The notes under the pieces were generated by a model, which made no database searches, had not been told where the DNA came from, and saw nothing but the letters and a program-made list of their open reading frames with translations. Positions 1 through 64,000 of a stretch of DNA of 64,000 nucleotides are shown here, in pieces (positions within the stretch are counted from its first letter, which is position 1; each line of letters starts with the position of its first letter). A program made the translations under genes and the position numbers. The stretch comes from an uncultured bacterium (GTDB taxonomy: Bacteria > Chlamydiota > Chlamydiia > Chlamydiales > Rhabdochlamydiaceae). The stretch lies in the NCBI GenBank assembly GCA_964455905.1, contig CAYVYN010000001.1, positions 210,960 to 274,959 of the forward strand, given 5' to 3'.

Positions 1-8556: not shown

Positions 8557-9315
8557 ATGACTACACCTTGCTTTATAGCTTCTCTAAATGCTTTTTCTGG
8601 CGCATATACCCAATCGGATTTTTTCGGAAAAGTAATCATGGGAGCTTTATTTGTTTTATCTATCGTGTGTTGGATCGTTCTTTGCTACAAAATATGGCAA
8701 ACAAAAAAAACTAAAGCATCTTGCATATCTTTTGCTAGAATCTTAAAAAAGCACAAAGACCAAATTTTGGCTTTAGAAAAGTCAGACATCTCCTATAAAG
8801 GCGGACAACAATTCCCTCAACCTTTTGCAGAAATTTACTTTATTTTAAAAGAGAAAACTCTTGAAACCCTAAATAAAAAGCTATACTTCTTAGAGCAGCA
8901 AGGTCAAGGAAAAGAAAACGTATATCTTACTACAAATGACATAGACCTTCTCGAGCAATATGTTTCAACAACCATCTCCACGCAATATAAAATACTAGAA
9001 AAACATGTTTTTATTCTTTCCACCATAGTAACCCTAGCGCCCTTTTTAGGCCTATTAGGCACGGTATGGGGAATACTTGTCACATTCGCAGAACTTCACA
9101 CAGGAAGCTCTGCGAGCTCGAGTTCAGCAATCTTAGGAGGCCTTTCTACAGCTCTTGCTACAACAGTTCTTGGATTAGTTATAGCTATCCCCGCTCTTAT
9201 TTCTTATAATTACTTAAAAACAAATCTAAAGTCTTTTTCTTCTGATATGGAAGACTTCCTGTACACTCTGCTTTCAACCTTAGAATTACAATACAGAAAA
9301 GTCGATCTAAATTAA
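8557..9315 (+). CDS. tolQ: TolQ (MotA/TolQ/ExbB proton channel)
   Basis: Three-TM layout with LAPFLGLLGTVWGILVTF, the family hallmark. First gene of a tolR/tolB/pal cluster. Confidence 0.85.
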   Translation: MTTPCFIASLNAFSGAYTQSDFFGKVIMGALFVLSIVCWIVLCYKIWQTKKTKASCISFARILKKHKDQILALEKSDISYKGGQQFPQPFAEIYFILKEKTLETLNKKLYFLEQQGQGKENVYLTTNDIDLLEQYVSTTISTQYKILEKHVFILSTIVTLAPFLGLLGTVWGILVTFAELHTGSSASSSSAILGGLSTALATTVLGLVIAIPALISYNYLKTNLKSFSSDMEDFLYTLLSTLELQYRKVDLN

Positions 9316-9324
9316 GGATTCTCT

Positions 9325-9753
9325 ATGAAAAACCGACGCTCGATCTCAAACCGATTGCAAAACGATGAAGAAGAGTCCCTATTAAATCTGACGCCTCTTA
9401 TAGACGTCGTATTTGTTGTCCTAATTATTTTCATTCTTATAGCTCCAATGCTCGACATTGACAAAATCCAATTAGCCGCTTCTTCTACAAAAAAAGAAAA
9501 AACAACCCCAGAAGCCTCCCCTATTACAATACAAGTCAAAGAAGACAACTCTATTTGGATTCAGAAAAAAAAGGTATCCTATGAAGAGCTTTTTCAGATC
9601 CTAGTACAAGAGAAAAAAAAACACCCCAATCGAATACCACAACTTTTTCAAGATAAAAAAGCTCAATTCGGAACCTATCAGACAATCAAAAACAGCGTAG
9701 AAAATGCAGGGTTCGAAGAACTCGACGTGATTTTACAGCCGGGTTCGCCATGA
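9325..9753 (+). CDS. tolR: TolR (ExbD/TolR family)
   Basis: LNLTPLIDVVFVVLIIFIL is the single-TM signature. AAGGA RBS. Confidence 0.8.
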   Translation: MKNRRSISNRLQNDEEESLLNLTPLIDVVFVVLIIFILIAPMLDIDKIQLAASSTKKEKTTPEASPITIQVKEDNSIWIQKKKVSYEELFQILVQEKKKHPNRIPQLFQDKKAQFGTYQTIKNSVENAGFEELDVILQPGSP

Positions 9754-10514
9754 TTTCTGGTATAAAAAACCAAAAAATAAAAAAAATAAGCTATATAATT
9801 ATCAGCATTCATTTATTGTGTATAATATATATAAATATATATTCAGAAAAAAAGCCGCGCGAAAAAGAAAAAAAAATTACAGTAAAAACATTTCAATCTA
9901 ATCCCGCAGTCCCCATAACAAAAATACAAACTATTAAAAAAAATCCAACAACCCCATCCACTACCCCTTCCCCCAAAAAAGAAACGCCGAAAGCTCCAGT
10001 TAAAAAAGCTGAACCAAAAGTTTTACCTAAAAAAACGACTCCAATAACAAAAAACAGCCCGCCTACTGAAAAAAAAACAGAAATTAAAGCTGAAAAGAAA
10101 CAGGCTCCCGAACCCCAGGTAAAAAAGAAAAAAAATATCGCACTCGAAAAATCTCTAAAAGAAATCAAAGAAAGCATTGCTAAAATAGAAGCAGAAAATG
10201 ATAGAATAAGAACTAGCTTACCGTCTAAGAGTGCAACTTTAGAAGAAGAAATTCTTCCAAATGATTATGCTTCTTCTTTGGTTTGCTACCTACAGGAACA
10301 ACTCCAATTACCTGATATTGGAGAGGTGAAAATTCAAATAACGCTATTTCCTAACGGAACAGTAGAAAAAATGACAGTATTATCTGCAGAAAGTGAAAAA
10401 AACAAAAAAAGAATACAAGAGAACCTACCAAATTTGCAGTTTCCGCCTTTTCCTAAAAATGCAAGAAATTTGGACAAACAAACTTTTATACTTACCTTTT
10501 GCAATGAAATTTAA
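9750..10514 (+). CDS. tolA: TolA/TonB-like envelope-spanning protein
   Basis: N-terminal TM, a long Pro/Lys-rich spacer (PKKETPKAPVKKAEPK...) and a small C-terminal globular domain. ATGA overlap with tolR. The position matches tolA. Confidence 0.55.
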   Translation: MISGIKNQKIKKISYIIISIHLLCIIYINIYSEKKPREKEKKITVKTFQSNPAVPITKIQTIKKNPTTPSTTPSPKKETPKAPVKKAEPKVLPKKTTPITKNSPPTEKKTEIKAEKKQAPEPQVKKKKNIALEKSLKEIKESIAKIEAENDRIRTSLPSKSATLEEEILPNDYASSLVCYLQEQLQLPDIGEVKIQITLFPNGTVEKMTVLSAESEKNKKRIQENLPNLQFPPFPKNARNLDKQTFILTFCNEI

Positions 10515-10535
10515 CAAAAATAAAGAGCTCTATTT

Positions 10536-11903
10536 ATGAAATACAGAAAGATCACCCTCTTCGCCTCACTACTAGCTCTGGCTTTTATAGCTTCTATAGA
10601 AGCTGCTCCTACATCAGGGCCTCAAGAAATTAGAGTACAACTCTTAACAGAGACAAAACTTTCCTCCATTTACCTTTCCTCTTTTCATTCAGAAGGTGCG
10701 AATTCTACCTTGTCTTCCGCTTACTTAAAAGAACTCGATAAGATCTTGGAATATGATTTTAATCATAACGGGAAAACAACAGTTTTAAGTAAAAACAACG
10801 CAAAAGAAAACATCCTAAAAGCAGTAACAGCAGAAGGACTCACTGCTCAAGCAATTGGCGCTCCTTACGCAGTTTCGTTTAGCCTAAAAGGCAACAACCT
10901 TCAATGTAAAGCGTATAACCTTCAAAAAAAAACAGCAAAAACATTTTCTGAAATTGTGCTCACAGGGTCACTTCCTCAAGACAGGCAAAAACTTCATAAA
11001 TTAAGCGATACCATTCACGAAACATTATTCAACTGTAAAGGCATAGCTAGCTGTAAAATTTTATATGCATTTCAAAACAAATCTGCTGACGGTAACTGGG
11101 TTTCTGAAATTGCAGAATGTGATTCTGATGGAGAAAACAAAAGAATTTTAACGAAAGAAAACAGCTACTGTGTAACCCCTGTTTCAATCCCAAAAAGCGA
11201 GGAATTTCATAAAGACCTTTTTCTTTACGTCTCCTATAAAACAGGCCAACCAAAAATTTTCATCGCCTCAAAAGAAACAGGAAAAGGAAACAAGGTAGTA
11301 GATATTCGAGGAAATCAGATACTCCCAGCCATCTCTAAACAGCGCGATAAACTTGCCTTTATTTGTGATGCAAGCGGAAGAACCGATCTATTCGTGCAAA
11401 CACTTAACCCTGAAACAGGGAAGACAGGAACGCCCCACCAACTATTTTCTTACCCTAGATCAACTCAAGCATCTCCTACATTTAGTCCAGACGGATCAAA
11501 AATAGCTTTTGTATCCGACAAAGACGGTGCACCTAGAATTTACCTAATCTCTTCTAAACCAGAAGACAAAAGACAGCCCGCTCAGCTACTAACAAGAAAA
11601 AATAAAGAAAATTCTTGTCCAAACTGGTCTTCTGATGGTACAAAATTGGCTTATAGTGCTAAAACGGAAGGGATACGCCAAATATGGATTTACGATTTCA
11701 ATACAGGGGAAGAAAAACAACTCACTTCTGGTCCTGGCGATAAAGAAAATCCTTGTTTTGCACAAAATAACTTACACATTGTATTTAACTCAACCGACGG
11801 CCCGTATTCAGATTTATACGTAGTAAATTTAAATCAACCAAATGCTATAAAAATAACCAAAGGCTCTGGTAAAAACCATTATCCAAACTGGAGCTTACGC
11901 TAA
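10536..11903 (+). CDS. tolB: TolB periplasmic beta-propeller protein
   Basis: Signal peptide, then repeated PTFSPDGSKIAFVSDKDG and PNWSSDGTKLAYS propeller blades. Confidence 0.85.
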   Translation: MKYRKITLFASLLALAFIASIEAAPTSGPQEIRVQLLTETKLSSIYLSSFHSEGANSTLSSAYLKELDKILEYDFNHNGKTTVLSKNNAKENILKAVTAEGLTAQAIGAPYAVSFSLKGNNLQCKAYNLQKKTAKTFSEIVLTGSLPQDRQKLHKLSDTIHETLFNCKGIASCKILYAFQNKSADGNWVSEIAECDSDGENKRILTKENSYCVTPVSIPKSEEFHKDLFLYVSYKTGQPKIFIASKETGKGNKVVDIRGNQILPAISKQRDKLAFICDASGRTDLFVQTLNPETGKTGTPHQLFSYPRSTQASPTFSPDGSKIAFVSDKDGAPRIYLISSKPEDKRQPAQLLTRKNKENSCPNWSSDGTKLAYSAKTEGIRQIWIYDFNTGEEKQLTSGPGDKENPCFAQNNLHIVFNSTDGPYSDLYVVNLNQPNAIKITKGSGKNHYPNWSLR

Positions 11904-11932
11904 ATTTCATCAAATAAATGAGAGAACCAATT

Positions 11933-12619
11933 ATGAAAAAATCCTTACTTTTCGCTTTAATGACATCCTGCATCAGCTTACTTATCCTAGGTGGCTGTAA
12001 AAAAGACTCTGGAGCTGTATGGGATGACTCCACTAGCATGGGAAACTACAAACGCGCTAAAGAACGCGTACTTTGGGGTGCGTCTTCTGAGGGAGAAATC
12101 GCTATGGCAGATTCTAAACTTTTTGCATCTTCTGACGACGACTTTGTTCCTCTTCAAGATGATGACCTTAAATTACAGTTTTCTGAAACAGTCTTCATGC
12201 AACCTAAAGAATCGCCAGGAGAAGAAAACAGCTCTATTCCTGGAATTTCTGGATTCCAAACACCTTACGGAAGTTTAGCTACGATTTTTCAAACTGTACA
12301 TTTTAATACAGATGAATACGTGATAAAAAACAAAGAAGAAATAGCTTCCATTCAAAAAATGAGTTCCTATTTAAAATCACATCCCAAAACATACATTTTT
12401 GTCGAAGGGAACTGCGATCAAAGAGGCCCAGAAGCGTATAACCTATCCCTTGGAAGCAGAAGAGCGAATGCTGTAAGAAACATGCTCATCCAAGAAGGTG
12501 TTAATCCCGATCAAATTTACACAATTAGCTATGGGAAAGAAAAATTACTAAATTCCAAAAACACCCCAGAAGCTTGGGCTCAAAATAGACGCGCTCAATT
12601 TAAAATATATTCAAAATAA
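11933..12619 (+). CDS. pal: Peptidoglycan-associated lipoprotein Pal (OmpA-like domain)
   Basis: Lipobox LILGGC. OmpA-C motifs NCDQRGPEAYNLSLGSRRANAV and NRRAQF. Start moved to MKKSLLF, which follows GAGAGAA. Confidence 0.85.
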   Translation: MKKSLLFALMTSCISLLILGGCKKDSGAVWDDSTSMGNYKRAKERVLWGASSEGEIAMADSKLFASSDDDFVPLQDDDLKLQFSETVFMQPKESPGEENSSIPGISGFQTPYGSLATIFQTVHFNTDEYVIKNKEEIASIQKMSSYLKSHPKTYIFVEGNCDQRGPEAYNLSLGSRRANAVRNMLIQEGVNPDQIYTISYGKEKLLNSKNTPEAWAQNRRAQFKIYSK

Positions 12620-12624
12620 CCTAA

Positions 12625-12669
12625 TTCCGGGGAAAGTCCTTCCCCGGAACTTTATCCCTTTTATTTTTT
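12625..12669 (+). terminator. Strong hairpin plus T-rich tail after pal (possible intra-cluster attenuator)
   Basis: TTCCGGGGAA (12625-12634) pairs perfectly with TTCCCCGGAA (12640-12649) around a 5-nt loop. A T-rich stretch follows, up to the next ATG at 12670. Confidence 0.55.
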
Positions 12670-13266
12670 ATGAAAATACCATCTATCGTTTTTTTACTAA
12701 TAAACATCCTTCTTGTAGGATGCACTCCGCATATGGCTGTTTTACAACAAGACAAACATGAAACCTCAATTGCTCTAAGAGAAGTTCTTCAAGAAGTAGC
12801 TGATTTAAAGCACACTTTAAATAACTTGCAAGTAGAAATGCAAATTCTAGACGAACAATTTAGAATACAAGAATCAATTTTAAAAACAAAAACACAGACT
12901 TCTCATGACAAAAAAACTAAGGGAGAAGACCTATCCTTCTTGGATAACAGAATAGCATCCTTAGAACAAAAACAAAATAAAATGTCAGCTTATGCTTCAA
13001 AAATAGAAGAATTGGAATTTTCATTAAACGAACAAAAAAAGCTCCTTCAAGATATTTCACAACTAAAATCTACACTCTCTGTCTTAGAAAAAACTCTTTA
13101 CCAAGAGCAAACTGAAGTTTTGTACCAAGTAAAAGCAGGCGATTCTCTTGAAAAAATAGCAAGACTACACAAAACGTCTGTAAATGCAATTAAACAAGCA
13201 AATAACCTATCCAAAAATACAATCATGATCGGGGAAGAATTAAAAATTCCTTCTGGCGACTCATGA
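12670..13266 (+). CDS. Coiled-coil lipoprotein with C-terminal LysM domain
   Basis: Lipobox LLVGC, about 120 aa of heptad-like sequence, then YQVKAGDSLEKIARLHKTSVNAIKQANNL...IGEELKIP (LysM). Confidence 0.7.
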   Translation: MKIPSIVFLLINILLVGCTPHMAVLQQDKHETSIALREVLQEVADLKHTLNNLQVEMQILDEQFRIQESILKTKTQTSHDKKTKGEDLSFLDNRIASLEQKQNKMSAYASKIEELEFSLNEQKKLLQDISQLKSTLSVLEKTLYQEQTEVLYQVKAGDSLEKIARLHKTSVNAIKQANNLSKNTIMIGEELKIPSGDS

Positions 13267-14084
13267 AAAATGCAAGTATCGGCATTTTTGATTCTGGCCT
13301 AGGGGGTCTTACTGTCATGCGAGCGATAAAAGACCTGCTCCCCGATGAAAATATTGTTTATTTTGGAGACACTCTGCACTTACCCTACGGTAATAAAAGT
13401 GAACAAACAATACTGCGTTATTCCCTAGAAAATGTACAATTCCTACAAAACCTAGGGATCAAGCTACTAATTATTGCTTGCCATACAGTTTCAACAACGG
13501 CCTATCAAACAATAAAAAAAGCTTCTTCCATCCCGATACTTGAAATGGTTGAACCTAGTATTGATCTGCTTAAAAGGTACTGCCAAGAAAAAAAAAACTC
13601 ACCTCAAATCACAATTCTTGGAACAAAAAGAACAATTGATTCAAATGTCTATCAAACTAGACTTCTATCAAATATTCCCTTTGCGAACATAAAAGCAATT
13701 TCCTGCCCTCTTTTTGTTCCTTTGGTCGAAGAAGGATACATACAACACCCAATCGCGAAAACTATTATCCAAGAGCAATTAAAAGAGATGAACGGAGTCG
13801 ATTTTGCCCTTCTTGCGTGTACTCATTATCCACTTTTACAATCCCAAATACAAGAAACGCTAGGGCCTTCTACTATTTTAATAGATCCTGCCATTGCTTG
13901 CGCACAAGCCGCTTTTGATTTCCTCAAAAAAGAAGACCTTTTAAACCCCTCTGGAAAAAAAGGCGAATATGCTTTTTACGTTTCTGACCATCCTGAAAAA
14001 TTTCGCTTAATGGGCGAAGAATTTTTAAATTGTCCGGTAGAGCCGATTTTTTCTACAAAAATACCATCAGCACTTAGTGTTTGA
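13263..14084 (+). CDS. murI: Glutamate racemase
   Basis: IGIFDSGLGGLTV, IIACHT (first catalytic Cys) and ACTHYPLL (second catalytic Cys). ATGA overlap with the LysM gene. Confidence 0.9.
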   Translation: MKNASIGIFDSGLGGLTVMRAIKDLLPDENIVYFGDTLHLPYGNKSEQTILRYSLENVQFLQNLGIKLLIIACHTVSTTAYQTIKKASSIPILEMVEPSIDLLKRYCQEKKNSPQITILGTKRTIDSNVYQTRLLSNIPFANIKAISCPLFVPLVEEGYIQHPIAKTIIQEQLKEMNGVDFALLACTHYPLLQSQIQETLGPSTILIDPAIACAQAAFDFLKKEDLLNPSGKKGEYAFYVSDHPEKFRLMGEEFLNCPVEPIFSTKIPSALSV

Positions 14085-14171
14085 CTAAATAACTAATTAA
14101 TTAAAAAAAAATAGAAAAAAAACATACAAACTGCTTGAATGGGGAACTACATCTAAAAAACGGTGACCTAA

Positions 14172-14876
14172 ATGACACAAAAGAAAAGAATTATTTTAAT
14201 CGAAGACGAAGAAGATATAGCAGCACTCCTTAAGTTACAAGCTGAGCTTTCAGGCTATAAACTTCACGTGGAGGTCGATGGGATTAACGGATATCGGGCT
14301 ATCGAAAGAGAAAAGCCGGATCTAGTACTTTTAGATATAATGCTCCCTGGGCAAAATGGATTTGATGTCTGTCGGAAAATGAAAAACGACTCCGACCTTA
14401 AAAATATTCCTATCATAATTCTTACAGCTAAAGCAGAAGAAATCGATGTGATTTTAGGTCTAGAATTAGGTGCCGACGATTATATAGCTAAACCTTTTTC
14501 TCCAAAAATTCTATTTTCAAAAATAAAGGCTCTTCTAAGAAGATCTAAAGAACTAGAAAAAAATTTAGAAGTAATTTCGTTTGGAGAGTTTGTTTTAGAG
14601 GTAGACCGCTATCTATTAAAAAAGGGAAATAAAATCATTCCTGTCACTCTATCAGAATTTGGTATCCTAAAAAGACTTTTAGCTAATAAAGGAAAAGTTT
14701 TAACCAGAAACCAACTCCTAGATGATATTCATAACGACGACGCATTTATCGTAGACCGTAATATTGACGTACACATCGCTTCTTTAAGAAAAAAGCTTGG
14801 ACCCAGCTTTGACGGAATTGAGACCGTTAGAGGTGTTGGATATCGATTCAAAGAAGAACATGCAGTTTCTCATTAA
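14172..14876 (+). CDS. OmpR/PhoB-family response regulator
   Basis: The receiver has IEDEED, the phospho-acceptor context LVLLDIMLPG, ILTAK and AKPF. The winged-helix output has VHIASLRKKL...VRGVGYRF. Confidence 0.85.
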   Translation: MTQKKRIILIEDEEDIAALLKLQAELSGYKLHVEVDGINGYRAIEREKPDLVLLDIMLPGQNGFDVCRKMKNDSDLKNIPIIILTAKAEEIDVILGLELGADDYIAKPFSPKILFSKIKALLRRSKELEKNLEVISFGEFVLEVDRYLLKKGNKIIPVTLSEFGILKRLLANKGKVLTRNQLLDDIHNDDAFIVDRNIDVHIASLRKKLGPSFDGIETVRGVGYRFKEEHAVSH

Positions 14877-14917
14877 AAACTACCGCATAATTTTATCTTG
14901 CTAAAAAGGAAAAATAA

Positions 14918-15361
14918 ATGAAACGCAACTTACTTATACTCGGTTCTTTAACCTGCATTCTTTGCAGCTGCGAAACAAAGACTGGAACAGGAGCTTTGGC
15001 TGGAGCTGGCGTAGGAGCTTTAGCTGGTGGATTAATCGGGGGAAACGCAACTGGGGCCCTCATAGGGGCTGGGGTAGGAGCTCTCGCAGGTGGACTAGTA
15101 GGAGCAGCGCTCGACGAGCAAGATAGAAAAATCATGCAGCAAAACGCTCCTCAAACCCTACAAAAAATAGACTCCAAACAACAACTAACTATCCCAGATG
15201 TTGTAGCAATGACAAAAAATGGCCTTAGCGAAGAAGTTATCATCAACCAAATCAAACACACAGAAAGCATTTTTCACTTAACTTCGGATGAAATCATAGA
15301 ATTAAAAAATTCTGGTGTTTCAGAAAAAGTCATCCAGTGTATGATCAATACCGCCAACTAA
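14918..15361 (+). CDS. Glycine-zipper lipoprotein (SlyB/Pcp-like N-terminal part) with a small C-terminal domain
   Basis: Lipobox ILCSC, then a duplicated GAGVGALAGGLIGG / GAGVGALAGGLVGA glycine zipper. Confidence 0.6.
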   Translation: MKRNLLILGSLTCILCSCETKTGTGALAGAGVGALAGGLIGGNATGALIGAGVGALAGGLVGAALDEQDRKIMQQNAPQTLQKIDSKQQLTIPDVVAMTKNGLSEEVIINQIKHTESIFHLTSDEIIELKNSGVSEKVIQCMINTAN

Positions 15362-15384
15362 GATTTTTTGGTAGAAGGAGAGCA

Positions 15385-16377
15385 ATGCTAACAAAAACAC
15401 AAGCAGTTAAAAAGAATCCTCAAACATTTAATTTTTATGAAGAATTCAAAGCTTGCACACTGTTTTATGCAAGATTTCATCTCATTTTTTTATCTTGTTT
15501 GTTTTTACAGCTTTTGTTGTTTTTTGTTTTTTTCCCCTACCTAAGTAAGTCTGCTGCAAGCGCTTTTATTCCAGCATTTTTTTTGTTAACCCTATTTTCA
15601 TACCTAGTTATTCTATTTTTCTTCCAGACTAAGCGTCCTATGCAACTACTTAATATGAAAGAAAAACTAAGCCTTCATTTAAAAGCGCAAGGACTCTCTC
15701 CCTTAGAAATCGCAGATGCTATCCAAAAAGAAGCTTTTTCATTAATTGAAGAAGAACTGAGTTTCTACAGTGCTTCCTCTTCATTTACCTCAATAAATCC
15801 TGTTCTTTCCAAGTTGAAAATACGACTCCACTGGCAAAATTTTCATCTAATGAAAGAACTCCTTTTTTTATTAGCTATAGATGAACTCACAAATATCATA
15901 AAAAAAACCCCACTGGATCCAACTACTCATATCAAACTGACCGAAACATACAAAAACTTAAGCCTTATCTATCTTACTCCTGCTTTTTCCTGGATTCCTG
16001 TAGAATTCTCTTCTGAAGCTATGGAAAGTAAGTTTCAGTTCTTCTCTGAAAGAGCTATCGAAGAAATTACTGTGTTACAAGACTACGGGATAGAAAACTC
16101 CTGGATCCACTCGACTCTAGCAGAAATCTATCACTTACAAAAGCGACCAGAAAATGAAATTAAAGAATATGAAACTCTTTTAGAAATTATGCCAGAAAAT
16201 GAAAAAATCTTATTCCAACTAGGTATGCTATACTTTCAAGAAGGACTTAACTCAAAGGGTTTAAAAGTTTATGAAAAGCTCTTAACCTTAGATCCATCAC
16301 AAGCAGATCAAATTATTAACTACTACGGATCGTACACAACATACGAAACATCCCTTCTTTCATCTGTTTCTTCCTAA
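15385..16377 (+). CDS. Membrane protein with C-terminal TPR repeats
   Basis: Start set at the ATG preceded by AGGAG (the track start overlaps the upstream gene). Two hydrophobic segments, then a TPR-like LAEIYHLQKRPENEIKEYETLLEIMPENEKILFQLGMLYFQEG. Confidence 0.5.
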   Translation: MLTKTQAVKKNPQTFNFYEEFKACTLFYARFHLIFLSCLFLQLLLFFVFFPYLSKSAASAFIPAFFLLTLFSYLVILFFFQTKRPMQLLNMKEKLSLHLKAQGLSPLEIADAIQKEAFSLIEEELSFYSASSSFTSINPVLSKLKIRLHWQNFHLMKELLFLLAIDELTNIIKKTPLDPTTHIKLTETYKNLSLIYLTPAFSWIPVEFSSEAMESKFQFFSERAIEEITVLQDYGIENSWIHSTLAEIYHLQKRPENEIKEYETLLEIMPENEKILFQLGMLYFQEGLNSKGLKVYEKLLTLDPSQADQIINYYGSYTTYETSLLSSVSS

Positions 16378-16621
16378 AAAAAAATTACACATTGGTTTTT
16401 TTTGATAAGAAACAAACACACAAAAAACAACTCTTTGAGCACAATTTCTCAAAAAATGAACGCCTTTTGTAAATAGAAAATGTACAAGTAAATTCCTGAG
16501 GCTATAGATGATATGGGTTAAATTCAAAAGAATTTTTATGTATATTTTAAATAACGCTTGAGAACTTTATGAACTCTATGTAAAGTCTAAACTAGCTTAA
16601 CATTTAGTTTTTAACAAGAAT

Positions 16622-19600
16622 ATGGCACTATCAAACACCTTATCAACGTCCTGCACCTCAGATAAAGCAGAACCTTCTATTGAAAAAAGCATTTCCCTGC
16701 CGTTAAAAATTGAACCAATTTTACCGTATGCGATGCATTCTCCTGAAATCGTTGCTCATGTAAAAGAGATGGAGCAAATCGTTGTAAAGTGTATTCCTCC
16801 TTTTTTCTTTCAAAAAACAACGTCCTTCTTTCAAACCAATCTACTTACTGAACTTCCGATTCTTAGCTGGGAAAAACCAGAAAGTTCCCCCGGGTGCATA
16901 GAACTGTCTTTACTTTGCCTTTCTTCAAAAGAAGATTCTACGGCAACTAAAATTGAATCCATCCTAAAAGAATGGGTTGTTCCTGGAAAAACTACAACTC
17001 TTCTATCCATCAAATCTCTTTATTTTCATTGGGATCAGTTTTCAGATAAATCTTTTCTTGTACTAAACGCTAAATGCTTAATAGAAAGTGAAAAAGACCT
17101 AAATAAGGCACTTACTTTACTCCCTTCTTTTTCGATGCAGCTGACTTCCTGTCTAAAAAGCCCTCACTCATTAAAAGATTTTTTTTCTTTAAGACCTCTT
17201 CTTCAAGAATTCAAACAAACTCAAGTGCACCAGCAACTTGTTCTTCTGATAGAAAAACTCCCCCTGCTCTTTAGCTCAGACCTATTTCTTGAAATGAGTC
17301 GTTTTTTTTCTTTATGCCCAAAATCCTTTTGCGATCCCAGAGCTCCGAGATTAATTACAAAAATTTTGGCTTTTCATTTTTTGATGAGAACCAATCTTCT
17401 TCGCCTAATTTCACTTTTCCCGGAAAAAAAACACCTTGAAATACGCTATATTAGAACTAACCTTACATTTCCCTTCGGCTCAAAACCCGTTGTAGGACTC
17501 GTTTTAGGAATATCTCCGCTAGGGAGACACGAATTTTTTGAAGAATGCCATATTGCTCAAGCAACACAAATGATTCTTCCTGGAACTCGGATAGTCAAAG
17601 GTTCATTTTATACATACCAAGGACCGCAAGACCCTATTTGTACTTTATATCTCGAATTAGAAAAAAAAGATGGCACCTCCTTTTCTGCTACTGAAATAAA
17701 CCTCTTAAAACAAGACTTGGAAGAAAAACTTAAACGTTGTGTAGAAAAACTAGTCCCATCAGTCTTTATGGCTCGCAACGAAGAAGAGACCATGCGAAAC
17801 ATCCTAATACTCAGCCAAGAATTAAAAAGACTATCAGACTTACCACAAGTAATGATTTCCCTTGATTCGCATACAACCTCAGAAATTTCTTTTACAATTA
17901 TACTGGTTAGAATTTTAAAGCCCGGAACCCCCTCTCTTGCCAAAAATTTTACAACTTTAAAATCTGAGGCTTTATTTGTATCAGATCGAGTACAACAAGT
18001 AGGTTTTTTAAAAAAGACAACACCAAAAGAAGCCCACGTTTTTCATCTTCGCTTCCCTAAAAGCAGCAATCTTTTGCGAGCAGATAACTCGGTTAATTTT
18101 TATTTAGCAAGAAGTCGAGCTTCCTCTATTTTGCTAGAAGCAATCGGGCCTTTTAGAGATTATAACGGGGGAATGATCCTGAAACAAGGAGAGCTCTTCT
18201 ATCAATTTCAAGATGCATTTTCTACTATTTCAGAAAAAAACCCAGAACTATTAGAGAATTTTTTCTTTTCTTTGAACCCTATTGAAGTCCAAGCAACTTT
18301 ACCGCTCTTGTCATTAGAAATACTTTTCAACCAATTTTTAGAAGCTCAAAAAACAAAACCTATACAAAAAGAAGACTACTTCATAAAAATTGAAGAACAC
18401 AAAAAGCAACTCTTCACAACAATACGCATACAAGACGTATCATTCAAAGAAGAACTTTTTTCTGCTCTTGCAGCACAAGGACTCTACTCCAAATCGCTTG
18501 TCCAAAGTTCAATTCAGATGCAAGGATCTCTTTACGTAAGCATCGTATTTCCTCACGTAGATGACAAAAAACAAAATCTAATTATCGCTACACTTCACGA
18601 AGCAATCAAAAAATGGGTTCTTAAAATTCAAAATCAACAAGTTTTAAATCTTAGCTTTTTAGAACTTCCACAATCACTAGATCCTAGACTTGCCGGAGAT
18701 GACTACTCTCACACAATTACAAAAATGCTTTTTGAAGGATTAACAAGACTTTCTGAGACAGGAAAACCAGAACTTGCTGCAGCAAGATCTGTAGAAATCT
18801 CTAAAGATTTAAAAAGTTATTTATTCAAACTCAAAAAATGTTACTGGTCTGATGGGTCTCCTGTTTGCGCGCAAGACTTTGCTTACACCTGGAAAAAAAT
18901 TCTATCGCCAGATTTTACAACAGCATTTGCTCACGTTTTCTACCCTATTAAAAATGCTAGGGCCGCTAAAGAAAACCGTTGCTCTATTGAAGATGTGGGT
19001 ATTACGGTACTAGGAGACTATTCTTTACTCGTAGAATTAGAACACCCAACTCCCGAATTTCTAGAACTTACAGCCTATTCCACATACTCTCCTGTGCATC
19101 ACATTATAGATAAAATACACCCTAACTGGAGTATTGGACGATTAGAAGATTTTGTTTGTAACGGACCTTTTGTTATAAAAAAAATCACTAACCACACAAG
19201 CTATGAATTAACCAAAAATTCGTTTTATTGGGATAAAGACCACATTCGCCTACAGAAAATTCTACTATCCAAAAACACAACGCTCGTAGCGAATGAAATG
19301 TTTAAAAATGACGAAATTCACTGGCTAGGTCGACCTATGCATCCTTGGGAAGGCTCCTCTAATGGAATTTCAGAATCATTCACAGTTTCTGCCCCAATAG
19401 GTATTCACTGGTGCATCTTTAATACCGAAAAATTTCCATTCAATAACGCGAACCTCAGACGGGCTTTTGATCTTGCAATCGATAAAAATGACCTCACAAA
19501 AAAAATACCCTATGAACACTTACCTGCATCAACTCCTCTTCCACTCTCCCACACCCTTAATCATTCCGAAGAAAGAACTTTAGGAAATGAAAGTAAAGCA

Positions 19601-20137
19601 CTAGAGCTCTTCGAGCTGGCCTTAGAAGAACTCGGTCTTTCGAGAAAAACATTCCCGCTCCTTACGTTAAATTTCACGAATACGCCCTTAAGAAAAAGCA
19701 TTGCATCCTATATTACAAAAAGATGGAAAGATCTCTTTCAAATTTCTTGTAGATCAGAAGGATTCAACTTCAATACTCTTTTTGGAAAAATTTTAAAAGG
19801 TGACTTTCAAGCAACGTGTATGTCTTGGAAACCTCACGTTAACACACCTGGATTCACTCTAAACGCATTTAAATACGGTAATCAAGATATTAACTTTGCA
19901 AAATGGGCAAATCCTAAATTTCAAAAACTATTAGAGCTAGAAAGAGAGGAACTTGATCCCATAGAAAAAATCAAGCTGCTTTCCGAAGCCGAACAACTTT
20001 TAATACAAGAGGTTCCTTTATTTTCTCTTTTTTATGAAAGAGAACAAAATATAAAAAAGAATCACCTCCACCAAGTAGTATATTCTAGAACTACAGGGCT
20101 TGTTGATTTTAAATACGCCTATCTAGAAAGGAGATGA
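16622..20137 (+). CDS. Fusion protein: unknown ~670-aa N-terminal region plus family-5 (OppA/DppA-type) solute-binding domain
   Basis: The C-terminal part, from about nt 18630, has LDPRLAGDDYSHTITKMLFEGLTR...YWSDGSPVCAQDFAYTWKKILSP, typical of SBP_bac_5. No signal peptide is visible at the N-terminus. Confidence 0.7.
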   Translation: MALSNTLSTSCTSDKAEPSIEKSISLPLKIEPILPYAMHSPEIVAHVKEMEQIVVKCIPPFFFQKTTSFFQTNLLTELPILSWEKPESSPGCIELSLLCLSSKEDSTATKIESILKEWVVPGKTTTLLSIKSLYFHWDQFSDKSFLVLNAKCLIESEKDLNKALTLLPSFSMQLTSCLKSPHSLKDFFSLRPLLQEFKQTQVHQQLVLLIEKLPLLFSSDLFLEMSRFFSLCPKSFCDPRAPRLITKILAFHFLMRTNLLRLISLFPEKKHLEIRYIRTNLTFPFGSKPVVGLVLGISPLGRHEFFEECHIAQATQMILPGTRIVKGSFYTYQGPQDPICTLYLELEKKDGTSFSATEINLLKQDLEEKLKRCVEKLVPSVFMARNEEETMRNILILSQELKRLSDLPQVMISLDSHTTSEISFTIILVRILKPGTPSLAKNFTTLKSEALFVSDRVQQVGFLKKTTPKEAHVFHLRFPKSSNLLRADNSVNFYLARSRASSILLEAIGPFRDYNGGMILKQGELFYQFQDAFSTISEKNPELLENFFFSLNPIEVQATLPLLSLEILFNQFLEAQKTKPIQKEDYFIKIEEHKKQLFTTIRIQDVSFKEELFSALAAQGLYSKSLVQSSIQMQGSLYVSIVFPHVDDKKQNLIIATLHEAIKKWVLKIQNQQVLNLSFLELPQSLDPRLAGDDYSHTITKMLFEGLTRLSETGKPELAAARSVEISKDLKSYLFKLKKCYWSDGSPVCAQDFAYTWKKILSPDFTTAFAHVFYPIKNARAAKENRCSIEDVGITVLGDYSLLVELEHPTPEFLELTAYSTYSPVHHIIDKIHPNWSIGRLEDFVCNGPFVIKKITNHTSYELTKNSFYWDKDHIRLQKILLSKNTTLVANEMFKNDEIHWLGRPMHPWEGSSNGISESFTVSAPIGIHWCIFNTEKFPFNNANLRRAFDLAIDKNDLTKKIPYEHLPASTPLPLSHTLNHSEERTLGNESKALELFELALEELGLSRKTFPLLTLNFTNTPLRKSIASYITKRWKDLFQISCRSEGFNFNTLFGKILKGDFQATCMSWKPHVNTPGFTLNAFKYGNQDINFAKWANPKFQKLLELEREELDPIEKIKLLSEAEQLLIQEVPLFSLFYEREQNIKKNHLHQVVYSRTTGLVDFKYAYLERR

Positions 20138-20189
20138 TTATTTTGTTGAAAACAAAAAATTTACATAAACTTATAACTATAGGTGAAAT

Positions 20190-20516
20190 ATGTTAGTAAA
20201 TCTAAAAACAGAAGATGCTAGACTTAATAAAAAAAACCCACTTACAATAGCTTTTCATCCTGATGTTCAAAATTCTTTTGATGCTGAAAGGAAATTAAAA
20301 GATGCTCCGATAGGCTCTTTTTTAACTTTCTCTACCGACGATAAACGTAACTACTGCTCTGCTGTCTGGGAAAATGGAGAAATTGTGACAAATCCACTTC
20401 ATTGGGATGTATCAGGAAGCTGGAAAAATGGTACAGGCGGCCCTTTTGCAACAGTTGAAGATCTTTTAGACCACTTAGTGAATGGCCTTATTCCTATAGC
20501 TTTTACAACCTATTAA
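20190..20516 (+). CDS. Small hypothetical protein with an SH2-like sequence pattern
   Basis: 108 aa. FHPDV..FDAERKL..PIGSFLTFSTDDKRNYCSAV...FATVEDLLDHL parallels the SH2 layout (W.F.G...AE.LL...GTFLVRES....Y.LSV...F.SL.ELV.HY). A strong terminator follows. Confidence 0.35.
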   Translation: MLVNLKTEDARLNKKNPLTIAFHPDVQNSFDAERKLKDAPIGSFLTFSTDDKRNYCSAVWENGEIVTNPLHWDVSGSWKNGTGGPFATVEDLLDHLVNGLIPIAFTTY

Positions 20517-20525
20517 TTAAGTCAA

Positions 20526-20553
20526 AGAGCCCCTTCATAAAGGGGCTCTTTTT
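20526..20553 (+). terminator. Rho-independent terminator
   Basis: AGAGCCCCTT-cataa-AGGGGCTCT followed by TTTTT. Confidence 0.7.
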
Positions 20554-20627
20554 ATCTTCTTATTAATTCTCTATAATTACATTTTTTTGATCAAAAAATT
20601 CCCATTAGAAAGTTCTGTTTACTCTAA

Positions 20628-21599
20628 ATGGCACCTTCTTATATTCTCTATTCTTTCAAGCGAGCTCTTATGAAAAAAACTTCTTTTGTCCAACCTAAAA
20701 CACTTCTTGCCTGGGCTATTTGCGCAAGCTTGCTCTCTTCTTTGTCTTATACTATAATGCTCACATTCGCAAAATTTTCTTTAGAGTTTTGCACAACGAA
20801 CCAACTCGCTTTTTTTCGAAGCCTTATATCCTTTTTTCTCACAGTAGGGGTCACAGCATTTTCTTCCCAAAAGGGATCCTATATAAGTTTTTTAAAAACA
20901 ACAGAAATAAATATTCATTTAATACGCTGTTCATCAGCATTGATTGCTGTGTATTTATATATGTACTCAATAAAAAATATTTCGATTACGGAAGGATCTC
21001 TTCTTTTCAATACTAGCCCCTTTTTCATCCCTTTTATTGCGTATTTCTGGAAAAAATCCCCCATAGACGTCAAGATTTGGCCGGGAATTTTCACTGCCTT
21101 TTTAGGGTTAGCTCTTTTAGCTCATCCAAGTAATAGTTATTATACACCTTCATTCTGGATAGCACTACTAGCAGGAATCATGGGAGCGGTCTCTGTTGTT
21201 GCCCTTCGTTTTTCCCACTACAGCGAACCCCTTTTTAGAAGCTTATTTTATTATGGAGTATTTTCAACTATAGTTACCGGAATTATCTGTTCTCCTGAAG
21301 GACTAAATCTTTCTTCCGTTCTACAAACCAAAGCACTTCTTCCCATTTTAGTCGTTGGAATTACAGGGTTTTCTTATCAAGTTCTGATTGCTGTTGCGAT
21401 CAAATACGCCCCTGCTAAACAAATAGGACCTTTTTTTTATATTTCCGTAATTTTTGGAACTATTTTCGACCTAATGTTCTGGCAAAAAACTCTAAAACCA
21501 GTTGAAATATTAGGTATATTTCTAATTATTGCAGGCCTTTTTTTGATGATTTTCCTAGTAAAATCGAAAAAAACAGACAAAATTTCTTTCAGCGAATAA
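20628..21599 (+). CDS. EamA/DMT-superfamily transporter
   Basis: About 10 hydrophobic segments in two similar halves, as in EamA. An alternative start is MKKTSF at 20670. Confidence 0.7.
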   Translation: MAPSYILYSFKRALMKKTSFVQPKTLLAWAICASLLSSLSYTIMLTFAKFSLEFCTTNQLAFFRSLISFFLTVGVTAFSSQKGSYISFLKTTEINIHLIRCSSALIAVYLYMYSIKNISITEGSLLFNTSPFFIPFIAYFWKKSPIDVKIWPGIFTAFLGLALLAHPSNSYYTPSFWIALLAGIMGAVSVVALRFSHYSEPLFRSLFYYGVFSTIVTGIICSPEGLNLSSVLQTKALLPILVVGITGFSYQVLIAVAIKYAPAKQIGPFFYISVIFGTIFDLMFWQKTLKPVEILGIFLIIAGLFLMIFLVKSKKTDKISFSE

Positions 21600-21620
21600 A
21601 AAAACAGACTTTTTCAGTTT

Positions 21621-21648
21621 TTGACAAAAAACTTGTGGATTATATAAT
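21621..21648 (+). promoter_or_regulatory. Near-consensus sigma-70-type promoter
   Basis: TTGACA (21621-21626), 16-nt spacer, TATAAT (21643-21648). It overlaps the ORF-track GTG start at 21635. Confidence 0.55.
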
Positions 21649-21691
21649 CGCAAAAAAATTACCGTCTATCTCATATCCTATGGTGAGCCTC

Positions 21692-24358
21692 ATGATTAAA
21701 AATTCTTATAAAATAGCTAAACAACTGTCTCTTTGCTGCAGTTCTCTAATACTTCTTTCTCTTGTTCAAGGAAAAACTTCTTCCCAAGACCTTTCTTTGC
21801 TAAAACGTGTTAAAGAGCACTGGAAGGAAGGCGACTACTCTTTAGCAAAAAAACAAATCCAAACCTACCTCAATAAGAACCCTACCGCTGAACTCTCAGA
21901 AGAGCTCCATTTACTTTTAGGTGATATTTACTTTCAAGAAGGCAATTTCACAATTGCTTTAGAAGAATACAACCAAATAGAAAGAACCGATCTTTTAGAA
22001 AAAGCTCAATACAATAAGGCTCTCTGTTTATACGAAAATAAAAAAATCGATGAGCTCTATTCATTAACCCAATCAACTTCGTTCCTTTTAAACTTAAATA
22101 ACGAAGAAAAAAATTCAATCTTATACCTTACAGCTTCATCTCTTTTTACATTACAAAAAACAACAGACCAATCTCCTGAAAAAGACTTGCTAAATAAAGC
22201 AAGAATACTCTTCGAAGAATGTTTAAAAAGTAACTTCGCTAAAAACTCCCTACCACTTCTTGCAGAAATTTACATATTACAAAAAGAAAATGCTAGAGCC
22301 GCTAACTGTTATCTTGCATTAGCTAGCGAAAACCCCTCTGAAAAAGCAGACCTGACGTCTGCTGCAGCTCTTCTTCTTGCCGATACAGACCCAAGCCAAG
22401 CTTTAGAACTCATACAATCGATCCTACCGCTGGATTCAGCGCAAAAAGCTGCAACTGTCTTCAACTGTATTGTCCTAGAATATCAACTAAAACAATTTAA
22501 AGAAGTAGTGGACACCTATAAAAAACATGAATCTTTTATTAATTCAGAAACAGAACGCACGACAAATTACTTAGTAGGAAAAAGCCTATACTATTTAACT
22601 GACTACAAAGAAGCTCCGATATATCTACTAAAAACGCTAGAAGACGGCAACTCTTCTCTTTCCAGCAAAAAAACAGCCTATCTTATGCTTTTAGATTGCG
22701 CGTACAAAACACAAAACATCTATCTATATAAAGAAGTTTGGAAGAACACAAATTTTCTTACGGAAAATACAGATGATCCCAAAATCCATTTAGCGTATTT
22801 AGATCTTTTAAAATTATATGAAAAAAAAGAAGAACTCATAGAGGAATCGAGAGCCTTTTTAGCTAAGTATCCAGAAAATCTTGAAGAAGATAAGGTTCAT
22901 CTAAATCTAACTTATGCACTCTATGATTCCGAAAACTGGGAGCAAACAGAAAGTCTTATTACCGATTTTCTAGAAAAACACAGTAATCATCCTTCAAAAA
23001 CCAACCTTTTAAGGCTAAAAGTCAACTGCGCTAGTAAACAATTACAAAATTCTTCTAGTGAAAAACTTTCGGACCTGGAAAACCATTGGATTGCCGTCTT
23101 AGAAAACACCTTAGAAAATCCAGGTGTATTTTCCTCAGAAGAAAAAGAAAACTACCAACTTGAATTAATTAAGAATCTATTTAAAAAAGAGCAATTCTCT
23201 AAGACCTTAGAAACAATTGAAAAATTTCAAACAGAATTTTCCACAAGAGCATCTAACTATGACGTGCAACTAATGAAAGCTCTTTGCTATTTAAAAGATC
23301 CCGAAGCTAAACTTCTTTTTGCTTTGCACGCTGAAAAACTGCTACAAAACTACGAACAAAATGGAGATTTTCCTTCTTTAAGACTACATCTTTTTAATAC
23401 CTATCTAAAATTGGCTGATGAGTCTCTCCTTCAAACAAAAAATGATCTATTAGAAAAAGCAGCCAACCACCTATTTTACATCTTTCAAAATAAAGAAAAT
23501 CCAATAAAAGATGAAAACATAAAATGGCTTACAGATTATTATTATAAAAATGCAGAACACTCATTAATAGCACTAGACAGAGCAAATTTATTACTTGAAC
23601 ATCTTGTAAATAACACTCCAGCTAATCAAAAAATAAACGAAACTACCGTATATAAATTATGTAAAATTCTTTCTTACAAATCCGAGAATGAAAAAAAACT
23701 AGAACTACTTGATAAATGTATAACCGCTAACAATCTTTCCTCAAATCCAGAAACAAACCTGCAAAAAGAGCTTTTTTTCGAACTAGCCAAAACTAGTCAA
23801 CAACTCGGTAAAACAGAAAAAGCATTGGATCTTTATGACACATTAATTCGAAGCTGCGACTCTTCTTTAATCGGCGCTATTTCACTTATTGAACGATCAA
23901 AACTTCTCTTTACTTATATGAAAACCGAAGAAAAAACAGAAAACAACCCCGTATGCTTAGAAATATTAAGCAACTTAAAAGATTTAGAAATGCGTCTAGA
24001 CCCATTGGTAGAACCTATCTGCTTAGAAGCTGGGCTAGAGTATATAACCTGTAAAACATCTCTTTCAGAAAATCAAGCAGAGTACAACCAAAAAACAGCA
24101 AACCTTTTTCGACTTTTTAAAGATACTTTCAGCTCTTCTCCTTTATACACTAAAGAAAACCTAGGAGAAAAATGGACTCTTGTAGATGCTTATATGAAAT
24201 TTGCTGAACTAGAAATTCTTCGCTTAGATGGTCTTTCTTTGGAAGATTGTAAAATTATTGACAATAAGCTAAAAGCATTAGAAAAAAACACAAATACACC
24301 TGAGTCCTTGAAAAACCGAATTCAAATAAGCCGTCGGGAGTTAAGCGAAAACCTATGA
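21692..24358 (+). CDS. Large secreted TPR-repeat protein
   Basis: Start placed at an ATG downstream of the promoter (alternative 21680). Signal-like MIKNSYKIAKQLSLCCSSLILLSLVQG. Many TPR-like units (LLLGDIYFQEGNFTIALEEY...). Confidence 0.65.
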   Translation: MIKNSYKIAKQLSLCCSSLILLSLVQGKTSSQDLSLLKRVKEHWKEGDYSLAKKQIQTYLNKNPTAELSEELHLLLGDIYFQEGNFTIALEEYNQIERTDLLEKAQYNKALCLYENKKIDELYSLTQSTSFLLNLNNEEKNSILYLTASSLFTLQKTTDQSPEKDLLNKARILFEECLKSNFAKNSLPLLAEIYILQKENARAANCYLALASENPSEKADLTSAAALLLADTDPSQALELIQSILPLDSAQKAATVFNCIVLEYQLKQFKEVVDTYKKHESFINSETERTTNYLVGKSLYYLTDYKEAPIYLLKTLEDGNSSLSSKKTAYLMLLDCAYKTQNIYLYKEVWKNTNFLTENTDDPKIHLAYLDLLKLYEKKEELIEESRAFLAKYPENLEEDKVHLNLTYALYDSENWEQTESLITDFLEKHSNHPSKTNLLRLKVNCASKQLQNSSSEKLSDLENHWIAVLENTLENPGVFSSEEKENYQLELIKNLFKKEQFSKTLETIEKFQTEFSTRASNYDVQLMKALCYLKDPEAKLLFALHAEKLLQNYEQNGDFPSLRLHLFNTYLKLADESLLQTKNDLLEKAANHLFYIFQNKENPIKDENIKWLTDYYYKNAEHSLIALDRANLLLEHLVNNTPANQKINETTVYKLCKILSYKSENEKKLELLDKCITANNLSSNPETNLQKELFFELAKTSQQLGKTEKALDLYDTLIRSCDSSLIGAISLIERSKLLFTYMKTEEKTENNPVCLEILSNLKDLEMRLDPLVEPICLEAGLEYITCKTSLSENQAEYNQKTANLFRLFKDTFSSSPLYTKENLGEKWTLVDAYMKFAELEILRLDGLSLEDCKIIDNKLKALEKNTNTPESLKNRIQISRRELSENL

Positions 24359-26220
24359 ATGAACCTACAAAGAACTTTTCCCATAAAACAGGTCTTTTAG
24401 CTAAATGCCTCCTAGCATCACTTGCGCTACACTCTGCTGCTATTTATTTTTTTATTCAATACCCAATTTCTATAAAAGAAATGGGCGATTCGTTTTTTCA
24501 AAATACCACTCCAATAGCAAAAGAGTTGGACCCCGATACTCTTTATGACCCAAAAGACTCCACTTTAGATGATTTTTTCGCAGAATTTGCAGCAAACCGG
24601 CCTACTCCAGCTCCCCAAACCTTAAAAGAAATTCTAGCAAAACACCCTCTTTTATTAGAAAATTCACAAGACCAATTTTTGGTTTCGACTTCTCAAATAT
24701 CTGGACTAGAAGAACACGTGAAAGAAAATCAGCCACTAGCCCCTGTAACTTTTACTTTTGAGCCCGAAGAGCCTATTGCGTTAGCTATTACCAACGTAGC
24801 CCCCTCTCAACCCCCTGTAACTACAGCCAATGCGAAATTCGAGTCCCCTAGCGCCTTTCTTCCTGCTGATGAATTTCTAATAGCTGCACCTCTCATAGAT
24901 GATAGAGTTTTATCTGAAAAAGATTTAAACGAACAATTGTCCACTCCTGATTTAGAAAATATCTCTACTTATAAAAATAGCGCGGTAACAAATACGTCCC
25001 CGTCCTTAGAAATGGAGGTTATTCGATCTAGCGAAAAATTAGCACGTCTATTCATGGCTAATGACGCCGAACAACCTTTATTGGAAAAACCTACCTACAC
25101 CTTTCCAAATAATGATGATACCATCTTCTCCTATCGACAAAATTCAACGCTCGAAATTGATGACTATCTTCCAACCAAGGCACTTTATTCATTAAAGTGG
25201 AATGATAACTTTGACATTAAGACCTCTTTTTTTCCTGATGGCGATAGCTACATTTTTTCTATCACAGTCACACCCACGCAAAATTTAGAAGAGGAACGAA
25301 TTAAACAAAACACCTACTTTCTTATAGATACTTCTTCTGAAATAGAAAAACACAAGATTACCGTATTTAAAAAATCTGTCTTCAAAGCCCTGTCCTCTCT
25401 GCAAGAAGGCGACTTTTTCAATATCTACCTTTTAGATAAAACGACCGAAAAACTCACTCCTTATAATCTTAAGGTTTCCTTACCAAATATTCGCTTAGCA
25501 CAAGAATTTCTAGAAAAACATCAAGAAAAACCTTTTTTTGCTTCATTTGATTTACTCAAAGGACTCCAAGAGACCTTAAAACAAATACCAGAAGATGATG
25601 AAGTCCATACAGTGATTTTACTTACAAACGGAAAGCTCACGTCAAATCCTTCGGTTACCAAAAAAGAAATCACTAAACTCTTAGAAAAAAATGAAGGAAA
25701 AATTAACTTATTCACTATAACTGCCGGTAAAAATAATAATATTGTCAACTTAGACATGCTCAGTTCCCTTTTCGGAGGAAAGCTTCTTTATTCAGACACT
25801 AATGCGTCTTTACCAAGAAAACTCGGTTCTTTTATAAAAAGCCTTCATTCTCCATTAATTAAAGATATATCTATTTCCTTAGAAACAGCAGATCCTAAAG
25901 CTAACATTTCCATTTTTCCTTTAAACACCAAAACGCCTAATTTACATCAAAAAGAGCCGTTTATCATTATGGGAAAAATAAACCGATTAACTCCAATTTC
26001 ACTCACGTTAGAAGGAAGAAATGAAGAAGGTTGGATTCTTTTACAAAAAGAGCTCGACTTTGAAATGGCCGAAGAATCCTCAAACGCAATAAAAAAAGAA
26101 TGGGAACTTCGTCAAACAGCTTCTTTATATGGGAAATTTCTAGAGGATTCTAAGTCCATCCATCTAAAAGAAGCAAAAGAAGTTTTAAAAACAGCTCACG
26201 GTAGGACTCTTGGAGAATGA
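24355..26220 (+). CDS. Membrane-anchored von Willebrand factor A (vWA) domain protein
   Basis: N-terminal TM (LLAKCLLASLALHSAAIYFFI). vWA/MIDAS YFLIDTSSE, DFFNIYLLD and VILLTNGK. ATGA overlap with the TPR gene. Confidence 0.7.
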   Translation: MNEPTKNFSHKTGLLAKCLLASLALHSAAIYFFIQYPISIKEMGDSFFQNTTPIAKELDPDTLYDPKDSTLDDFFAEFAANRPTPAPQTLKEILAKHPLLLENSQDQFLVSTSQISGLEEHVKENQPLAPVTFTFEPEEPIALAITNVAPSQPPVTTANAKFESPSAFLPADEFLIAAPLIDDRVLSEKDLNEQLSTPDLENISTYKNSAVTNTSPSLEMEVIRSSEKLARLFMANDAEQPLLEKPTYTFPNNDDTIFSYRQNSTLEIDDYLPTKALYSLKWNDNFDIKTSFFPDGDSYIFSITVTPTQNLEEERIKQNTYFLIDTSSEIEKHKITVFKKSVFKALSSLQEGDFFNIYLLDKTTEKLTPYNLKVSLPNIRLAQEFLEKHQEKPFFASFDLLKGLQETLKQIPEDDEVHTVILLTNGKLTSNPSVTKKEITKLLEKNEGKINLFTITAGKNNNIVNLDMLSSLFGGKLLYSDTNASLPRKLGSFIKSLHSPLIKDISISLETADPKANISIFPLNTKTPNLHQKEPFIIMGKINRLTPISLTLEGRNEEGWILLQKELDFEMAEESSNAIKKEWELRQTASLYGKFLEDSKSIHLKEAKEVLKTAHGRTLGE

Positions 26221-44904: not shown

Positions 44905-45141
44905 CTACTTGCAATCTTTGCAAGCTAGAAACATTGTTTCTTTAAGAGCTTCTTCAACAACTTCTTGCTCTTCAGAATCACAAGTTAAAAGAGCTGCCTG
45001 AGCAGAATCTTCTTTTGTAGATTCTTCTTGAGGAGCAACAGGAAGAACTTCTTCTGTATTTTCATCTTCAGGACACCCTTCACAAGCAACTAATGACGCT
45101 GTTGTGAAAGCAAAAAACATAGCAAATAGTATTTTTTTCAT
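44905..45141 (-). CDS. Small secreted acidic protein with terminal Cys pairs
   Basis: Signal/lipobox-like MKKILFAMFFAFTTASLVAC, then CEGCP near the mature N-terminus and CKDCK at the C-terminus, with a very acidic middle. Confidence 0.5.
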   Translation of the reverse strand: MKKILFAMFFAFTTASLVACEGCPEDENTEEVLPVAPQEESTKEDSAQAALLTCDSEEQEVVEEALKETMFLACKDCK

Positions 45142-45220
45142 AAAAAACTCCTTTTTTATTTTTATAAACTAAGTTTCGACTTTAACAGATTACACATTTA
45201 CAGAACAGAAAAAACATCGA

Positions 45221-46363
45221 CTAAAAAGATATCGGAGGCAAAATAAAAACAGTATTTAATTCATCTAAATTTTCAATAAGAGATCTAGCTTCAATCTCAT
45301 AAAAATACCCGCCTTCTCTTAAACAAGCAACAGATGAAACAGTTGCAACTTCAAGTCCTGGGGGAAATATCCCATCTAGTCCACTCGTAACTAGCAAATC
45401 ACCCTCCTTTACAAGAACAGGATCTGCTGTTCGCAGATCTCTAGCAGGACCTTCCTCATCAGAAAAATCAAAATTAAATCCGACCCCCTTTAAAACCTGT
45501 CCTCTAGATCTCCACAAAGGCAAACTACTTCCAAAGAGCTCCCCCTTAGCCAAATAAAGATCCGCAGGGTCTGATGCCTTAAAAAAAGTTGGGACTCTTT
45601 GCAAAGAAGAAAATACAACTCTAGCTTCTGCTTCTGAAGAAAAAAGCTCTGGCCTTGTTTGCAAGGCGTGTAAAAGACTTTCTATCTGAGATACTAACAA
45701 TCGATTTTGACTCTCACCTCTAATTACCCGAACAGAAGGAACAAGTTTCGAATCAGTAATCAATCGGACCTTAGATCGATACTCTCCCACTTCCTCAATA
45801 ACTCCAACTAAAGTATTCCCTATAACAACAGGACTGTTTTTAGCAACTAGAGCCTCTTGAAGAGCTTTATTATCTCTTTCGCCCAAATCAATCCAAAGAA
45901 AACTACTCCAAGAACAAGGCTCTCGATAGACAACTTTTGCGGGTAATGCCTTCATTTGCAGTTTAAGGATTCGAGCCATCTGATTTCTTCGCCTTGCAAA
46001 AAAAGCCCCCCACTCTTCTGGAACTTCTGCAGTGTCAATTGCTTTAAGCCTAAGTATTTGGTCCTCAATCCGATCTTCACTGACAAGCCACTGCCTTAAA
46101 TTTTCGACCTGTAGAGACAAAAGTTGATTTTCTCTTTTAAGGTTTTCCATTTCTAGTAAAGTCTTGTCAGAAATCCCATAAAAAGAAGGAATAGTCAATA
46201 ACCTAACTGTTTTTTCTTTGATTAAATGGCAGACTTCCCAGCTTGGAGCAATCGAGCTAATTGCAAAAAATCGAGTCTTTTGACTAATTTTTTCTGGCAA
46301 ACTCAAAGATAAAACAAGAAGAAAAGCAAGAAAAACAGGAGAACGCCACTTAAATCTTCTCAC
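45221..46363 (-). CDS. mreC: Rod-shape/division protein MreC
   Basis: N-terminal TM, a coiled coil (LEMENLKRENQLLSLQVENLRQW), then the beta domains VVIGNTLVGVIEEVGEYRSKVRLITDS and GDLLVTSGLDGIFPPGLEVATV. Confidence 0.8.
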   Translation of the reverse strand: MRRFKWRSPVFLAFLLVLSLSLPEKISQKTRFFAISSIAPSWEVCHLIKEKTVRLLTIPSFYGISDKTLLEMENLKRENQLLSLQVENLRQWLVSEDRIEDQILRLKAIDTAEVPEEWGAFFARRRNQMARILKLQMKALPAKVVYREPCSWSSFLWIDLGERDNKALQEALVAKNSPVVIGNTLVGVIEEVGEYRSKVRLITDSKLVPSVRVIRGESQNRLLVSQIESLLHALQTRPELFSSEAEARVVFSSLQRVPTFFKASDPADLYLAKGELFGSSLPLWRSRGQVLKGVGFNFDFSDEEGPARDLRTADPVLVKEGDLLVTSGLDGIFPPGLEVATVSSVACLREGGYFYEIEARSLIENLDELNTVFILPPISF

Positions 46364-46477
46364 AAAACAGCTCCCTTATAAAGGTACAACGGACAAAGTC
46401 AAAGCCATAATATACTAGAGCTGAAAATTAGAGACAAATAAAAGTAAAAAAACAATCTCTTTATTGAAAAAAATCAA

Positions 46478-47902
46478 TTAAAGAGCTGAATGGAAATCTT
46501 CACCCACTCTAGCTTCTATCACAAAACGGTCCTGAACCTCTCTTGGCAAAAGAGAAATAAATTTTTCAGAAGTTTCTGGTGAAGATTTCTGTATAAAGCT
46601 AATTAAATTATCATATTCATAAACAGTCTCTATCATTTCCTTTTCAATGGAGCTGCCTTCTTTGATAATTTTTGACTCTATTAACGACTCAATAATTTTT
46701 AATTCCGGGGTAGAAAGAAGCAAAAAATACGAAGCGCACATAACTGGCGTAAAGGTCAATTGCAAGGCTCGATTTCCCTTAAAAAAATCTTGCCAAATTA
46801 CAACTATCGGCCCCAAAGCCATAAGACAAAGGAAACATGCAGTCACTTTCGCAGTTATCGTTTGGTTTTTACGCAACTGCTCAGCTAAATTATCAGGAAC
46901 CTTTCCATCAACTCTGTCAATAAGGCTTTTAGAAAAACCTCTAGCAGAGTCTGCGATATATAATTTACTAATAAACATCGTGGCTATAATTGCTGCTGAA
47001 CAAAAAATAGCCAAAAGAGTTGTATCTTTTGTGATGTATTCTTTCGTAATTTCTTCGGTATACCAAGCGCAACCAGCTTGATATCCCAAGGTAAGAAATA
47101 CACCGACACCGGAGGCACTTCCTAAAAACACTTGCTGTATGGGTGAAAGCACCGCAGGAGCGCTGGGCTCTCTAACAGAAACAATCGCCTTAAGATAACC
47201 TGTAACAGGATCTTGTGATCGATCTAGAGACTTAGCAAGCTGCAATGCCCGAATAAACACAGCCTTTTGATCTAAAGGTAGGTTTATAAAATACGATTTG
47301 TTTTCTTGCAGTATCCCAATTAAACGATCCTGTATATCGAGGGCTTTTGGATTTTGCCCGATACGACTAAACATCAGCTCTGTCTGACCCTGAAGAGATG
47401 CAGCCGGAAACCAAAGAGATGAAGCAAAACCAGCTACAACAAGAGGGACCCCATATTTGCGGTCGTTATAAACCAGAGCAGGAAAAACCCCCGGAATTTG
47501 AGACAAGCAAGCTAAAGCAGCATTCGCAATACCAGTTACCACACCTAAATAAAGAGGTAATGGTCTTCTTTTTAACCTCTCTTGCTCAGGAGTTTTGACT
47601 TCGAGTAAGGACTTAATCAATGTATCGCCACAGTCGTATCCTAACACCATAAAAGTAAAAACATTACAAAAAGCAAATAAGTATCCAGCTGGAAGTTGAA
47701 GAGAAATATTTACATACCCACTTTCACCAAAAATTGAAATCATAATAAGACCAGCTCTAAGCATATATAAAGCTGTCTTTTTATCAATTTCTGGTAATTC
47801 CCTCTGAGAGATTTTCTCTATGTGGCCTCGAACATCATTTAAAATGCTCAAAGAAGAGCTCTCAGAAGAAAGCAACGGGACATCTTTTCTATTAGTCAAC
47901 AT
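46478..47902 (-). CDS. Polytopic membrane protein of unknown function
   Basis: 474-aa ORF with about 8 hydrophobic segments and soluble N- and C-terminal tails. No family motif recognised. Confidence 0.45.
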   Translation of the reverse strand: MLTNRKDVPLLSSESSSLSILNDVRGHIEKISQRELPEIDKKTALYMLRAGLIMISIFGESGYVNISLQLPAGYLFAFCNVFTFMVLGYDCGDTLIKSLLEVKTPEQERLKRRPLPLYLGVVTGIANAALACLSQIPGVFPALVYNDRKYGVPLVVAGFASSLWFPAASLQGQTELMFSRIGQNPKALDIQDRLIGILQENKSYFINLPLDQKAVFIRALQLAKSLDRSQDPVTGYLKAIVSVREPSAPAVLSPIQQVFLGSASGVGVFLTLGYQAGCAWYTEEITKEYITKDTTLLAIFCSAAIIATMFISKLYIADSARGFSKSLIDRVDGKVPDNLAEQLRKNQTITAKVTACFLCLMALGPIVVIWQDFFKGNRALQLTFTPVMCASYFLLLSTPELKIIESLIESKIIKEGSSIEKEMIETVYEYDNLISFIQKSSPETSEKFISLLPREVQDRFVIEARVGEDFHSAL

Positions 47903-48004
47903 ATCACACCTGTTTTAAAGCAAAAAAATCACTATTTGCAAAAATAGCAAATAAAAACACGGGAAATAATACGAGATTAATTAATTAAAAGAAAAACAAA
48001 ACAT

Positions 48005-49381
48005 CTACTCCCTTCTGTTTTTATAAAAATAAAAAAGAAAAACAGGAGATATTGTAATTAAATTGCCCAAAAGCACCATGGATAAATACTTATTTTTAGA
48101 ACCTACAGCTATATTTTCAGGGTGCAAGAAAAATACAGCAATAGTCGCTAAACAACCAAATACTCCCAAAAGAGAAACAATCCATATCCCTGGCGTCTTG
48201 CCTGGTATCTTAAAAACCTTAGGTCTATTTTTATATTTGTAATGCAGCTTAAATGCAGCGAAAAACATAAGAACATACATTATCATGTAAAGTTCAGTAC
48301 TTAAACCTGTTAAAAACCAATAAAAACCATTAACCTCCGGCACTAACAAAAGAACAAAACAAAAAATAGTCACTAAGATTGCTTGAGAAAGGAGAATATT
48401 CACAGGAACCCCTTTGCTATTTTTCTTAGCAAAAAAGCTAGGTAAATATCCAAATTCAGCTGCATGCAGAAGCCCCTTAGCTGGTGAAACAAGCCAATTA
48501 ATAATACTACCTATAGAGCCTAAAACAATCAAAACCGTCAATATAGGAGTCAACCACTCCAAATGAAAAACTTCAAAAAATCGAGAAAGCACCTGCATAA
48601 CCCCAGAAACTAAATTAATTTCTTTAACTGGCAAAACAACCGCAATAGCAAGAGATCCAAAAACCATTGTAGCTAGAATAAAGAAACTAGAAAGTAGAAG
48701 AGCCTTTGGAAAGTTTTTTTGAGGATTTTTAATATCCCCCACATGAACACCTGCTAGCTCCATTCCTAAAAAAGAAGCCATAATAGCTATAAGAGAAATC
48801 CAAGTTGTAGACTGAGAAAAGGACGGAATAAATGTGCTAAGACTTATATTTACCTGGAGAGCCTGCCCAGAAAAAAACCAAATAAACCCTAAAGTAATCA
48901 ACAAGATCATAGGGAACACCATTCCAATAACTCCAAACAAATTATTTATTCTTGAAGAAAAATGCATGCCCCAAAAATTAGCTACAGTAATAGACCAAAA
49001 AACAACTAACACAGAAGCTATGAGGTATATTTTATTTTGAACTAAATCAGGATGAATTAAATATGCAGCTGTACCGGCTATAAATAAAAGAACTGTAGGA
49101 TACCAAACCATCGTATTAATCCATTGGAGCCAAATCGCAAGCATAGCCCACTTTTCTCCAAAAGCTTTGTAAACCCAATGATAAATTCCTCCTTTTTCAG
49201 GGTAAGTTGCCGTTAGCTCTGCGGCAACTAAGGCAGTAGGAATCAAAAACATAATAGCTGCGCCAACAAAGAAAAAAATCAAATCACTACCAAAAAGGGC
49301 AGCAGAAGGCAAATTACGAATACTATCAATAGAAGCGACGATTAGCATCACAAGAGAAAAAAGCGAAATTTTTTTATTCAT
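48005..49381 (-). CDS. APC-superfamily amino-acid transporter (GadC-like glutamate/GABA antiporter subfamily)
   Basis: The track start at 49420 is a TTG; the first ATG (MNKKISLF) is at 49381. LIPTALVAAELTATYPEKGGIYHWVYKAFGEKW is typical of APC/AGT carriers. 12 or more TM segments. Confidence 0.7.
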   Translation of the reverse strand: MNKKISLFSLVMLIVASIDSIRNLPSAALFGSDLIFFFVGAAIMFLIPTALVAAELTATYPEKGGIYHWVYKAFGEKWAMLAIWLQWINTMVWYPTVLLFIAGTAAYLIHPDLVQNKIYLIASVLVVFWSITVANFWGMHFSSRINNLFGVIGMVFPMILLITLGFIWFFSGQALQVNISLSTFIPSFSQSTTWISLIAIMASFLGMELAGVHVGDIKNPQKNFPKALLLSSFFILATMVFGSLAIAVVLPVKEINLVSGVMQVLSRFFEVFHLEWLTPILTVLIVLGSIGSIINWLVSPAKGLLHAAEFGYLPSFFAKKNSKGVPVNILLSQAILVTIFCFVLLLVPEVNGFYWFLTGLSTELYMIMYVLMFFAAFKLHYKYKNRPKVFKIPGKTPGIWIVSLLGVFGCLATIAVFFLHPENIAVGSKNKYLSMVLLGNLITISPVFLFYFYKNRRE

Positions 49382-49552
49382 TTTAAAACCCTTAAAATAA
49401 GAAATTAAAATTTTAGACAAAATGTCCTTTTAGGAAAAGGGATTTCAATTTACAAAAATAGTATTTTGATAAAAGGACTTGCAAAATTAGAAGAAAATTG
49501 GTGAATATAACGTGAAAAAGAATGAATTTTTTATTGTGCAAAGGATTGCCTC

Positions 49553-50416
49553 ATGCAACTAGAATTTATCGAACTCGTCCAACAACTACGATCCCATTTC
49601 ATGGATCTGTTTTTTAAAGGGCTTAACTTTTTTGACACCCCTATTTTTTTCTTTGTTCTATTGCCCTATCTTTGGTTTGGAAAGAATTGGAAAGTGAGCC
49701 TACGCCTTTTTGCAATTCTCTTACTTAGCACGCTAGCGGTAAGTCTCCTAAAAAACTTCTTTGCTTACCCCAGACCCTTTCATATTCTTCCGAAGCTCGG
49801 TGTAATACACGTACCTGGCTATGGATTTCCTAGCGGAGGAGCAACCTCTGCAATGCTTTTATCAGCGCTTTTACTTACCTATGCGAAAAGCTCCTGGAAA
49901 TGGCTTTTTGGATTTTCTTTTTTTTTCCTTGTCTCTCTATCTAGAATCTATCTGGGAGTTCACTTCCCTATAGATATTTTAGGAGGATGGATTTTAGGTC
50001 TTATTCTATGGGCTTTATTTGTCTTTACTGCCCCTTCAATAGAAGCATGGCTAAAAAAATGCCCTCGTTCTATTTTATTTATGATTAGCCAAATAGCCCC
50101 TCTCTTACTATCTCTATCCCATCCTACTTCTAGTTTTTTTCTCTTTTCTACAATTGGAATGGGTCTTTCTATGGGATTATTTATTAACTACTACTACGGT
50201 CTTTGCTTACCAAAACCGACAACTCCAATAGAATCTTTATTTAGGGGATGCTTTGGAAGTATTTTTGCCGTTGTACTTTTTGTTCTTTTAAAACAGCTCC
50301 CCTCCTCAGAATATAAACCCTACCTTCTTGGCCAAGGATTGCTATTTGGTCTAACTCTGAGCATAGGGGGAACTTTTATCTGCAAGGAACTTTTAAAAAA
50401 GATAAGAAAAAAATAA
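49553..50416 (+). CDS. PAP2-family membrane phosphatase
   Basis: KNFFAYPRP (KxxxxxxRP), PSGG (PSGH-like) and SRIYLGVHFPIDILGG (SRxxxxxHxxxD), followed by extra C-terminal TM segments. Confidence 0.8.
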   Translation: MQLEFIELVQQLRSHFMDLFFKGLNFFDTPIFFFVLLPYLWFGKNWKVSLRLFAILLLSTLAVSLLKNFFAYPRPFHILPKLGVIHVPGYGFPSGGATSAMLLSALLLTYAKSSWKWLFGFSFFFLVSLSRIYLGVHFPIDILGGWILGLILWALFVFTAPSIEAWLKKCPRSILFMISQIAPLLLSLSHPTSSFFLFSTIGMGLSMGLFINYYYGLCLPKPTTPIESLFRGCFGSIFAVVLFVLLKQLPSSEYKPYLLGQGLLFGLTLSIGGTFICKELLKKIRKK

Positions 50417-50440
50417 AAAAAAGGGGGGGGCCCCCTTTTT
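50414..50440. terminator. Homopolymeric A/G/C/T hairpin, bidirectional terminator
   Basis: AAAAAAAA-GGGGGGGG-CCCCC-TTTTT at 50414-50440, between convergent genes. Confidence 0.55.
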
Positions 50441-50450
50441 AACGTAAATG

Positions 50451-51806
50451 CTACTTACTCGGTCTCCATCTTGCTTTATCATCTTTAATTGGAACAATAT
50501 CGTAATAATTATATTGGCCCGGTCTCATTTCAGAAGAATAATTATATACAGTTGAAAGATTCTCAGGAAAATATTCTCTAAATTCAGGAAATTCACTTTC
50601 AAAATGTATTTGAGTAGCTTCTTCTATCTCTATTCTTGAAATTCCATAATGCAATTCCATCGACTCTGCTAACTTATCCAAATTCATGCGTCCTATAGAC
50701 TTATCAAATACAATACTTTGTTCACTTCCCACATCTTTATCAGAATCTTCCCTACTAATATATTGACCTTTATAGAGCCCCTCCAATCCAAGCCCTCTTT
50801 TACTTCTCAAATCTATATCAACTGCGTCATCAAGGTCTCTGTGAACAATTCTTGTTGGCAACCCTCTTGCATCAACCTCTACAAGAGTATTTTGACCATG
50901 CAATTCTAGTAAAATACCTTTCTCTCTATAGGCTACAATAAAGAAGTCAACCAAAGGAAAAATAATTTCTGTTAACACAAATTCTTTAGCAAACGTTTTT
51001 TTATCCAATAGAGTTTCAGTATCTGCATAAGCTCGATCTATCATTTGGGTAATTAAAACAGGAGCGCTTGGATCCAAAACGTCAGATCCATAAAGAGCAA
51101 ACATAGGAATCATCGTTCTTTCAGAAGAATCCTCAGCAAGAGGGTAGGGTCTAGCTTCTCGAACAATATATCCCCAACCTCTTTCTCCATTAAATGTCGC
51201 ACCTATAGAGTCAGGTAAAATCGCAAACTTGGGGTAAAGGCCAGAACCTAATAATCCTTTTAATTCTCTAGTTACAGAAACGCAGTGCTCAATAGTCCCT
51301 TTTCCTAACCTACGGTCAAACCGAGAAATTAAATAAGGACAGTGCATTTTAATCATCACCTTAGAAACCACATCTAAAACTGTTCGACAAGAAGATGTTG
51401 GAACTACTGTTAAATCGCTCCTTTCTAAAAAATGCTCTTTCGCTATTGCAAGATAAGGATCCGAGCTGCTTTGATCAAAAAACTGGGGAAACACATTCAT
51501 CCAAACAGCATCTCCCTTAATAACTAAGCCAAGAAGCTCTTCTGAGTCCGTATCAGAATAAACCGATATCGCGCCGTTAGTATTATCTAATAAAACCCTA
51601 GGGACAGCATAGGCTTCCCCCGTTGGGTTTCCTGGCTGATAACGAAGATCGACATCAATCCTCTGAGCCATTGCTGTATAATTTCTAGTTCCTCCATTTC
51701 CATATCTTTCATAATGGATAAGCTGTCTATCCTTAGGATCTTCAAGCTCCACTCCGTGCCTATCTGTAGTTTTATAAAGTCCTGGCATTACTGAAGAAAT
51801 CATCAT
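50451..51806 (-). CDS. Divergent IucA/IucC (NIS-synthetase)-like ligase
   Basis: VVPTSSCRTV, IKMHCPYLISRFDRRLG and ILLELHGQNTLVEV...IVHRDLDD resemble the conserved S.RT, K....S..R and E.HgQN...RD motifs of IucA/IucC enzymes. It is shorter than canonical members. Confidence 0.4.
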   Translation of the reverse strand: MMISSVMPGLYKTTDRHGVELEDPKDRQLIHYERYGNGGTRNYTAMAQRIDVDLRYQPGNPTGEAYAVPRVLLDNTNGAISVYSDTDSEELLGLVIKGDAVWMNVFPQFFDQSSSDPYLAIAKEHFLERSDLTVVPTSSCRTVLDVVSKVMIKMHCPYLISRFDRRLGKGTIEHCVSVTRELKGLLGSGLYPKFAILPDSIGATFNGERGWGYIVREARPYPLAEDSSERTMIPMFALYGSDVLDPSAPVLITQMIDRAYADTETLLDKKTFAKEFVLTEIIFPLVDFFIVAYREKGILLELHGQNTLVEVDARGLPTRIVHRDLDDAVDIDLRSKRGLGLEGLYKGQYISREDSDKDVGSEQSIVFDKSIGRMNLDKLAESMELHYGISRIEIEEATQIHFESEFPEFREYFPENLSTVYNYSSEMRPGQYNYYDIVPIKDDKARWRPSK

Positions 51807-51986
51807 TAAAAAACCCCTTACTTTAATAAGCGAATTAATTATTAAGTTAATTCTATCAGTTAATTAATTAATTTAAAATCAAAATTAAAACAATAGTTTC
51901 GCAAAACTTTCACAATAAACAACATATAGCATTTTATTTTTTTTTAAACGACCAAAAAGCAATCCGCCTAATCAATAAAACTTAGG

Positions 51987-52015
51987 TTGCTGTTTTTTTT
52001 TATTTTGTATATGAT
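51987..52015 (+). promoter_or_regulatory. Candidate tRNA-Ala promoter
   Basis: TTGCTG (51987-51992), 17-nt spacer, TATGAT (52010-52015), about 20 nt upstream of the tRNA 5' end. Confidence 0.35.
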
Positions 52016-52034
52016 CTTAAATTGCCCTTCTAAT

Positions 52035-52107
52035 GGGGCGTTAGCTCAATTGGTAGAGCGCAACAATGGCATTGTTGAGGTCAGCGGTTCGATTCCGCTA
52101 CGCTCCA
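52035..52107 (+). tRNA. tRNA-Ala (anticodon GGC)
   Basis: Cloverleaf folded by hand. The acceptor stem is GGGGCGT/ACGCTCC with the Ala identity pair G3:U70. D arm GCTC..GAGC. Anticodon stem CAACA/TGTTG with loop ATGGCAT. T arm AGCGG-TTCGATT-CCGCT. Discriminator A. CCA is not encoded. Confidence 0.95.
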
Positions 52108-52126
52108 GATTTTCGAACTTTTTGAT

Positions 52127-52153
52127 AAAACCAGCCAAGCGTTGGTTTTTTTT
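52127..52153 (+). terminator. Terminator after tRNA-Ala
   Basis: AAAACCAGC-caagc-GTTGGTTTT followed by a T-run. Confidence 0.5.
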
Positions 52154-52391
52154 ATTGTGTAAATCCTTCTGAAATCAACCGACCAAACTCCACAGCCCTA
52201 TTTAATTCAAGGGTTCGATAATGTCCATTCCGAAAAAACCAGTTTTCTAGAGAAGATCGAACTGGTAAGCCTTTTTTAACAGCGGAGATAGCTTTCTGAT
52301 AATAAATATCAAGCTGAGAAATGATGCCATTCGATAGGGAAATGCTTCCTATAATTTCTATCGGTGTCTTTGAGACTATGATATGAGTCTT
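52152..52391 (-). pseudogene. Start-less 79-codon open frame, probable gene remnant next to the tRNA
   Basis: The minus frame reads KTHIIVSKTPIEIIGSISLSNGIISQLDIYYQKAISAVKKGLPVRSSLENWFFRNGHYRTLELNRAVEFGRLISEGFTQ* between two stops. It has no ATG, GTG or TTG that would give a sensible start. Confidence 0.3.
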
Positions 52392-52466
52392 TTACAATAT
52401 CTTTGAGTATCTAAAATCCCATAACGATAGGCAGTTTTGAGTAATAGAAACTCTTATTCCCTTTAA

Positions 52467-53240
52467 ATGTACGTAATTTTGAGCTATACTACTTGTCTTA
52501 TGGATAAGAATTTTTGGGATTACCCATTACAACAACACCATCAGCTATCGGATCAAATCCGCCCCCTAGTCACTCCACTATTTGATGCGTTTGGAATCTC
52601 TCATTTCTCCTATTTTTTTGTCACAAAGGAGGGATATTCTGCCTGTTTAGGAACTAACCCAGAGTGGATGGAGTTTTATTTATCCAATTATCTTTTTCTA
52701 CACAACCCATTTTTGAGAAGTCCTCAATTCATACCTGAAGGAGTATTTTTCACTCAATCTATCAAAGAACCTGGATATCGAGAGTCAAAGACACATGCAA
52801 AAAATTTTGGAATAGAAGATTCATTGCTCCTAACTTTTAAAGACAAAGGAGTGTTGCAAGGTTTCTCATTTGGATTGAATAAACATGATAAAAACTACAC
52901 TCTCTTTACGAACGAAATACCTCTTTTAAAACGATTTTGCAAAGAATTTGAAAACCGTGCAGAGCGATCTTTGCAAAAATTAGAGCCTATAGATGTTCGT
53001 CAATTTATTGGGAATCGTTTCTATAAGAAGCTAGATTGGTTTTTATTAGAAAAGAATAAAAGAAAAAATCTCTTGATTAAGCTTAATTTTAAAGCACCAG
53101 ACCTCTCTTCTAGAGAAAAAGAAGCGTTAAGTCTCTATCTTCAAGGCGAAACTGCTAGAAGTATTGCCGAAAAACTACACCTTTCCTCAAGGACGGTGGA
53201 ATCTTACTTAGAAAACATAAAAAATAAATTAAACTGCTGA
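52467..53240 (+). CDS. LuxR/GerE-family transcriptional regulator (solo)
   Basis: The C-terminal HTH is [43 protein letters not shown]. The ~190-aa N-terminal domain could be a ligand-binding module. An alternative start is MDKNFW at 52500. Confidence 0.75.
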
Positions 53241-53378
53241 AAAAAAACAGAGCTATTAAAAAGAGCTCAGGAGTTACAAGATTACGGGTTATTATCACCG
53301 TAGTTTTTACGGTGATGCATTTTGATCGAATCGTGTATCATCCCTGCTCTTATTAAAAGCAAAAAAGAGGTTTATAAG

Positions 53379-54032
53379 ATGAAAAAGATCATGCTATCCC
53401 TACTCACGGCTTGTGCCACACTCTCTGCGACTCCTCAAGCGATTGTTTTTGATTTCGGTGGGGTAATGACCAAAGAACCAAATCGACAGGCTGTAGTCGA
53501 GTTCCTCTGCAAAAGTTTTGAGCTCTCTGCTCAAGAGTTTGAAGCCGTCAATCAAGAAAAAAGAAAAGCCGCAAAAACTGGCAAAAGGGATCAAGATTTT
53601 TGGATGGAATATGCAAAAGAAAAAAACATTTTTTTACCAAAGGAGTGGGAAGATTCTTTTAATCATGTGATGAAAGATGCTATTGGGGTCAATCACGAAA
53701 TGTACGACCTTGTTCTCAAGTTAAAAGAAAAAGACATCTCTATAGCTCTTCTATCGAATATAGACGACCGCCTAGCTAGGATTATCAGAGAATTTAATTT
53801 ATACACACCCTTTCAGCCATGTCTTCTGTCGTGTGAAATAGGGATGGAGAAACCTGATCCAAAAATTTATGAATTTCTGCTCCAAAAAATGGAACTACCG
53901 TCTACAAAGATCATTTTTGTTGATGATAGAGCAGAAAATATTGAGGCTGCTCAAAAATTAGGCTTCGATGCCATATTGTTTACTTCTCAGAATCAGCTAC
54001 AAAAAGAGCTAAAGAAAAGAGGAGTACTCTAA
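53379..54032 (+). CDS. Secreted HAD-superfamily hydrolase
   Basis: Start at MKKIMLSLLTACATLSA (AAGAGG RBS). HAD motifs: I is AIVFDFGGVMT, II is LLSNI, and III/IV is EKPDPKIYEF...IFVDDRAENI. Confidence 0.75.
   Translation: MKKIMLSLLTACATLSATPQAIVFDFGGVMTKEPNRQAVVEFLCKSFELSAQEFEAVNQEKRKAAKTGKRDQDFWMEYAKEKNIFLPKEWEDSFNHVMKDAIGVNHEMYDLVLKLKEKDISIALLSNIDDRLARIIREFNLYTPFQPCLLSCEIGMEKPDPKIYEFLLQKMELPSTKIIFVDDRAENIEAAQKLGFDAILFTSQNQLQKELKKRGVL

Positions 54033-64000: not shown

Follow-up and report, generated by a model that had tools for sequence, protein, structure and literature searches.

The gene that directly follows pal in the window (the whole stretch of 64,000 nucleotides that was analysed) encodes a predicted coiled-coil LysM lipoprotein, probably a sixth component of the Tol-Pal envelope machine that has gone unstudied. 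The family to which this protein belongs is nearly universal in Chlamydiota. The best explanation as a whole, which we consider on balance probable from domain content and gene order, is that the protein is a non-enzymatic, peptidoglycan-binding accessory of Tol-Pal that is made together with tol-pal and murI and whose expression is probably lowered by a hairpin in front of its gene.

The tol-pal cluster recognized in an earlier sequence-only reading of this DNA is present and tightly packed on the + strand (8557–12619) and comprises five genes: tolQ (8557–9315; MotA/ExbB family proton channel, PF01618, E 2.9e-28), which is kept upstream in related loci; tolR (9325–9753; ExbD/TolR, PF02472, E 5.1e-21); a tolA-like gene (9750–10514); tolB (10536–11903), whose product scores 428 bits against a cut-off of 405 with the chlamydial TolB model NF002183; and pal (11918–12619), which encodes an OmpA-domain lipoprotein with the lipobox LILGGC (PF00691, E 3e-21) that scores 110 bits with TIGR02802, below the cut-off of 125. 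The tolA-like product has a transmembrane anchor, a Pro/Lys-rich spacer and a TonB-like C terminus. It gives weak NCBIfam matches to TonB models, with NF038014 at 52 bits being under its cut-off, and the place of the gene between tolR and tolB is kept in related loci. The LysM gene (12670–13266, + strand), which encodes a 198-residue orthologue of the CT601/PapQ family, is followed on the same strand by murI (13263–14084; TIGR00067, 209.6 bits versus a cut-off of 146.65), which is intact, with both catalytic-Cys motifs (IACHT and ACTHYP) present in its translation. As had been claimed, the stop codon of the LysM gene overlaps the start of murI in an ATGA at 13263–13266 (+ strand), and the downstream product is a glutamate racemase.

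The open reading frame at 12670–13266 begins with MKIPSIVFLLINILLVGC, which reads as a signal peptide and lipobox with the cysteine at position 18 (12670–12723, + strand). The lipobox, LLVG-C18, follows a hydrophobic stretch and fits the [LVI][ASTVI][GAS]C rule for predicted lipoproteins, and the N terminus is conserved in homologues. The public gene call for this protein (P0001, 177 residues) starts at Met22, so that the signal peptide is lost from the annotated form. A heptad scan shows periodicity at residues ∼24–70 and ∼87–145, separated by a polar linker (residues 71–86), and in the AlphaFold2 model (mean pLDDT 85.6) residues 19–77 and 84–144 are helical; the pTM of this monomer, 0.37, has no bearing on the oligomeric state. 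The first coiled-coil segment (12739–12879, + strand), which coincides with the 19–77 helix of the model, bears the family motif E-x-R-x-E-x-x-D-L-K-H, in which Glu38, Asp45 and His48 are conserved; in the family alignment, the conserved polar residues outside the coil core are located in this helix 1. The second segment (12928–13104, + strand) falls short of the family consensus by ∼18 residues. The LysM peptidoglycan-binding domain (residues 152–194; 13123–13251, + strand) matches PF01476 with an E value of 1.1e-13 and 51.3 bits as compared with a gathering cut-off of 20.9, covers model positions 1–43 of 43, and includes the core residues that are invariant in the family: Gly157, Asp158, Leu160, Ile163, Ala164, Asn178, Ile185 and Gly188. 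The best Foldseek matches of the AlphaFold2 model are LysM domains, with rmsd values of 0.6–1.2 Å. No TPR domain was matched in the protein, the C terminus being LysM instead. The description of the post-pal product as a lipoprotein with a long coiled coil and LysM in place of TPR repeats is thus borne out.

We defined the family as secreted proteins of ∼170–250 residues with a coiled coil and a single LysM domain that are encoded directly after pal, all of which are features of the window protein. The family profile matches 299 of 300 sampled Chlamydiota genomes and 39 of 41 related genomes, and profile matches together with synteny place it in Protochlamydia, in named species of Chlamydia and in >90 MAG loci. 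When the N-domain by itself was made into a profile and searched against 1.84 billion representative proteins, it gave 381 matches at E ≤ 1e-10, and nearly all of the best 150 of these have the coiled coil plus LysM architecture. A LysM pattern lies near the C terminus in 133 of the 148 best-listed representatives, most of the others being pattern misses or truncated sequences, and a lipobox-like motif is found in ∼58% of these 148, the anchor being absent in ∼40%. Distant members that have no lipobox retain the same gene context. Wherever upstream DNA is present in the related loci, pal lies directly upstream of the LysM gene (92 of 92). Junctions were counted over 93 correctly oriented loci that include that of the window, with reverse-oriented loci (L002–L020) left out: pal and the LysM gene overlap in 35 of the 93 and are 0–20 nt apart in 40, whereas murI lies downstream of the LysM gene in 77, with a junction of ≤20 nt in 73 of these 77 and an overlap in 54, 20 of which are by exactly 4 nt. 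The order pal, LysM gene, murI therefore holds across the phylum, but the proposal of a lineage-specific module was too narrow because the family spans Chlamydiota, including pathogenic Chlamydia, where it occurs without murI or a lipid anchor. The only good-quality genome sampled that lacks the LysM protein (G037, 0.8 Mb, 90% complete) is devoid of TolB, Pal and all Mur ligases as well.

In the pathogens, an orthologue occupies the CT601/PapQ position in C. pneumoniae, C. pecorum, C. psittaci and C. abortus, with profile matches that span positions 8–215 of 216. CT600/601 are listed as Pal/PapQ in PMC11841636; C. trachomatis CT601 is tied to the family by position, and the profile-matched sequences come from the other Chlamydia species. 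As in the window, these orthologues lie directly after pal and have a coiled coil and a single LysM domain. Unlike the window protein, they have no lipobox cysteine, and the gene order is tolB-pal-X-(∼130 residues)-ahpC-groEL, where X is the orthologue, so that a gene for 125–132 residues and ahpC take the place of murI downstream. In pathogen genomes, the orthologue has been wrongly named as an enzyme in at least four ways (amidase, LytE/p60, M23 peptidase and transglycosylase); examples are "endopeptidase LytE/p60 precursor" for C. pneumoniae Q9Z7C6 and "N-acetylmuramoyl-L-Ala amidase" in C. pecorum and C. psittaci. Nothing in the family supports these names, since no catalytic domain can be detected in it: no enzymatic Pfam domain was found in any of 30 members scanned. 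We therefore offer an annotation correction to LysM coiled-coil Tol-Pal-associated protein, rather than amidase, LytE, M23 peptidase or transglycosylase. Literature searches on CT601/papQ and on LysM proteins with Tol-Pal in chlamydiae gave table entries and reagent catalogue numbers and no functional study, and no paper directly on the gene after chlamydial pal was found.

The sequence-only reading had placed the gene in the CpoB/YbgF slot of tol-pal. As a statement of position this stands, since cpoB lies directly after pal in E. coli; no sign of homology or of the CpoB mechanism was found. CpoB of E. coli and other Proteobacteria and the LysM protein are alike in being the product of the last tol-pal gene and in being periplasmic with an N-terminal coiled coil, but the C terminus of CpoB is a TPR domain where the window protein has LysM. 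A relationship between the two N-terminal coils, which had been put forward for checking, failed in each comparison. PF16331, the N-terminal TolA-binding trimerization domain of CpoB, has no match at E ≤ 1 in the window protein and is absent from the top Pfam families of all 30 members scanned. Alignment of the family with E. coli CpoB by hhalign gave a probability of 7%, and a PDB profile search returned the YbgF N-domain (2wz7) at E 0.06 amid generic coiled coils, so that the likeness of the coil to CpoB is no better than to coiled coils in general. Foldseek gave matches to LysM only and none to CpoB, and nearly all of the best 150 of the 381 N-domain profile matches among 1.84 billion proteins show the architecture of the family itself. 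The comparator in the hhalign alignment was E. coli CpoB, a protein search for diverse CpoBs having given only enterobacterial sequences of at least 84% identity. For the conserved protein with TM helices and TPRs encoded at 15337–16377, the idea that it supplies the TPR half of a split CpoB was considered and dismissed (BLASTP versus CpoB, E 11); its TPRs are likely cytoplasmic because its two N-terminal TM helices, as read from the sequence, have positive flanks.

CpoB acts on the PBP1B-LpoB complex. A GT51 transglycosylase (PF00912; class A PBP) is absent in the genome from which the window comes and in 29 of 31 genomes searched. The LysM protein therefore cannot act through PBP1B-LpoB, and a CpoB-like mechanism by that route falls away. 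It shares the position of CpoB, is not a detectable homologue, and nothing shows a shared mechanism. A functional replacement could be built differently, with the coil sensing the state of Tol-Pal and tuning septal peptidoglycan through PBP2/PBP3-RodA/FtsW or hydrolases instead of PBP1B. The operon position, the predicted periplasmic location with an N-terminal coil and the predicted co-transcription with the peptidoglycan precursor gene murI are in keeping with such a role, which would otherwise be unfilled because no CpoB-type N-domain over the Pfam cut-off was found in 41 related genomes. A 2025 survey (PMC12204202) also describes CpoB outside Proteobacteria as mostly an outer-membrane lipoprotein encoded adjacent to tol-pal. 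With no homology signal in any of the five comparisons (hhalign, PDB, Pfam, Foldseek and the N-domain profile), no TPR domain, no known CpoB partner and no pointer in the sequence to contact with a synthase, we regard this replacement as unlikely.

Braun's lipoprotein, Lpp, is an outer-membrane lipoprotein with a short trimeric coiled coil that crosses the periplasm and a C-terminal lysine that is covalently linked to peptidoglycan. The window protein resembles it in the predicted outer-membrane lipid anchor, the periplasmic coil and the C-terminal attachment to peptidoglycan. It differs in that the attachment would be non-covalent, through LysM, in a longer, two-segment stalk and in its C terminus, which reads ...KIPSGDS and has no terminal lysine for covalent attachment. 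No Lpp structure was among the PDB profile matches of the protein. These likenesses suggest a stand-alone staple between the outer membrane and peptidoglycan that is co-expressed with Pal and makes no specific contact with Tol-Pal, and the loss of the LysM protein along with peptidoglycan synthesis in G037 fits such a staple as it does a Tol-Pal accessory. Many members of the family, however, are not lipoproteins: ∼40% of the representatives and the Chlamydia orthologues examined have no lipid anchor and yet keep the helix 1 motif and the adjacency to pal, so that a simple staple cannot be the family-wide mechanism. The coil also varies in length, the window protein being ∼18 residues below the consensus, which argues against a ruler of fixed length. 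We give the staple a low probability.

The combination of a coil with a wall-binding module also recalls EnvC (coiled coil and LytM) and NlpD (LysM and LytM), and the protein, without being catalytic itself, might regulate or scaffold a peptidoglycan hydrolase such as AmiA, the NlpD-annotated carboxypeptidase or SpoIID. There would be a gap for it to fill because, as stated in PMC13104611, amidase activators of the EnvC/NlpD type are missing from chlamydiae, as is FtsEX. Nevertheless, no Peptidase_M23/LytM match was obtained for the window protein or within the top families of the 30 members scanned, the gene is in no examined locus a neighbour of amiA or nlpD, and its genomic linkage is to pal; we judge this reading very improbable. 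The chlamydial NlpD-annotated protein is, like the window protein, a periplasmic LysM protein, but it belongs to another family and another locus (by amiA) and, besides carrying a peptidase-type domain, lacks a long coiled coil. Septal localization and sacculus binding have been shown for the NlpD of Waddlia, according to PMC4083446, which provides a precedent for LysM domains that read septal peptidoglycan in chlamydiae. In Borrelia burgdorferi, a diderm with an unusual envelope, the lipoprotein BB0323 has a C-terminal LysM domain, and both the integrity of the outer membrane and cell fission depend on it; it differs from the window protein in having an unrelated N-terminal region, no tol-pal linkage and proteolytic processing.

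Directly after the pal stop codon lies a GC-rich hairpin (12625–12649, + strand) with a perfectly paired stem of 10 bp and a loop of 5 nt. Its arms are TTCCGGGGAA (12625–12634) and TTCCCCGGAA (12640–12649), separated by the loop AGTCC; at −18 kcal/mol (z-score −3.0), its free energy was equalled by none of 200 shuffled sequences. A T-rich tail, CTTTATCCCTTTTATTTTTT (12650–12669, + strand), extends from the stem to the start codon of the LysM gene. Under the consensus terminator rule of at least five T in the eight bases after the stem, a terminator scan listed the hairpin on the − strand only; the tail on the + strand, CTTTATCC, has four T in eight. The element after pal resembles a leaky terminator. 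It is present as the sequence-only reading had described but does not belong to the conserved module. Its sequence occurs as a single copy in the genome and matches no Rfam family, and in most relatives pal and the LysM gene overlap or are ≤20 nt apart. Two other loci (L028 and L031) have hairpins of unrelated sequence in the same spacer, followed by canonical T tracts, so that spacer hairpins with a T run were found in three genomes in all, including that of the window.

Taking the Tol-Pal accessory as the preferred reading, the LysM gene would be transcribed on the tol-pal message together with murI, and in this genome the hairpin would probably lower the expression of both relative to pal. 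The protein would be exported to the periplasm; in this lineage, Cys18 would be acylated and the outer membrane would be the probable place of anchorage. The two coiled-coil segments may then form an elongated stalk, on which the conserved polar face of helix 1 (Glu38, Asp45 and His48) would dock a partner, most plausibly a component of Tol-Pal, whereas the C-terminal LysM would grip the glycan strands of peptidoglycan. According to published work on Pal, it contacts peptidoglycan at the stem peptide. The LysM domain would add a second, glycan-directed contact with the wall beside that of Pal, and we propose that this would help to fasten Tol-Pal and the outer membrane to the wall during constriction. 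LysM domains are able to bind other GlcNAc polymers, and the adjacency to pal could stem from shared regulation and not from a physical interaction.

Cell division in chlamydiae does not use FtsZ, and the pathogens form no more than a transient ring of peptidoglycan. How the chlamydial outer membrane follows this ring is, to our knowledge, poorly understood; Pal and Tol proteins were reportedly located at the Waddlia septum by Jacquier and co-workers in 2015. A more far-reaching proposal, which we put forward as a doubtful one, is that the CT601/PapQ family is the missing coordinator of constriction: helix 1 would bind energized Tol (TolA or TolB-Pal) and LysM would read the nascent septal peptidoglycan ring, thereby coupling invagination of the outer membrane to peptidoglycan synthesis or turnover without CpoB, PBP1B or LpoB. 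If true, chlamydiae, which lack FtsZ, would have replaced CpoB convergently with a protein made of other domains. The recent view of the post-pal slot as the place of a lipoprotein accessory outside Proteobacteria is extended by the window gene, here with a different domain solution. The LysM gene is near-universal, encodes a wall-binding domain and has disappeared from G037 along with Tol-Pal and peptidoglycan synthesis, which makes it a concrete candidate for a part in chlamydial constriction, accessible to genetic study in laboratory strains.

The Tol-Pal cluster in the window comprises, all on the forward strand, tolQ (8557–9315), tolR (9325–9753), a tolA-like gene (9750–10514), tolB (10536–11903) and pal (11918–12619), followed after a 50-nt spacer by a gene for a 198-residue LysM protein (12670–13266, forward) and by murI (13263–14084, forward). 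The TGA of the LysM gene shares bases with the ATG of murI in the sequence ATGA at 13263–13266. The identification of murI is based on a match to the TIGR00067 equivalog (209.6 bits, as compared with a cut-off of 146.65), and both catalytic-cysteine motifs are retained in the translation. The features described in the sequence-only reading (the cluster, lipoprotein, coiled coil, LysM domain, ATGA overlap and a hairpin) are all present. The tolA-like product matches NCBIfam NF038014, "inclusion-associated protein," at 52 bits, below the cut-off of 200, and has weak TonB matches; chlamydial TolA homologues may be carrying the NF038014 name.

The LysM protein has a signal peptide ending in the lipobox LLVG-C18, two long helices at residues 19–77 and 84–144 in the AF2 model (mean pLDDT 85.6), and a complete LysM domain at residues 152–194 (PF01476, E = 1.1e-13), for which Foldseek matched LysM structures at rmsd 0.6–1.2 Å. 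A heptad scan places the periodicity at ~24–70 and ~87–145 with a polar linker between. The public gene call, P0001 (177 residues), begins at Met22 and loses the signal peptide and lipobox (12670–12732); because signal peptides are conserved among the homologues, the 198-residue form starting at 12670 is the correct one. The invariant core of the LysM domain is Gly157, Asp158, Leu160, Ile163, Ala164, Asn178, Ile185 and Gly188. At two other sites the window protein departs from the family: Asn183 (13216–13218) is Asp in 87% of members, and Glu189 (13234–13236) is Gln in 87%, changing GQEL to GEEL. The coil is ~18 residues short of the family consensus, its length being variable across the family. 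The best-conserved polar residues of a conserved motif in helix 1, Glu38, Asp45 and His48, are each retained in ~75–78% of 137 diverse members and, in our reading of the heptad register, lie outside the a/d core; such conservation would fit a binding surface better than mere coil packing.

Full-length homologues are found in 39 of 41 related genomes, and the named members of the family include Protochlamydia amoebophila and P. naegleriophila. The family profile matched 299 of 300 sampled Chlamydiota genomes, Chlamydia species included, so that the lineage specificity proposed earlier is not sustained. The proposed gene order, in contrast, is conserved, and well outside this lineage. Scanning species-representative genomes yielded 260 loci, of which 80 were kept and 12 further loci added; pal is directly upstream of the LysM gene in every one of these that holds upstream DNA (92/92). 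Among 93 loci, counting that of the window, the two genes overlap in 35, are separated by 0–20 nt in 40 and by 21–60 nt in 13, and murI is next after the LysM gene in 77. The latter junction is an overlap in 54 of the 77 (exactly 4 nt in 20) and a gap of 20 nt or less in 19 more. The most distant members, which have no lipobox, retain the same gene neighborhood. At several loci outside the Chlamydiaceae (L036, L039, L051, L054, L068 and L105), one of them on a Simkania sp. chromosome, no murI follows the LysM gene, and the response regulator comes next, directly or after ~1 kb. Beyond murI, at 14172–16377, lies a further block whose gene order is shared by at least 35 related loci (within L028–L106): a highly conserved OmpR-type response regulator (75–98% identity), a glycine-zipper lipoprotein and a 346-residue protein with two N-terminal transmembrane helices and C-terminal TPRs. 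The last was considered as a CpoB relative and rejected, since BLASTP against CpoB gave E = 11.

In Escherichia coli, cpoB follows pal, the position held here by the LysM gene. A 2025 survey (PMC12204202) reports that, beyond the Proteobacteria, CpoB is in most cases a lipoprotein of the outer membrane whose gene adjoins tol-pal. Among the 41 relatives, the CpoB N-domain gave nothing over the cut-off; the shared position, this absence and the lipoprotein CpoBs elsewhere make it attractive to regard the LysM protein as CpoB. Every homology test failed, however, and the identification is rejected. PF16331 matched neither the window protein nor 30 family members, whose Pfam matches were instead to coiled-coil families of a generic kind (GAS, crescentin rod and tropomyosin among them); hhalign of the family against E. 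coli CpoB gave a probability of 7%; and, with the profile searched against PDB sequences, the YbgF N-domain structure appeared at E = 0.06 amid dozens of unrelated coiled coils. An N-domain-only profile gave 381 matches at E ≤ 1e-10 among 1.84 billion representatives. The best 150 of these were proteins of ~140–310 residues with the N-domain, except for two giant coiled-coil proteins, and 133 of the other 148 have a LysM pattern near the C terminus, the remainder being mostly pattern misses or truncated sequences. The known mechanism of CpoB is action on PBP1B-LpoB. A GT51 transglycosylase domain is absent from the genome of the window and from 29 of 31 genomes searched; the other two, G015 and G033, have short GT51 ORFs (221 and 261 residues), the size of monofunctional enzymes. 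A CpoB-like coordinating role is possible, the position after pal being the one observation that speaks for it. The earlier interpretation was thus right about position, packing and conservation, but its CpoB relatedness and lineage specificity are wrong or unsupported.

In a group of genomes of 1.0–1.3 Mb, each in one or two contigs, a near-full-length family match lies directly 3' of pal and is followed by a gene of 125–132 codons and then by ahpC and groEL on the opposite strand. Exact-sequence look-up assigned such orthologues to Chlamydia pneumoniae, C. pecorum, C. psittaci, C. abortus and others. The order tolQ to pal, X, small ORF, tsa/ahpC, groEL2 is that of CT596–CT604 in C. trachomatis. 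From the synteny, this order and a published table that enters CT600/601 as "Pal / PapQ" (PMC11841636), the window protein is identified as the orthologue of CT601/PapQ in environmental chlamydiae. Unlike the window protein, the proteins at this position in the Chlamydia species examined have a signal peptide but no lipobox cysteine, and murI, which overlaps the LysM gene in the window, is absent from these species, in agreement with the statement that Chlamydia species are without MurI (PMC7154730). Because a lipobox-like anchor occurs in ~58% of family representatives and is missing from these Chlamydia species, the lipid anchor is an optional reinforcement and not the core of the mechanism. 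Chlamydia orthologues (L111–L119 and L121–L123) bear names such as "N-acetylmuramoyl-L-Ala amidase," "endopeptidase LytE / p60 precursor," "peptidase M23," "periplasmic hydrolase" and "soluble lytic murein transglycosylase," although a coiled coil and a single LysM domain are all that they contain. Since no catalytic domain was detectable by Pfam in any of 30 family members scanned, these names are unjustified, a systematic misannotation.

The hairpin between pal and the LysM gene has a perfect 10-bp stem (12625–12634/12640–12649, forward strand; –18 kcal/mol), and none of 200 shuffled sequences folds equally well. It occurs once in the genome, matches no Rfam family and narrowly misses the consensus terminator rule on the forward strand. 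In most relatives the spacer is too short for a hairpin; one is found only where it is ~50 nt long, namely in the window, in L031 and in L028, a locus from the same genus. No sequence is common to the three stems, but each is GC-rich, begins a few bases past the pal stop and is followed by a T run, and those of L028 and L031 resemble canonical intrinsic terminators. The window hairpin is best read as a putative leaky terminator or 3'-end stabilizer that would put Pal above the downstream genes; it is a local embellishment outside the conserved module.

Only one reasonably complete sampled genome, G037 (0.8 Mb, 90% complete), has no member of this protein family. Neither TolB nor Pal was found there, nor any Mur ligase, as compared with five matches in the genome of the window; the LysM gene has therefore been lost jointly with peptidoglycan synthesis and Tol-Pal in this single lineage. 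As tolB, pal and the LysM gene are adjacent, their shared absence, taken alone, could be an assembly gap, but the Mur ligases sit on two other contigs in the genome of the window, and their absence from G037 therefore argues for a real loss.

All members of the family are exported and devoid of enzymatic domains, and their C-terminal LysM domain is highly conserved. Because of the conserved surface of helix 1, the LysM domain and the near-obligatory overlap with pal, we read the window protein as a Tol-Pal accessory. Helix 1 would dock on a Tol-Pal component and the LysM domain would hold peptidoglycan glycan strands, the protein of this genome presumably being lipid-anchored as well. The nearest rivals to the accessory reading are that it is a plain Lpp-like staple or a regulator of hydrolases. 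A literature search found no functional study of the post-pal LysM protein; the septal LysM protein of Waddlia is annotated as NlpD and is encoded at a different locus (PMC4083446). The window protein thus appears to be an uncharacterized, widely misannotated, phylum-wide, Tol-Pal-associated protein that is predicted to bind peptidoglycan. The cluster that contains it is a variant of the established Tol-Pal operon design, and the protein is of interest because it is directly testable in laboratory chlamydial systems.

Follow-up and report, generated by a model that had tools for sequence, protein, structure and literature searches.

A leaderless chlamydial fusion protein that combines an undescribed N-terminal family with an OppA-like domain and may act as an intracellular sensor

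The open reading frame at 16622–20137 on the forward strand of the window (the whole 64,000-nucleotide stretch of chlamydial DNA that was analysed) encodes a protein of 1171 amino acids, in which a complete OppA/DppE-type domain follows about 670 residues of a chlamydia-specific and previously undescribed family. The residues that anchor the peptide termini in the OppA-like fold are lost and a free sister of the N-region stands behind an aspartate kinase without ACT domains, so that its role is probably that of a sensor or regulator inside the cell and not of a transporter part. The reading that we favour, tentatively and at rather less than even confidence, is a non-exported, probably cytoplasmic ligand-sensing regulator tied to the aspartate–diaminopimelate–peptidoglycan peptide pathway. 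The features on which this description draws are as follows.

16378–16621, + strand: intergenic leader of 244 nt, between the stop of a TPR gene (16377) and ATG 16622
16622–20137, + strand: whole ORF, form A (N-region plus OppA-like domain); more than 100 homologues, AF2 model
16622–16684, + strand: residues 1–21, unconserved Ser/Thr-rich N-terminus, predicted to be disordered and without signal peptide; pLDDT below 50, no hydrophobic core, no conservation in alignment A1
16853–17161, + strand: α/β module 1, residues ∼78–180; AF2 secondary structure
17162–17416, + strand: helical linker 1, residues ∼181–265; AF2 model
17423–17746, + strand: α/β module 2, residues ∼268–375; conserved E304/H310 and Y343/E345/K348
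17774–17788, + strand: motif RNEEE, residues 385–389; invariant columns in alignments A1, A2 and A3
17834–18151, + strand: α/β module 3, residues ∼405–510; invariant D406, P408 and R497
18155–18175, + strand: motif RDYNGGM, residues 512–518; R512, D513, N515, G516 and G517 invariant
18158–18361, + strand: helical linker 2, residues ∼513–580; conserved ENFF.S..P block
18368–18637, + strand: α/β module 4, residues ∼583–672; ends in a long helix running into the SBP domain
18638–20134, + strand: complete OppA/DppE-type fold (cluster C, family 5), residues ∼673–1171; Pfam, PDB profile and Foldseek
19817–19837, + strand: site CMSWKPH, residues 1066–1072; HMMER alignment to Bacillus subtilis OppA
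20190–20516, + strand: SH2-like partner gene, 108 amino acids; 40 of 44 fused loci have a homologue immediately 3′
20524–20551, + strand: intrinsic terminator ending the predicted two-gene operon; 12 bp stem, six GC pairs and a T-run

An OppA-like domain without leader and without peptide anchors

The ORF, which had been proposed from the sequence alone, is real. Full-length homologues of 1140–1200 amino acids with the same architecture are found in more than 100 environmental chlamydiae, and the AF2 model of the entire protein has a pLDDT of 83.8 and a pTM of 0.68. An in-frame TAA lies seven codons 5′ of ATG 16622 and is preceded by more in-frame stops farther upstream. This ATG is the first start after the TAA, and an upstream start that would add a hidden signal peptide is thus ruled out.

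The lack of a signal peptide and lipobox, also noted in the sequence-only reading, was gauged from the strongest ten-residue hydrophobic stretch within the first 50 amino acids. The value is 0.97 for the fusion, compared with about 3.1 for the two lipoprotein OppAs of the same genome, both of which carry clear lipoboxes. Among 38 homologues the median is 0.96, and 37 of them have no hydrophobic N-terminus or leader, which makes the lack of a leader a property of the family. In databases these proteins go by the name 'peptide ABC transporter substrate-binding protein', in all likelihood a misnomer.

The C-terminal domain itself is in full agreement with the family-5 peptide-binding fold assigned to it from sequence. 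Pfam SBP_bac_5 (PF00496) matches residues 716–1088 with 163.9 bits (cut-off 32.4), a PDB profile search aligns residues ∼659–1160 with residues 14–525 of B. subtilis OppA (PDB entry 8are) at an E-value of 8e-142, and Foldseek superimposes the AF2 model on 8are with a TM-score of 0.88 (E-value 7.5e-43, 32% identity). The fold of B. subtilis OppA (8ARE/8ARN), DppE (8AY0) and MppA (3O9P) is thus shared over about 500 residues. Unlike these proteins, the fusion carries the domain behind 670 unrelated residues, lacks a signal peptide or lipobox and has no permease genes alongside.

A further difference concerns the residues that hold the ligand. In the HMMER alignment the sequence RMGWLGDF of B. 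subtilis OppA is paired with CMSWKPHV of the fusion, which places C1066 at the position of Arg413 and H1072 at that of Asp419. In the published OppA structures, Asp419 of Salmonella OppA forms a salt bridge to the α-amino group of the ligand, and Arg413 is its counterpart for the carboxylate. Both anchors are consequently lost, and this holds for all 38 fused members examined: Asp occurs in none of them at the Asp419 position, where W, L, H or another residue is found, and Arg in none at the Arg413 position. The residue in most relatives is W at the Asp419 site and G or T at the Arg413 site. The Asp is kept in B. subtilis OppA and in the ordinary C1 OppA of the same genome.

The ligand of a clamshell without the Asp and Arg that hold free peptide termini is probably a peptide that is internal or blocked at its N-terminus. 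The nearest solved relatives of the domain include DppE and MppA, both of which bind murein tripeptide.

Two known regulators provide points of comparison. SgrR of the Enterobacteria is cytoplasmic and has a DNA-binding domain at its N-terminus and SBP_bac_5 at its C-terminus, and is therefore a precedent for a family-5 fold that serves as an intracellular input domain behind another module. The fusion differs from it in that its N-region has no helix–turn–helix and no SgrR_N match in Pfam or NCBIfam, has four times the size and comes from a family that is as yet undescribed. In AmpR, a cytoplasmic effector domain resembling a periplasmic binding protein binds UDP-MurNAc-peptide. The likeness here would be one of concept only, namely a binding-protein-like fold that reads cell-wall peptide intermediates in the cytoplasm; the AmpR fold is of LysR type 2 and its output is DNA binding, whereas the clamshell of the fusion is of family 5 and its ligand is putative.

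The N-region family and its link to aspartate kinase

No motif had been recognized in the first ∼670 residues by eye, and residues 1–670 likewise give no match to any family in Pfam or NCBIfam or to any PDB sequence (52 proteins were scanned with Pfam in all). The AF2 model of this part, which is confident (pLDDT 88), contains four hairpin–helix–hairpin–helix modules and two helical linkers, and the earlier guess of repeated α/β modules is borne out at the level of predicted structure. The modules do not resemble each other in sequence according to hhalign, and internal sequence repeats were discarded on this basis. Module 1 is dispensable, since relatives of about 1000 amino acids lack it; these short-N+SBP proteins begin near residues 180–210 of the fusion. 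Two motifs with invariant residues, RNEEE and RDYNGGM, served as the patterns with which 571 relatives were retrieved, and N386, E387, E388 and E389 of the former are invariant in fused and free forms alike.

When the N-region alone was submitted to Foldseek, no match was obtained at E ≤ 1e-3. The sole hints were to ACT-type regulatory regions, L-GDH180 (probability ∼0.9) and 2nyi, with E-values of 4e-3 to 1e-2 and TM-scores of at most 0.16, which are not significant. Insulin-degrading enzyme, with long alignments of low probability, and the MHC-like matches were taken as noise (TM ∼0.1). Pfam ACT models do not match any of 51 N-family members at E ≤ 0.1, and homology to the C-terminal ACT region of LysC was rejected by hhalign (probability 0.1%). 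The resemblance to ACT domains is in the use of tandem small α/β modules, as in the β subunit of α2β2 aspartate kinases and in the 180 kDa glutamate dehydrogenase (9HV0). The order of elements differs (hairpin–helix–hairpin–helix rather than β–α–β–β–α–β), the region spans 650 residues with large helical inserts, and sequence or profile similarity is absent. An ACT-like reading of the predicted modules is weak. The possibility that the N-region is a second SBP lobe was also considered and was rejected, because Pfam, PDB sequence and Foldseek searches give no SBP match; the region forms a family of its own, whose members are also found unfused.

Members of this family occur in 361 of the 401 Chlamydiota genomes sampled, and the protein library contains 758 cluster representatives of it; the Chlamydia-like genus (genomes of 1.0–1.2 Mb) has none. 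The fusion and the N-region are found only in chlamydiae, and a literature search returned no description of the family. The fusions (form A) constitute a single clade with a support of 1.0. Form B is free, about 650 amino acids long and translationally coupled to an aspartate kinase consisting only of a catalytic domain (19 of 21 loci). In 14 of 17 loci, a gene for a lipoprotein OppA stands immediately 5′ of form C, which has about 720 amino acids. Together with N+SBP+SBP, short-N+SBP and a second, independent fusion (C+SBP), these forms associate the N-core with SBP_bac_5 repeatedly and in several different architectures. A membrane-anchored paralogue on contig C7 was dismissed, as its 'TM helix' comes from reading out of frame over what looks like a frameshift in a normal gene of the free form.

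It is form B that connects the family to an enzyme of amino-acid metabolism. Its gene overlaps the stop of the aspartate kinase or stands at most 2 nt from it, and the kinase, of 258–290 amino acids, matches only positions 1–249 of aspartate kinase models of 407 residues. Like ACT subunits, the free paralogue is thus coupled to a kinase without ACT domains of its own. The Chlamydia-like genus has a full-length LysC of 439–465 amino acids and no member of the N-family. In two reduced genomes form B has been deleted and the short kinase kept, which indicates that form B is dispensable for catalysis, as is expected of a regulator. The long open frames that were checked as possible direct fusions of aspartate kinase to the N-family proved to be overlapping genes.

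Genes around the fusion and the SH2-like partner

The 244 nt AT-rich leader noted earlier has exactly this length and a GC content of about 0.31–0.32, and contains several in-frame stops. Rfam gives no match in it at E ≤ 1, which disposes of a riboswitch or other known RNA, and such promoter-like sites as it has do not rise above chance level. Downstream, the fusion gene is separated from the SH2-like gene by 52 nt without a terminator, and the terminator at 20524–20551 begins 8 nt past the stop of the latter. From this layout the two genes are predicted to be a two-gene operon, and the conservation of their order makes the SH2-like gene an obligate-looking partner. Pfam SH2 is the sole recurrent match among the partner proteins (six of 40 members, best E-value 7e-5). 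Viruses aside, the only bacterial SH2 domains described to date belong to Legionella proteins (PMC6208348).

Neither a permease nor an ATPase gene is present among the genes neighbouring the fusion, as had been claimed, and the window as a whole contains no cognate permease/ATPase operon; the opp-type cluster (oppBCDF) lies on contig C3 at ∼272–275 kb, and the two ordinary OppA genes of the genome are likewise unlinked to it. A same-strand pathway gene is found upstream in 27 of 51 fused loci, a count that overstates the number of independent observations because clades differ in neighbourhood and the members of one clade inherit their synteny. In 12 loci ddl lies 8–234 nt upstream of the fusion, and in ten of these asd and dapL are 3–5 kb away. 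The murJ gene is ∼1.7 kb upstream in 11 loci and murI is upstream in four. The window, which is not one of the 51 loci, also has murI as its nearest pathway gene, 2.5 kb away and with three unrelated genes in between.

What the fusion may do

In the mechanism that we propose, members of the N-region family would serve the metabolism of amino acids and cell-wall precursors as detachable subunits with an allosteric or regulatory function, and in the fusion such a regulatory N-core would have gained an OppA/DppE-like clamshell as its input domain. The ligand would probably be an N-blocked or internal peptide. Because of the neighbouring ddl, asd, dapL, murJ and murI genes a peptidoglycan stem-peptide derivative is our favoured guess, and the co-transcribed SH2-fold protein may be a partner or adaptor. 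We infer the cytoplasmic location, as well as the ligand, the regulatory output and the target. The co-transcription of form C with an exported lipoprotein OppA is hard to square with direct contact between N-core and SBP, unless the coupling is purely regulatory.

The distribution of invariant residues leads to a different proposal, which we consider unlikely: the N-core could be an enzyme, such as a ligase, hydrolase or transferase, whose substrate, held by the OppA-like domain, would be a peptide or an acyl-phosphate from the neighbouring kinase. About 20 invariant polar residues (RNEEE, D406, R486/D488/S490, R497, RDYNGGM and K521/Q522/E524) gather in loops at module 3 and linker 2, and many are charged, which would suit an active site. 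The ddl gene directly upstream in 12 loci also fits. In dpp and ykf operons, genes for peptide-processing enzymes follow those for binding proteins, and the position of form C behind the lipoprotein OppA gene may be analogous. However, the N-core matches no enzyme family in fold or sequence, no nucleotide-binding or metal motif is recognized in it, and the reduced genomes keep the short kinase without form B.

The SH2-like partner is central to a second alternative, that both proteins are type III secreted into the host and act there on host peptides or phosphotyrosine signalling. The fusion has no Sec signal, its N-terminus is disordered and Ser/Thr-rich, and the partner has a fold of eukaryotic type for which only Legionella proteins have so far been described in bacteria. 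We nevertheless regard this as distinctly improbable: the fusion is strongly conserved, with a mean column identity of 54% across families compared with 13% for the partner, the family is nearly universal in chlamydiae outside the Chlamydia genus, the aspartate kinase to which a paralogue is coupled is a housekeeping enzyme, genes for the cell wall and the DAP pathway lie next to the fusion, and no chaperone gene is found nearby.

That the fusion is a long functional substrate-binding protein, exported by an unrecognized route to serve the distant oppBCDF, fits a complete and well conserved SBP fold, the two other unlinked OppA genes and another SBP gene upstream on the opposite strand in 17 of the 51 fused loci, but is very improbable given a leader absent from 37 of 38 members (unlike the OppAs of the same genome), anchors gone in every member, an N-region that is not SBP-like and free N-region forms that are linked to aspartate kinase and not to a transporter.

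The leaderless family, the loss of both anchors in 38 of 38 members and the many combinations of N-core and SBP_bac_5 thus point to a non-transport, sensor- or scaffold-like role, in line with what the sequence-only reading had suggested. An extended form of the regulator proposal is a good deal more speculative than the regulator itself, and we think it rather unlikely as a whole. The N-core would here be a new class of detachable allosteric subunit that, in all chlamydiae except the genus Chlamydia, has taken the place of the ACT domains of aspartate kinase, and together with the leaderless clamshell and the SH2-fold adaptor would make up a cytoplasmic receptor for peptidoglycan stem-peptide intermediates, tuning the supply of diaminopimelate and cell-wall precursors.

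The N-region family sets the environmental chlamydiae apart from the pathogenic genus, and its role as a regulatory subunit would explain why the former have an aspartate kinase without regulatory domains. Within this family the periplasmic-binding fold has repeatedly been drawn into non-exported proteins. As SH2-fold proteins of bacteria are so far known from Legionella only (PMC6208348), a conserved bacterial partner would be a new context for this fold if its location and interaction are confirmed. The family offers a testable entry to the sensing of peptides or cell-wall precursors by chlamydiae.

Leaderless start and binding domain of the fused protein

The fused protein is encoded by the following frame.

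16622-20137, plus strand, uninterrupted open reading frame of 1171 aa

An in-frame TAA lies only seven codons 5' of its ATG and further stops in the same frame lie beyond, which leaves no room for a longer protein with a signal peptide. The leaderless start proposed in the sequence-only reading thus stands, and a hidden upstream in-frame start is ruled out. A hydrophobic core is missing from the first 50 residues in 37 of 38 fused-family members, and the best 10-residue hydrophobic score of these members has a median of 0.96, compared with about 3.1 in the lipoprotein OppAs of the same genome. No transmembrane-grade segment was found anywhere in the 38 proteins by hydrophobicity scoring. Residues ∼1-21 are unconserved and predicted to be disordered.

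The C-terminal 500 residues form a complete OppA-type binding protein, in agreement with the family-5 fold first assigned to them. Pfam SBP_bac_5 matches with 163.9 bits, and the family profile pairs residues 659-1160 with the entire Bacillus subtilis OppA (PDB entry 8ARE; E = 8e-142). NCBIfam OppA-type models align over residues 668-1147 with scores far under their equivalog cut-offs. In a structure search the AlphaFold2 C-domain superimposes on B. subtilis OppA with a TM score of 0.88; the next-ranked structures are DppE and MppA, both of which bind murein tripeptide.

In OppA, Asp419 (Salmonella numbering) pairs with the α-amino group of the ligand and Arg413 with the carboxylate of short peptides. 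The HMMER alignment places 'RMGWLGDF' of B. subtilis OppA over 'CMSWKPHV' of the fused protein. Among the fused members of an alignment of 41 sequences, Trp (23 members), Leu (six), His (two) or another residue, never Asp, stands at the Asp position; none has Arg at the Arg position, and the flanking Trp is invariant. In contrast, the Asp is kept in B. subtilis OppA and in the OppA on contig C1 of the window's own genome. The fused domain is nevertheless clearly constrained, many of its core residues being invariant. Judged from these alignments, its binding site would differ from that of a peptide transporter receptor and has probably been adapted to a ligand whose amino terminus is not free, or to a stretch of protein.

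The window's own genome (1.96 Mb, 13 contigs, GC content ∼0.37), whose nearest named relatives carry the labels Chlamydiae or Rhabdochlamydiaceae, has a single opp-type permease/ATPase cluster, located on contig C3, and the following ordinary OppA genes.

C1:336493-338049, OppA with a clear lipoprotein signal
C4:214117-215700, OppA with a clear lipoprotein signal

At C3:272268-273257 (minus strand) both oligo_HPY (OppD/F C-terminal) matches fall within 592-aa open frames, and the two opp ATPases there may be fused or unusually long. Contigs C9 and C12 (18.6 and 5.6 kb) have a GC content of 66-67% versus 35-39% elsewhere in the genome and are probably contamination of the assembly bin.

The N-region and its chlamydial family

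The N-region had been described as unrecognised sequence that might contain repeated α/β modules, and both points are borne out: residues 1-670 have no match in Pfam, NCBIfam or the PDB sequence set, and such modules are seen in the AlphaFold2 model. With the family alignment, AlphaFold2 gave a confident model of the whole fused protein (pLDDT 83.8, pTM 0.68) and a pLDDT of 88.1 for the N-region alone. Four modules, each a β-hairpin, helix, β-hairpin and helix, are joined by two helical segments; they share no sequence similarity with each other. Their approximate boundaries are as follows.

Residues 78-180, module 1
Residues 268-375, module 2
Residues 405-510, module 3
Residues 583-672, module 4

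With the N-region as query, Foldseek gave no significant match (best E = 4e-3, TM score at most 0.16). Its only matches at a probability of ∼0.9 are to the N-terminal, ACT-like part of the 180-kDa glutamate dehydrogenase of mycobacteria, with weaker hints of a tandem-ACT protein (2nyi) and PheRS β. ACT models match none of 51 N-family members, and hhalign of the N-family against the ACT region of chlamydial LysC was negative; 'ACT-like' is a lead from the model, not a finding. Asn386-Glu389, Asp406, Pro408, Arg497, Arg512, Asp513 and Asn515-Gly517 are invariant across forms A, B and C, which points to one functional site common to the fused and free forms. Many of the invariant residues are charged, as would fit an enzymatic N-core, a function that we nevertheless consider unlikely.

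Residues 1-670 as a query retrieved 183 proteins, nearly all of 1140-1200 aa with PF00496, whose source names are Chlamydiae, Simkaniaceae, Rhabdochlamydiaceae or Neptunochlamydia. The mean column identity of 38 diverse fused members is 54%. An exhaustive search of 1.84 billion cluster representatives gave 758 relatives of the N-region, many of them free-standing (620-720 aa), which answers whether it occurs on its own. Scanning 185,579 species genomes for sequence patterns gave 571 confirmed relatives, the best 80 of which are all chlamydial or from MAGs labelled Verrucomicrobia. At least one N-family copy is present in 361 of 401 genomes of a phylum-wide sample. Among the 40 genomes without a copy, 17 of the 20 listed belong to one genus with genomes of 1.0-1.2 Mb (99% complete, one or two contigs). 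This genus would be Chlamydia itself, judging from size, the second contig (presumably a plasmid) and dapB-asd-lysC-dapA synteny.

In the N-region tree all fused proteins form one clade (support 1.0), which also holds a 662-aa outlier that is probably truncated. Architectures beyond forms A-C were noted at loci L106 (genome G059) and L092 and in protein P0249.

Architectures of the N-family
Form A, fusion, ∼1160 aa
Form B, free, ∼650 aa
Form C, free, ∼720 aa
Short-N+SBP proteins, ∼1000 aa, without module 1
N+SBP+SBP protein, 1666 aa

At 19 of 21 loci form B either overlaps the stop codon of a gene of 258-290 aa or begins only a few bases from it. This gene encodes an aspartate kinase that covers no more than positions 1-249 of models 407-421 residues long; it is the catalytic domain without the ACT pair. 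The copies in the window's own genome, where asd, dapA and dapB lie elsewhere, are as follows.

C7:19166-20011, minus strand, short aspartate kinase, the sole aspartate kinase, adjoining form B
C7:17200-19156, minus strand, form B, split into two overlapping frames near C7:18824-18912

The frame split is either an assembly error or a pseudogene, and an apparent transmembrane helix in this copy is a spurious product of reading the split gene in one frame. The short kinase is the only aspartate kinase of most chlamydiae outside the genus Chlamydia (also at L052 and L088-L091), whereas the Chlamydia-like genus has a full-length LysC of 439-465 aa in a dapB-asd-lysC-dapA operon (L087) and no N-family member. 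The window's own family includes two reduced genomes of 1.2-1.4 Mb, at L084 (G250) and L085 (G182), from which form B is precisely deleted, the short kinase being kept with rpe directly after it; form B is therefore not needed for catalysis.

At 14 of 17 loci form C lies directly 3' of a lipoprotein OppA gene, the orthologue of the C4 OppA; in L092 the two genes overlap by 4 nt. Co-transcription with an exported OppA is poorly explained by any model needing physical contact between the two. Form C of one genome carries a C-terminal SBP domain in the same domain order as form A, a second and independent fusion. N-core and family-5 binding domains have been brought together repeatedly. The joint of form C and its SBP domain carries 'KKLCSNKE', which looks like the relic of a former lipobox. 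After form C, L092:9296-10189 encodes a protein of 297 aa that has a signal peptide and the kinase-like motif 'GHQSYVF...VIKFYR'. It matches nothing in Pfam or NCBIfam, and six or more paralogous matches to it, some in tandem, lie on contigs C1, C2 and C3 of the window's own genome.

Gene neighbourhood and the SH2-like partner

Upstream of the fused gene lie tolQ/R-tolB-pal, a LysM gene, murI and genes for an OmpR-type regulator, a glycine-zipper lipoprotein and a TPR protein; downstream are a 108-aa gene, an EamA transporter and a TPR/vWA/rsmD group. None of the neighbouring genes in the window encodes a permease or ATPase, as the sequence-only reading had stated of ABC partners.

20190-20516, plus strand, SH2-like gene of 108 aa, 52 nt after the fused gene
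20524-20551, plus strand, strong terminator after the SH2-like gene

No terminator separates the two genes, and a homologue of the 108-aa gene occupies the same position at 40 of 44 fused loci. The one family to recur among these homologues is Pfam SH2 (6 of 40, best E = 7e-5). Their alignment follows the SH2 pattern, with Arg at the FLVR position in several members (e.g. 'TYLLRP'); the window's copy has no Arg there. The SH2-like gene occurs in 24 of 121 sampled genomes, 17 of which also have a form A gene; in the pairs inspected, the two genes share a contig and are no more than a few kilobases apart. A type III secreted pair of fused protein and SH2-like partner would fit the disordered N-terminus and the SH2 partner, but seems quite improbable to us.

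The SH2-like family evolves fast (mean column identity 13% in alignment A4). Some members carry two tandem SH2-like repeats (209-289 aa), and three copies stand in tandem in one genome that lacks form A (G118:C58). The SH2-like gene is absent from the downstream ORF listing of the ∼1000-aa short-N+SBP loci.

A cell-wall-precursor gene lies upstream on the same strand at 27 of 51 fused loci, in three clade-specific arrangements.

ddl, 8-234 nt upstream of the fused gene, same strand, 12 loci
murJ, ∼1.7 kb upstream, same strand, 11 loci
murI, 2.7-5.2 kb upstream, same strand, four loci

At ten of the ddl loci asd and a bona fide LL-diaminopimelate aminotransferase gene are 3-5 kb away. The window, which is not among the 51 loci, has its own murI ∼2.5 kb upstream. 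An SBP paralogue lies on the opposite strand upstream of the fusion at 17 loci.

A possible intracellular role

The binding fold itself is ordinary, and the sources annotate the fused protein as a transporter component. The literature searched contains no account of the leaderless fusion, of its missing anchor residues, of the N-family and its tie to a truncated aspartate kinase, or of the SH2-like partner, and the N-family appears from sequence comparison to have no known relatives.

A genuine receptor with an unrecognised export route is very improbable, given the leaderless start, the lost anchors and the coupling of the N-core's sister to the ACT-less aspartate kinase. We tentatively favour an intracellular sensing or regulatory protein rather than a transporter receptor, because the protein is leaderless and highly conserved, its binding fold lacks the peptide-terminus anchors and the free sister of its N-core is made in stoichiometric coupling with that kinase. 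The recurring theme is the route from aspartate through diaminopimelate to the peptidoglycan stem peptide, represented by lysC, asd, dapL, ddl, murI and murJ. Given this theme and the murein-tripeptide binders among the closest solved relatives, the favoured ligand of the fused SBP domain would be a stem-peptide derivative with a blocked amino terminus.

Follow-up and report, generated by a model that had tools for sequence, protein, structure and literature searches.

A gene at positions 20190..20516 (+ strand) of the 64,000-nucleotide stretch of chlamydial DNA analysed here (the window) encodes a 108-aa protein that is very probably a genuine but highly diverged single-domain SH2 fold, homologous to the SH2 domains that are the classic phosphotyrosine (pTyr) readers of eukaryotes. 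The family to which it belongs is, to judge from sequence and gene order, an old and syntenic chlamydial SH2 family, of which the clade of the window protein forms a derived branch where the Arg of the FLVR motif has given way to an aromatic residue. The explanation that I favour, with no more than moderate confidence, is that the protein would be a pTyr-independent SH2-fold binding module acting as a small partner of the 1171-aa protein encoded immediately before it.

A small gene under purifying selection

The open reading frame (108 aa plus stop) is a real gene. Its start codon is unambiguous, with a TGA in frame at 20184-20186 and the ATG at 20190 encoding the sole Met of the protein, and a candidate ribosome-binding site (AGGTG, 20181-20185) lies 4 nt before this ATG. 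A preliminary description of the locus had reported a stand-alone 108-aa protein with an SH2-like sequence pattern, and the strings that it quoted are both present exactly, AFHPDVQNSFDAERKLKDAPIGSFLTFSTDDKRNYCSAV as residues 21-59 and PFATVEDLLDHL as residues 85-96. Compared with an 81%-identical orthologue from the MAG GCA_964439595.1, dN/dS is 0.145 (dS = 0.83), from which it follows that the gene is real and under purifying selection. The MAG that carries this orthologue originates from a study of wastewater and river.

The terminator that had been described as strong is indeed so: an intrinsic terminator at 20524..20556 (+) consists of a 12-bp stem with six G-C pairs, a 4-nt loop and a T-rich tail, and the stem (20524-20551) folds as RNA at -19.4 kcal/mol (z = -5.75), a stability that none of 200 shuffled sequences reached. 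The encoded protein is acidic (pI 5.2, net charge -4), contains no hydrophobic segment resembling a signal peptide or a membrane helix, and is predicted to be disordered over residues 1-14 in the AlphaFold2 model described below.

Relatives of the protein and distant homology to SH2

Searched alone, the 108-aa protein has no match in Pfam at E<=10 and none in NCBIfam, and phmmer against PDB sequences returned nothing useful. A J-domain-like PDB match from that search (E 1.7) is a chance match. A word-indexed protein search yielded one orthologue only, whether queried with the single sequence or with alignment A3; a genome-collection scan recovered the same 81%-identical orthologue and no other, and no relatives emerged from two metagenome scans that used alignments A4 and A5. 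An exhaustive phmmer search covering 1.84 billion representatives returned six further real relatives besides the orthologue, namely the single-domain proteins P0004-P0006 (105-131 aa, E 1e-14 to 1e-17) and P0007-P0009 (209-216 aa, E 3e-7 to 1e-9), each of the latter with two tandem copies of the domain. It also returned the large repeat proteins P0003 and P0010-P0013. I rejected P0003 as a spurious relative because a weak match to a 30-aa repeat, worth ~27 bits, had been summed ~16 times; the repeat unit of P0013, WD.SG.L.NG.GSPF.TL, resembles residues 72-90 of the 108-aa protein. An HMM search that covered every ORF of the window and of the retrieved loci detected no further SH2-like copy.

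Family profiles point to SH2. A profile of eight proteins, searched against all PDB sequences, matched 60 distinct sequences, every one of them SH2, with the C-SH2 of p85alpha as the best (E 4.3e-6), followed by SHP2, SOCS1 and SYK. Two of the relatives have SH2 (PF00017) as their best Pfam family (E 3.6e-4 to 9.6e-4); they reach at most 19.6 bits and hence stay just below its gathering score of 21 bits. Aligned by hhalign to a set of six canonical SH2 sequences, the family alignment A3 gave a probability of 88% (E 3e-6) over 79 columns. At the level of sequence, a distant SH2 homology of the 108-aa protein is supported, one that does not pass the curated Pfam threshold.

The predicted fold

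An AlphaFold2 model built from two sequences was weak (pLDDT 52) and was replaced by one built from an 11-row domain alignment, with a pLDDT of 83.4 and a pTM of 0.73. The modelled elements are alphaA (29-36), betaB (43-48), betaC (54-59), betaD (65-73), betaE (77-79) and alphaB (89-96), that is, a central sheet and two flanking helices in SH2 order, and the one SH2 domain takes up the whole 108-aa protein, just as its length had suggested in the preliminary description. Foldseek of this model against the PDB gave 160 matches at E<=1e-3, and the best 50 of the 160 are all SH2. The top structures include the N-SH2 of SHP2 (2.7e-5) along with Abl, Syk, ZAP-70, SOCS2, Src and RasGAP, and TM-scores in the best 50 span 0.47-0.59, except for two mirror-image D-SH2 entries at 0.31. 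In the Foldseek viral library the top matches are SH2 again (ChoanoV1, ASFV MGF100, v-Fgr, v-Crk).

SH2 fold and homology are well supported because profile, profile-profile and structure searches converge on SH2 only. The original SH2 reading, made by eye, is now favoured by the family profile, by hhalign and by AlphaFold with Foldseek; it had named as contrary outcomes the lack of any SH2 match or a wrong fold, and what was found is SH2 matches only and a sheet with two helices. The same convergence bears on the idea that the resemblance is due to chance or that the ORF is the remnant of a decaying gene. Such an idea could draw on the lack of Pfam, NCBIfam and PDB matches to the 108-aa protein alone, and on the pLDDT of 52 of the first, two-sequence model, but the low dN/dS, the conserved and syntenic orthologues in many lineages and the convergence of three kinds of search on SH2 alone leave it effectively refuted.

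A pocket without its clamp

Four independent alignments (HMMER against p85, hhalign against canonical SH2, hhalign against the distant chlamydial members introduced below, and a joint MAFFT alignment) place the protein in the same register, with G42-S-F-L-T-F47-S over G-T-F-L-V-R175-E of Src, and hhalign and HMMER align its LLDHL with helix alphaB. The register first drawn by eye was therefore correct, as was the observation that the FLVRES Arg is replaced (FLTFST): F47 (codon TTC, 20328..20330, +) falls on R175 of Src in all four, at position betaB5, which in canonical SH2 domains is the pTyr-clamping Arg of FLVRES. The window protein has none of the other residues of the canonical pocket either. 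Position alphaA2, canonically Arg, is S29, and betaD6, canonically Lys or Arg, is P69, and neither position is basic in any of 12 members; betaD4, canonically His, is T67, with His in 8 of the 12 chlamydial members. With S29, F47, T67 and P69 all non-basic and a net negative charge, canonical pTyr binding is unlikely, and it has quite probably been lost in the window protein. From F47 at the place of the FLVR Arg, and from alphaA2, betaD4 and betaD6 being non-basic too, it may reasonably be inferred that the protein binds something other than pTyr.

What the family has kept is a different residue. N80 (codon 20427..20429, +) stands in a W-x-N-G motif at the end of betaE / EF loop, and an Asn occupies this position in 12 of 12 chlamydial members (W/F/Y-x-N-G/A), where canonical SH2 domains have I, L, V or A. 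N80 is a family signature, and it is a candidate for a residue that contacts the ligand. Position betaB5, on the other hand, varies: it is F or Y in all eight close representatives, S in one distant member (L018) and R in three others (L014, L015, L016). That N80 is invariant while betaB5 varies suggests a conserved family function that would be independent of the pTyr clamp.

It is nonetheless conceivable that pTyr or another phospho-residue is still bound through a non-canonical pocket, in the manner of the C-SH2 of p120RasGAP or the SH2 of Spt6. SH2 domains that recognise phospho-residues in non-canonical ways have been described (PMC7530234), the BC loop beside the pocket contains Lys52 and Arg53, which could contact a phosphate, and the three distant members just mentioned keep not only the betaB5 Arg but also the betaD4 His. 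All four canonical basic or His positions of the window protein are non-basic, however, betaB5 is aromatic throughout the close representatives, the net charge is -4 and the basic pair of the BC loop is not conserved across the family, and I consider continued phospho-binding very improbable.

A gene pair kept across chlamydial lineages

The family was defined here from alignments A3 and A7 as proteins of ~100-130 aa, or of ~210 aa in tandem form, that carry the invariant Asn in W/F/Y-x-N-G/A and are encoded directly downstream of a ~1170-aa SBP_bac_5 fusion gene; the window protein has the size, the Asn (N80) and the position. Members occur in the lineages of the window, L001, L003/L004, L009 and L010 and, with tandem domains, in L005-L008, L011/L012 and L013. 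In all eight family representatives the SH2-like gene comes immediately after the ~1170-aa gene in the same orientation, with gaps of 19-92 nt in these lineages, and taken over all lineages examined the SH2-like gene has this position in 12 of 13. The exception is L017, which has the large gene and lacks the SH2-like gene, so the small neighbour cannot be strictly indispensable to the large protein.

Four of these lineages are distant from the window clade. In L014 (a Rhabdochlamydiaceae MAG), L015 (a Simkaniaceae MAG), L016 (a 2.07-Mb contig) and L018 (a MAG labelled 'Aerophobetes'), a small ORF of 103-128 aa without a Pfam match follows the large gene, and the outer flanks are completely different on both sides while the pair is kept. 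The four ORFs align with the window family by hhalign at a probability of 96.7% (E 4e-10), with reciprocal HMM matches, and with canonical SH2 at 93.5%; their profile matches only SH2 chains in the PDB (HSH2D, 9.7e-5). L014, L015 and L016 keep the betaB5 Arg (YLIR, YLLR, YMLR) together with the betaD4 His, whereas L018 has Ser at betaB5. Since three of these four more distant syntenic members keep the Arg, the Arg-less window clade is a derived variant, and the replacement of the FLVR Arg, as first noted, holds for the window clade and not for the family as a whole.

Within the phylum Chlamydiota the family seems to have been passed on vertically in some of the lineages. The window itself comes from an uncultured member of that phylum, to judge from the organism names of homologues of the large protein, most of which are chlamydial, and from a TLC nucleotide transporter in the window; the 'amoeba-adapted' of the preliminary description was an assumption about the host. 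Chlamydial genomes are strongly syntenic, and adjacency is weaker evidence of partnership in them than it would be in free-living bacteria.

The upstream gene and the transcription of the pair

The gene that precedes the SH2-like gene (16622..20137, +) encodes a protein of 1171 aa with an OppA-like domain (Pfam SBP_bac_5) at residues 716-1088 (E 7.8e-48). The N-terminal part, ~660 aa long, shows strong conservation: overall identity is 30%, and many residues are invariant. This half has no match in Pfam or in phmmer and profile searches of the PDB, and it also occurs in stand-alone versions (P0125-P0133). The 1171-aa protein has neither a predicted signal peptide nor a predicted transmembrane segment (maximum Kyte-Doolittle hydropathy over 19 residues, 1.43), and the absence of a signal peptide is unusual for a substrate-binding protein. 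More than 140 homologues were found, the named ones mostly chlamydial (Chlamydiae, Rhabdochlamydiaceae at 47-48% identity, Simkaniaceae at 42%, Chlamydiales and Chlamydiota bacterium) and two labelled Verrucomicrobia or Aerophobetes. Among the 120 homologues listed there is no fusion of the large and the SH2-like genes.

Identity among relatives is 52-63% for the large protein, 31-46% for the SH2-like protein, 32-37% for EamA and 33-36% for a TPR protein. The SH2-like gene evolves about as fast as its neighbours; the response regulator and RsmD match or exceed the large protein in conservation, and most other neighbours fall below it. Elsewhere the window encodes a TLC ATP/ADP transporter, Tol-Pal and a type II secretion cluster, as well as an RpoD of 562 aa, which scores above the cut-off of a sigma-factor model with 571 positions.

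The two genes are separated by 52 nt (20138..20189, +), which hold the AGGTG noted above and contain no terminator-like or promoter-like site, a result that was the same in the gaps of three relatives. In relatives the equivalent gap measures 19-182 nt, with 19 nt in L003. A single transcript is the simplest reading of a 52-nt gap without terminator or promoter and a strong terminator after the second gene, and the two genes are probably co-transcribed. A candidate start of such a two-gene unit is a sigma-70-like match, TTGAGA-17-TAAAGT (16558..16586, +), which falls in the 244-nt gap before the 1171-aa gene and is weak, agreeing with the consensus at only 9 of 12 positions. The preliminary description had called the small gene monocistronic; given the conserved pair, the 52-nt gap free of terminators and the 19 nt in L003, this is doubtful and probably wrong.

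What might the pair do?

The SH2-like gene, wherever it is present, always lies directly behind the large gene, and on this ground the 108-aa protein probably works with a protein of the 1171-aa type; weighing everything, I lean slightly towards such a functional partnership. The mechanism that I propose would have the SH2-like gene transcribed second in a two-gene unit that ends at the terminator at 20524-20556, and its product recognise a peptide or protein ligand without phosphotyrosine. The 108-aa protein would then be a small binding subunit or adaptor of the 1171-aa protein, either bound physically to some segment of that protein or joining it in acting on a shared target. The pair might act inside the bacterium, or chlamydiae, which possess a type III secretion system, might use this system to bring it into the host.

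Those SH2 domains of bacteria and viruses that have been studied so far all act in the eukaryotic host, which favours another possibility, that the 108-aa protein is a stand-alone type III effector. It would mimic or compete with SH2 adaptors in the host through a ligand other than pTyr, and its linkage to the large gene would be inherited synteny. SH2 is a eukaryotic signalling module, the characterised SH2 proteins of Legionella are translocated effectors (PMC6208348), and the matches listed by Foldseek are SH2 domains of eukaryotes and of their viruses. The 108-aa protein has no Sec signal or transmembrane segment, and its first ~14 residues are predicted to be disordered, as secretion signals usually are. 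However, 12 of 13 lineages retain the pair, including those in which the genes on both outer sides are different. Unlike the patchily distributed Legionella SH2 effectors, the family has a distribution that appears vertical and syntenic, and at 31-46% identity the SH2-like gene changes no faster than the housekeeping-type genes beside it. On balance I regard the effector as a serious but somewhat unlikely explanation.

A small acidic protein encoded next to its substrate is the usual arrangement of a class I type III chaperone, and the 108-aa protein is small, acidic and adjacent. It might accordingly be imagined as a dedicated secretion chaperone or escort, with the 1171-aa protein as the type III substrate, since a protein of 108 aa and pI 5.2 is encoded beside a large one that lacks an export signal. 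Against this stand the SH2 fold and profile: the top Foldseek matches are SH2 only, with no secretion chaperone among them, and the model does not have the alpha-beta-beta-beta-alpha-beta-beta-alpha dimer fold of the CesT/SycE type. The large protein, at 52-63% identity, is better conserved than most neighbours, which is atypical for an effector, and the tandem two-domain form in sister lineages is unlike known chaperones. A chaperone role is thus improbable.

The favoured reading, a small pTyr-independent partner of the large protein, can be extended in a more speculative form. Chlamydiae may have acquired the SH2 fold early and kept it, for a job other than pTyr binding, as the obligate partner of a conserved, non-exported OppA-like giant; the clamp Arg would be dispensable, having been exchanged for other residues more than once. 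In so full a form the proposal is tentative and more likely to be wrong than right, but if true this would be the first case of an SH2 fold forming part of a core module of the bacterium and not of a host-mimicking effector. A complex with the 1171-aa protein is in any case a testable hypothesis for two chlamydial proteins of unknown function.

Comparison with known SH2 proteins

With eukaryotic SH2 domains (PF00017; for example the N-SH2 of SHP2, the C-SH2 of p85alpha, Abl and SOCS) the window protein shares the fold and the order of elements, a profile similarity running from betaA to alphaB, and the motifs AE..L in alphaA, G-[ST]-[FY]-L in betaB and L-[LV]..H in alphaB. Unlike them, it lacks the betaB5 Arg and basic residues at alphaA2 and betaD6, has Thr for the betaD4 His, is acidic, consists of the domain as the whole protein and is encoded by a bacterium.

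Two of the four distant chlamydial ORFs described above already bear the name 'SH2 domain-containing protein' at NCBI: HSX04199.1, from a Rhabdochlamydiaceae MAG, and MDN3505911.1 (Simkaniaceae / Ca. Sacchlamyda saccharinae). Both are 113-118 aa long, are encoded directly behind a ~1160-aa OppA-like gene and share the motif Asn with the window protein, but unlike it they keep the betaB5 Arg (YLIR, YLLR) and the betaD4 His. At ~20% identity they are missed by a direct sequence search from the window protein, whose own clade carries no database annotation. In the literature library searched, no paper turned up that connects SH2 with Chlamydiae, with Chlamydiota or with chlamydial genera by name, and the only prior recognition found is the automatic NCBI naming of these two Arg-bearing relatives.

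In bacteria the SH2 fold has so far been characterised only in Legionella, through the effectors LeSH, LUSH, RavO and DoSH, some of which consist of SH2 only and the last of which is a double SH2 (Kaneko et al., 2018, PMC6208348). Like the window protein these are bacterial SH2 folds, there of an intracellular bacterium, and the double form of DoSH recalls the tandem form of the sister clade. The Legionella domains have Arg at both betaB5 and betaD6 and a very high affinity for pTyr, which is clamped by a large EF insert (PMC6208348, PMC7530234), whereas the window protein has F47 and P69 and no EF insert, for which the ~9 residues between betaE (77-79) and alphaB (89-96) leave no room. No Legionella chain is among the PDB matches listed for the family profile or for Foldseek. 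The secretion systems differ as well, being type IV in Legionella and type III in chlamydiae. Kaneko et al. found confident bacterial SH2 domains only in Legionellales, with a screen that required the betaB5 Arg, and dropped two SH2-like proteins of uncultivated bacteria, UniProt K2BDF1 and K2EE31, that bound no pTyr peptides (PMC6208348); Arg-less proteins like that of the window were consequently excluded by design.

As human SH2 domains without the FLVR Arg, a review lists RIN2, TYK2 and SH2D5 only, and it describes the SH2 of Spt6 as non-canonical (PMC7530234). TYK2/JAK (His), RIN2 (His), SH2D5 (Trp) and the C-terminal SH2 of Spt6 resemble the window protein in that the fold is kept, the clamp replaced and ligand recognition non-canonical. 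They are domains of large eukaryotic multidomain proteins, in contrast to the window clade, a whole bacterial clade with F or Y as its fixed replacement, which has also lost other residues of the pocket. An SH2 fold in bacteria and Arg-less SH2 domains in eukaryotes were thus already known; not known to have been described before is a chlamydial clade that lacks the Arg, is vertically inherited and is locked to one particular partner gene. It extends the SH2 fold to a second phylum of intracellular bacteria, and it is a whole clade in which the pTyr pocket is replaced by aromatic or neutral residues and the protein is still under purifying selection. The betaB5 series of Arg, Ser and Phe/Tyr within this family offers a natural route to what the SH2 fold does without pTyr reading.

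Lastly, the SH2 proteins of ChoanoV1 and the MGF100 of African swine fever virus are likewise small SH2 folds of intracellular parasites of eukaryotes. They match the model in Foldseek at E 1.3e-5 to 2.8e-4 and TM 0.54-0.63, a likeness that is structural, with a different genomic context.

The SH2-like gene and its upstream partner

A sister clade encodes, at the same locus (L005-L008 and L011-L013), a tandem two-domain version of the SH2-like protein, 209-216 aa in length (P0007, P0008 and P0009). This arrangement recalls the tandem SH2 domains of SHP2, Syk, ZAP-70 and Legionella DoSH, and the Arg at betaB5, the FLVR position, is absent from both domains of all three tandem proteins. The exhaustive search also found P0013, a 185-aa PEP-CTERM protein in which the unit RWD.SGTLLNGFGSPF.TL is present at least three times; residues 72-90 of the 108-aa window protein (HWDVSGSWKNGTGGPFATV) resemble this unit. 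I consider this likeness to be probably chance or a convergent beta-hairpin motif.

The 1171-aa protein encoded directly upstream comprises an OppA-like domain fused to a strongly conserved N-terminal domain of 660 aa (window 16622-18600, + strand), and contains no signal peptide. Invariant stretches in the N-terminal domain include RNEEE.MRNIL, RDYNGGM and ENFFYSL, and searches of Pfam and the PDB returned no match for it. Stand-alone versions of this domain, each of ~660 aa, were also identified (P0125-P0133). At L018 (NVUK01000039.1, labelled Candidatus Aerophobetes), a counterpart of the fusion gene (~1160 aa, OppA-like, 30% identity) is followed by a small SH2-like ORF. Either the gene pair reaches outside Chlamydiota, or the taxonomic label of this MAG is wrong.

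Other genes in the window

Chlamydial assignment of the window is supported by a TLC-family ATP/ADP (nucleotide) transporter (289-1689, - strand), a hallmark of obligate intracellular bacteria. In a 946-aa protein (3564-6404, - strand), residues 602-780 match Pfam Pkinase (E 5.6e-14) and form a predicted protein kinase domain of the eukaryote type, outside of which no match was found.

Downstream of the SH2-like locus lie two genes that overlap by 4 nt (21635-26220, + strand): the first encodes a TPR protein of 907 aa, whose BamD/YfiO-like matches are weak, and the second a 621-aa von Willebrand A-domain protein. This pair is kept at that position in several lineages. A type II secretion cluster (GspF, GspE and GspD; 30577-35646, - strand) has an unassigned ORF of 471 aa directly upstream of it (35639-37054). 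Finally, an 887-aa protein (26901-29564, - strand), otherwise unassigned, matches the Leptospira LIC20035-family adhesin model over its C-terminal ~125 residues (E 5.9e-44), a match that does not reach the family cut-off.
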